From Lingula anatina (lineage: Eukaryota > Animalia > Brachiopoda): a DNA stretch of 64,000 nt. The first letter of the stretch is position 1; the number at the start of each line of letters is the position of its first letter. Below the pieces are notes generated by a model that was not told where the DNA came from, ran no database searches, and worked only from the letters and a program-made list of their open reading frames with translations. This document shows positions 1 to 64,000 of the stretch, one piece after another. Both the position numbers and the translations under genes were made by a program. The DNA is taken from the NCBI GenBank assembly GCA_051362555.1, contig CM120640.1, positions 23,980,225 to 24,044,224 on the forward strand. Reading direction: 5' to 3'.

Positions 1-117
1 GCCTAAAACATTAAACCAAAATACTGGCCCTTATTCATGACTCAGCAACAGTGAAAAGAAACCTCCAAAGATAAACATTTTTCAGATGGTTAACTTAAAT
101 GCACTACCATTTATTAC

Positions 118-3100
118 CTTTTGGCCTTCACGTAGAAACAGGGCATATGGTGCAATATGGTTGGCTTCCGCTGGTAAAAATGTCAGGCAATATTCTATGA
201 AGGTTTGTATTTCTCCTTTGTTCCCTCCAGTGGTCAAATTTAACAATATCTTCTGCTCCTGTAGGAGTTCAAAATACAAACACACTGGCCACATTGCTAT
301 CTTGGTGAGAAGACTGTCAGCTTTGAATGCCAATGGTTCCAGCGGTGTGTCCAATTCCATAGAGCTGGAGTGTGGAGTATATAAACTGTGCTTTGTCAAT
401 TCCACTTCCAGCTCTGCAATGGCTTTATTGAAAGTTTCTGAAAGAGAAATTGATGACTTTTGAGTATGTTTAATGTCTTAAAGCTGTTAATTTTTTTCCT
501 GACCACTCATCTTTGCATTACCCTATCCATGGCAAAAATTGACCAAAAAAGAAAACATTTCCAACACAATAAAATAAATCACCAGTCTTCACAAATACTT
601 CAGCTATTATTTCAGAACAATCAATTCATCAATTCCTTGCATAAATCCCATTGCCAAGCAGATACCTAAATAGATAATAATATTTAGTTTTTTCTATATT
701 GCACATTTATTCATTCATGTCAGTAATTCCATAGCTTTGGTGCACATATTTTGAATGCTCGATAACCATAAAATTTGTAAACTTTAGTCTTAAAACAGAA
801 TGTTCTAAAAGTAAATGATTGAAAGTGGAACTTACCCAAATCAGCATCCTCGGATTGGCAATAAAGATCAGACATAAGCTGCACCAACTTATGCCTCACA
901 GGTTCTCCATACTGGCACAGATAACAGGCAATCCTCTTCTCTTTTTTTCCAACATCTCCAAGTTGCACTCCTCCTGTGTTTAAACTGAGTGCTCTACTTA
1001 TGGCCTCCACAGACAACACAGCCCTTGCTGCTTCTTCAGATTTAAAAGGTCTAGGGCAGCCAAAGACCTTACTGATCTTCTGCTGGACTTTGCTGGCCTG
1101 GTTGTCCATGCTTAGGATGTCATCTAGCCTTCCTGTCACAGCCTTTAATTCTGCTGGAATACTGAAAAACCAAAATACAGCCAACTTGTTGAAATTGAGA
1201 ATGCTGCTTTGTACAAATTATACAATCATATTTTTGTGATACATCTAGTCAATTCAGAAGGAAGAAAGTCATTACTGTTTTTTGTGTGTTTGTTTTGTTT
1301 TGAAAATCAGTCTAACTCACTTATATGTAAAATGGTTTAAAGTATACTCACTTGTTTTGTCCAAACAACTGAAACAGTGTTTTCTCACATAGCCATCCCC
1401 AATGTAACGACAGCTGAGCCAACATGGTATCCATCTTTTTGTAACTCGTTTTGCAAACTTGGATGAAACGTGAGCGCCACAACAATGAAACCCAAACCTA
1501 AAATCAAAAATTCTTAATAGAGACCAAAAGGTTTTAGCAACATATCATTGTATTAACACGTTTATCAGAAAAATTCATAATGTTGAAGTGTCAGTCTAAG
1601 ATATTTACCTTTTGGAAGTGGTCATCAGTCAATTGTGTCAGAGAAGCAATCAGCTGCTTCAACATCTCATCTAACACATTCAGGAATGGTGCTAAATGTA
1701 ATAGCACAGGGTGGGGGACAGAGTTGGCATCTTGCCTTCCTAGAATGAACATGGTTTTTAATCAATGAATTGATCAATCTAATCATCATCAAACATACAA
1801 TATGCACTTTTCTTCATTCAAGGAAAGGCTCACTAAAGTAATCTGCACATCATACTGAATTTGACAACTTTTAAATTTTTTCTTAAATTCATTTCAATCC
1901 TCTAATTAAGAAAAAAAGGGAAATCTAAAAATGGTCTATGTTTGATCTAGCATTCATACCAACATTTTATAATCTTTAATATGTCCTGAAGTCATGCATT
2001 GCCTGGACTAAAAGTGATACCAAACACCATTAAGCAAAAATCAATCACACAAAAAAAAATAGCGAAAGTAAGGCTTATGTGTATCTTTTTTCACATTGAC
2101 TTCTGCAAAACAAAAATGACATTTACTTCTCTCATTATTTACTAATAAATGATTATTACTATTTCTGTAAATATTGGTCGAAATATATTCTCCAACCACA
2201 AAATGTGATCAACATGTAAACACTTGATGAACTGGATTACTAAGGCCTGGGCGGCAAGGCTAATGCACATTCTTATTATCCCTTAAATACAGCCATTATT
2301 CAAACTATCGACTAGCAGATTTATCTTACACAGACAGCCTGTGAAAATACAAACCTAAAGCAATTTACAAGGCGAGGCACTTAAGTTTTCTGAGATAATC
2401 TGTCCTAAAATCAACTGTTGGCTGTTTTACTTTGACCCCCATGAACGTATTACACAAAAGAGAACTGTTAGTGGGGCACTTATACTGTGTCTATTCTAAT
2501 TGATATTTGCTTATCCTTTCCTGTAGTCAAACATGTGTACATTTCCAACTGAACAACAAAACTGTATTGTATTGTTATTCGCTTGTTTTCCTCAAAATTG
2601 ATCAAGCAACAGTAATAAACAATTAAAAGCTTCCTGCTTATTCAAAAAATGGCAAAAAATATAGTCTACATGGTAAGTTCTATGAATAATTTGGTGACAT
2701 AACAGTCCTTGTGTATTTCAATCATAATGCCTTATCAATAGATGATAAGAAACAAGCCCAGCTAGGCCTAAGAATATATCATTCATAAAACTTGTTCAAA
2801 CAGTATGCCTCATATTTTATTCACTGCCTCCTGTAGGCTCTTGTTATTCATGTAAATCTGGTCCAAAATATTCACAGTTCTTTTATTTCCACATCATAAC
2901 ACATTTAAGACCGAGTGCATCTTAACTTAACACCATGTGTTTTCCACAGAGCCAACACCAGTCTAATTCAATTTCAATCCTTAAACAATCTCCACAGCAT
3001 CTAATACAATAATAAGGAATTTGGAGTCCTATAAATTGAATATACTCAAGAATGAATTCAGTTACTGTCCTCATAATCATGATGAGCTGTCACACACAAC

Positions 3101-6100
3101 TAATCAAAGTGCCTTATGATTGTCATTAGTCATCATCTACACTTCATTTCCATTTATTAAAAGCCTATGGGCAATTTTTTTTCTTAAACCTAAATAAAGT
3201 TTTGTGATTGATAGCCATGATTGTAAGACTATGTTTAAAATGATGTTAGAAGTAAAAAAAAAAGAAAAACTTTAAAAACTAGACCAAGCATAGTGGCTTA
3301 TGTTGACCTGGAAAACACCACATGTACAGGCACTGTGTTTTGATTGAATGAATAAGGTGCAATTAACACCTGTGGGAGGCTTTTCATGAGATTCATTGTC
3401 TCCCCCCCCCCTCCCCGAATTTTTCCGATCTGACTGTCAGTGCCATCAATATTACCAGTATTCAGTTATTTCCTTCTCATTTTTGATGCAAACTATTAGC
3501 CAATATGCATCCCCGTCAAAATTTACCCTCTGGGGACAGATAACACCAGGAGTAGCTAAAAGTACAGTTTCTTAAGTTGGTGTCACTCCATTTGCACTAA
3601 ACCTCAAGGGTTGATTGAGTAGGTTATCTCTTGGAATTGCATTTCACAGAAATTCATTCCCAAATGATAAAATGCCATATGGTAAAAAGTGTTTTTTCAG
3701 CAAGATACAATCTGACCAATGTTGACTTACACTGGCCAGCTTCTTCACTTACACCAACAGAATGAAAGTCAACCTCAATTTTTCAATAGTACACTATCAC
3801 TTTAAAGGATTACTGTATGGTAATTGATCTTTCCAGTAACTAACAGTCAAAAGTCTTAGAAATAACTCCAAGAATGTCCTCCAGTCTAATACAAACTTCT
3901 GCTGCAATCAATATATCAATGGAGATTTATCTTTATGAATTAATCATAAAAGGTAATGTAGCAATCCCCAAAATTAAATTGGGGTAATTTTGCGTTAAGT
4001 GACAATTTGACACTGTCTAGAGCTGCTTGACGTACACTACTATATGTACAATCACTATCAGTCCCCCAGGCCAAGTGTAGAAGTCAAATGAATATAAATT
4101 TGAGCACTATGACTCTCAATCTTCTGGAGAAAATATCAATTTCTCTTAGCAGGTTGGAGCAAACCACCTTGCAGCAAAGAGTTGGCAGGATCTTCTGGGC
4201 AAGAGGAATTTACCCAGAAAACCTTTACTATTGAAAGCCTCAGGAGTGAATTATGGAATATGGCATGAGACTCCCACCACTTGAGAGCCTCCTATAGCTA
4301 CTAATGACGTAGGATGTATTCCCGGTGCCGTCCAGATAAGACATATTGACCACTGTGGTACTTGGTTCAACACCACGGACAGGAATCTATGTCCGGTACA
4401 GGAAGCACCTGAACTAGCGAAACCTTTAAAATCTTGAGAGTTCCCCAACCCGGAATCTACACAATGTTGTAGGTAAGTGACACGGCTTTGAGTGTAATAG
4501 TCTGACAGAACTTTATTAAAGTTGTAGGCAAAAGGTTCTATGTTTTTAAGTCAAAACATTTTTAAACTCTGAAAATAAAGTGGAAATTCACCTTTTTGTT
4601 GTTGGTGACAGCAGCAACATTTTAAAAAACTATTTCTTCATCAAACAAACAGACCACTTGAAAATTTGCATCTTTCTCAGTTCTGTAAGGATTTACATAT
4701 TTGGACAATCATGTCTATATGCTTAAACATTCTACTGCGTACACTGATGAAAAGATACAAATTCATATCTGGAGCACAATACTGTATCTTTAGTATAAGG
4801 TACCATTATTTAACTTCTAAATACCATAATAAACCAAAATTAAATGTCTTACTGATCAACTTAAATTTTGTTTTATATATCTTTTTTAATGGATAGCCAG
4901 CCAAAACTTTATGGGCCGATTCTAGTTTCTTCTTATATAATATGATTATATAGTAAATCCTAATCCCTTTAAACACTGAACACTTAAACAGTAATCAATA
5001 TATGTGCTCATGTCAGACTTTGTTTTGCAAAATAATGAATATTTTATACATTTTGGAACAGTCAATTTTGCTGTGTAGCTAGTTTAACTTGTAAATCACA
5101 AAGGTTATTGGTACTTTCGATTGCTTACAGTTTAATGTACATTCCAAATTATCTTCTGATAATTAACCTTTTACTCCTAGGAATACCCTGTCTCTGTTGG
5201 ACAAGTCAAAGAAATAAGACTGGGTATTTTACCTCTTTTCCTGTCCTTTTCTTTTACTTCAATCCACAACCGTAAGTCATTTTATGTTAACAAAATAAGC
5301 TTTCTTTCATACTCATTTTGTTATTGATTTTTTTATTATTATTGAATAGTTATATTTCACTGGTTGCTTTATTCATTCCATACTTTTTGTGGCAAACATG
5401 GTTTCATCCTATCCTAAATCTGTTTGATACCCCAATCCTATTGCTACACACTTCTTTGTATCGTCACATATTTATTCTAATTCCTCAAGCTGTGAGAATT
5501 CCCATTATGCTGCATTTGTAATAAACAATCCCCTGGAGTTGTATCTTTTGACCTTTTTAAAAAAATAATTTTGCTTCTTATATAATATGTCAAGAATTGA
5601 AATTAGTTTCATCTTTAAGGGCAATAAACACCATTAGCTACTTAAAAAATAATTTAGAATGTGATCTAAAATTCATTCATTTTGTGCTTAAAAATAGTAA
5701 TGTAATGCAAAAACCAAAAACAGTGGTTTACTTAAAAAATTTAGAATATACTAAATACCTAAATCTCTACTATATAAATATTCTACTTTAAACGTGAAGA
5801 ATCTATCCTCATTCAAACAAGCAAATGTAAACCTCATAAAAAATCAATAATTGTACTGATAATTTTTTTTACATAACAGAAGCACAAATCATGCTATATG
5901 AATTCCCTTTGGTATTTATGTAGTTTGTATAACACATTTATCTCATACATATTCCTACAACTACACAGCTTGCCAATCCTACAAATTACCATAATGATTT
6001 TAGAAACATTAAACTTATTCAGTAAAGCTTGATTACCACATTAAAGTCATTGATTTATGTGCAATGTGAACTGGCCCAGGAGATATTTCTCTCAGAACAA

Positions 6101-9100
6101 TGACCCTGTCGGAGCAGTAGATTCCCCTTTTTTCATAATCCTTACCATTTTTTAAATACTGGTCATTTACAATAAGTTTAGGGAAAAAATCTGGAAAGAA
6201 TACCTTCCTTACCATTAAATACAGCCAGAGATATCTGGAGTGGGCAGACTGCTTTCTGTGATGGAACCCTTGTGACATCTTCATAATCCAGAACCTGCTG
6301 TTGTGCTAGGTGACAAAGGACATACAATCTGAAAGTACACACAAAACATGTACTAATTATAAGATGAATAGGATATATTTGATTTTGGATAAAGAGAGAG
6401 CAAACTGAGCAAAACAACAGTTTCAGACTCATTTTCTTTATTTCACCTGGTACCAAATCAGGCCTGTAGCCAGCAATATCAAAGGGGGTGAAAAAGTGGA
6501 CCTTTTATCATGAAACCATCATGTACTTTTATCAAATTTTATCCAGAGCAGACCTTTTCCCAGCAAATAGGGTACGGGTCTGCAAATCCAAAACAACACA
6601 AAAAATTGCATTTTAGCACGTCCCCTTACATGGACTCATTTGTTCCTGATAAAAACTTTTATAGCAGACAAATGATAATAACCATGATCATATGGAATGA
6701 ACAGTCATTTATCCAGATTTCGCTCAATTATCTGTAAGGCATATTTTGCTGCCTAAAAAAAGTAATTAGCAGCATGCAATACAGACCCATTACTTCACTT
6801 TATTTCTACAGGGAATACAGCTAAGAAGAGGACAAAACAACATTGTGCTTCAGGCAAAAAGGTTTTTTCCCCTTCCATCTATGAGCTAAAATTCCATAAA
6901 TCTCAGAAAAATCTCAGAAGAATGCATGACAAATTACTATGAATCAATAACTGGCACTGAAAATGGGGTCAATCAATTGTGACAAATGTGAGATACTGTA
7001 AAAATATGTAATGATCAAAATGCACACAACAGTCAGGGTCATCCACTGTCAGATACTGTTTTCCCAGCAAATGTCACAATAGACTCCAAACAGACCATTC
7101 ATTCTAAATATTTCAAACATGAAATATATAGTGTTTGGAATAGGCATACATTACATTTTCTCCATCATATCCCGGGAAACAATTAATTCAACATAAAATA
7201 TTTGACATCTAGTTAAAATATATCTCTTTTAAGCCACCAGTCATTGTGACTTCTCATTTCTTTCCAAGTATAGCACTGTTTACACCAAGTGTACATTTGA
7301 AGACTACCAGTCACAACCATTATGTCAACAATAAAACTCCAAAATTTGGTAACAGAGTAAACACATTGGTCAAAAAAGTGTTTATCAATGAAATTATAAA
7401 GTAAAAATATCCTTACTTATTCCACTGGGAATTCAGCGTCTGTAGAAATTGTGAGAAATGATGTATCTGTTCTTTTCTGCCCTGGGCCATGCACAACTTG
7501 TGGACCAGCTGTCCGTTCCATCTAAGGTCCAGGGGTTGGTCACCACTTAACGCTTCCATTTCTGGCAAGAAAGATCAATTGCAATTATAAATCTCTCTGG
7601 GCTCTGGGAAGTATTTGTCATTATTGTATTATTTGCAGGTTATTTGTCTCTAAATGCACTGATGTACATTTGTTTGTCAAGTCTTGATGAACAAATTTGC
7701 ACACACACACACACACACACACACACCTATAAGTGAAACTGTAGAAAACATTTTTTCTATATTTCAAAAAGTTTGAGCATTCTGCATGGACACATGGCAC
7801 ATCACTTTAATCCTGTCTAACTAATTCAAACTTGTCAAAACACCACAATTACAGATTAAATTTCATGCATTATAATTCAATAGAATACAGGATAATTACA
7901 TCTGGTTATGTTCATGCCCAATGGCAAATGACAATGTTAATCAGTTCAGCTATAAACTTGTAAACCAATTATAAAGTGACGCAGGTTCCTGTAAAATTAA
8001 CTTTCGGAGTTAAGAGATGGGTGCCTGTTTTCTTTAGGCATGTAGTTTTAATCAAAAAGACATTAAGGCATCAAGTACATTTATATGATGAAGCTATAAG
8101 AGCACTGACAAATCTAATTGACACTTAATTCATCACTCTTAGTAGTAACTCCTTATCTCCTTCCTGCAGGAGTACTGATAATTTAAATTGGCTCGCATTT
8201 CAAAGTCGAGCAAAATTTTTTTCATTTCCATAATCACAAGGCCTTTTGAAACATAACAGGGATTATAACAGATTTTATTTAAGTTATAATACCTTTTTGC
8301 ACCCTAAACAGCTCTGTCAGCTGTTTCCTCAATACATCAGATAATGGGTGAGTGTGAAGAGCACGGATTCCCTTGGCAGCAATCTCCAGCAAATGGGCTG
8401 CAATTCCAAGTTCGCTTCCTTTTGTTTTCCCACTTGGAAACCGATTGGCCATAAACCACTGCAGCCAATCTAATCTCATCTTCCAGTCATTCTGTGATGA
8501 AAGTTCCAAGAACACTTGTATGGCAGGTCTCAGGAGAGGAAGGCTCTCTTGGTGGCTTACAGCAAGGGGCTGGCTTGATGTGACAAGCTCACTGAATGCC
8601 AATGGTGTGTCTTTTCTGAAAATTTCAAAGTCCGAGTAATTATGTATTAAATGTTTCTTCTTATAACTCCATATATTATTCACTTTAAATCAACTAAAAG
8701 GAAATTTGATCTCATTACTAAAATTGCTGTCCTGGTATGTTATTTATTTTGGAGTCGACATGATTATGATAAAATCACTGGTTCTCCCCCTCCCCCCTTG
8801 GCAAAAAAAAAGTAGGTGTAGACAAAATAAATGGATGAGGTATCCAAGAAAACAAAGTGTGGTGTAGGCTCCTTTTTCTATATATCTATTTATTGATATT
8901 TACCTAAACTGAACAGTGGCAGTTGAAATATGGTTGAGTATGCTAGCCAAGACAGCCCCATCCCTCAGCACCATTGCCATGGTAGCATCTTGGCAGCAGA
9001 TGAGTGAATCCATCACCTGATTAGGCCAAACTCCTGCCTCTAGCAGAGCTGACCGTTGCTCCCTTTGCTCTATCTTTAGCATATCAAGGGCAATGACATG

Positions 9101-12100
9101 AGCAGAAATAAGATCTCTGGCTCTCTGTAAAAAATGTAGCAGTATGTTCACTCCATAAGAAAAAAAATTGGGCAGTAATGCAACAATCATTATTTATCAA
9201 AACCTTATTTATCAAAACTTTTGTTACATTTCTATCTTCTGACAAACTTAAAAATAAAAATGAAAAATGTTAAACAAATAGAAGAGACACTTGTATAGAC
9301 TGGGCTGCAGAATATGGCAACTTGTATTCTTACAGAATTAAGTCTTCTATACCCACTCTCTTCCATCACATAGACACAGATACACACACCCACCTGTCTA
9401 TCTTCAAAGTTCTTCTGACACCTGACATACACGTCAGTACATGCCAACAACAGGCTCCCCTGCAGGTCCACCCCTCTCTCCATATTCTGTACAGTCAGTG
9501 AGGCTGCCTGCAGGACACTCAGGATGGATGGCCTGTCAAAACTGGATGTGTTTTCTTTAATCTCCATGTGGATGGACATGAGGGTATCACAGGGCACTCT
9601 ACCCACCAGGCCTAGACCGTGAAGCATGGTCTTGATGTCATGGTCATCATAACAGACCCCTTCCTCCTGTAATAAAAAAAAACAAAAACAAAATATTTTC
9701 AAAATCACTTTAAGTCCAATTACACAGTTTTTTAAATGCAATTATAGTTGGTATGAAAAAACTGTCTTTGCTGCCTTCACATCTTTTTGGCAGACATGAT
9801 GGACACAGAAAAATCAATAGCACTTTAGATTATATTCTCCAACTAAAAGGCTCACCTCTCCAAGAATGTATATCTCCACCCCTCTGTTCCTCATAGCTCT
9901 GGAAATCTCCCCATGCTTGGGATCCATGGCAAGAATCAATCTGAATGAAATCATGAAACTGCCATCTCAGTATCTAAAGACAGTTCTCATATATTAACAA
10001 CAAATATGTCTGTATAGCTTTGTATGTTTCATGAACTGTGCACATTTTTGAAAGAAAAAAATAAGCCTAAGTTGTTCATTTTATCATATGCCTTTGTGAT
10101 CTGTAATGCAGTTTAACTCTGCATTTTTGAGGCTTTCTTTGATAAAAATATATAATTAAAGATAAAATAGATGTGTGACATTACCTGAAGTCTGGGTGTG
10201 GGACAATGGTGGGGACCTCCCCATCTAATACCCCCCTTTCATTGATGCTGAGAACCCCATTAGGCTCCAGTAGGGCATTCAAGCGGTCTAAGACAGAGGG
10301 GCTAAAAGCAGACAAAAAAAATTATGATAAGTTTCTTTTTACTACATATTTACAAAAGAACTTAAATACAATCAGGCAACAATTAAATCATTAAATGTTA
10401 TGCTGCTTGGTTGGACAAATGTTTTGAGAAAAAATTCTGATATTTCAAAATAAGATTCTCATAAAAGATTTGATGAAATCAATCATGATTCCTTGATACT
10501 CAACAGCAGAAAAGTTTTAAAGAAACAAGTACCCAAATGTACTTGATTATTCAAGCTGCACTCAAACACACCCAAATGGCATACTTCAAGAAATGTGTTT
10601 CAATTCTACAGTATCGATGCACAATCCCCGTTATCTCCTGCGTGTACACACATCCTTAAAAGGTTTTCTATGTAAGAACATTTAGGATATTGCATTTCAT
10701 TAAATCCGGTCACTAAGCATCATAGACCTGTCAGAGGAGCTGGGGTCTACAAGCACAGCATCCCATCTTTCACTTTCCATTAATACTCTGGGACCACCAA
10801 GGATCCATAATCACATTTCAAAGTTAATGAAATTACGAATCATTAATAGAAGGGAGGGAAAAGACTTGATTAGAATGAGGAAAATGCAAACTCAAGAAAC
10901 AATTCAATCTACATATTGTCAATGGCAATGAGTTATGCTAATAGATTTTTCTTATAGACTTGTTATCAAGTTTCAAAAATAGCAACTTGGTTTTATAGGA
11001 TATGTAAACTTAACATTTCAGGACATGTCCTTAAAGGAACTTTATTAATGGGATTTCAGAAAATTGCCATCATGGCAATGCTGCTTTTTGGAAGCCCACA
11101 TACATACATTTACTTAAAGGGATAATAACTCTTCGTTTTGGCCAAAAAAGAATTTTCCTGGAGTAAACAACAATTTTCTTATACTTACCAATGGTTAATG
11201 AATCCATTTTTACATTCAAAGTTAGTCCCTGGTTTTTTTCTAAAAAGTTTGGTTTTTTGTTAAAATCTCTTAAGAGATTTCAACAGAGTATAGCCATCAA
11301 TGGAGGTCACATGGTCTAAAGGCAAGCTCAGATATCAGAATAATAGCTATAACTGCCGTTTTCGTGGTAAAACAGAATATATTATATTTCTATGAGTTGT
11401 GTACAATGTTTTTATTGTGAAATATATATTTCATACGAAGAGTTATTATCCCTTTAAGCTTTGACATTTAGAATTTTGATAAGAAAACAAATCCATTTAT
11501 TTGAAGAAAAAAAAAACATGATAAGGAACAACATTATAAATAAATGCACTCAATACCATAAAATAAATGCAATTTGCTTCCACAGTCAACTTAAACACTA
11601 TCTACTGAAATGCTCCCACATTCTTGATAAATGTTGCATACCTGCAGAAGTTAACATTGTCAATAAGCAGCCAGTCGCCTGATTGAAGAGCACGCACAAA
11701 CCGACTATCCACCCACTCAAACCTTCCACCAACTCCGCTGACGTTTTCCTTAGTCATCTTCTTCTCCAGCACACACAATTCACTTGCCAGGTCCTGAAGA
11801 TCTCCTAGGAAGATTTGAAAATTTCTTTTCACGCTTTTTATTAAAGAGTCTTATCTATACATAGTAGGGTAAAGGGAAATATCAAATTTTGAACGGGTAG
11901 ACAAATATACCTACAAATTAATAATGTGAAAGAACTTAAGATATTTTACTGATCTCTCTATTAATAATAAAAATACTGAAAATGTTACAAGAAAAAATAT
12001 AACATAAGTTATGTTACAGAAAAATCATATAAAGGTTGATAAATCCACCTGACTGCTGTAATTCCTGTAGCTGTCCAAGTAATTTGAATAAAATTCTAAA

Positions 12101-15100
12101 CCTCCCTTTCACATATTCAGCCTCTTCCTGGGTACTGTTTCCTTTGTCTGAAACATTGAGATCAATTACAAAGTTTCTTTGCCCCTGATAAATGCTCAAA
12201 ACATTAGGAAAGATATAGTTTTTTGCATTTTTGCAAAATGCATGTAATATGTGAAGTTCAAAGTTGATATCTATAATGTAAAGCAGACTTGCTAAGCTAA
12301 ATTTTTATATTAATCTCTTGGCAATGCAGCTTGGAAAATATTTAAATGTGAACATATTGCTACCTTTATAATTATTCTCCCTATACTGTGCCATCAGACT
12401 CAGTAAAGTTTGTGACTTCTGGACATTTTCTTCTGGGTTAGATCCAATGGTCAGCAGTATCTTGACCATCACAGATCCTTGCTCTACAATCTTAGCAGCA
12501 ATGTCCCCCAATTTTCTGCTTAGATCAGCCTGTGAAAAAAGTGGACGAAGATTCTGAATACTGAATCAATTACCTAAAAACATGATATAAAATATAGTTT
12601 CTGACAATTGTGTCAAACAAAATAAGTTCATTTTCCGTTTTTGTCAAGGGCATTTATATTACTATATCTTTGGTAAAAGGCATTTCAGCAAAAAAACAAC
12701 AAAAAATCAAAAGTATGTAAAAATAAAGCTGCAATGTATGTGAGACATCAAAGTAAGATCCATAAAAGATAATTCAGTTATCACCACATCCCAGGGCCAT
12801 ATCTGAGAACTTCCACATTAATGCCTGATAAAAACATAACCATTAAACAATGCTCAATAATCCATTTTATTAGGCTGGTTGAAATTATCAGCTATGAACT
12901 ACAAATCAATGGTTAGCTCAAACTGTAGCATCTGCATGCCTCCCTACATTGACAGTCCTATCAATTATCTGGTTTACTTAATCAATACAAAATAATGCTC
13001 ATTTGGAGCACTGGGAGTCCATAACTTGATGCACTGCACATAGAAAGTTGCTTTGCTGTTTACTCACTAAGCAGTATTTGCATTCACGTAATGTACAGAC
13101 AGAAGTAAACCTGAGCCGAGGGATTCTAAGGATGCAGATCTGCATGTTTATGACTGTTGTTGTTTAATTGCACACTTTAGATTACTTACAGGGTTAGACA
13201 CAGTTTGTGTGATGTACGGACCTCTGAATAGAATCAGAGCAGAATAACTTGCACATTTTATAATTTATACAAAATTATCAGTTTTACCATCATTTATTTT
13301 AAATTTGTACTTGTAATTCAGATCAGTTAAATAAAATAAAAACTTTCCATCCACAATTTCAACATTCTAAAAATATAACAATACTAAAATTATAATTTTT
13401 ACAAAGACATTAATATCAGCTTTTTATTCAAAAATATTCCACTAAATTGCAAGAAAAATTTCAGAGAAAAAAAAATATCAGGCACTTCTGTTGTGCACCA
13501 TGGTTTTATAGAACACCCCCACATTAGACTGTCCATTTCAGGATTAATTTCTCTAGCAAACACGAAAATTGCATTGATTTTGCAGAGTTCTCCTCAATGC
13601 CAATGCTTCAAAATCACTTTCCCTAATCCTTTAAACTCAGCCGGCAGACAAAATCTATCATTGATCATAAGTAACCAATGGTTATCGCTTAGAAAATTTC
13701 ATGCTAAAACACTTTTCACTGACTTATTACTGAGTACCAAGCAATACTACACATAAAATCAGTTGACAGCCATGACCACTAGCAGTTGCAGCACAAAGCA
13801 GAGGAAGCGCAACACAATTTTAATTTCAAGAATATTTAGAACTGAATTGTTGTCATTATATGAAATATGGTAAGTCTTTCTGTCTCTCCAGTCTAGCTTT
13901 AAAGTATTAACTACAGTGTATTTCTGCAAACAACTATCTGGTACTATGTCAGGACAACAACCTAAAATCTCGGAAGCCTAATATTATTCTGAAGGTGAAT
14001 GCTTCCATAAATACATAGAGGCTTTTCAAAGCAGAATTTATTTAAGGTCTTAACCTAATTTTGTTCTTTGAAATTTCAGCTAACAAAAAGCCAATTCTGT
14101 TCAAAAGGAAACTGTGCACTTCTAAGAAGTCTTAAAATGTGATCACTTCACTTGATCATTTCCTTTGGTGTCAATGAAAACCCCAATATTCCAAGCTTGG
14201 CATTTACATTAAATAACCATGGTACAACACACAGCACCATGTATACACAACCTTCAGAGAATTACTCAAATATTTTCTAAGTTGCCAATGTGTCAAAAAG
14301 AATAACTTCTTTCTCTTTCAGAAGGATGACCAAGAATTGCATTTGAGACTAAGGGACCACATGACACTTGGCAGCGAATAGGAATCAATGGATTAGTGAG
14401 AGGCTCGGACTGATGAGAAGGACTACCAATGTAATTAACTGCCTCAACTAACCTAACAGTTACAATACACAAAGGACAAAAAGACGTTAGACTGAAAATA
14501 GTGCTTGGAAACTGCTTAGCACACCTCATTAGAACCAGTCAGAAATGCTATTCATGTTCTTACTTAAAGGATTTGAACGGAAAAGGTAAGAACAGTTTCA
14601 AACTAGCAGCATGACAACGGTACATCAGATTTTCATTTTGCAGAGATAACATCAGACTTCATGGGGAAAAGGAAACAATTTCTACAAATGATCATCATTT
14701 GATTACAAAACGACAGTTTTTTTATGTAGAAGAAAAAGAACAGGGAGATTTTTTAAAAACTTGTGAAGTAAAAAATTATTTTGAAGATAACAATGTCGTC
14801 TGTCCACTATAATGGTACTGGCATTCGTCATAAAGAAACCATAGAACCAGGACGCCTCACAGAAGCAGTTGTCCTCATCATCATAGCATCTGTTGGGGTT
14901 GTTGGAAATATCAGCTCTTTTGTCTCCATGATTGTGGTGAAAAGACTACGTAAATCCTCTAACGCTTTCATGGCTCATCACTGCATTCTGGACCTTGTGA
15001 AGTCTGCATACTGCATTCCTTTTGCACAGAGTGTTTTGACTTCTCTACGTCCTCGACTTTGCAACATCATGGGAAGTTCTTACATCATATTCATCACTAC

Positions 15101-18100
15101 TTCAGCATTCAACCTGTTAGCAATGGTTGTGAACGAAGCTTACCAGAGCAGTGACAAGAGCTTAGGTGTCCATCTTAAACATGAAGGCAACAGGTACTGT
15201 GTTGTCTTTGGTATATGTATTATATGGCTTGCAAGCATCATATTAAACTTGGGAGTGGCAATCTTACCGGGTAATCCAGACTTTGATGAACATGTTGGAA
15301 TATGCATCTTTGTGTATGGTCTGACTAAAAATTATATCCTTCATGTTCTATGGATTGCACTGGTCTCCCTGGCCATCATTCTAACAGTCATGCACCTTAG
15401 ACGTCTGCACCAGGACATAAAGAAAAGATCTTATTACAGAACTGCTTCACTGGTCAGGGCTACTCTCATGATTGACCCCATGGTGGACGATACTCCCGAT
15501 CTCCAGGCCGAGAAACAGAAAGAGCAAGTCAAACTTTTGGAAAAATATAGCCTGAAACGCTTGTACATTCTTATGGCCATGACTATGCTGTTTGTAATGT
15601 ACTGGTACCCACTTTTCATGCTCACAGTACTGGACAGAGATTTCTTGGCACCAGACATGGCGTATAAAGTGTTAACATTATTTGCGTGGAGCAACTCCAC
15701 TGTGACTCCATTCATGTACTGGTTCTACAACAAGGAAAACTGTTGCTGCAGACGAGATTCTGAGCAATCTATTCTATTTCGTAACATGAAATATCTGTGC
15801 AATTACTTTGACCTGGATGCCTCCATGGTAGAGATGAACCCTGCCCATGCAAACACCGAGAATCTCGAACAACAGGAGACAACATTCATTGAACTTGGAA
15901 ATCCCCACTCTGGAATTCTCAACCATTATTTTGCAACAGCAGATAGAAAACAACCAAGGAGGACAGTTTCATTTGAGAGACCAAGTAGTCCAACCAAAAA
16001 GATGGTCATTGTGAATGCAAACAGGCGCCACACCATTGCCTCTCCTAAAATGCCTCACAAGGAACTGACCAACCAGAATCAAGACATGCATGCCAGGCGA
16101 AGTCAACTGCATTTGGACTTAAAAACTGACCACTGCAGTAATCAAACAGGTAATGCCACAGGAGTATGAGACATTATTTACGAAAAGAACATTCTTTAGT
16201 TTAAAATCAAAATGAGTTTTTATAAAGCAAAATAAGTGTACACACATTCTGTGTAAAAATTGTCACAAATGGGCATTTTCTTTTTTGAAGTAAATAAATA
16301 TAAGATTACATAACTTTGCCCAATATAAGTATATAGCACATCATAAAAATGTAAATAGAATGAGTTTGCATCGATCATAAATGGGACTTTTCATAGCTGT
16401 ACCACAGTGCAGTGCCTATTTTAAGCATATGATATGAGTAGTTTAAAAATGGCATGAGTAAACAGTACCTTTGTTTGTGGAAGTTTTGATTTCCTGAATA
16501 GGTATTATTAATAAGCAAAATAAAAAATATATGAAATTTGCTTCTATTTCTAGTATTTATACTTCAAACACAAAAGAGTCTTTAATGATTTTATATAATC
16601 CCGTGTTCTGTAAATAGTGTTTTCGTGCAACTTCAGATTCTCTGAAATTTCATCTCCTAATCCTGGGGATTATCCTCGTTATATAACAAACGTCCTCCTC
16701 AGCTGGTCTCAGCACAGCCACTTCAGACAATCAACATACCACCCTTGCCAGTGGATTGGATTTGCCTTTTGGTTCTGAAACTATCTATAAGCAGACAGCC
16801 AAACATTGGAAATTAATTATCATTGATTTCTGGGTCATTAGGCTGATTACACTTTGCTGTAAAGTGCTGTCGCTACTTGAGAATCCACGCATGACTAGAG
16901 ACCCTAACAGTTGTGCCAATACTATTGCCTCTACTTGGAAGGATTTACCATAAATTCAGTTTGATTTTTATCTTTTCGTGTGTCAAGATCAATTCCCTGA
17001 TGAAAGTTTAATGCTGAAACATAAGATAACAAATTATGTTAATTGTTCTTTGGAACATAAGAACTGAGATAGGATAAAAACTAACAGGATCGGATCTTTA
17101 ATTTTTGAGAAATAACTACATGTTGAGGAAAAAAAAACAGTAGACTAAAGGCTCAAAGACTCAAAGACATTTTCATCAAAATTCATTATTCTTTGATCTA
17201 GTAGCATCAGAGGCTTCCATTCTGACAAAACAAGAAGCTGATCCTTCACATGAGACAGCAACAATGTTCCCAGAGCAACCAAGAAATTAGTATCATTAAA
17301 AGTTTGGCGACCCATGGGTGCATACTTTACAGCAAAGGTCTGAAATGTCACACAGAGGAATAAATGCACCAAACCCAAATCAATGAAAAGTAACAGTCTG
17401 TTTTCTATGATGTAGTGCCATTGATCCTGCTACAAAGCAGATGCTTCGACAATTACAGTGGAGAGAAATTAAAAGCTAAAGACTCCCTTTTTTGTCAATT
17501 GATGGATGGGTCTACCTAGATTTTTTTCTATAACAAAGGCAGATACCAGAAGTGAAGCAGAATGAAATTAATATGCTTCTTAAGTTCTAAAGAAGTTTTT
17601 TCATCAATATCTGACACATCCATTCTGCTTTGCAAAGCTTTTTTCTTTTTTTTTTCCCCACACAGCACAGCATAGTCTTTTCTCTAAAACAACAAAAAAA
17701 AAATTGCTTGGGGAAATTTACCCCCCCCCCCCCCCCCCCCCAACCACACACACACACACACTGTTCAATATTCCTCAGAACAAACCAATCAGTCTTTTAC
17801 ATATCCTTCATTTGAAAAAAAATCAATACTCCAAATAAAAATGCAAGCATTTACTGTTCAAGGAAACATTAGCAGTCTTGTATTCTGAAACAGATACAGG
17901 AAATTTAATATTACCTGCTCAAACCCTCCAAGAAGTTCTGTGGTGTCCATTGCACTGTTCATAGCCATCACTTGAAGCTTATGTCCACTGAGCTGAGCCA
18001 AGAGCTTCACAAGACTGGTCTTACCACTAGATGCTGGGCCAACCTGGAAGATTTGGGCATTTTTCAGTCAAGTGAAAAAAGAAAGCACGTGTTCAGACTT

Positions 18101-18311
18101 GACACTGCTTAAAATGCATAAAATAACCTTCAATCACTTTTATTTCTTGAATTTTTCAAATATTTCTTAAAATGAAGAGGATGCGCTTTATAGTTCTCAA
18201 TTTTTCTATCAGATTCCAGGATATTAGTAATTGGTTAGATTCATTTTTGCAGTGTATTGTCCTTTAACATGCATTTGTAGCATAGATATCAGATCCAGAA
18301 AGTTTTTTTTT

Positions 18312-18344
<33 letters not shown>

Positions 18345-21300
18345 AGAAAGTGAAAGAAAATCATCCCATGAATCTTAAGGTCATCAATCAAATTTTGAAG
18401 CAGGGCCTGACTTTTTTTTAGGTAACAATTTAGTCAAGTAAATTGATATGAAAAAGTTTTTAAAAAACTATAGTCTAACTTAAGTTTAATACACAGGGCT
18501 TTTTTAAGAGTGCATTCCAATCTACATGTCTACACTGCAAAGGTTCTCATATTAACAAAATATTTATCCTAAAAAAGAACCCATTAAAAGATTATTCTTA
18601 TTTGCCACATACCAACACGGCCATCCAGTTCATTTCAATACACTTCATGAGTGCTTCCAGGGGTCCCAGGCTGTGGTGAAGTACCTTTGGTGCACTCTTT
18701 GTCTGGTCACTTGCAGCAGAATTGGTCACCTGCTGTTGTCTTGTCAGAAATGAGTGCCCTACTTGCAAAACATGAGGAGTCATACAGAAAAACCTGGAGC
18801 TGGTGTAGGGTTGACAATGTTCACCAAACACGCCTATAAACAATGCTTGCACCTAAAATGGAAAAATAATCATTTTGAATCATTTTTTTCCACTCTTGGT
18901 ACTCAGTGCTAAGAACTAAACTAGATGAATGAAATGCAAATGTCAAAATGAAGAAATCTTTGTCAAACTACATTTCAATTGAATAATAACTAAGTATATC
19001 TACAATGAATGTTGCTGTTGTTGCAATTAATGTTAATTAAGGAAGCTTGAAGTCCAAAAGGGCAAATGTCCCTTAATTAAATTATCATAACTAACTCAAA
19101 GTAGTGATATGTATCATGGAACATGTTATGTTAGTTACAAATTTGACAAAAGTTTGTATTTAAGACAAATTAACTGATTCAAATTTTAAAAAAGTCTGTT
19201 TTAAAACAAATTAACAGAAATCAGCACATACTTCTTCTCAAAACTATTTATGTTCAAATTCTTTGCATGTTTGTCAGCCATTTTATTTTTTAGTAATTGC
19301 TAATAAATTGAACAGTCCCCAAACAACGAAATATTTGAAAAGGAATGCAAGATTTCTATGATCTTCAGAAATTGAGAATCAATTCTAAGTTAGCCAGAGC
19401 AAGTTTTTAAAAGAAAAATACATTATCTAATTATTGCATTGTTTAGCACATGCACCATGTCTGTGAACAACTGTTGGCAAATATGCTAAAGAACATTTCT
19501 ACTCTCTAAGGAGTCTCTGAATAGCTTTGGAGAGCATGTTTGAAAAGCTGATCACAGCCTTGAGCAATGTTTACTGCATAACTAGATAACTTCTTTCTGT
19601 GGTAGATATGGCTGCTCCAACAGAGACTAATTTGATAATGTTTGCTGATCTTGGCTGGCATACAGCAATTCTTTCTGCTCCCAATAAGTGTTCTTTGGAA
19701 ATGAAATTAAGAGCATCACATGCAACTCTTGCAAAGATATTCCTTAAAAATGTCTTTCTCTTCTTCACTTTTTTTTTAAAACAGAAACTTAATAAATTCT
19801 TAAAATGTAAGATATACATGAAATGTATTAGTCATCTCATTTGTCAGTTGGCACTTTTCAAATTCCTTCTATGGGAAAAAAGGATTTCACCAAGGATCCC
19901 TCCAACCAATTAAAACCTTACCTTCTCTTTGTCCTGGTTGGTGCGCATTCTACTGCTGTAAATGAGGTGCACATACTCTTCAGGAGCCCAGTGACCTGGA
20001 GACTGAAGGGGAAAAACATGATTATTTCAGTTCTGGCAAATACCCCAGCAAAAGCTTTCTTTGCTTTAAATACTTCAAATCACTGATAAGAACTATACAT
20101 TGCTAAATCAATTTAATTTCAAAAAGAACATTTACAAACATTTCAAAAAAATCTAGGGGGAAATTTGATAAGGAATTCCAACATAGGTTGCAAAATAAAT
20201 TTTCAGCACAAATATATGCTTGCCAAAAAAATGCTCTTATACTTACTTGGTTGGCTATCATTAAATCACACCAGCGGAACACATCCCTGAGATTAAACTC
20301 CCAAGGACCGCCTCTCTGCCCCCACTCACACTGCACCATTGTCTGCTCATACATCTGAAATTATATTCACATTTTTTAACAAAAGGCATTTTGTTTTCAT
20401 TAGAAATAACCTGACAAAGTGTACAATAAAAAATGTTTCTTTTTCCATGTATAAAAATTTATTGGTATTAAAAAAACATCTTAATTAAATAAAATTGTTT
20501 GTATATGTTCTTAATTTGTAGCAATTTGATTTTTTCTGTACAAGGAGAATGTTTGGAAAAATAAAAAGCACGTTCTACCTGAGAATTGAATTTAATCATC
20601 TTAACAAGTAGGTCTTCATCAAACATGTCATACATTGATTTGGTGATGAACAACAAATCTTTTAGACCTAAAGGGTCAACATACACCTGCAAAAGAAAGA
20701 ATGAAAAATGAAAATGAACAATAAAACATACATTACAAGGTTGTCTAAAAAAACTGGTATGAATAGCTCTAAAACCTCTCCATGCAATATGAACACAGTA
20801 CCAACATTGATAATTGGATTGCCTGAGAGAAAATTTAATTTGCTCATACTACATCACAACAATACATATCAGGTATCCATGTTACTATGAACTATTTCCG
20901 TGCACAACATTTTGCATATACTTTTGCAGTTATTAATGCAGAAGTGTAATGCAATTAGAGGGTTTATTGAACAGGACACTTGGCAAGTTATTAGCAGTCA
21001 TATGGCTAAAATTGGTTCACAGCATTAATATCTACAACATAAAAAAAGGAAGAGACTGCCATTTAGTGAAAAAATTGAAAAAATATGTTGTGGGATCCAG
21101 GGGCTGCCAATGATATTTTTGGCTCTAAAAAACTCTGAAATCAGCCGATAGTCAGAAAAATCTCATCCCTTCATAAATGTTTGACTAAGCCCAGAAGTTA
21201 TTTTCATCCTTGGTTAAATTTTGGTTCAGAACCCCTAAAGATCACATTATTTTGTAGATGCTCATTAGCAGTGCAGCACATTCTTTCCAAAATATCAACT

Positions 21301-24300
21301 GCCTATTTCTTTTCTATATGGATTAATTCTCATATTGTATTTGCTGTGTATCAATCTTGGTTTAAATATACACCATGAAGCCTTACCTGTGTAAACCTGT
21401 TGAGGAATGACTTGGGCAGCCCTTTCCTCCCCCCACCTTGGTTCAGGGGGTTCTGGCAGGCAAACAGGCGAGTTTTGTTGTGCTGAACATGGAAGGTCAT
21501 GCCCAGCTCAGGAACGTACACCTCCGCCCTGTGATCTAGGCAGGCATTCAGGCCTTCAAGGACAGACTGGGATGCAAGGTTCAACTGAAAGGCAGAAGAT
21601 GTGAACTGAAAATAATGCAGTACTAAACAAAGAATAAAAAAATAAAAATTAATAATAAAACAATTATGAAAAGTGGTTGCAAAATTACCTAATATATGAT
21701 CTTGTAGTGTATTCTACTTGTGCAAATGACTAGAAAAATAATCAAAGAAACTTGTAGGTATCTGTACTTTTTTTGTGTGTGTATTCAGTGGTAATCAGTG
21801 CAAGGTAGGCTAACACAAAGAGTTGTATGCTAAGTCAAAGGTATTTTATGATTTTTCCATCAAGTAAAATATTAAGCACACACCTCATCTAGTACTACCC
21901 AATGCCCAGCTTTGAGGGCTCTGAGGAGTGGACCATCTCTCCAGGCAAACTGACCACCTTCCCCACCTTCAACAGGGAGGTCTGCACCAAACAGGTCTGT
22001 AACATCCTATGGAACACAATCCACATTTTGTTATATTGTTATTTCATTTTGCTTTGCCATTTCAGATGTCATGATATTAAATGCATCAACACCTGTTTTT
22101 CTTATGAGGATATTAGCTAACATTACCAAGCAAAGCGAGCTTGTTTGACTAATAGTATATAGCTATCACTGATTTGAACTCATTAAAGAACTCATTAAAT
22201 CATAACAAATTAATAATTCCTTAAAATTTTATTTTTAAAAATTCAAAGTACTGGATCAAACAACAGTCAAATTAATGCTCAAGTCAAAGTATGAAGGGGA
22301 CAATAAAGACATTAAATCGAATTCTCCATTCTAAGGTTCTCAGTGCCTACCGTCTGCTCGGACAGATTTATCCTGACCAATTCATTCCCAGAAGCTCTAG
22401 CCAGGGCTGCTACCAAGCTGGTCTTGCCAACACCAGGTGAACCTTCTAGCAAGACAGGCCGTGTCAGCTGCAGAGCTCTCAGCAACCTCTGTGCATTGGT
22501 GCTAGTGGTTGGTGCATGGATGGCATAGTCAGTCAGGGAAGATACCTTCAGTGGTCCTATATGACAAGAGATAAAGTATTAATTAAAAGAACAAATGGCA
22601 AAAATAAGGCCTTAAAAATATGCTATCTTACATGATGGGCATAAGAAGGGTGGACATGATGTTTAAAGAAATGTATTGCACTGTAAAAAAAAAAAGGTAA
22701 ACATCTTAACAATGATTCACAAACTGCAATTCCAAAACATCAAAATAAACTGTTGATGGACAATTTAATCTGGATGACATTTTCTCATGTGAAAAGTAAA
22801 TAAGTATAATTGCACTTGCACTGAGGAATAATATATAAAGAATGGATATATTTACCTTTGGGAATATAGAATGGTTCAATCCCAAACAAATCTGCTTTTG
22901 TCACATCTACGTGTTTGCTGTAGGTTTCAACTAAACCAAATTTGGCCGGATCTATTTTCTGCCCCGTCATCTGCTCCACTTGCTGCAACAGGTACTGTAG
23001 ACATAGGGTTCTGCTGGCACTGGCTGATGCCATGCTAGCTGCATTTGTATTGCCTGAAAGTAACAGAAATCACCAATCCCTGTGCTGTTTATGTAAATAT
23101 GTAAAGGTGTTGTGTCAAGCACAGTTTTAATAAATCGAAATTCACATAATCTGAAGGATTCTTCATGATGACCAACTGAAATGTCACGAAAAATTAGTTT
23201 TGTAAGAACAATGTATCATCTCTTTAATTTTTCACACACTATATCATATCTAACACAATGTGAAGCATTTTCTCCACTGCACAATAGACAATGCATAACA
23301 ATCCAACTCACTGAATCCCAAAGCATCAAGAAATACCAAGCAGGCACCATGGACATAGGCCACAGGGGGGTCCAGAAGTTTGCAATTGCTGTCAGTTTCC
23401 ATGCCATCTGCTTCCACTGTCCTGGCACAGGTGTTGATGAAGTGAACCCATGAAAGGATGTCCCTGATGCTCACTGTGCTCCTAAAAGAAAAACCACAGC
23501 ATGAAACTCTTGATGTGGCTGAGATATTACATGATTAATCAACTTTTTTTCTTTCCAAAGTTAACCAGATCAATTTGAACATCACCTGACTACAAAGTGT
23601 TCAGCTACGTCCATTAACTCAGATAGAAAGAAAGTGGGCTGAAACCATGAAACAATGAGTAATGCTTTGTCCGTAAAAAATATACCAAAGATTTTGAGTG
23701 TAGAAACAGTTAAGGAATCCATAAGCATAGAAACAGGTAAGATTATGACCAACGATCCTTAATGAGACCTACCGCTTTCCTGCCTCATTGTTGATGAACC
23801 ATTCAACAAAGTCCATGATGGCTCTTCCTATTCCACTGGTGCCATCTTCCTGGTTGCACAGATGAATACCAGACTTTAGATTGTGTTCTATAATGCTGAC
23901 AAGGTCCTGGCGCTCTGTAGTCTGTGGACACCAGATTTCTGTGAAACGGTTCCTCAAGGCTGGTGAAAGCTAGAAGTACAAAGGGGAGAATTCAAACTAA
24001 AACAAAATTTGGTGATAAGCAGCAAGTTAAAGCATAGATGATGAAGTGGAAAATTTCCTTCACTTAATCCTAAACCAACCAACAGATGAAGTAAAATAAA
24101 TCTTACTTCTTTCTTCCCATAATCTCCTCCAGGGTTCATTGTGGCAAAAAGACGAAATTTCTCCTTTGCAACAATAACATCTGCTTCCTCTTTCATCCCA
24201 GGGCCAGTGCTTGTCCCTTTCTCTGCCAGTAAGAGGGTACGTTCTGGTTCCAACACACTGTTAAGTCTCTCTAACACAGAGTCGTCTGCCAGGGAGATTT

Positions 24301-27300
24301 CATCCGCAAGAAACATGGCTCCCTCTTTCATGGATGTAACCAAGGGGCCATCTACCCAATCAAATAATTTCTTTGAGTCGCTCGAGCCCTGAATAAATTT
24401 TGAAAAATATATGAACAAATAATGAACAACTCATTCATGGCAAAATTTTAACGCAAAACAGTACAGCCCTTGAATCCAAAGTTAGTCATGATTATTTCCA
24501 CTTCAAGCATAAGATATAAAGGCCTGGATGAACAGCTGTCAACACTGAAAAAAATATATTTTAAAACATTTTTATTACCAGTAACTCGTACCATTAATCT
24601 TATTCTAAAATCTACTATTTTTTGTTGATTACAATATCTCTTTATTGCATCCTATATACCTCCTGTGAGTTAGCATGCCTGACTGGTCTCAATCCTCCCA
24701 GGAAGTCAGAACTCTCCGTGTGCATGTGACAGTTCACTGCAAACATCTTCTGCTTAGCCATCTCTGCATACAGCTGGCACATGCTGGTCTTCCCACAACT
24801 ACAAATAAGACCGAAGTCTAAATTGTTCACCTCTAAATAAAATAGAAGTACTAAAATATAAATTTTAATTTTCACATATCCACACCATCTAACAGTATTT
24901 CAGAGCAACTATTCAGTCCTTGGAATATTCTCTTTCCCTATTTCACAATCTAATTTGACTGTCACTTTCAAACTAATCAAGTACCTCATTACCAGAAGAT
25001 TCTTTGCATTCTTACCCAGTTTCTCCCACCAACAGAACAGGCTCCCCAAACTGTAGTGCAGTCCCTACCAGCACAGCCATCCTCCGCATACCGTAAGTCC
25101 AGACAATATGTCTGAACCCTTCAGGGGGTTGTTGAGTGAACTGGCACAGGAGTTCCCTGGTGGTTGGAGAGGTGGAATCATCCAATGTGAAAAGTTTATC
25201 TGGATCAACTATTCTTTTCAGATGTTTTTGTATGACCTCCTGTATGACATCAGCCTCTTCTGGCTTTCTCACTCGCCCTGCCAGTAGCAGGTATCCTATA
25301 TGAAATGGAAGATTTTACATTAATTGTCTTTTTAATGTTGCCCATAACATTCCAAAAAATCAAGATATTATACTCTCCTCAAATATATATATAATAGGTG
25401 TATGTGACTAGGTGTATGTGATACTCACCATGGTCTGCTAAATGCTGATCCCAGTCATAATATTTCCCTGTATTTAATTTGTTAGTGTGGTGATATCTTT
25501 CTGCCCAGCGGAAGAGATCTCTGAGAGTGATGTAGCCTTGTTTCCCTGCAAACACCCCAGTGCTTCTTCTTCTGGTCTGGAAGTCAAGCAAAGACAGTTT
25601 TTGAATGATTATTTAACATTGTCCACATAAATATGTACTGACATACACAAATCTGCTTCTTTTTTATGACAGATCTAGGTATTTACAAGAAAACATAAGT
25701 CAAACTTGAAACAGATAATCTATTCTTGAAAAGGTTTTTTAAAATCTAAATGTGCTTTCAAAATTTGCTCAGAACATTACTATTAGGCATGTCAGCAAAT
25801 GCAGCAAGTATTCTACCTGAAGATCCAGCATGGCTGCCACCAGTTTCTTACAGTAAGACAGAGGAATGAGGCATCGCTGGTGAAGGATGGTCTGCAACTC
25901 GCCACTGGGAATCTCATCAAAGTGAAGCTCCACAAACCTGTTCCTGAATGCTCTTGATAAGACCTGTAATATTAAAGTACTTTAATTGGATGATTTTTTT
26001 TTCTTGTAATACATAATACAGGATGTGTTGATATTCCACGGGAGGTATTTCAACTGATACTAGCATAAGCCCATTTCTACAGCCATAATTTACTGTTACA
26101 CAATTTACTCCTCTACAGTGATATTATGTGTGTAAATGTGTTATTTTCAACATACCTTTCTTCCACCATACTGTCCAGGTGGATTCTGAGTAGCAAACAA
26201 CATGAAGCGTGGGTGTGCCTTGATGGTTTCCTGGGTCTCTGGTATGAACAGTTCTCGATTGTCATCGAGCAGCTATAAGAATAATTATATTACTTATTAA
26301 CATATTCAAGTCCAATGCATTTTTTTGCCTAAAAATCTATACAATTCCAATGCAGTTTTTTTATCAAAAATTCAAGATTACATAAAATGATATCTCATGC
26401 ACAAACCCTGTTCAAAGCCTCCAATACATCACTGGGTGCTAAATTCAACTCATCCAAGATAATCCAATGTCCCTTCCTCATGGCGTCCACAAGCACACCT
26501 GAAATATAACACGGAAAATGTCCATCATTTTCTATACCTGCATAAATTCATAGTTCAATAATCAAGATTAACCATAATTTATTTCAAAATTACAGAGCCA
26601 ATGAACTTCTTGTTCTTTCAATAAAACCCTTGATCAATATAATATCTTCCTTGAAAAATGCAAACAAGCTGGGTCTTTTAAATGTGTACCTTCTTTAAAG
26701 ACAAGTTTCCCCATCTCATCTGCAGTGTAGCAGCCCACGTACTCCTGTATATCTGTGTGTTCGTGGTTGTTCACTCTCACACAGTGGTTCCCCGAGGACT
26801 GGGCCAGCCAGTTGATCAGGCTGGTCTTCCCAACAGATGTCTCTCCTTGGATCAACACTGGGTACCTCCTGGAGAAAACAAAAGGGAACAGAGAACTTCA
26901 GAAAGTTGTGAACTGAAAACTCATTCTCCACAGACCACCAATTGGCAAACGCTGCAAGCTAAACTTAATGAACAAACTTAAGGCCACATTTTTTTATTTT
27001 TATGGATGACATCCTGCGCGCGCACCGATTTTCGCCCGTTCTCCGAAAAAAAAAAAAAAAAAATCCCCCCCCCAGCCCCCAACGAAGTCGGTTGTCGCAA
27101 ACGTCGTTATTGAATTTGCCAGGAAATGAGCTTTCTGCGCATGCGTATTATCGCCACGTGGAAATGTGGCCGCTTTGCCGTCAAATTCATCTCTAGGATT
27201 ACTTTCAAATTACACGACAATTAAAGTCATAAAGAGAACGGGTGCCGTCGTTTTAGATTGGTATGCCATTGATATTGGGCATGGAGATATCACCTTTTTA

Positions 27301-30300
27301 CAATTGTGCGAAAGGCTGGCGGCCGACAGCGATTATCGCCCGAAAAATTTCAGTGACATTCTGTACAAAGCAGCACATAGGCTACCAGGTTTTCTGTAGC
27401 GAAAAAAGGGTCGACAAGGGCGTCGAGGTATTTGGTGGGCTGAAGGTCGGACAGGCCACCTGACAGTTTGGCCGTGTGAGTCGAAGTAGACAAAATGGCA
27501 TCGTCCGAAATTACCTTTAATAGATTTGGTAGTATTAAGCATATCTTTGCATCATTTTTTAAATATTTCTGTGAAGTGTTCAAAATGCATTAATATTCTG
27601 AGAATACAAATAAAGACACACTGTTGGTTTGATATTTGTTTTATTGATTGCTATACCAACAAAATGCATGAAATAATATCAATAGATTTTGCAACAAGAA
27701 GTATATCTATTCATGACTTTTTTTTTTTACATTTCTACGAAGTATTCACAATGCTTTAATATTTTGAGAGCATGGATAAAGACATATTGTTAGTTTGATA
27801 TGTGTTTCTGTGGTAAAATTTGTGTTTCCAGCTGTGCACTGACAGCATTCCTTTACTTAAGCAGTATTTTTTTTTTTTTTTTTGGACTGTTTTTTTTTTT
27901 TTTGCCCTCTCGCACCGATTTTGGGGTACCCAGAGGATGTCATCCATAAAAATAAAAAAATGTGGCCTAATGAACAAAATGGTTACTGCTGTACAAATAT
28001 CCTACGCTTATCTAGGATTTAGTCAAAAACTCACCCTCCAGACACAACTCTAGCCAAATCTTTCAAATTTGCCCTCACTCCTGGGGTAAGGATGTAGTTC
28101 TCAGGTGTGTGTGGCTCCTTTCCCCCTGTGGGGACCCAGAACCCTTCAAAGAGCAAGCTACCACCACCCTGGGGTTCAGGGAGTGGCTTCTTCAAAATGC
28201 TCTTCATGTTAGACTTCCCTAAGATATGCTGGCAGATGAGCTGTTCTACTACAGGGTGTGAGGATCTGTCAACTTGTGTCAGGAAACTCAAGCAAAATCC
28301 CTATAAAACAAATGCACAAGTTTTTTTTTTTTCATTTCTTTTTTTCAATTTTTACTTAACAACAGTGCTTAGTATTTAATACCACTTTTATGTTCTATAC
28401 TGATACTATGATGTCATATTACTGAAGTGATGTGTACTGATTTCCATATTCTTCATTTTAATTGTAAGTAACCAAATGACAAACATGGCATGAAAGATTG
28501 TTCTCAAAAGGTAACAGAGACATCCTTTTAAAAATCTATTCTACCAATTTTTTGTGTACCTCATACAAAGATCTGGGAACAGTTCCACACGGGTTTGATG
28601 CCGAGTGCTTCAATGCCCTACATAGTGTCCGCAGACTGTAGTGTGGACGATGTCCAGTACCATCTGTCAGTTTCTTGGCTGCCTCATTCCTAATGGTCAA
28701 ATAGAACTTCACTATACCCTCCACCTGGGCAGCAGTGAGGGATAATCCTTTCAGATACTCATTGACTAGGATTTTCAGGTCTGGGACACTTTCTAGCTCA
28801 TCCACAAATATCTCAGTCAATCTGGAACAAGACAAAGAAGAGTTACCCATAAGTTCAATGATAAGTAAAGCAAAAAAACTTCTTGGTATCTTATCAACAA
28901 AAACAGAAATATAGCTTAATTTAATACACTAAAAGTTTTCTTTAAGCAAAGTTTCTGGAAAGAAAGTGCTCACCTATTTCTAATTCCTAGGGGTAAATCT
29001 TTCTTGCCTACATCAGTTGCAGGATTCATGCAAGCAAACAGGCGGAACTCAGGGTGGCGTACTATTGGTTTCGTGTCCCTGGAAATAAGTATACAAATAC
29101 ATAAATCAGTTCTTTAACGCAAAACTGACAGGCAACACTGTATGAACATCAGCCTATCTGATAGAAAAATCTCCCCTTTCCTGAAATTCTTTTTTTTTTT
29201 TCTTTTGATAATATAATACAAGATCCAGCATCCTTCTTACCCACAAAAAAGTGCATATCAGTGAAAGGAAGAAAAAATACCATCCCTGACCTACCCTCTT
29301 TCCATAAGGACCACAGAGCCAGCAGTGCTCTCCAGTAACCCACTCAAACACTCCAGTGTCTCCGTGGTAGCCAGGTTTATCTCGTCCAGCAACACCCAGT
29401 CTCCTGCCTTCAATGCTTTCACTAGTGTTCCCTGAACAAAGCAAATATAAAAGCACCTACAAACAGTCCTTAAATATATTCCTTTCTAATAAATATTGTA
29501 CTGATTATAAGAGAATATTTAAAAGAGACAAAGTATCTTTACCTGCATATATATCAACCCCATTATTTAGCTCACAAATAAGTATTTAAATGACACCTGT
29601 TCTAACATGAAAGACTAGGGTTACCTCAAGAAATGTGAATGCTAGAGAATTTTCTGTCTGGCTAATTTGAATCTTCAGCTGCTGCAATCTTTTACCAATA
29701 TCCACCCATTTAGCATGCATCTCAGCACCTGCAAAAGACATTCACTTAATATAGCCATCACTCAGCTATAAAGAGAGAGATAGGTAAAGTTCAAATAAGG
29801 TGAAAATATTTTATTACTCAATGACTTGACAGATATAAATTGTAGTGATTAAAAAGCAAACAAAGTATTACATGTTTAACTGACCTTCTTCATATTTCTT
29901 AACTCCTTGTTGCTGAGTGTGACTGATCAATTTTAAAAGATCAGACCACCTCTTTTTTGCAAAACATTCCTGTAAAAAGAAAAAACAAAACCAATTACAC
30001 AGTTACCAATAAAAGTTATCATTTGAAAAGTTGGCTAAAACTTATACGTAATAATTATAAAAATAATATGCGCCCTCTAAATTATCAGAAAAATGTCTGA
30101 AAATATAACATTATTATTATATATACAATTTCATCACCTGTATGTGACCTAAAAACTTGATATTCTGTTTCCTTGAGAAACTTTGACAAAACACTGCTTC
30201 AAAATCTTCTCTGAATGGGGCAACCACAAGGCGTAAATCTACAGGCTTAAATCTGTAAGTAAATGTATAAACAATCTTTCTAGGGAAAGATAAATCACTA

Positions 30301-33300
30301 AAAAGTCCAAATTGAACTAAACCTTTTCCTTATCTCAGACAATCACCTTGGGCTTTAAATTCTGATATGTATAACATTATGTACTATAGTTACAACATGA
30401 GTCGCCTGCTGTATGTGACATACAAGAGGGTGATTATACTGAGGTGCAGCCAATATATAATTTGCTCTTGTATGTCCCATACAGTGGATGGGTATTTGTA
30501 ACTGACTTATCCTACAGCTGGCACTTCCATCAATAGGATGAACACAACATATTTCAGTTCAACTTACCCTCCCAGCAGATCAGCACTGTCACTTTGTTGA
30601 TTCATGTTGATCACATTTAAATGATGACCTGAAAAGGAAAGATTGGGTTGTCAGTAGTTGCCATCTATTGTAAAATGCAAAATTAAGTTTTTAAAAACTT
30701 TAATTTCTTGTTAAATGCACCTTGAAGTTACAACAGTTTTCACCTTTATTATTAACAATATCACAATTACATACCAGTGGCTCTACCTACCTGTTTGCTG
30801 GGCAAGATATTGCACAGCTGATGTCTTGCCAACTCCCGTTTCCCCTACCAGCAGTACAGGCTCCATGTTGGCCACACACACTGCTACCCTCTCCAACAGA
30901 ATAGCAGCATCTCTGGTGAATGCAAAATTCACAGCTGATGGCCTGTAAGTAAATAACCAAATCCCGTTAAAACCATTCTCTGTCATCTTCACAGTATATA
31001 TAAATGCTACGTGTTAGAATAATGGCTCAACGTACTAAAAGATCCCGTGCTTTAGATTAATAAGTGAAAAGACAAAGAGTAGATTACAGAAATCTGCAGA
31101 CTTTACATAATGTTCTGCAACTCGGAATGCTTTTACCTGTTCAGAGCCAAAGTTTCAGCCACCTTTATTGGTATGTTAGCCCTTCCAGACTTGAGGGAGC
31201 ACTGAGAGACCTCAACATCTGGTTTGTATTTGCAGCAGTAATATTCGGCCTGAAATACAAAATATAAAACTTCCAAATAAATTCCATGGTCAAACTTATC
31301 ATGCATATCACCTTAGATCAGTAAGTGTCAAGGTATATTATAGTTGTTCATCCCTTTTTGCCCCTTCTATTAAGATCCTAGTAAGCTTGTATAAGAATGT
31401 TGATGATACACATCAAACTATTTTGTTACCACTGAAAAAAATTAAACTATTGCAATCCACTGAAATTTCATTCTCGTATGGTTTCCGGAAAACAATAATC
31501 ATAGTTTTGACTCAATGGTTTTAGTGGCACTCATTACAGCATTTTAGAAAAAATCTCTTAGAAAATCATAATCTTTTGTCCATAAAAATTTTAGATACTG
31601 TATGCATATATTATCTTATTCAATGAAGAGCCAATAGCAACATCTACTTTGACACCAAATTTGTACCTAAAATTGTACCCTCCCTCACCTTAGCTTTGGT
31701 AACATTGAGTCTGGCACCTATGGCCTCTGCCAGCGGTAGTCTCTTGTCAGGTTTGGATAGGCAAGCACAGAAACAGTCCAATGCTTCCTGCAGGACCACA
31801 TTAGCTGTCACACTCTGAGTTACATCAAAGTCCTTTGAAATTCTATGGCACCACTTAATAAGATCTCTATAATTAAATGAAAAGGGAATTACAATAAACT
31901 ATATGTAATTTTCTTTAATTGCAACTCATTCACAAGTAGTGCAATAATGCCAACTACCACTTATATTAGGTTAAAATCTTTTTATGATACCAACCAAAAA
32001 CTTTCCTGCACTTATTTATGCAGTTTTCATGGAACAACAAATTTTCACCGCTTTCCTAATAGAAATGTTTCTTTTCAAATTCACATTCACCTTGTTGAAA
32101 TCAGCCTGCCATCATGTGACAGGAACTTTCCTATGGAGTCCAAACCATATTCTTCTGCAGTGGAATCAGACGATAGCTCATGCTTTCCAGCAGACAACAT
32201 GAAGTAGATGTCCAGCAGACGGTCCACTACAGTGGACAGCTGTGGGTGAGTGGTCATTATCACCTAAGACGATTCCAAAACAAGGCCTGAGCACAGGAAA
32301 CTCTATTTATTCATTTTCATCAGAGATGATCTTTATAACAATAATAATAGCATTCTTGCTCCTAAAAGCTGTGCAGATAAGAAATACTATTTCGGGGTTT
32401 TAATTACTTCTTTAGATTTCCATACACTGTTCATTTTAGACTTGTTTTCTGAAAAATATTGGATAACACACCTGCTGTAGTTCAGTTCTTGACAGGGGTT
32501 CTACATTTAGCTTTGCCCACATTCTCTCCAACATGGAAGAGTTTGAGCTTTGTTGTCTAAACAGTCCTGTAGCACTACTTAGTAGCCTGCAAAGTTGCAA
32601 TAAAAAGTGTCGTATCATTAAAAATGTCATAAGGGTTTTACCCTCATAAACATATATATATTAAATAAAATACAGACAAGTATTGGGCCAGAGAGCTTTA
32701 ATTTTACCAAGATATTTAAACATTTCTACAGTGATCAATTATCGAATTATGTCAAGAAATACACTACTCTCTATCGCTCCTCATGTATAAAGTACAGGAC
32801 AAATGGAAGTACACAAACCGTTGAGTTGCAAAAAGCTGAAACCCAGGAGCAGCCTTGAGGACTCCACCATGACTGGGCAGCGCCAGGTTACCCGACTCAA
32901 GGATAGGCACCAAAACTGAGACCACATCCATAGGAGCATAATCTGAAACACCACATCAAATTTACTTCAATTATACATGGACCTGATTAATCCTCCCCTC
33001 CCATACCACATTCTGGAATCCAAATGGAAAACATTGATGTTATAAATAAATGACTAGACAGACAAATAAAAATGAACGTCATGCTGATTACAATATTTCA
33101 ACCCTTTTTAAGTTATCCATCTCGTAAGTCTTTTTTATTTATTTTTTAATAGTCATCACTGATCTCTAAAAGTGGATTCAACATATCATAATCAAACCCC
33201 AAGAGAGACTTCCTTTCCAAATAAGATGGTCACTCTTGAGGACAACAGTACTAACAATTGCCCATTTTGACATGTCGGCTTCATTTACTGAAGGGCAGTA

Positions 33301-36300
33301 GTTGACTATCTTAGTGTAGCCTCAGATAAACCCAAAACCTTGACTTTTTGAAACAAGCCCGGGGGCTGTTACCTATGTCCTCTAGTAAAATCCAGTTTCC
33401 TTGTGTCATGGCTTGAGTGAGGGGACCTGGCTGCCACACAAACTCTCCAGGAATGTCTGTGCAACAATATGTTCCAAGCAAAGCCTGGAAACATTACACA
33501 TAAATATTATATTAACAATTCACATCAGTATTGTACACATAGCATATATGACAATGGCAAGGTAAATAGTTGTAAATCATCATCACAGCATTAAAAAGTC
33601 ATTTTTACAAAAATTTAACTTTTTGCTAGTAAGATGTATGATAATCTCAAACCTGTCATGCAAGAAATTAAAAAAATTCCCAAAAAACAATTAAGTTGCA
33701 AGTGCTGAGGCAACAGATTTTATAAAGTTTTCGGTTTCAATGCAAGTATGTCATAAATAAGAACACATTTTAACAAAATTTCCTGAAATTTTTACCTTAC
33801 TGTCAGTCTGATCTCCCAACTGAATTTTGATGAGGTCTGGCGTTCCATTCCGCCCTGTCAGTCTAGCTAGGTGTTCAACCAATGCAGTTTTCCCACACCC
33901 TACAGGTCCTTGCAACAAAACAGGCTGGCCAGAGGCCACAGCAAGAGAGAGGCTACGGAGGTTTCTGCGAGTGGATGATACTGGCACCAGAGATTCTTCC
34001 ACAGGCTGAATATCCCAATTGTAACATTTTCATTCTTCAGGAGTATCAATATATTTTGCATTTATGAATTTGAACAGTGCAAAAAGTTGTTAAATGGTTC
34101 CTGATCATTTTCAAAGTTAATAAATTTTTTTAAATTTTTAATTTTAACAGGTTTAACAAGAATTCATAAAAAGTGCTGAGTTATATTTCTATTTAAATGA
34201 AAAATCAGAGAAAGAAATCTTTAGGAGGGTTATTACTTTGGTAATGCCATCAAGTAACTTTGGCAAAAGTACTCCACACACTGATACCACAGCTGGACTA
34301 AGATCAGAATCCACCAAACTTCTCTTGGTATAGCTCAGCTTCTCTATTTCTTCTGATCTGGGCTGCTTTGGATTGACAAGCAATAATGCTCTCTCTTGCT
34401 GCAAAGATTCTACTTCCATTCCGTGTCTAAAAAAGGTGATAAATTTGAAATTTTCAATAGGCAAAAACTATGAAACTTCCAAATACATAATTATATAATC
34501 ACATAATCATATTTCTATAAAGTAATTGTGGTGCTTTTCAATTTTATTGCTACCACTCAATAGGAATGTTCAAAATTTAAGATATTATTACCTTAAAAAT
34601 AAAGTATCTGTAAAATTCACAATTTCCAAATATTAAAAAGATGAAGTTCTTTCTGTATATCAATTGAATTTAAAACACAAACATGGATGAAATCCACATT
34701 TATGTCAAAATTGTAAATTTAACTATCATAAATTAAATTCTGAAAACTTACTTGATAACTAGTTTTCTTTCAGTTTCTTCATCTATATATTTTCTCATGA
34801 AGATTTTTTTCTGTACATCTGACATTCCAGTTAATAAGGCAATGGCTTTGACAGCAAACCTGAAAATAGTGCACAATGACATGATATTCATATATATGAA
34901 ACTCAAAACAGACACGAACTGGTTTTAAAAAATGTGTTTAGTATAATGATATGAAAACGAAAACTGGAATGGACTGATGTGCAGAATGAGCATGAATGGG
35001 ATCAAATACAGAGCAGTACACAGATAATCACATGCAATAAAAAATTATTTTAAACAGTATCTCTCATACACAGTTAAACAATAGCAAATGACCCAGATAA
35101 TTATACCCATTTGTTTTTATACACAATACACCAGCATGGTGACCTTACCATCTAGTTTCCAAATCTTCAGTTTTCAGAAACCTCAAGAATGGGCTCCAGT
35201 CATACACTTGTCTGAACTCTCTGCATGCACTCTTCAACAAACAGTAGACAGCTTGGCATACAGCCAACAAAGAAGCAGGCTTTTGTTTCTGTGGAATTTG
35301 AAAAAATATTAGTTAAATTCACTATTACAATTAACAATATCAACGTCATCTCTCAATTATATTTCATTTATTTCCAACCACAGATTCTGTTTGTGATTAT
35401 CTAGACTGTGGATGGCTAAACAATCTAAAAAACAATATTAGCAAACATTTTATCATACTCTGAATACCTTCCTGGGTTTCTTCTTGACTGGTTGTTCCTC
35501 TTCAGGCACAATGAAAAATGTCGGCCTGGAACTCATATACTCCACAGAAAACCTGTACAAGATGACAAGAAAAATTCAAATGGAAAGCACAAATACTACT
35601 TGTTTTGAATTTCAATTTCATGTCAATTTTTGAAAATCTGACATAACTTCATACTAAGGGGAAATAAATGTATTTAGCTCTCTTTGGGAAAACTCATATT
35701 TGACTTTTTTTTGTTTTTTCTTTTTTTCAAAGAAGCATACAAGAAAATTTTCAAAGTGTTTAAAAATCAAATATTAAGTTTAATAGAATAACTTAAAAAA
35801 TATAAATATTAAAAATACCTTAAAGCATCTGGGCAGATGTTTATTACTTTACTCAATGCTATGCACAGCTTTTGGTGCTTGACAAATGATAGATGTCCAC
35901 CTTGTGTAACATCAGTTTTAGCTCTCTCAAGGACTTCTAACATCAGTCCTCTGAAGGCACGTGCAATGTCAGCTGTACAGTCAGGTAGAACAAATAGTTT
36001 GCTGATACATGTTAAAAAATTCTGCCTGTCAGCTGGAGTCCACATCTGCATTTAAAAATCAAATGAGTGTGTGAGTGCTAGTCGTGGGAATGGAAGTCCG
36101 GAGTTCCATATGATAAGTACGGGTTAGGGTTAGTTGGAGAATCGGGGTTAGTATATGGGATAAATATATATTTATCTGTACAAAGTAATGGGAAAGAGAC
36201 AATGGTTCCTAGGGAACTAATATTTCTGTCGCAAAGGGTATATGTGGATTTAATCTGAGCAGAACAAAACTGACAGCTTAAACCAACAATTTTTTTTAAG

Positions 36301-36478
36301 CGTGACTGGCTGTAACCTCAACAGAACACACACACGGTACCCCCCCCCCCCCTCCCCCATCATCTCAATGTACCTGTTTTGGAAGAAAGCCTTGAAGTTC
36401 TGCTCCACACTTTCCATTCTCTTTACAAAGTGTCTCTAAAGATTCAGACACATTAGCACCAAGGTCTTCGACATCCAT
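118..36478 (-). CDS. MDN1: Midasin (Rea1) AAA+ ATPase, 60S ribosome maturation; 5' part, ~55 exons, 3' end (MIDAS domain) beyond left edge
   Basis: ATG at 36478; exon 1 (36374-36478) MDVEDLGANV...GFLPKQ joins exon 2 MWTPADRQ. Six AAA modules with Walker A motifs: GPVGCGKT (~33900), GETGVGKT (~30830), GETSVGKT (~26835), GETG|CGKT (25015/24798), GSPGVGKT (~22430), GPASSGKT (~18030). Matching Walker B (WILLEDI, WVLLDEIN, WIILDELN, FLADEIS, WVVLDE, WLLIDNVN) and R-finger motifs (LSRAFRNRF, LSPALRNRF, LPKSFLNRF, ISRAMRNRG). The frame was traced through GT-AG junctions down to exon 118-437. Confidence 0.97.
6459..6582. mobile_element. Small degenerate CAGG-terminated MITE with 5-bp TSD (hAT5-like)
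   Basis: Left end CAGGCCTGTAGCC, right end GGGTACGGGTCTG (imperfect inverted repeat); CAAAT directly repeated at 6454-6458 and 6583-6587. Confidence 0.6.
7700..7726. repeat. (CA)n microsatellite
   Basis: Run of CA dinucleotides in an MDN1 intron. Confidence 0.95.
11118..11453. mobile_element. Non-autonomous TTAA-target DNA transposon (Kolobok-like MITE)
   Basis: Perfect 19-bp TIR AGGGATAATAACTCTTCGT (11118-11136) / ACGAAGAGTTATTATCCCT (11435-11453), with TTAA on both sides. RR...YY termini fit Kolobok better than piggyBac (CC...GG). Confidence 0.8.
14793..16169 (+). CDS. Rhodopsin-class 7TM orphan GPCR, SREB (GPR27/GPR85/GPR173)-like, 458 aa, nested antisense in an MDN1 intron
   Basis: Single-exon ORF; first ATG at 14793 (the ORF track starts at an upstream TTG). 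N-glycosylation site NGT, seven hydrophobic segments, TM1 GN (VGVVGN), TM2 LDLVKSAYCIPF, TM3 Cys, TM4 Trp, ECL2 Cys, TM6 YWYP, TM7 WSNSTVTPFMY, C-tail CCC. AATAAA at ~16292 and ~16519. Lies within MDN1 intron ~12531-17914. Confidence 0.93.
   Translation: MSSVHYNGTGIRHKETIEPGRLTEAVVLIIIASVGVVGNISSFVSMIVVKRLRKSSNAFMAHHCILDLVKSAYCIPFAQSVLTSLRPRLCNIMGSSYIIFITTSAFNLLAMVVNEAYQSSDKSLGVHLKHEGNRYCVVFGICIIWLASIILNLGVAILPGNPDFDEHVGICIFVYGLTKNYILHVLWIALVSLAIILTVMHLRRLHQDIKKRSYYRTASLVRATLMIDPMVDDTPDLQAEKQKEQVKLLEKYSLKRLYILMAMTMLFVMYWYPLFMLTVLDRDFLAPDMAYKVLTLFAWSNSTVTPFMYWFYNKENCCCRRDSEQSILFRNMKYLCNYFDLDASMVEMNPAHANTENLEQQETTFIELGNPHSGILNHYFATADRKQPRRTVSFERPSSPTKKMVIVNANRRHTIASPKMPHKELTNQNQDMHARRSQLHLDLKTDHCSNQTGNATGV
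18303..18342. repeat. poly-T followed by poly-G homopolymer tract
   Basis: Seen directly. A poly-C/(CA)n tract also occurs at ~17720-17761. Confidence 0.9.
26982..27967. mobile_element. PIF/Harbinger (Tourist-like) non-autonomous element, 986 bp, in an MDN1 intron
   Basis: Perfect 34-bp TIR GGCCACATTTTTTTATTTTTATGGATGACATCCT (26982-27015 / 27934-27967); TAA TSD at 26979-26981 and 27968-27970; subterminal direct repeat CGCACCGATTTT at 27021 and 27911; CpG-rich interior; no transposase ORF. Confidence 0.9.
30388..30503. mobile_element. Short imperfect palindromic (hairpin) element
   Basis: AGTTACAA...CTGTATGTGACATACAAGAG on the left mirrors CTCTTGTATGTCCCATACAG...TTGTAACT on the right, around a central CTGAGGTGCAGCCAA spacer. 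Confidence 0.65.
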
Positions 36479-37118
36479 TTTAGCTCTATATGTTTACATT
36501 AATCATCTGTCCGTATTTCTTTACTTCCACTGCCTTGCTCCAGCATGTTGATTTCTTTCACGTGTAGTAAAGCATGTAGAAAACATGGAATGAAATGTTG
36601 TATATAGTGACAGGCTGGGCCTGTTTAAAAATTCCATTTGATTCATAAAGTATGTATCAACCTCAAATCCGCTACTTCAAAAATTATTGAAATTCAATTT
36701 TTTTGCTATTTTCTTGGTATCTTTATTTGATATCATAAAATAAGTTAATGCTATTTCCAGCAGAAGTGCACACTGTTCGTTAATTTTTCTACTTACAGTG
36801 CAGGGTTTACTTTTAGAATAAATGTTCAAAATCGGGATAAACCCATTGCCCCTTCATCAAAAATAGAAAAACAAATAAATCGGTGTAATCTTTATTTTCA
36901 AATACACCACAATATTCTTAATAAATTATGAAATTTATGACATATAATTTAACTGCAGATCTATAATAATGTGCGCAAAAGCTTACTGCGCGGCTTGACG
37001 TCACCAGGAAAACAAGGAAGAGTCATCTTCTTGTGATTATTGAGACGATTTCAAAATAGAATATCCAGCGCATATAGAAACTGTCATCAAATTCGGTTAG
37101 TAACATTTAGTCTCCAAG
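36479..37118. promoter_or_regulatory. Bidirectional promoter region MDN1/IST1
   Basis: Divergent ATGs 640 bp apart; E-box CACGTG at 36559-36564; CRE TGACGTCA at 36996-37003; local CpG retention near the IST1 start. Confidence 0.7.
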
Positions 37119-38910
37119 ATGTTTAAAAGCGGGCCGAATTACAATAAGCTCAAGACGAATCTTCGTCTATGCATAAATCGTCTGAAATTGTTAGAAAAGA
37201 AGAAGGCCGAGTTAGCGATGAAGGCCAGAAAGGAAATTGCCGATTATATTAGTGCTGCGAAAGAAGATCGTGCTAGAATCAGAGTTGAGTGTATAGTTCG
37301 AGAAGATTATCTGGTGGAAGCTATGGAAATCCTAGAGATGTACTGTGATTTACTTTTGGCGAGATTTGGTTTGGTGCAAACATTAAAGTAAGTGCATGGT
37401 ATAACTAGATCCATCAATATACTATTCACCACTTCTAATGATTAGGTCATATTTAGCCTCTAATACGTCTACTTACCTAGTTCTTCTAAAGTAAACTAGA
37501 TAGCATCACTGACAGAACTTCTTTTTAATTTTTGCCTTCACTGATTAACAGCTCTGTGATCATTTGGGGTCTTTTGCAGTCTCCCAGGTCTTTTCATAGT
37601 TTTCTTAATTAAGTAATGTTTCTTATATCCAAATAACTTGCTTTGGCCATTCACTTACAAATTTAAATGTTTTTATAAAAAAAACTTCGAGCCCATTCAA
37701 ATATTATGGATCTTAGCAGGGGTGAAATTTGTTGTAATCCCATCAGTTTACAATTGCCCTGAAATATATTGTTACACCATTATGTTTTATGTTGTCTTTT
37801 TAGGGAACTAGACCCAGGTTTAGAAGAGCCTATTGCCAGCATTATATGGGCCACCCCAAGACTCCAGGCAGACTGTGCTGAACTCAAAGCAGTCTCAGAA
37901 CAGCTCACACACAAGTATGGCAAAGAATTTGCTGAGGCTTCGCGCACCAATTCCCTTAACCTTGTCAATGATAAACTCATTCACAAACTGAGTGTACATG
38001 CACCACCAAAGCTTCTCATTGAGAAGTACATGATTGAAATTGCTAGAACATATAATGTGCCGTTTGAACCTGATCCCACTGTGATGAGAGATGATGAAAT
38101 TTATGCTGCAGAAAGTACACTGATCAATTTTGACAATAACAAGCCTGGTGGTGGGCCATCAGATGGAGGTTTCTCAGGGCCATCCTCTGGAGGAGGAAGT
38201 GGTGGTGGAGGGGGTGGGTTCCCAGTTATGCCTGAAGTCAAGTCAATGGATGCTGCTTATCCACCGGGGGTATGATATAAACATTGATTATCTTTAATCC
38301 ATTTATTTTACAGCTTACAGTTACAGTTGTTTAATGTTATTTGATGATATTCTTTATTGAGTGGACTTCTTAAGCAAGTTTAAAGATAAAGATAATTTTG
38401 GCAGATGTTAATTTTCACTTCTTTGTCACTTGGCAAAAATTCCTGTTATTTACAAATACTGCATATTGATATTTTTTTTCACACATGACTAATAGAAATG
38501 GTTCTTATTAAATAAAAGGTGTGAAAGAATTCATCTGGACATTTAAATTTATTTATAATTCCTAGGGTCCAGTAGCTGGTGCCTATCCACCACCTTTGCC
38601 TGGAGTGCCAGCAGCCGGGAATCTTTATCCACCACAACAAGGAGGGCATGCACCACCTTTCACTTACCCAGACCCACACGAGGTCAAGCCACCGCTACCT
38701 TCATATAATTCTCTTTATGATGGTCAAAAGCCTGCTTCAGCTCCTCCTGGCAACCAGCCTGGTGGGCCCCCTATAGGAGGCATGCCTGACCTCCCAGACC
38801 TGCCTGCAGTCCCAGACAGCTTACCACCTGCAGGGGGAGCCTCTGTCAATGAAGATGTAGACTTTGATGATTTGACAAAAAGATTTGAAGAGTTGAAGAA
38901 AAGAAAGTGA
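37119..38910 (+). CDS. IST1: IST1 (ESCRT-III-associated factor), 3 coding exons, ~359 aa
   Basis: Exons 37119-37387, 37804-38269, 38566-38910. N-terminus MFKSGPNYNKLKTNLRLCINRLKLLEKKK...EMYCDLLLARFG; Pro/Gly-rich linker; MIM2 LPDLPAVP and C-terminal MIM1 DFDDLTKRFEELKKRK. Confidence 0.97.
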
Positions 38911-40254
38911 ATGTTGTAGGTGTTGTGATGTAAATATCAGCAAAGGTCATATTAAGAGTGTTTATTTAAAGTACCATAATAGCATCTATGTAAAATGTTG
39001 TTTACTGACATGTTACCAAGGAGAATTTAAACTGTAGTTAGTGAAAAAATATCTGTAAATTATTGACTAGCTTAGACAAATGGCAATTCTGAAGCATTGA
39101 ACAGGGAGTTTATTGGAAAATTTTAAGGAGCTCCCACAGCCTTTTGTCTTAAAAGCTCTACTTTTCTGCCCTTTGTTGAAGAATTGCTATTAATTTTTGG
39201 ACTGATATTATGTAAATATACTGTTGAAAATTATTCAGCTTTTGCTCTCTAGCACTGCTAACACATGTAACGACCATGTGTGCAAGCATCTGACATGCAG
39301 ATAGCTTTACAGTGTAGAATTTTGATAGCAAAATAAAACTGGATTTGGAGCTAACATTGTAGATTTACAGCAAAACTTAATGTTTCATTGAAAGTGTGAC
39401 AATTAGACCAATCTGGCAGTCTATACCTGTGCTGTAAAAGTGAAAGTGTTATTAATATATCGTAATTTGGTATGTCTTTGCTTAAGGAATATAATATTAC
39501 TTATAACTGTAGTTGACATTGTGCACTAAAAACACACCTGCAATTAACCCTATTATGTTTTCTGTTGTGCAGTCAAGGCCTAATATTGCCAAGCAGATTT
39601 TGAGTTTGAACTTAGGTCTTCAAGAGGAAAGCATTCACAAAAGACTACATGTGAATATGCAAAAGTGCCATTGGCTTTATCAAAACAGCGTTTGTCTTGT
39701 GTTAAGTTACTTTAACTACATTCTTTTAATATTAGGCAAGATTTTTTAAAATAAGAAATCACTCTCTGTAAAAAAAGTGTCATAAATGACAATTGCAATA
39801 AATGAAAGACAAGGTTTTTTGTTTATATTCTTTACTTTCTATCAAAAATGTCTTATAGGAGTTAAATGCCATGAAAAATAAAATGGGAAAAATGTAAAAG
39901 ATAAATAATCAGAGTAATAGTGTCTGTCCTTAAAAAAGGCAAATCTACCACTTCTAAAATATCTCAAGTATCTCCAGCCAAATGCCATTAACCATACATG
40001 CCCAATGAAGAATGTAAACATATTTACTACCTGAGTGCATTTTATAATTGGAGACATCACATTTTAGATCTAGACCGATTTAACTATCAAACTAGGCCAT
40101 TCAAAATGTAATGACAGATTGAACTTGCAGGATTTTCTACTACTTGTTCACTAAAGACAAACAACATCAAGTGGCCCTGACCAACTGCTATCCTTGGCAA
40201 ATATAAGATCTTGAATACCAAAATTTATGACATGACACATCTTTTTCCCTTTTC

Positions 40255-40322
40255 ATGTGCAGACAGATGTGTCTGTACATATAGCTGTTGCCTGTGTCTG
40301 TCGTCGTTATCATGCACTTTCA
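40255..40322 (+). mobile_element. 5' fragment of the local HINE/Helentron-like family, in the 3' UTR region of the uncharacterised gene
   Basis: ATGTGCAGACAGATGTGTCTGTACATATAGCTGTTGCCTGTGTCTGTCGTCGTT matches the element head at 53123. Confidence 0.7.
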
Positions 40323-40404
40323 GTGTTATTACTATATTAAAATCTGTTTTGTGCTTTTTTATTCATTTATGCAATTTCTTTCACAAATTTTGTAGCACCT
40401 TAAT

Positions 40405-42147
40405 TCATGCATTTTTTTTCTTTCTGAATTTCTTGGCTCCCGCCTCAAAGTCATCTTTGGTCAGTCTGTATCCCCAATGCTGTAAGGTCTGCCTCACTAC
40501 AGGTGACACAGCAAAATTATCATAGCTACAACCAGTGTTAACACATTTGGATATAAGGTTCCCCTTCCATCGTCCAGTCTGACCAGCACACCTCAACCAG
40601 CGTCCAATCTGCCGGGCATCATCTACAGTCCGCCTCCCTTGGTAAAACCTAAAATTGTTGTGCAAACACTGTTAAACACTAAACAAGTTTTGACTATTCT
40701 GACTGTCAATTATTTGCAATGATAATAGATATTGAAAATAAGAGTACATATTTACATCATTTCTTTTTGTTACTGATGGGTGTGACACATTTATTAAATC
40801 ATTTCTCCAAACATTTTATTGTAAATCACATTGTGATCATGATCACACTGACAACAAGACATTTTACCTGCAGTACCATTGGAACCAACCATATGGATCT
40901 TGTTTATGCATCCATCCACTACTCTCCCACATCTCAAGACTTCCACCACATTTCACTTTATAGGTGTTCACTTTCTCACTGTAAGTTGGAGAAGACACCT
41001 GCAAATCATTTAGTTAAACAAAAAAAAATTAATTGTCATAGGCATTAAGTAAGCATAGGCATTTTGTGGGACAATATAAAGATGAAATAACTGAAAAGAT
41101 GCTATATCTATCTGGGCACTTATTAAAGAATACTGATAATGTTGCATGATGGTAAACTTACTCAAAAAACAGCAATGGCACTGTTCTAGACACAGACAAA
41201 ACTACACCTACCTGCTTTCCGATATTGAGTCCTGCAAGCCAGTCTGATGGAAGTTCTTTCCAAACTCCTGAGTAACTTTTACCTACATTTAAATAAACTC
41301 AATTTATAGCCATGTTAACTGTGAAATGAAATGATTCTATTTACAGCTTAGGGTTATGGTAGCAATTTTTTTGGTGTTAGACAAATAACAACCTTTCAAC
41401 CAAATTTGTGAAATATAAATATTTTAAGCAAAAGTAAATAATTTACAAAACTCCTCAATAATCATCAATACTTCAGCTAGACTTTTGAAGACACTTGTTA
41501 CTGTGTTATACTTTGTAGCTACATGTACCTTTGACAATTATACAATTATTGCTTTTCTGTCTTTAATCACTATACTCACCTGTTACAGATGACTTGATAG
41601 GTCTGAAATATGTCCCTCCAAAGCTCCCAGCTTGAAGAACTTCTTTTGGTGTCATGTTTGGTTGAAATTCAGGCCAATCTTCAAACACAAGCACATCTTT
41701 TTTGTTTCTTGTAGGCAATGGGGCTGTGAAGCTTATTTCTCCAACAGTCTAGATAAATGAAAATAAAAACTTCATTCCTGTTTCTTTAAAGTATCACAAC
41801 AGAGTGAAATACATATTATGTCATTTCAACAGCTTAATATACTTCCATTGATTTTTGTAAATGTTCTTTATTGAAATGTGACAAAACGCAAGAAAGAGAA
41901 GGAGTTCAAGTTTATAGTAAAAGAGTACCAGTATATACTAGTATAACAAAGAGATAAATGAACTTACCTCCTGGTTGGTTTTAGGGTCTAATTCTTTTGG
42001 ATAAGGTCCTTTGTTCTTAGTTATTCCTGTGCTCCTACTTGCACCCTTGCTCACACTGGTGGTATCTGAGATTTTCCGTTTCTTTGCCTTTGTCTCACTG
42101 CTTGGTGGAGCTCTGGGCTTTTCTGAGAGTTTCCTCTTTTGTGGCAT
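40405..42147 (-). CDS. Conserved uncharacterised Trp-rich protein, 264 aa, 5 coding exons
   Basis: Exons 42147-41968, 41748-41580, 41282-41212, 40998-40868, 40648-40405; all GT-AG and in frame (795 nt). Core FQPNMTPKEVLQAGSFGGTYFRPI...NTYKVKCGGSLEMWESSGWMHKQDPYGWFQWYCRFYQGRRTVDDARQIGRW...SPVVRQTLQHWGY. Probable non-coding first exon ending at 42515 (AG|GTGAGT). Confidence 0.9.
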
Positions 42148-42514
42148 ATTGCAGATCTGAGTGACGAAAGGGGAACTGTATTTAAATTCTGCAAACATTA
42201 TAAAAATAGCAATGAATTTCACAAAGTAAAATCAATTTGAAATGAGTAGGTAAAAATCTGCTTAGTTTTAAAATTGAATGCAAGCATTGGTACCCAACTA
42301 AGCGAAGCCTTTGAAATAAATATTCCTCCACAAACTTCTTCAGTGGGTCACATTTGGGTAGGTTTCATATAATTAAACTGATCTGGACTTTTACTTACAT
42401 ATTATTTATAAATATTATCACAGTCTACACGAGTGTATCTACTGGGCCTACTGCTACAGTTGGTACGTGTATCGTTTACAATGTTCCACAAAATTTCAAA
42501 GTAGTACAACTCAC

Positions 42515-43135
42515 CTTTGATACAAGACACCGAAATCTTCCTAGTTGCTAAACTTGCACTACCGTTGCTCTTATTAAGGTTAGAGTGTGTACATTTGGTG
42601 CTAGCATTTATCTCATAAACTTCTTAGTTTACATAACAGCAGTGAAAATAATGGGAGGTGAAGGTCATTTGAAGTTGCTCCTAAGAATCTCCCTGGTAAA
42701 AACGATAAAAAGATATGCCGAACTAGAAAACGATGCTTTTTTAACAAAATAAGGCCAACTATACAGACGGTAGTAGTATCAGACCAAATGCTGAGATCTA
42801 TATAAGTTAAAACAACATGAACTTGTGTGTGTAAGTTGATTCAAATACTCCCGCAAATGTTTTGCACAGGCTCCCTATGGAGGCTGCCATATTTGAGCTT
42901 CGAAATGAAAATGGATAGATTTATCACTATACATATTTTGTAAATTGAATCTATACTTATTCAGAGCACAGACTTTCATAACAAGGGTATATTATTACTG
43001 TAATCTTGAATAAAATTATCCAAATATCCCAATATTTAAAAAATAACTTCACAAAGGCATCTAACCATCCTGCTTTCGCACCACATTGATATTGATCTCG
43101 CGAGAGCTTTCAATGCTGACGTTGTTTTTAGCAAA
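42515..43135. promoter_or_regulatory. Bidirectional promoter region uncharacterised gene/SEC63
   Basis: Divergent first exons ~600 bp apart; perfect TCTCGCGAGA palindrome at 43096-43105 and TGACGT at ~43117, just upstream of the SEC63 ATG. Confidence 0.65.
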
Positions 43136-46100
43136 ATGGCTGGCATGAAGTTTGAGTACGACGAGAAAGGAGGAACTTTTTATTATTTCCTCCTTTCATT
43201 CTGCGCTTTGATTGTGATACCAGCCACCTATTATTTATGGCCTAGAAAGACAAAGAAAGGTAACGTTCAGACAATAGTAATTTTGACAGATGTATAATTA
43301 GTAAAGTATTGAAGGGTAAGCAGTCAGCGTGCTTTGCTTGTCCATATGTGTACTATCTGTAAGTGTTACTGGTAGAAGTAACGCTTTACTTGTGGCCTTT
43401 AATATTTTGTGAAGTTTTAAACAGTTGTATCTTCACATATTTAGATCAACAAAAATACTCGTTAACAATCGGACTCGAAGGCATATCAATTCCCCTTCAT
43501 TTTTGATCGTGAACGTTTTGACATTAAAATTTATTAATACAAAGTTATAACATGTTACATAGACCTTTGCACCAATGTCACAAATCGAAACTACCAGAAA
43601 GTTCAGAAGCAGACACTGGAATGTACAGCACCAATCCTTTTGTTGCAGTAGTTTGGCATGAGGATGCTGTCAGGGATAAGGTTTTTCTGATTATTGGCAG
43701 GTTTCTGACTTTTTGGGAGCTAAATATATATCAAGCAGCCCCCTTGACTCCACACTGTACTTTCTGACTTCACTATATGGAAGTGTCATCCCTGGGTTGT
43801 ATATTATCATTAAAGCTTTTTTTCCACCTCTGTATTTTTGTATGGCACAAAATTAATGTGTTAGCGCTTCTCTTGACAATTTTTGTTAAGTATACCTCAA
43901 AAAGTGTAAATTGATGACCAGTTTACACATCCACCGTGATAGGGAGGGAATATGCCATTGAGTCTGATTATTAATGGAGGATCTTCTGTTATACTTTATA
44001 ATGTCAAATATCATCTAAAATGTCCTACTATGTCACCAAGGATAGTATGTTATTTTTAATCACCTGAGCTTATCTTTAGTAATGAACAGTGTAACATATT
44101 CGTGTTCCTGTTATTATCTATTAGAATCTTTGAATAAATTATCACTATATGAAATGGACATCAACTGAGATAGATAATATGATGATGGCAGTTAGTGAGG
44201 TCATACAAGACTAGTGTGAGAGTCTGCCTAAAGCAGGGGTTAAAATGTATGTACTGACAATGTCATCTTAGGGCTCATTCCCAATGAAACTATCAATCTT
44301 CATAGATCGATCCAACTTCGCAGGGACACTTTTTTGTTTCCACTTGTATTCGTATAATCACCAGCTTTTCTGTGTTCTACTCGGTGACAAATACTGTTTA
44401 GATTAATGAGACTCCTGGACGATTTCGAATGATACCCATTTGGAAATATCTGTATTCATTCACCTTTGGAGTAAATGTATTAAGTTAATGATTTTTTTGT
44501 GAAGGATTTAATGATTTTTGACAGTTGTTTTAAATTGTACTGTTTAAATTCATCATAAAGCAGTTATGCACACTTATAATTTTCAATAATTTGCACTTTT
44601 ATTTAGATGATGAAAAATCCAAAAGGCAATGTTATTGTGAGCCGTGTTTGTTAAAAAGGACCCATGTAAACAGCAAAGATTCCTATAGCAACTTGAAAAA
44701 AAGAGCCACGTGAGTATTCAACTTTTAAGGATTGTTATGTGTAATTTTGAAAGTCAATTTTATCCTATTTGTCTAGATGTTTTATATGGTTGGCTGAAGT
44801 TTAATATATTTTACATCAAAATCCAATCTATATATATTTACCTCAAAATCCAATCGTATCATGATGATTTATGTTCCTAGTGGCTGTAGTAATGTTTAAA
44901 CCTATTACAATAAGTTTTCATCTCTTTATGTTTCAATTCTTATTTGTTTTAGCCAAGTGGTGCTGATTATTGGATGGGTGATACTGATTTTTCTAGCATA
45001 CAAAGTTTCAACTCTTGAATTGGATCATGTTGAGTATGATCCATTTGTTGAGTTAGAAATTGACAGGGTAAGTTTTGAACTTGCAAAAGATAATTCAGTA
45101 TAAGAGTTTGTAACAATTTTGCATTGTGAGTCTTTCTGCATCCCTCTATCATGCACACCTTTGAGCTCATATATTCAGACTGAATCACAAGTTCATTTCA
45201 TAAACAAAGTTTTGTTTTGTATTTTAGGAAGCTAGTCAAGGTGAAATTAAAAAAGCATACCGTAAACTTAGTTTAAAGTATCATCCTGACAAGGAAGGAG
45301 GGGACCCTCACAAATTCATGAGGATTGCAAAAGCTTATGCAGCGTAAGGGAAAATTTGCATTTTGTCCAAATTACATTTTCATGGTACTTTGCCTTTAAG
45401 AGTTTGTTTGTGTGAATTATTCATCGATATAAAAAACCTACTTATTTTGAACACTAAATCCTTTGTCCTAACCAAAAAGGCAACTTAAGAGGATGTGGAT
45501 GGAGTAATAATTTGTTTCCTTATTTGCAATTTTTTTTGAAACAGTCTAACAGATGAAGAATCCAGAAACAATTGGATGTTGCATGGCAATCCTGATGGAC
45601 CTGGAGGTAGGCACAGTTGGTTTTTAAGTGGAGTCATTGAATATCAATGAGCACTATTACATAAATTTGTAAGACTTGTTTGAATTACAGTGCACATTAT
45701 TTTCTAAAGTAAAGGACTTTAAACTCACAAAAAAGATAGTAATGACAATGAACATGTTGCAAATGTTGCATTAATTTTTTTGTAGTATTTACAAACTTTG
45801 TACATTTTATATACATTAGTATTAATCCATTCTTCTTATTACACAAGTGTACGCATGTAGAATTCAAAGATGCAATTTATAAAAGAAATTGATTCAAATT
45901 TCAGCCACTCAGTTTGGTATAGCTTTACCGAAGTGGATTGTAGAGAAAGAGAATTCCATATGGGTAAGCATTGATCACTTTGCAAATTTCAAAAAGTGGA
46001 GGAGGGTGGATTACATTGTGCGCAGATATGATAAGAATTTCTATTAAATCTAAGTAATGGCTGGATTTATTCCATTATTTTTACATTAATAGACTATTAT

Positions 46101-49100
46101 TGTTTAGATTAATTGCAATAATTTATTGTAATTTTCAGGTTTTGGCCCTTTATGGATTGGCATTTATTATAATCCTACCTATAGTTGTGGTAAGTGGTGT
46201 ATAGTGTAACATTTTCAGATGAGACAAGAAAACAAATTAACATTTTAAGAAGACTTCCTCATTTATTTTCTTAACTAAATTTAATTACTTAAAGTGTCCG
46301 GTAAGATCTCCCACTGTCCATTTCCTTTCACTGTAGATATTTCCTCATCTTTCTACCCCTTCTATAGGGAAACTTTTGTCACCAGTACAGTCATGTGTAT
46401 GTTGTGGTTTCTTCCAGGGCACATGGTGGTACAAATCTATCAAGTTCAGTGCAGACCAGATTCTGCTGGATACGACACAACTTTACTTGTTCTTCTTCCA
46501 CAAGACTCCAAACATGATCATTAGGAGTGAGTTTTTAGTTGCATTTTTATATAATAAAAAAATTTAATGATTTTTGTGTTGAAATGCTTTGTCAGCAGAA
46601 TTTTACTATTTCTAAATGTTTAAAACTTTAGAAATTTATCTTATAGGATCAGTTTTAAAATCCATGTACCTGCCTTCATTCTTATCAGCTTACACCCTCG
46701 CCCAAGTCCAAGTTTTTTTATATGCCATTGGATTTGCCAATGTTTGTTTACAAATGAATTGCATTCCTTAATTTGAATACATTCCCAGTTCATAATTAGA
46801 CTGATTGCCCCACACAATTACAGTTTGCAATAGTTCTTTGGTGATTCCTCTTAATATATATTTTATAAATGATTGTTGCTTTCCTTTTCAGGGGTAATTA
46901 TGATATTAGCTGGTTCCTTTGAGTTTGAAAAAAGTCACAACAATGAGATAGTGGAAAGACCCAGTGACAATGAAGAGCTGCCTCCTGTAAGTAATGTAAC
47001 AGACATCCAGGTTGTCAAGTGAATGATCATTTGTATCAGTTTTGAATTCCAAGTAATTAAATGTTGTATTTTTTATGTCATAGTGTCTTGTTGTGATTCT
47101 CTTTTATTTTTTTTTCTCTGTAGCTTATGAAGTATCTCCCTAACCTCCAAGAAAAGAACAAGGAGAAGCCACTGTGTTTCCCGTACAGTGTCAAAGCCAG
47201 GATATTACTGCATGCACATTTTTCCAGATTGGAACTTCCACGTAACACCTTGGAATTAGGTAAGGTGATAAGAATATTGTGAATCAACTTATCTTAAGTA
47301 AATTCCTTTGCATTTAAATGTAGTGCAATGGACTGAATTTCTGTATTTTATCATGGAAATAAATGTTGGGAGATGTTTTTGAATTTGAATTTAATTTCAC
47401 TTTTGATGCTTCATACAATAAAATACTGATGTCTGTGTTTTTTCAGATAAAAATTATATATTGAAGAAGTGCCCATATTTAGTTAATGAAATGGTGAACA
47501 CAGTAGCCCAGCTGGTAGCCCTGGCTTATGCAGGGAGAGGTAAGAGATTGAACATTACCTCAATAAATAACTTATATGCCATTCATGTTTTAAGATGTAG
47601 AAGGCCAGGTATTGGAGCTGTGGCATTCATGGTTTAAACCATCGATGGTTGACGGATGTTATTGGAGTAGCTGCTGTCACATTAGAGATTTTCATGTCTG
47701 TCAAAAAATAGTGTTGTTGAAGTGTTTTAAAGTGACACATTTAGGAATTTTAATGCATGTCAATCACTGGAGTACTTTTAAATCAATACAGGAAAGTGCT
47801 TTGTGCCAGTAATTTCAACACCGCTATATAGAACATAAAAATGTTGATAACAACCAGTGTTTGTAATGCTTGCACAAATCATAATTGTGTGGCATTACAT
47901 GATATCTTAGAAAGTGTCCACATTTGATTTTGGTAACATTTTATTTTCATTTCTAGCTCAACACCTACCCAGGCTGGAGACAGTGGAGAATGTGATGAAG
48001 GTCAGCCAGATGCTAGTCCAGGCTCTGTGGGAGACGAAGAGTCCTCTCCTGCAGCTGCCACATATTAGTGAAGATATGCTAAAACATTTTGTCACACGTA
48101 AGGTGAGTATAAGGGCTCATGGTTACTAAATTACACCTGTCTTACACATTGTGACAGAACACTAAAAATATAATGATATTTATTTTTTGTTTTGGTGTAT
48201 AGCTAAGGTTCAAGATAAAGTCAAGTTCATACTGTGATTTTGTGGTTCTGGTCCTTTGCATATTGCATATTTAATTAAGTCTAAAATAAGTGTAGGATTT
48301 GGGCTACAATTAAAATCGTAACAATAAATTCATGAACAAAAAAATCAAAACAAGATGTATTTTCATTTCAGAGAAACATTAGATCTATAAAACAGTTTGC
48401 AAGCATGAATGAAGAAGACAGGCGCTTACTTCTGCGCACTTTGTCAGACAGTGAATACAGAGATGTTATGAACGTCTGCGCCCAAATGCCACATATTGAC
48501 TTAACAATTAAATCTGAAGTTATTGATGAAGAAGACTCCTCCATCACAGCAGGGTCTATAGTAACAGCTACTGTAACTCTTGTAAGAAAGAACATAGAGG
48601 AAATGTTCAATATTGATGGGGGTGAAGAGGAAGAGGACGGGGAGGAAAAAGAAGAAGGTCAAGAAAATGATAATGAGGAAGAAGAGGATCAAGAAGATGA
48701 AGAAAACAAAGAAGCAAATGAGGTCAGTCCTGCTGAAATTTCATATTTTCTTTAATTAAGCTTTCAAAGTTATTTTGAATTTGATTTAAGAAAAAGTTTT
48801 TTGTTGCATGTGAAAAGCATTTGCAAAGTGGTGAGTTTTGTTTTTATTGATATACTAGGTGACAGATTCACCAAAAAGGAAAACTAAACCTTGGGAAAAG
48901 CAACAGAAAAAGAAGAAGGGTAAAGGTGGGGGTAAAAACAAGAAGAAAGCTCCTAAACAACCATACAAAAGACCAGTTGCTACCAATGGAAATGCTCCAG
49001 GACAAGGAGATCAAAACACAGGTGTATCTAGTGAAGTGAGTAGACTTTGTTCAACTTGTATGCCATGTGTACAGGCAGACCAAAGTCTCAAGCCAATAAT

Positions 49101-50626
49101 TCTGGGATTTATGTTTTAAGTAGCATTTTGCTGCATTGGATGCAGTTGCTTTTTGTTCTTTCTTTCTTTCCTAATTCAATATTATAATTTGTTTGTAAGT
49201 GTGACCATTTAATCTTTCTAAGGTGGGGTAAGAGTGAATATGCAACATGCTCTCATACGTTATTACTTGTTAACTAGGGTGTTGAAGATGTACCCAAGAA
49301 ACCCAAGAAGGAGAAGAACAGCGATAGAGAGGATGGGTCAGAGAGTGAAAATGAAAGTGATAGTGATGTCAGCGGAGGAGAAAATGAAAAAGATGAGAAT
49401 GAGGACAGTCACAAAGAGGGAGGAGAGGACGATGATGAGGACCCAGAATGGATGAAGAAGTTCCAGAAACAAGCCAAGAAGGAAAACTCCCTGGAAACCA
49501 AATCAAAAATCTCGCATTCTGTTCATTGTCCATATTTCCCATTGGTAAGGAGTATGATGTAATGGTAAACATATTTTGCCACATTGTATGTTGATGTTGC
49601 ATTTTTAAAAATTTATCACATGCTGTATTTATTAGTCTTTACAGTTTTTCTTTTCACACCTTACCCCTTTACCTTTCTTAGTTTCTCTTTTCATTATGCC
49701 AAAATTACTTAAAAATAGGTTTTGTTTATTTAATTTAGATTGATAAGCATGTTCTCAAAATTTTTTAAGATGTATGGTATGTATTTCTATTCTTTCCAGG
49801 ACAAACAAGAGTACTGGTGGCTGTATGTGGCAGACAGGAAGAACCACCAGCTGATCACAGCTCCTGTCCTGGTGACAAGTCTAAGAGATACAGAAGAGGT
49901 AGATTGTGAACTCTCTCTGAACCAACCCTCTGAATTTGCACTGTTCACATTTGAAAGAAAGTAGTTTGTTATGGCCATGATTTATGAGTATTATATAAAT
50001 TTAAGAAACAAAAAGATCTGAATTTACAGGAGTTGCATGTTAAGCTGTAAAGCTGACCATTTTACCATATCCTGCAAAAGATTGCTGCCTAACTTACAGC
50101 TTTATATTTTGCAATTAACCATTTTCACTTATTCTTTATTTCCCCCTAGCTCCAAATCACCTTCAAAGCTCCGGACAAGCCTGGCATTTATCAGTTCTCA
50201 GTGAACTTGAGATCAGACTCCTACATGGACTTTGACATTACCCAGAACATTAAGGTTGATATATTTTACTTAATCATTATTTTAGGGGTTTTTTCCTATA
50301 CTTTTGTATAAATGGGCAGTAAATCTGCTGTTTGATATTTGTATGAACCACAGGACCAGGTTCAACATTTAGACATAGAGACATTTGATTTGAATCTAAA
50401 GTTATCTTTGTGTTTATTCTTATTAGGAGTGACTGATAAATCCCATAAAGACACAAGGATTATGTTTTTTTACAATCTATTCTAGCTTGATGTAAAGGAG
50501 GCCAAGAAGATTGAGAATCATCCTCAGTGGGATATTTCTGATGAGGAAGATGAGAACAAGGATGATGAAGATGAGGATGTCACCGACTCCGAGGCTTCCT
50601 CTGAAGAGGATTCCGATGAGGAATAA
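43136..50626 (+). CDS. SEC63: SEC63 translocon J-domain subunit, 18 coding exons
   Basis: [22 protein letters not shown] start; J domain with YHPDK (exon 45228-45343); [52 protein letters not shown] motifs; acidic C-terminus ending TAA at 50626. Exon starts ~43136, 44607, 44953, 45228, 45545, 45905, 46139, 46418, 46892, 47123, 47447, 47956, 48372, 48859, 49278, 49800, 50150, 50486. Confidence 0.97.
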
Positions 50627-52269
50627 ATGGCTGATCCTCAGCATTTAAAAAAAAATGAGAAATTTTATAGATTAAATTGTTGCTCAGACAAGAATTTTTT
50701 TCTCATTGGTACAAGTATGATGAGAAAGCAGGGTGATAAAAGGAAGAGTCTGAAATGTTTGTGTATGGAACCAGTAACATTTTCTTGATGAAATGGTTGA
50801 AAGTCATACATAAGAATGAAGAAGTTGATAATGCTTTCATAGAACCGAAGGCAAAATTAATCTCGAAATAGAGGATCAAAGCATGTTTTCACTTGTAGTG
50901 GTGAGCAAGTTTTGTTTGCTTCTGACCCATGTGGGCCAGCATAAAATTCTTTGTAAAACATATTTTGATTTAGAAAAGAAAAGTTGGAGATTATATTGCA
51001 AGCTTGAACATTGTTTTTCTTTACAACAAAATTTGAATTGCCACAAGCTTGCATTATTCTGTAATATATTGTAATGAAATCTTATGTCTCACATAGTTTT
51101 GAGGCAACATTGGACAGATGATTTGTCAACAACAGATCAGTATCAGTTACTTATTGTACATATTAACGGTAACATTAATCATTCATAACATAGCAGCTGT
51201 AATTTTAATAGTTTATTCAAAGGGAACTGCGTCAAACTTTATGTAATGTTTTAAAAAGGATGGGCTGCAATGATAATTATTAACTTAATAAACTTGTTCA
51301 TCATATTCAAGCTACCTAGATATACAAAATTGATTTCATTTGAATTATGATATAATTTGTTTAAAGAATCTCCTTTTGCTTAAGTCACTTCAGACATCGA
51401 GATATCATATATTTGCCCATCCATTCCACATAGAAAATATGGATTTAAATGTTATTTACACAGGTCAGCATCGGGTTTATTTTGATATAAAAAACAGTGT
51501 TATCCTAGAAGTGGTGCACAATAATGAAGGTGCATTCTTGTAACATTTTCACATTTTAGTTGCCCATCAAGTGGCCATCACATGGCCAAAGTATATTTTA
51601 AGAAGAAACTTGACCATTAGTTAGAAGAACCTTGATCATTAGTCGGTATAATTAACAGATAAAAATGGGTCAGTGCTTGATATTACTAGTGAAAGGTATG
51701 ACATATTGTTTCTTGGTAGATGGTAATCTATTTATTCAGTGCATTGTATTCCTGTCAATGCCGAAGACAGTTCAAATGCAAATAAATTGTATTATTTTTG
51801 GCAAAGCTACTTGATACTGGTATTTGAGTTGCTTTATTGTCTTAGGGATATTTATAGGTATATCATTCTTTAAAATCTACCCGATTTTCATGGGGTCGCC
51901 TGTCCAAAATGGAAATTTATCAGTTTCTTTCCACCAACAGATCATGCGCAAACATAAGACATTTTTCTGTATTCTACCTTTAAATATTTGTGATTAGAAT
52001 AGACATTCTTGTTATTGATATTGTGCAGGCTACGATTCAGAACTAAAAATGACTTTTTGCAAAAAAAAAAGTAAATAAAAGCACTGAGCTACCTTCAGAT
52101 CAGGGGCAGAAATTCAGTACCTTATATCTAAACCTGCTCCTCTAACCAGATGAGACTAGGCTTTATTGCCCAAGTTTCAATACGTCCTCAATATTCAAAA
52201 TTTTCAAAAATTTGCATGTCAATATATCAGCAAGTTTAACAATCCACTCAAGGCACAATCACAGGACAC

Positions 52270-55060
52270 CATATTGCCGTCACCTGCATCTGTCGTCGTC
52301 ACTGGCACCGTGCACTTTTAGCGTAAACACGATAAGTGGAAGACAGTTTTACCTTTTGGCTTTATATTTACAGAGCTGATGAATATTCATTAAAAGTGGG
52401 TGAATTTCGAAAATTGGCATAATTGGGCCATTATTTTAGCAGTTATGCTGTTTTTTCATTTTTCAGCATATATTCAACACTGTAAACACATTTCAAGGCA
52501 AACCGATACGCCTGTTGTCATGAAACTCACAGGAGTGCTTAATCTTACTAAAGTACAGGTCAAGTTCGAAAATAAACTCGATTGGTTCAGTTTTGATGCA
52601 ATTATGCCTTGTTTTGTTTATAAGTGCTTTTACCTCTGATTCAATTCATAGGCTGCATTCACATCGAGTTGAGCCATGGCTCTACAAAGCCACGTCCTAA
52701 ATATGGCGGATGTACATGAAAGGAAAACCGCTTATCTTTTAATAGTCTTTCCACCCCTCACACGTTTCCCCATGCGTCGTCCCTGCGGGAAACAGTCATT
52801 AAATCTCTGCTCTATTGGGACGACACATGGGGAGGTGAGTGAGAGGCGGAGAGACTATTAAAAGATTAGGCGATTAGTGTCAAAAATGGAAAAAAAGCAA
52901 ATCATTGCAGTTTGTCAGATTTAATCATTTACTATGTTCAGAATCTCTATTGATATTTTCTTTATCTCAACAAAAGTACAGTAAATTAATTGTTTTATGT
53001 AAAAAAAGTGTAAAAATGGAAATAAACCCATTTCAGTACAGTTCTGTCTAATTTACATTTTTTATATTTTTAAGGTGACTTTGAAGTTCAATGGGCCTGA
53101 CCACCTTTGCCACTCACTTTTTATGTACAGACACAGATGTGTCTGTACATATAGCCGTCACCTGCGTCTGTCGCCGCCATTGCCGTTGGCATGCACTTTT
53201 ACCGTAAACACGATAAGTGGAAAACCATTTTACGTTTTGGCTTGAAACTTACAGAACTGATGAATATTCATAATACGCAGGTCAAGTTCCAAAATCAGCA
53301 TGATCGGGCCATATTTAGGAAAGTTATGCTTTTTTTCACTTTTTTCCGCATGTAAGCAACACCATAAACACGATAAGTGAAAAAAATATTTTACCTTTTG
53401 GCTTGAAACTTACAGAACTGATGAATATTCATAATACCCAGGTCAAGTTCGAAAATCAGCATGATCAGGCCAATTTTACAGAAGTTATGCTGTTTTTTTT
53501 TCACTTTTTTCAGCATATATGCAACACCTATAACACATTTTAGGGAAAATTGATTGGCCAATTGTCTTGAAATTCACAGGAGTGATCAATGTTACTGAAA
53601 TACAGATTCAGTTTTGAAAATAAGCTTGATCAGTTAAGTTTTGGTGATGCCTTTTTTTTTTTTTTTTTGTATATAAGTGTTTTTTCCTCAAATTTAATTC
53701 TCAGACATGTTAACAGTCATTTTTGAACTAATTAGATATGTAAAGTTGTTCTTTTGACATTTTCTGCATCTTAACAATATTGTTAGTTGATTATTTAAAA
53801 ATGATGTTTAACCTGTTATTGTGTATTGTGTAATAAAGTGTCAAAAATGGGAAAAAAATCATTCATTATGTTCAGAATCTCAGAATGGAGCAAATTGGAC
53901 ATTTAAAATTTTTCCATTGATATTTTTCTTATGTCAACAATTTTTTAGTTGATCATTTAAAAATGACAGTAAATTGATTATTATGTTTTATGTAAAAAAA
54001 AGTGCTGAAAATGGGAAGAAAATTATTTCAGTACAGTTCTCTCTTGTTTACATTTTGGCATTTTGAAGGTGTGACTCTTAACTTCCATGGCCTCGAAGAC
54101 CTTTTCATGTCACATTTCTGAATATCCATGACACTTTTATTTTATTATTAAAAATTGATGGTCATCATACTGTTAAGAATTATGTAATATTGCATCAAAA
54201 TGTAAAAAAAAAAAACTATTTTGGACACTGATGACCATCAAGGGAAAACCATGTTACTTATGGTACTAACTGAAAAGTGCAGCATGTGTTGGAAAATCAG
54301 TGTGATTGTTTTCTGTTCTGTAAGCAATGCAGTTCTGTAGAGTGCAATATGATGGCACTGTATGGATGGCGGTCAGTATGAAATTGTCCATTGGTTAATC
54401 ACTAATTAAATTAAGGTCTATAAAGTCACTTGCCTAGTTATTAATTATGTACAGACACAGATGTGTCTTTACATATTGCCATCACCTGCGTCTGTCATCG
54501 CCGTCGTCGCCGTCACCGTCGCCGTGCACTTTCCTTGTAAACACGATAAGTGGAGGGCAGTTTTACTTTTTGGCTTTATATTTACAGAGCTGATGAATAT
54601 TCATAAAACGCAGGTCAAGTTAAAAAATCAGCATGATCAGGCCATTACTGTAGAAGTTAAGCTGTTTTTATTATGTACAGACACAGATGTAGTCACCTGC
54701 GTCTGTCGTCGTCGTTGATGTTGCCGTTGCCGTTGGCGTGCACTTTTACCGTAAACACGATAAGCAGAAAACAGTTTTACGGTTTGGCTTGAAACTTACA
54801 GAACTGATGAATATGTATAATACACAGGTCAAGTTTGAAAATCAGCGTGATCGGGCCATTTTTAGGGAAGTTATGCTGTTTTTTTCACTTTTTTCAGCAT
54901 ATATGCAACACCGTAAACACGATAAGTGGAAAATGGTTTTACCTCTTGGTTTGAAACTTACAGAACTGATGAATATTTATAATACGCAGGTCAAGTTTGA
55001 AAATCAGCTTGATTGGGTCATTTTTAGGGAAGTTATGCTTTTTTTTCACATTTTCTGATT
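52270..55060 (+). mobile_element. Cluster of non-autonomous Helentron/HINE (DINE-1/pearl-like) elements with internal ~145-160-bp tandem units
   Basis: Copies at ~52270-52610, ~53118-53650, ~54445-54665, ~54667-55060 (fragment ~58050-58200). Each has a T-rich start, palindrome ATGTACAGACAC-agat-GTGTCTGTACAT (53123-53150), a (GTC/GCC)n microsatellite, then repeats CGTAAACACGATAAGTGG...GAAACTTACAGAACTGATGAAT...GGTCAAGTTCGAAAATCAGC...AGTTATG. Confidence 0.75.
52729..52872. mobile_element. GC-rich imperfect palindromic element (~50-bp arms)
   Basis: ATCTTTTAATAGTCTTTCCACCCCTCACACGTTTCCCCATGCGTCGTCCC mirrors GGGACGACACATGGGGAGGTGAGTGAGAGGCGGAGAGACTATTAAAAGAT. Confidence 0.75.
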
Positions 55061-55450
55061 CAGTTCTTAGGCATGTTAACAGTCCCATTATTGAACTAAT
55101 ACAATATGTGAAAGTGTTTTTTTGACATTTCCTGCATCTTTACAACATTGTTAGCTGATTATGGAAAAATGATGGTAAACTTGTTATCGTGCATTGTGTA
55201 ATGAAGTGTCAAAAATGGAAATAAACACATATCATTGCAGTTTGTCAGATTCAATCATCCACTATGTTCAGAATCTCAGAATGGAGGAAATTGGACATTT
55301 AATACTGTTCTATTGATATTTTTCCCATCTCATCAATTTTCTTAGTTGGTCATATAAAAATGACAGTAAACTGTTAATTTTGTTTTATGTTAAAAAAGTG
55401 TTAAAAATGGAAATAAACCCATTTCAGAAAAGTGCGGTCTTGTTTACATT

Positions 55451-56860
55451 TTGGCATTTTCAAGATGTGACTTTGAAGTTCCATGGGCCTGAAGACCTTT
55501 GCTAGTCACATTTTCTGAATATTCATGATACTAATATTTTATTATTAAAAATTGATGGTCATTATGCTGTTAAACATTATGTAATATTGCATCAAAATTT
55601 GAAGAAACCCCTATTTTGGGCACTGCTCCCATGATGACCATTTAAGGAAAATCATGTCACTTACTGTTCTCAAACTTACAGGAAAGAAACATGGGACTAA
55701 AATACAGCTTCAGTAGTCAATGCAGTCTGTTTGGTAATTTTTTCTGGCAGTTAAACAGTTTTTTTTTGTGAAAATTTAATTTTTCACATATTGGCATTTT
55801 CAAGGTGTGACTTTGAAGTTCCATGATCCTGAAGACCTTTGCTTGTCACGTTTTCTGAATGTCCATGTTACTAATATTCTATTATTAAAAATTGATGGTC
55901 ATTATGCTGTTAAACATTATGTAATATTGCATCAAAATTTGAAGAAACCCCTATTTTGGGCACTGCTCCCATGATGACCATTTAAGGAAAATCATGTCAC
56001 TTACTGTTCTCAAACTTACAGGAAAGAAACATGGGACTAAAATACAGCTTCAGTAGGCAATGCAGTCTGTTTGGTAAATTTTTCTGGCAATTAAACAGTT
56101 TTTTGTGAAAATTTAATTTTTCACATATTGGCATTTTCAAGGTGTGACTTGGAACCTCCACGGGCTTGAAGACCCATGCTAGTCACATTTTCTGAAAATC
56201 CATGATACGTATATTTTATTATTAAAAATTGATGGTCATTATGCTGTTAAGTATTATGTAATGTTGCATCAAAATAGAAGAAAACACAATTTTTGGTGCT
56301 GCTGCCATGATGACCATTATGGGAAAACCGTGTTACTTATGACTGTCAAACTTTCAAAAAAGAAACACAGGACTAAAATGCAGTTGGAAAAGCATTCTCA
56401 TTGGCTTCTTTTTCTGGAAGTTATACATTTTAGTGAAATATTCATTATTATCGTGTTGGCATATTCATTGTGGGACTTGGTAGCTCCCATGGACATGAAG
56501 CCGAATGGTAATCAAATTTTCTAAATGTCCATGCTATTTATAGTCAATAATCAAAAATTGGTGATAATTATTCTATAATTTATTATGTAATGTTACATCA
56601 AAATTGACAAAAATATTTTTGCACTGCTACTGCAAACATTATGAAAAGAAAACTGTGTTACTTATTATTATTTTTAACTTACAAGTATGATTTTTCGGAT
56701 TGGCATGCAGTTCAAATTAGAAAGCCAGGTCAATTGGGTTATCTTTTATTATTGAATTCATGCAATTTTGTGTGAAATTTTCATTTTTCTCATTCTGGCA
56801 CTTTCAAAGTATAAACTTGAACTCTGATGGGCCTGAAGCCTTATGCCTTTACTTTACAAA
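55451..56860. repeat. ~340-bp tandem repeat, two near-identical copies followed by decaying copies
   Basis: Units start TTGGCATTTTCAAG..GTGACTTTGAAGTTCCATG at ~55451, ~55791, ~56128 and, degenerate, ~56795; related copies at ~54055, ~57518 and ~58710. Confidence 0.85.
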
Positions 56861-57194
56861 TTAAAATTTGATGTTGACTGTGCAGTTAAACAATGTATTT
56901 TTGCATCAGAATTGGTAGTCTCCTATTTTGTGCATTATTGTTTTGTGCTTTTCTTAAGATGTGACTTATGGGCCTGAAAGACCTTTGAGAGGGTCAGTCT
57001 GTAAATTTCCCTTGGGTATCACTTAGCTAAGTTTAGAGTTATAAAGTCATTTGCCTAATTAATAGGCCATTAAATGAGATTATATAAAGCACACTTGATG
57101 AAAACTCCCAAAGGTTAAGCTCTCTGCTAGATTAATAATAAGTAAGCAGTGATAATTATGCAGGTAAATTTTGTTTAATATTGCAAATAAGTTT

Positions 57195-57198
<4 letters not shown>

Positions 57199-57232
<34 letters not shown>
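57199..57232. repeat. (AT)n microsatellite
   Basis: Seen directly. Confidence 0.95.
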
Positions 57233-57234
<2 letters not shown>

Positions 57235-57276
57235 AAAAAGATTAAAAGTTTGAATAGCAGCATCATTGGAATTATA

Positions 57277-57482
57277 TTTACCTCTGCCAAGGAGGTTATG
57301 TTTTGACCCCTGTTTGTCTGTCATCAACATCACTCAAAAATTTACGGACCGATTTTGATGAAATTTTCAGGAACTGATTAGTTTTTGGTGGTGGTCCGGA
57401 TCAATAATCAATCAATAATCAATAAAAATCAACAATTGCTGTCTTGGCAGAGGTCTGCGCTCTTGGAATGCTTTTTTAGTTT
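57277..57482 (+). mobile_element. Compact DINE-1/Helentron-type non-autonomous element
   Basis: Sub-terminal inverted repeat ACCTCTGCCAAG (57280-57291) / CTTGGCAGAGGT (57443-57454), 5' short hairpin ACCTC..GAGGT, GTCTGT-type microsatellite, 3' hairpin remnant, T-rich insertion site. Absent from the paralogous block at ~58660-58710. Confidence 0.8.
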
Positions 57483-58420
57483 TGTTATGTTTTCCTTTTT
57501 AATTTTTTCTCAAACTCTGGCATTTGTGACTTTTAACTCTCATCCGCCTGTGGCTCTGCACATTTTCTGTATTTCCACATAAGCAGTTGTATTGTTTTTT
57601 TATGTCTTTAAACATTATGTAATATTATTTTATGCACTGTCATCATTTTTCAAATATTGAGACTTTCATCATGAGAATTTGAACTCTCATGGTCCTGAAA
57701 CTGTAATCTTACCGAAGGGGTGGATTGAGACCATCTTCTGGGTCTTCCAGAAGACGGTCAGGTTATTAAGTTTATATTGACGGGTATCTATTTTTTTTCT
57801 GTTGGAAGACCATAAAAATGGAGGATGGATCAACATAGATACTTTGGAATACTGTCAGAAAATATCTCTGGGTCCGCTCCTGTTATTGACCATGGTACCT
57901 GTTGTGCATGATTAAAATTCAGTTTTGACTGACAGTGCTATTATAAGCATTATTTATTATTGCATCAAAATTGACAAAATTACCTATTTTGCATCTTTAT
58001 TTTCTGTTTTTTGTCTGTACATTTGACAGCTTTGCTTCCTTGTTTCACTTTTTAAGCATATATGCAACACTGTAAATATATTTCAAGGAAAACCGATAAG
58101 ACTGTTGTCATAAAACTCACAGGAGTAATCAATCTTACTAAAACGCAGGTCAAGTTCGAAAATCAGCATGATCGGGCCACTATTTTAATAGTTATGCTTT
58201 TTTAAAAAAACTTTTCAGTATATTTTTCAATTGGCCTTTTAATGACATTACATAAAACACTCGTTGAGATTTCCCTGTAAAGTCCCATAGGTTTAGCTCT
58301 CTTAACTGTGTCACATAATTAGGATTTGGTGATAATTATGCAGGTAAATGTTGTTTAATATTGCAAATTAATTTACAAAAGAAAAAAATGTGTGTTACGC
58401 CAACATTAATGCTATAGATG

Positions 58421-58588
58421 CAGGGGCGGATTCAGAGATATTTTCTGACAGTCTTCCAAATTATCTTTGTTGATCCATTGTTCATTTTTGACCGTCTTCC
58501 AACAGAAAAAATTAGATACCCGTCAATGTAAACTTGAAAATCTGACCGTCTTCCGGAAGACCCAGAAGACGGCCTAAATCCGCCCCTG
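58421..58588. mobile_element. 168-bp MITE with CAGGGG termini and 5-bp TSD (hAT5-like)
   Basis: Perfect 12-bp TIR CAGGGGCGGATT / AATCCGCCCCTG; AGATG duplicated at 58416-58420 and 58589-58593. Oppositely oriented copies at ~57716-57882 (degraded) and ~58913-58964 (truncated by the satellite). Confidence 0.85.
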
Positions 58589-58964
58589 AGATGAATAACA
58601 GTGCCTTATCTATCCTCAAACTCAATGGGGTTATTAATATCATGTTAACACATGTTAACAAGATTGAAAGTTTGAATAGCAGCTTTATTGGAATATTTTT
58701 TTCAAACACTGGCATTTTCAAGATGTGACTTTTTACTCCCATCCATTTCAACGTCTACACATTTTCTGTACTTCCACTTAAGCAGTTGTATAGGTATTTA
58801 TGTCTTTAAACATAATGTAATATTATTTTATGCACTGTTATCATTTTTCAAATATTGTGATTTTCATTATGTGAATTTGAACTCTTGTGGTCCTGAAACT
58901 GTAATCTTATTGCAGGGGCAAATTGAGACCGTCTTCTGAGGCTTCTAGAAGACGTCAGATTTTA

Positions 58965-61900
58965 ATGTCTGGGTGGGGTCGCTCATCATCTTCTTTGTCC
59001 TGTAAAAAGAAATGAAAAACAAGATTAGATTTTTTCAATTTACCCAACCTACAAAACCAAAAAAATTAAATTTACTAACCTTAGCTTGGATCCAAGGGTA
59101 AAGTCCATGTCCGGGTGGGGTCGCTCATCATCTTCTTTGTCCTGTAAAAAGAAATGAAAAATAAAAGATAAGATTTTTTTCAATTTAACCTTCCCACCAC
59201 CCCAGAAAAATGAAATTTACTAACCTTAGATTGGATCCAACAATGTAGTCCATGTCTGGGTGAGGTCGCTCATCATCTTCTTTGTCCTGTAAAAAGAAAT
59301 TAAAAACAAGATTAGATTTTTTCAATTTATTCATCCTACAACCCCAAAAAATGAAATTTACTAACCTTAACTTGGATCCAAGAGTGAAGTCAATGTCCGG
59401 GTGGGGTCGCTCATCATCTTCTTTGTCCTGTAAAAAGAAATGATAAACAAGATTACATTTTTTCAATTTACCCATCCTACAACCCCAAAAAAATTGAATT
59501 TACTAACCTTAGCTTGGATCCAAGAGTGAAGACCATGTCCGGGTGGGGTCGCTCATCAACTTCTTTATCCTGGAAAAAGAAATGTAAAACAAGATTAGAT
59601 TCTTTCAATTTACCCATCCTACAACCCCAAAAGAATAAAATTTACTAACCTTAGATTGGATCCAAGAATGAAGTCCATGTCCGTGTGGGGTTGCTCATCA
59701 TCTTCTTTGTCCTGGAAAAAGAAATGTAAAACAAGATTAGATTCTTTCAATTTACCCATCCTACAACCTCAAAAAAATGAAATTTACAAACCTTAGATTG
59801 GATCCAAGAGTAAAAACCATGTCTGGGTGGGGTCGCTCATCCTTAGTGTGGATCTAAGAGTGTAGTCCATGTCCGTGTGGGGTCGCTCATCATCTTCTTT
59901 ATCCTGTAAAAAGAAATGTAAAACAAGATTAGATTCTTTCAATTTACCCATCCTACAACCCCAAAAAATCAAATTTACTAACCTTAGATTGGATCCAAGA
60001 GTGAAGTCCATGTCTGTGTGGGGTCGCTCATCATCTTCTTTGTCCTGGAAAAAGAAATGAAAAACAAGATTACATTCTTTCGATTTACCAATACCATCAC
60101 CCCAAAAAAATGAAATTTACTAACCTTAGCTTGGATCCAAGAGTGAAGTCCATGTCCGTGTGGGGTCGCTCATCATCTTCTTCGTCCTGTAAAAAGAAAT
60201 GAAAAACAAGATTAGATTTTTTCAATTTACCCATCCTACAACCCCGAAAAAAAGAAATTTACTAACCTTAGCTTGGATCCAAGAGTGAAGTCCATGTCCA
60301 GGTGGGGTTGCTCATCATCTTCTTTGTCCTGTAAAAAGAAATGAAAAACAAAATTAGATTCTTTCAATTTACCCATCCTACAACCCCAAAAGAATAAAAT
60401 TTACTAACCTTAGATTGGATCCAAGAATGAAGTCCATGTCCGTGTGGGGTTGCTCATCATCTTCTTTGTCCTGGAAAAAGAAATGTAAAACAAGATTAGA
60501 TTCTTTCAATTTACCAATACCATCACCTCAAAACAATGAAATTTACTAACCTTAGCTTGGATCCAAGAGCGAAGTCCATGTCCGGGTGGGGTCGCTCATC
60601 ATCTTCTTTGTCCTGGAAAAAGAAATGAAAAACAAGATTAGATTCTTTCAATTTACCCATCCTACAACCTCAAAAAAATGAAATTTACAAACCTTAGATT
60701 GGATCCAAGAGTAAAAACCATGTCTGGGTGGGGTCGCTCATCCTTAGTGTGGATCCAAGAGTGTAGTCCATGTCCGTGTGGGGTCGCTCATCATCTTCTT
60801 TATCCTGTAAAAAGAAATGTAAAACAAGATTAGATTCCTTCAATTTACCCATCCTACAACCCCAAAAAAATAAAATTTACTAACCTTAGATTGGATCCAA
60901 GAGTGAAGTCCATGTTCGTGTGGGGTCGCTCATCATCTTCTTTGTCCTGGAAAAAGAAATGAAAAACAAGATTAGATTCTTTCAATTTACCAATACCATC
61001 ACCCCAAAAAAATGAAATTTACTAACCTTAGCTTGGATCCAAGAGTGAAGTCCATGTCCGTGTGGGGTCGCTCATCATCTTCTTCGTCCTGTAAAAAGAA
61101 ATGAAAAACAAGTTTAGATTTTTTCAATTTACCCATCCTACAACCCCCCAAAAAAGAAATTTACTAACCTTAGCTTGGATCCAAGAGTGAAGTCCATGTC
61201 CGGGTGGGGTTGCTCATCATCTTCTTTGTCCTGTAAAAAGAAATGAAAAACAAAATTAGATTCTTTCAATTTACCCATCCTACAACCCCAAAAGAATAAA
61301 ATTTACTAACCTTAGATTGGATCCAAGAGTGAAGTCCATGTCCGTGTGGGCTCGCTCATCAACTTCTTTATCCTGGAAAAAGAAATTTAAAACAAGATTA
61401 GATTCTTTCAATTTACCCATCCTACAACCCCAAAAGAATAAAATTTACTAACCTTAGATTGGATCCAAGAATGAAGTCCATGTCTGGGTGGGGTCACTCA
61501 TCCTTATTGTGGATCCAAGAGTGTAGTCCATGTCCGTGTGGGGTCGCTCATCATCTTCTTTATCCTGTAAAAAGAAATGTAAAACAAGATTAGATTCTTT
61601 CAATTTACCAATACCATCACCCCAAAAAAATGAAATTTACTAACCTTAGCTTGGATCCAAGAGCGAAGTCCATGTCCGGGTGGGGTCGCTCATCATCTTC
61701 TTTGTCCTGGAAAAAGAAATGAAAAACAAGATTAGATTCTTTCAATTTACCCATCCTACAACCTCAAAAAAATGAAATTTACAAACCTTAGATTGGATCC
61801 AAGAGTAAAGACCATGTCTGGGTGGGGTCACTCATCCTTAGTGTGGATCCAAGAGTGTAGTCCATGTCCGTGTGGGGTTGCTCATCATCTTCTTTATCCT

Positions 61901-64000
61901 GTAAAAAGAAATGTAAAACAAGATTAGATTCCTTCAATTTACCCATCCTACAACCCCAAAAAAATAAAATTTACTAACCTTAGATTGGATCCAAGAGTGA
62001 AGTCCATGTTCGTGTGGGGTCGCTCATCATCTTCTTTGTCCTGGAAAAAGAAATGAAAAACAAGATTAGATTCTTTCAATTTACCAATACCATCACCCCA
62101 AAAAATGAAATTTACTAACCTTAGCTTGGATCCAAGAGTGAAGTCCATGTCCGTGTGGGGTCGCTCATCATCTTCTTCGTCCTGTAAAAAGAAATGAAAA
62201 ACAAGTTTAGATTTTTTCAATTTACCCATCCTACAACCCCCCAAAAAAGAAATTTACTAACCTTAGCTTGGATCCAAGAGTGAAGTCCATGTCCGGGTGG
62301 GGTTGCTCATCATCTTCTTTGTCCTGTAAAAAGAAATGAAAAACAAAATTAGATTCTTTCAATTTACCCATCCTACAACCCTAAAAGAATAAAATTTACT
62401 AACCTTAGATTGGATCCAAGAGTGAAGTCCATGTCCGTGTGGGCTCGCTCATCAACTTCTTTATCCTGGAAAAAGAAATTTAAAACAAGATTAGATTCTT
62501 TCAATTTACCCATCCTACAACCCCAAAAGAATAAAATTTACTAACCTTAGATTGGATCCAAGAATGAAGTCCATGTCTGGGTGGGGTCACTCATCCTTAT
62601 TGTGGATCCAAGAGTGTAGTCCATGTCCGTGTGGGGTCGCTCATCATCTTCTTTATCCTGTAAAAAGAAATGTAAAACAAGATTAGATTCTTTCAATTTA
62701 CCAATACCATCACCCCAAAAAAATTAAATTTACTAACCTTAGCTTGGATCCAAGAGCGAAGTCCATGTCCGGGTGGGGTCGCTCATCATCTTCTTTGTCC
62801 TGGAAAAAGAAATGAAAAACAAGATTAGATTCTTTTAATTTACCCATCCTACAACCCCAAAAAAATAAAATTTACTAACCTTAGATTGGATCCAAGAGTG
62901 AAGTCCATGTCCGTGTGGGGTCACTCATCATCTTCTTTGTCCTGGAAAAAGAAATTAAAAACACGATTAGATTCTTTCAATTTACCAATACCATCACCCC
63001 AAAAAAATTAAATTTACTAACCTTAGCTTGGATCCAAGAGTGAAGTCCATGTCTGGGTGGGGTCGCTCATCATCTTCTTTGTCCTGTAAAAAGAAATGAA
63101 AAACAAGATTAGATTTTTTCCATTTACCCATCCTATAACCCCAAAAAAAATGAAATTAACTAACCTTAGATTGGATCCAAGAGTGAAGTCCATGTCTGGG
63201 TGGGGTCGCTCATCATCTTCTTTGCCCTGGAAAAAGAAATGTAAAACAAGATTAGATTCTTTCAATTTACCCATCCTACAACCTCAAAAAAATGAAATTT
63301 ACCAACCTTAGATTGGATCCAAGAGTAAAGACCATGTCTGGGTAGGGTCGCTCATCCTTAGTGTGGAACCAAGAGTGTAGTCCATGTCCGTGTGGGGTCG
63401 CTCATCATCTTCTTTGACCTGGAAAAAGAAATGTAAAACAAAATTAGATTTCTTCAATTTACCCATCCCAACACCCCCCAAAAAAAGGAAATTTCCTTAC
63501 CTTACATTGGATCCAAGAGTGTAGTCCATGTTTATGTGGGGTCCCTCATCATCTTCTTTGTCCTGTAAAAATAAATGAAAAACAAGATTAGATTCTTTCA
63601 ATTTACCCATCCTACAACCTCAAAAAAATGAAATTTACCAACCTTAGATTGGATCCAAGAGTGAAGTCCATGTCTGGGCAGGGTTGCTCATCATCTTCTT
63701 TGTCCCGTAAAAGGAAATGAAAAACAAGATTAGATTTTTTCAATTTACCCATCCTACAACCCCAAAAAAATGAAATTTACTAACCTTAGCTTGGATCCAA
63801 GAGTGAAGACCATGTCCGGGTGGGGTCCCTCATCATCTCCTTTGTCCTGTAAAAAGAAATGAAAAACAAGATTAGATTTGTTCAATTTACCAATACCATC
63901 ACCTCAAAACAATGAAATTTACTAACCTTAGCTTGGATCCAAGAGCGAAGTCCATGTCCGGGTGGGGTCGCTCATCATCTTCTTTGTCCTGGAAAAAGAA
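58965..64000 (-). repeat. 142-bp tandem satellite (~33 monomers plus six 50-bp short monomers); monomer has exon+intron architecture on the minus strand; continues past the right edge
   Basis: BamHI GGATCC sites at 59088, 59233, 59374, 59516, 59658, 59800 and onward. Short units marked at 59850, 60751, 61511, 61845, 62604, 63365. Confidence 0.97.

Follow-up and report, generated by a model that had tools for sequence, protein, structure and literature searches.

The minus-strand array of exon-plus-intron cassettes at the right end of the 64,000-nucleotide stretch of Lingula anatina DNA analysed here (the window) is best read as a member of a Lingula repeat family, the minus-strand transcript of which is spliced at GT-AG introns into an RNA of low abundance, likely non-coding and likely short-lived (estimated probability, about 0.55). 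This RNA probably serves no purpose other than propagation of the repeat itself. Removal of introns at the predicted ends was demonstrated for copies of the family, and most of the reads concerned carried variants that are absent from the window.

Anatomy of the array

The array contains 34 acceptors on the minus strand, located between 63988 and 58999 and belonging to 33 full units and a final partial exon of 35 nt. The earlier note, made from the sequence alone, had claimed more than 30 such units, and this was borne out. A full unit of 142 bp consists of a 62-nt exon and a 79-83-nt GT-AG intron with a branch motif. No diverged single copy of the unit was found elsewhere in the 64-kb window. 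IST1, which also lies in the window, is 98% identical to the L. anatina protein. The array and its representative parts are as follows:

58965..64000, minus strand: tandem array of exon-plus-intron cassettes, 33 full units and a partial last exon; extends past the right window edge after 5 kb
63022..63083, minus strand: representative 62-nt exon, the end and start of which are joined in family RNA reads (joint 63082->63021)
62942..63021, minus strand: GT-AG intron of 80 nt, taken as representative; pyrimidine tract, branch motif with A at -26, no stable fold
63705..63707, minus strand: the sole mutated acceptor, CGG for CAG

All 33 donors begin with GT (GTTAGT in 27, GTTTGT in 3, GTTGGT in 2 and GTAAGG in 1). 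The acceptor is CAG in 32 of the 33 introns and CGG in one, so that AG is present in 32, and 30 have the branch motif CTAA, its A being at -26. The CAG acceptor, GTTAGT donor and branch point near -25 described previously were thus confirmed; with their GT-AG ends, pyrimidine tract and branch motif, the introns are of the U2 type by sequence. When one unit was compared with 2000 of its dinucleotide shuffles, read on either strand, 26 matched its combined donor and acceptor score and 5 of these had the branch motif too; among 827 genomic tiles of the window, 10 matched the score and 1 also had the motif (the splice-site weights behind the shuffle and tile scores are approximate). Array acceptors scored 5.3-10.1 versus -4.4 to 5.0 in six neighbouring gene introns, and most array donors scored 3.6 versus 2.3-9.0 in these introns.

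The claim that length variation was confined to the intron proved wrong, since six of the 33 exons are 112 nt long through a 50-bp internal duplication, which gives units of 192 bp. All of the CGA>TGA changes pointed out earlier at four sites are present; however, three of the four lie in the duplicated half and are not stops in the frame opened by the acceptor. The six long exons are the following:

63307..63418, minus strand: exon lengthened to 112 nt by the 50-bp internal duplication (1 of 6)
62546..62657, minus strand: 112-nt exon (2 of 6)
61787..61898, minus strand: 112-nt exon (3 of 6)
61453..61564, minus strand: 112-nt exon (4 of 6)
60693..60804, minus strand: 112-nt exon (5 of 6)
59792..59903, minus strand: 112-nt exon (6 of 6)

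The head-to-tail monomers form one family with a mean pairwise exon identity of 0.915 (528 pairs from the 33 full units), and many copies are identical duplicates. Overlooked in the first reading was a higher-order repeat of seven units, two blocks of which are identical at 1088 of 1093 aligned bases (99.5%); a looser third block comes after block B. Sequences one 7-unit period apart are closer to each other than adjacent monomers, which is the mark of a higher-order satellite. Such near-identity points to recent unequal crossing-over. At its 3' end the array breaks off into a truncated MITE, also missed in the first reading, and X1 sense depth fell there from 26 on the partial exon to 3 beyond it. 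The last partial exon was considered as a designed terminal exon, which was rejected because of this fall in depth and because the exon is fused to the MITE end fragment.

61707..62799, minus strand: first higher-order block (A), 1093 bp in 7 units
60613..61706, minus strand: second higher-order block (B), 1094 bp in 7 units, which differs from block A by 5 mismatches and 1 gap
58965..58999, minus strand: last exon, broken off after 35 nt
58898..58963, no strand assigned: end fragment, from a MITE of 168 bp, joined directly to the array end
58421-58588 and 57716-57882: full MITE copies

Selection on splice sites gave no demonstrable signal within the window, as the array is so young that many positions in its introns do not vary.

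Splicing of family copies in polyA RNA

The spliced exon-exon junction, which the earlier note had proposed to look for in RNA-seq data, was found exactly in family copies. In polyA RNA, 18 reads from three of four runs joined exon end to exon start without deviation, and all 18 were oriented as minus-strand RNA. Exact-joint reads made up 7 of the 67 mapped reads in X1 (3 starts), 2 of 43 in X2 (2 starts), 9 of 44 in X3 (6 starts) and 0 of 9 in X8, with one of the 33 units as the mapping reference for these counts; X1, X2 and X3 belong to a single study. RNA mapping as a whole covered RNA runs only, seven of nine chosen by species label (without X6 and X9), with 6-26% of each read. The joint 63082->63021 goes back 62, and three letters fit on either side of it. 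For X2 and X3 taken alone, the strand bias had a P of only about 0.025-0.07.

Read depth in X1 on the representative unit was 36-64 on the exon versus 16-23 just inside the donor side; after array-wide mapping it was about 30-34 on the exon and 11-12 in mid-intron. Unspliced sense reads were frequent. X7 had a flat depth of about 5-9 over exon and intron, and X4 and X5 had a depth of about 2. The abundance of the RNA was very low, at 0.8-5.4 mapped reads per million records.

Pairs of family exons were joined in short reads. Among the loose ends listed, those at the acceptor had the sequence of diverged exon ends of the family (11, 7 and 5 reads in X1 and 3 in X2), and a donor loose end in X2 (4 reads, agreement 1) led into downstream sequence that does not belong to the family and does not occur in the window. 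Even with up to 3 mismatches allowed, four loose-end motifs had no match in the window. Of 52 X1 sense reads, 33 carried an exon variant that none of the 39 exon copies in the window has, and a variant of 18 of the 39 window copies was carried by 0 of 35 reads in X1, 0 of 25 in X2 and 4 of 25 in X3. Only 3 of 163 mapped reads were 99+% alike. They may derive from other loci, from a stretch of the array beyond the window or from a population that has diverged; similarity between Lingula assemblies is about 0.73 according to the cited part of PMC13425148. Diverged sub-families are present outside the window, and family copies range from 100% to roughly two-thirds identity, as judged by eye on 30-letter loose ends. 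The suggestion in the earlier note of a spliced multi-exon non-coding RNA is supported at the level of the family by the 18 sense reads.

Coding potential, RNA structure and alternative explanations

Coding constraint is absent among the window copies. The pN/pS ratio was 0.84 (frame 0), 0.66 and 1.02 in the three frames, and diversity was 0.092 in the exon versus 0.102 in the intron. One frame is open within most single exons, the six 112-nt exons contain a stop, and any two chained 62-nt exons run into a stop, and all frames close within two exons; the statement that two consecutive exons reach a stop was true of every chain. AUGs in the exon close after 16, 15 and 29 codons. No protein homologue was obtained through a 107-aa frame spanning exons and introns (0 matches among 2 candidates of 58-188 aa). 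Among 1.84 billion protein representatives there was no true homologue; the three matches, at 28-33% identity, were discarded, since each was a sum of weak similarities to an unrelated repeat protein. On the minus strand, no downstream coding exon was recognised between 58965 and SEC63. The proposed protein search for a parent gene was thus negative. Both the anatomy and the higher-order repeat are in keeping with the idea of a gene's exon-intron unit amplified into satellite DNA, but these searches brought up no parent gene.

An Rfam scan for RNA families gave 0 matches at the gathering score and 12 weak ones, all far below it. For snoRNAs in the introns, there was neither an Rfam match nor a D box; the sole CTGA in the 5.2 kb examined, at 58958, lies outside the units. 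Intron folding did not exceed that of shuffles (z of 0.81, 0.35 and 0.15; 3 of the 33 introns folded). A mirtron, a snoRNA payload and a structured RNA were rejected, there being no stable fold and no family match. The unit pattern occurred in 0 metagenome contigs and 0 viral contigs, as expected for animal DNA.

It is rather unlikely that the family encodes a functional repeat-exon lncRNA, that is, a multivalent nuclear scaffold with dozens of purine-rich 62-nt modules, like FIRRE or 116HG, in which copy number tunes valency. The strand specificity and exact splicing of the polyA RNA are consistent with such a scaffold, as are the same splice geometry in diverged family exons and the occurrence of a distinct sub-family exon in all four runs (4, 5, 9 and 3 reads). 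Furthermore, intron loose ends in three runs share the branch-point 13-mer and differ further upstream (mixed consensus, agreement 0.68-0.9). However, the very low abundance argues against a scaffold, the exon is no better conserved than the intron and lacks structure, and the window's array is cut off at the MITE.

A coding parent with 63-nt exons is possible, at a similarly low probability. The parent would lie elsewhere and have 63-nt phase-0 exons encoding a 21-residue acidic repeat, and the 62-nt array would be its dead, amplified and frameshifted offshoot. Among the X1 reads, two insertions of 1 nt (6 reads each) together with one deletion of 1 nt (3+3 reads) would bring the exon to 63 nt, a net +1, if the remainder of the exon is without an indel. 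The loose ends that go with them (11 and 5 reads), read by hand, are stop-free in a frame ending in phase 0, and the exon start is 3 nt shorter in 3 reads. Lineage-specific acidic, repetitive shell proteins are described for Lingula in the cited part of PMC13425148. However, the indel evidence comes from one library and four read starts, and length varies freely: 7 reads have lost 2 nt, and 4 show a diverged variant of 62 nt. Moreover, in frame 0 none of the three differences within the conserved sub-family exon is synonymous, and the repeat protein expected from the motif is absent among the 1.84 billion representatives; the related 90% database contains L. anatina proteins.

Somewhat less probable again is that the window array is silent satellite DNA and that the joints come from another locus only, from an intronless DNA copy or from back-splicing of a single exon. 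Most read variants mismatch the window copies, and intron depth in X2 and X3 was equal in sense and antisense (about 9 and 8), which is the pattern expected from DNA carry-over; a joint that goes back 62 fits exon n to n+1 and a circle alike. Nevertheless, the joints lie exactly at the GT and AG predicted beforehand and occur in sense reads only, and the array's own DNA-level deletion takes out 92 nt, not 80. Diverged exons also join at the same acceptor, and X3 contains reads with the window-type allele and no other difference (4 reads, the cleanest with 0).

The last suggestion of the earlier note, that a minus-strand gene starting right of the window uses the array as a Dscam-like bank of mutually exclusive coding exons, is largely refuted and very improbable: tandem homologous exons with intact splice sites, a frame open within most of them and the X2 donor joined to non-family sequence agree with it, but family exons are joined to family exons instead of one being used per mRNA, their length is non-triplet, pN/pS is 0.84, whole blocks are duplicated with identical copies, the 112-nt exons carry a stop, and a downstream coding exon was not recognised.

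Origin, known systems and implications

For the preferred reading, a spliced and likely non-coding repeat family, the following origin is proposed. A short exon and its intron, part of an older spliced transcript, would have been duplicated, and each new copy would be a working exon because the unit brings its acceptor, donor and branch point. Unequal crossing-over or slippage may then have amplified and homogenised the unit in the manner of a satellite, up to the 7-unit higher-order repeat. Translation from an AUG in the exon is predicted to end within 15-29 codons, ahead of many further junctions, so that exported RNA would be directed to nonsense-mediated decay; the remaining RNA is predicted to be nuclear or partly spliced. 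The window copies would represent a young expansion, probably mostly neutral and perhaps weakly expressed or silent.

According to the cited passages, the SNORD116 and SNORD115 host genes (116HG and 115HG) of the Prader-Willi locus have non-coding exons spliced into an lncRNA and a C/D snoRNA per intron (PMC3792690, PMC5054931). The likeness lies in repeated units within one long transcript and non-coding exons spliced together, and the Lingula family shares the exon feature; in contrast, its 80-nt intron is without an Rfam match, D box or fold, and its unit is only 142 bp. In the lncRNA FIRRE, the RRD repeat accounts for 7 of 13 human and 11 of 23 mouse exons and has a tested role in nuclear retention, as described in the cited part of PMC4820808. 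A single repeat supplies many exons of a non-coding RNA there, as may also be the case in Lingula, where pairs of family exons are joined. However, RRD is discontinuous and local, whereas in Lingula exon and intron are repeated head to tail in 34+ copies with a higher-order period and sub-families outside the window. Satellite DNA is characterised by higher-order repeats and concerted evolution in the cited part of PMC11506328, and among the human ACRO138/ACRO1 repeats, ACRO138 is transcribed, according to the cited passages of PMC3847771 and PMC8997349. A monomer of ~140 bp, the head-to-tail array and block-wise homogenisation are common to these and the Lingula family; splicing monomer by monomer is not reported in the cited passages, whereas the Lingula monomer is a working exon plus intron. 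In open-access full texts, no description of a spliced exon-intron satellite or of a Lingula repeat of this kind was found; supplements of Lingula genome papers (repeat libraries, lncRNA tables) may list one.

Dscam-type clusters contain mutually exclusive exons, which are tandem homologues with intact splice sites; the Lingula exons differ in that they join each other, break the frame and are without coding constraint. In LPA KIV-2 and NBPF/Olduvai, coding exon-plus-intron units of kilobase size were tandemly amplified by unequal crossing-over with the frame kept, whereas the Lingula unit closes all frames within two exons. Unlike mirtrons, the Lingula introns have no stable end-to-end hairpin (among the 3 of 33 folded).

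A more far-reaching and doubtful idea is that Lingula maintains a family of "spliced satellites", in which minimal exon-plus-intron monomers amplify like a satellite while selection holds each one splice-competent. Their non-coding RNA would consist of dozens to hundreds of near-identical 62-nt modules without an intronic payload. Splicing itself or the multivalent RNA would be selected, as a locus-tethered sink for spliceosomes and exon-junction/SR proteins, with copy number as the dial.

If the 63-nt variant is coding, a repeat-protein gene would have been caught decaying into satellite DNA. Arrays of this kind are prone to repeat-masking and hence are missed by annotation. The identity gradient of the family copies offers a natural series for testing selection on splice signals in non-coding repeats. 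The reads are direct evidence, at the RNA level, that a 142-bp monomer of satellite size and with a higher-order period can work as an exon plus intron. Tandem amplification by itself multiplies exons, and new splice sites need not evolve, which links satellite evolution to the birth of multi-exon non-coding genes.

Anatomy, end and surroundings of the array

On the minus strand, the array (58965-64000, running past the right edge of the window) contained 34 acceptors and 33 full units of the exon-plus-intron cassette (basic length 142 bp), with a final exon cut after 35 nt. Length variation, which an earlier note had assigned to the intron alone, was also found in the exon: 27 exons were 62 nt long, and six reached 112 nt through an internal 50-bp duplication. 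The introns (79-83 nt) began with GT in 33 of 33 cases and ended with AG in 32 of 33, and 30 of 33 carried a branch motif whose A lay at -26. With approximate splice weights, the splice score was matched on either strand by 26 of 2000 one-unit shuffles and by 10 of 827 window tiles outside the array; these counts fell to 5/2000 and 1/827 when the branch motif was also required. The array acceptors outscored those of six neighbouring-gene introns, and the usual donor was middling, which would fit partial intron retention.

Mean exon identity among the units was 0.915. A recent block duplication was found: units 9-15 and 16-22 formed blocks of 1093 and 1094 bp differing by 5 mismatches and 1 gap, with a looser third block following. 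These seven-unit blocks constitute a higher-order repeat, which would most simply have arisen by recent unequal crossing-over. At its downstream end the array ran straight into the terminal 66 bp of a MITE whose full length is 168 bp, and two full copies of this element lay within 1.3 kb. This end is therefore a breakpoint, and the last partial exon was rejected as a terminal exon.

Features around the array
about 1-36 kb, minus strand: midasin-like AAA exons (Pfam AAA_5 confirmed)
tail-to-tail with the small gene at 40408-42150: IST1 (Pfam Ist1 confirmed)
end near 50.6 kb: SEC63-like gene (named from its translation)
57716-57882 and 58421-58588: full MITE copies, 168 bp, with 12-bp terminal inverted repeats
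58898-58963: MITE fragment

The midasin and SEC63 names, recognised in translations, are presumptive, Pfam confirmation being limited to AAA_5, Ist1 and 7tm_1. An IST1 exon was 98% identical to the Lingula anatina protein (next matches, ~70%), which identifies the DNA as that of the brachiopod Lingula. The array began 8 kb beyond the SEC63-like stop, on the opposite strand. An intronless rhodopsin-family GPCR frame of 465 codons (14772-16169, plus strand; 7tm_1, E 2e-12) was nested inside the midasin-like gene on the opposite strand; only six homologues were found (38-53% identity), and a protein of Lineus longissimus belonged to one cluster. A five-exon small gene (40408-42150, minus strand) had the SEC63-like gene as its head-to-head neighbour and IST1 as its tail-to-tail one, and neither of the two frames searched gave a Pfam match.

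The 52-59 kb region adjoining the array was a mosaic of repeats. Within 52270-58213, seven copies of a 161-170-bp family lay beside a 30-mer palindrome and a CGT/CGC-rich motif, an arrangement that may resemble mollusc Helentron-type elements. A 340-bp tandem occupied 55440-56383, and a 53-nt inverted repeat at 52731-52869 (83% complementary, 33-nt loop) is possibly a second small MITE. PolyA RNA was very rich in the 168-bp MITE, which occurred on both strands and next to varied flanks, and RNA reads placed it at many other insertion sites; many transcripts thus carry this high-copy element. In one RNA run, X7, more than 1,200 reads over 58300-58909 linked 58380-58396 to 58589, skipping the MITE, and the composite repeat around it reached a coverage of several hundred-fold. 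A related copy that lacks the MITE and lies elsewhere is strongly transcribed in this sample.

Splicing of family copies in RNA

Of nine RNA runs assigned by species label, seven were examined. Depth across the last unit and the adjoining flank, where MITE reads swamped the joint table, was one-sided in X1 (exon ~30-34, mid-intron 11-12, partial exon 26, beyond the array 3), flat in X7 (~5-9) and near 2 in X4 and X5. Joints were counted over one period centred on the exon at 63022-63083. Exact exon end-to-start joints, with the three-letter ambiguity predicted by the sequence, were found in three of four runs (reads with the joint: X1, 7 of 67; X2, 2 of 43; X3, 9 of 44; X8, 0 of 9). The search for a spliced exon-exon junction proposed in the earlier note recovered exact joints in family copies, and 18 of 18 reads had the orientation that a standard stranded library gives for RNA from the minus strand. 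A DNA copy lacking the intron, or a circle formed by one exon, might instead account for such joints; against this, they fell on sites predicted beforehand and occurred in sense reads only, and the array's own DNA deletion was 92 nt, not 80.

Two further X1 joints (3 and 4 reads) at the same acceptor and loose ends there (11, 7 and 5 reads in X1; 3 in X2) were interpreted as splicing of diverged family exons to it. Four X2 reads left the donor for non-family sequence absent from the window, which may be a unique exon further downstream. A distinct sub-family exon, seen as loose ends at 63064 and absent from the window, occurred in 4 of 4 runs with an agreement of 0.96-0.99. Its three between-run differences were all synonymous (three sites only, not significant), in a frame closed by two TGA codons in the window's exons. 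Unspliced sense reads were common in X1. The flat antisense depth of ~8 in X2 and X3 may reflect DNA carry-over or antisense transcription.

Coding potential and comparable systems

When the exons were spliced in order, all frames closed within two exons, and the exon's three AUGs reached a stop after 16, 15 and 29 codons. Among the distinct alleles of 39 exon copies, the pN/pS values for the three frames were 0.84, 0.66 and 1.02, and diversity was similar in the exon (0.092) and the intron (0.102). Coding constraint was absent among the window copies. Protein searches with the array translation found no genuine homologue. The array is real and is spliced at the family level, and its RNA is likely non-coding.

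A coding parent, with 63-nt exons each specifying a 21-residue acidic repeat, is unlikely. In X1, insertions at two positions (63024, 6 reads; 63028, 6 reads) and one deletion (placed at 63038 in 3 reads and at 63041 in 3) sum to +1, giving a 63-nt exon if the rest is unchanged, and the matching loose ends, read by hand, were stop-free in the frame ending in phase 0. However, these reads represent four starts in one library, other exon lengths (-2, -3, 0) also occur, and protein search found no such protein.

An RNA family search gave nothing at gathering score, and exon, intron and unit folded no better than shuffles; nothing thus points to a snoRNA or mirtron payload. The SNORD116 host gene likewise splices repeated non-coding exons together, but its defining feature is an intronic snoRNA, which the Lingula array lacks (PMC3792690, PMC5054931). 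FIRRE, in which one repeat supplies 7 of 13 human exons, resembles the array, but, unlike the Lingula tandem, the FIRRE repeat is discontinuous, and its role has been tested (PMC4820808). A function as a scaffold lncRNA is doubtful for the array, to about the same degree as the coding parent. Monomer size and period structure are shared with satellite DNA (PMC11506328). Human ACRO138 is transcribed, splicing not being reported in the portions consulted (PMC3847771, PMC8997349); PMC4595640 gave genome background only. Searches of open-access full texts turned up neither an account of this repeat nor one of a satellite spliced monomer by monomer.

Source of the reads and proposed origin

Abundance was low (0.8-5.4 placed reads per million records), and all three joint-bearing runs came from a single study. 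Only 3 of 163 reads were 99+% alike to the window. Of 52 sense reads in X1, 33 had a variant absent from all 39 window exon copies, and a variant carried by 18 of the 39 occurred in 0 of 35 X1 reads (binomial ~4e-6, assuming 20 independent starts). Most of the RNA therefore derives from other copies, and so from other loci, the unseen part of the array or a diverged population; Lingula assemblies have a similarity of ~0.73 to each other (PMC13425148). A silent array, with joints from elsewhere, is rather improbable; four X3 reads carried a window-type allele, and the cleanest of them differed at no other site. A Dscam-like exon bank, raised in the earlier note, is very improbable.

The preferred mechanism as a whole, with a young array probably close to neutral, was given a probability of about 0.55. 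A short exon and its intron would have been duplicated within an older spliced transcript. Each cassette copy would be self-sufficient for exon definition, so that amplification would multiply exons. The product, whose only frames are very short and precede many junctions, would be subject to nonsense-mediated decay or would remain in the nucleus.
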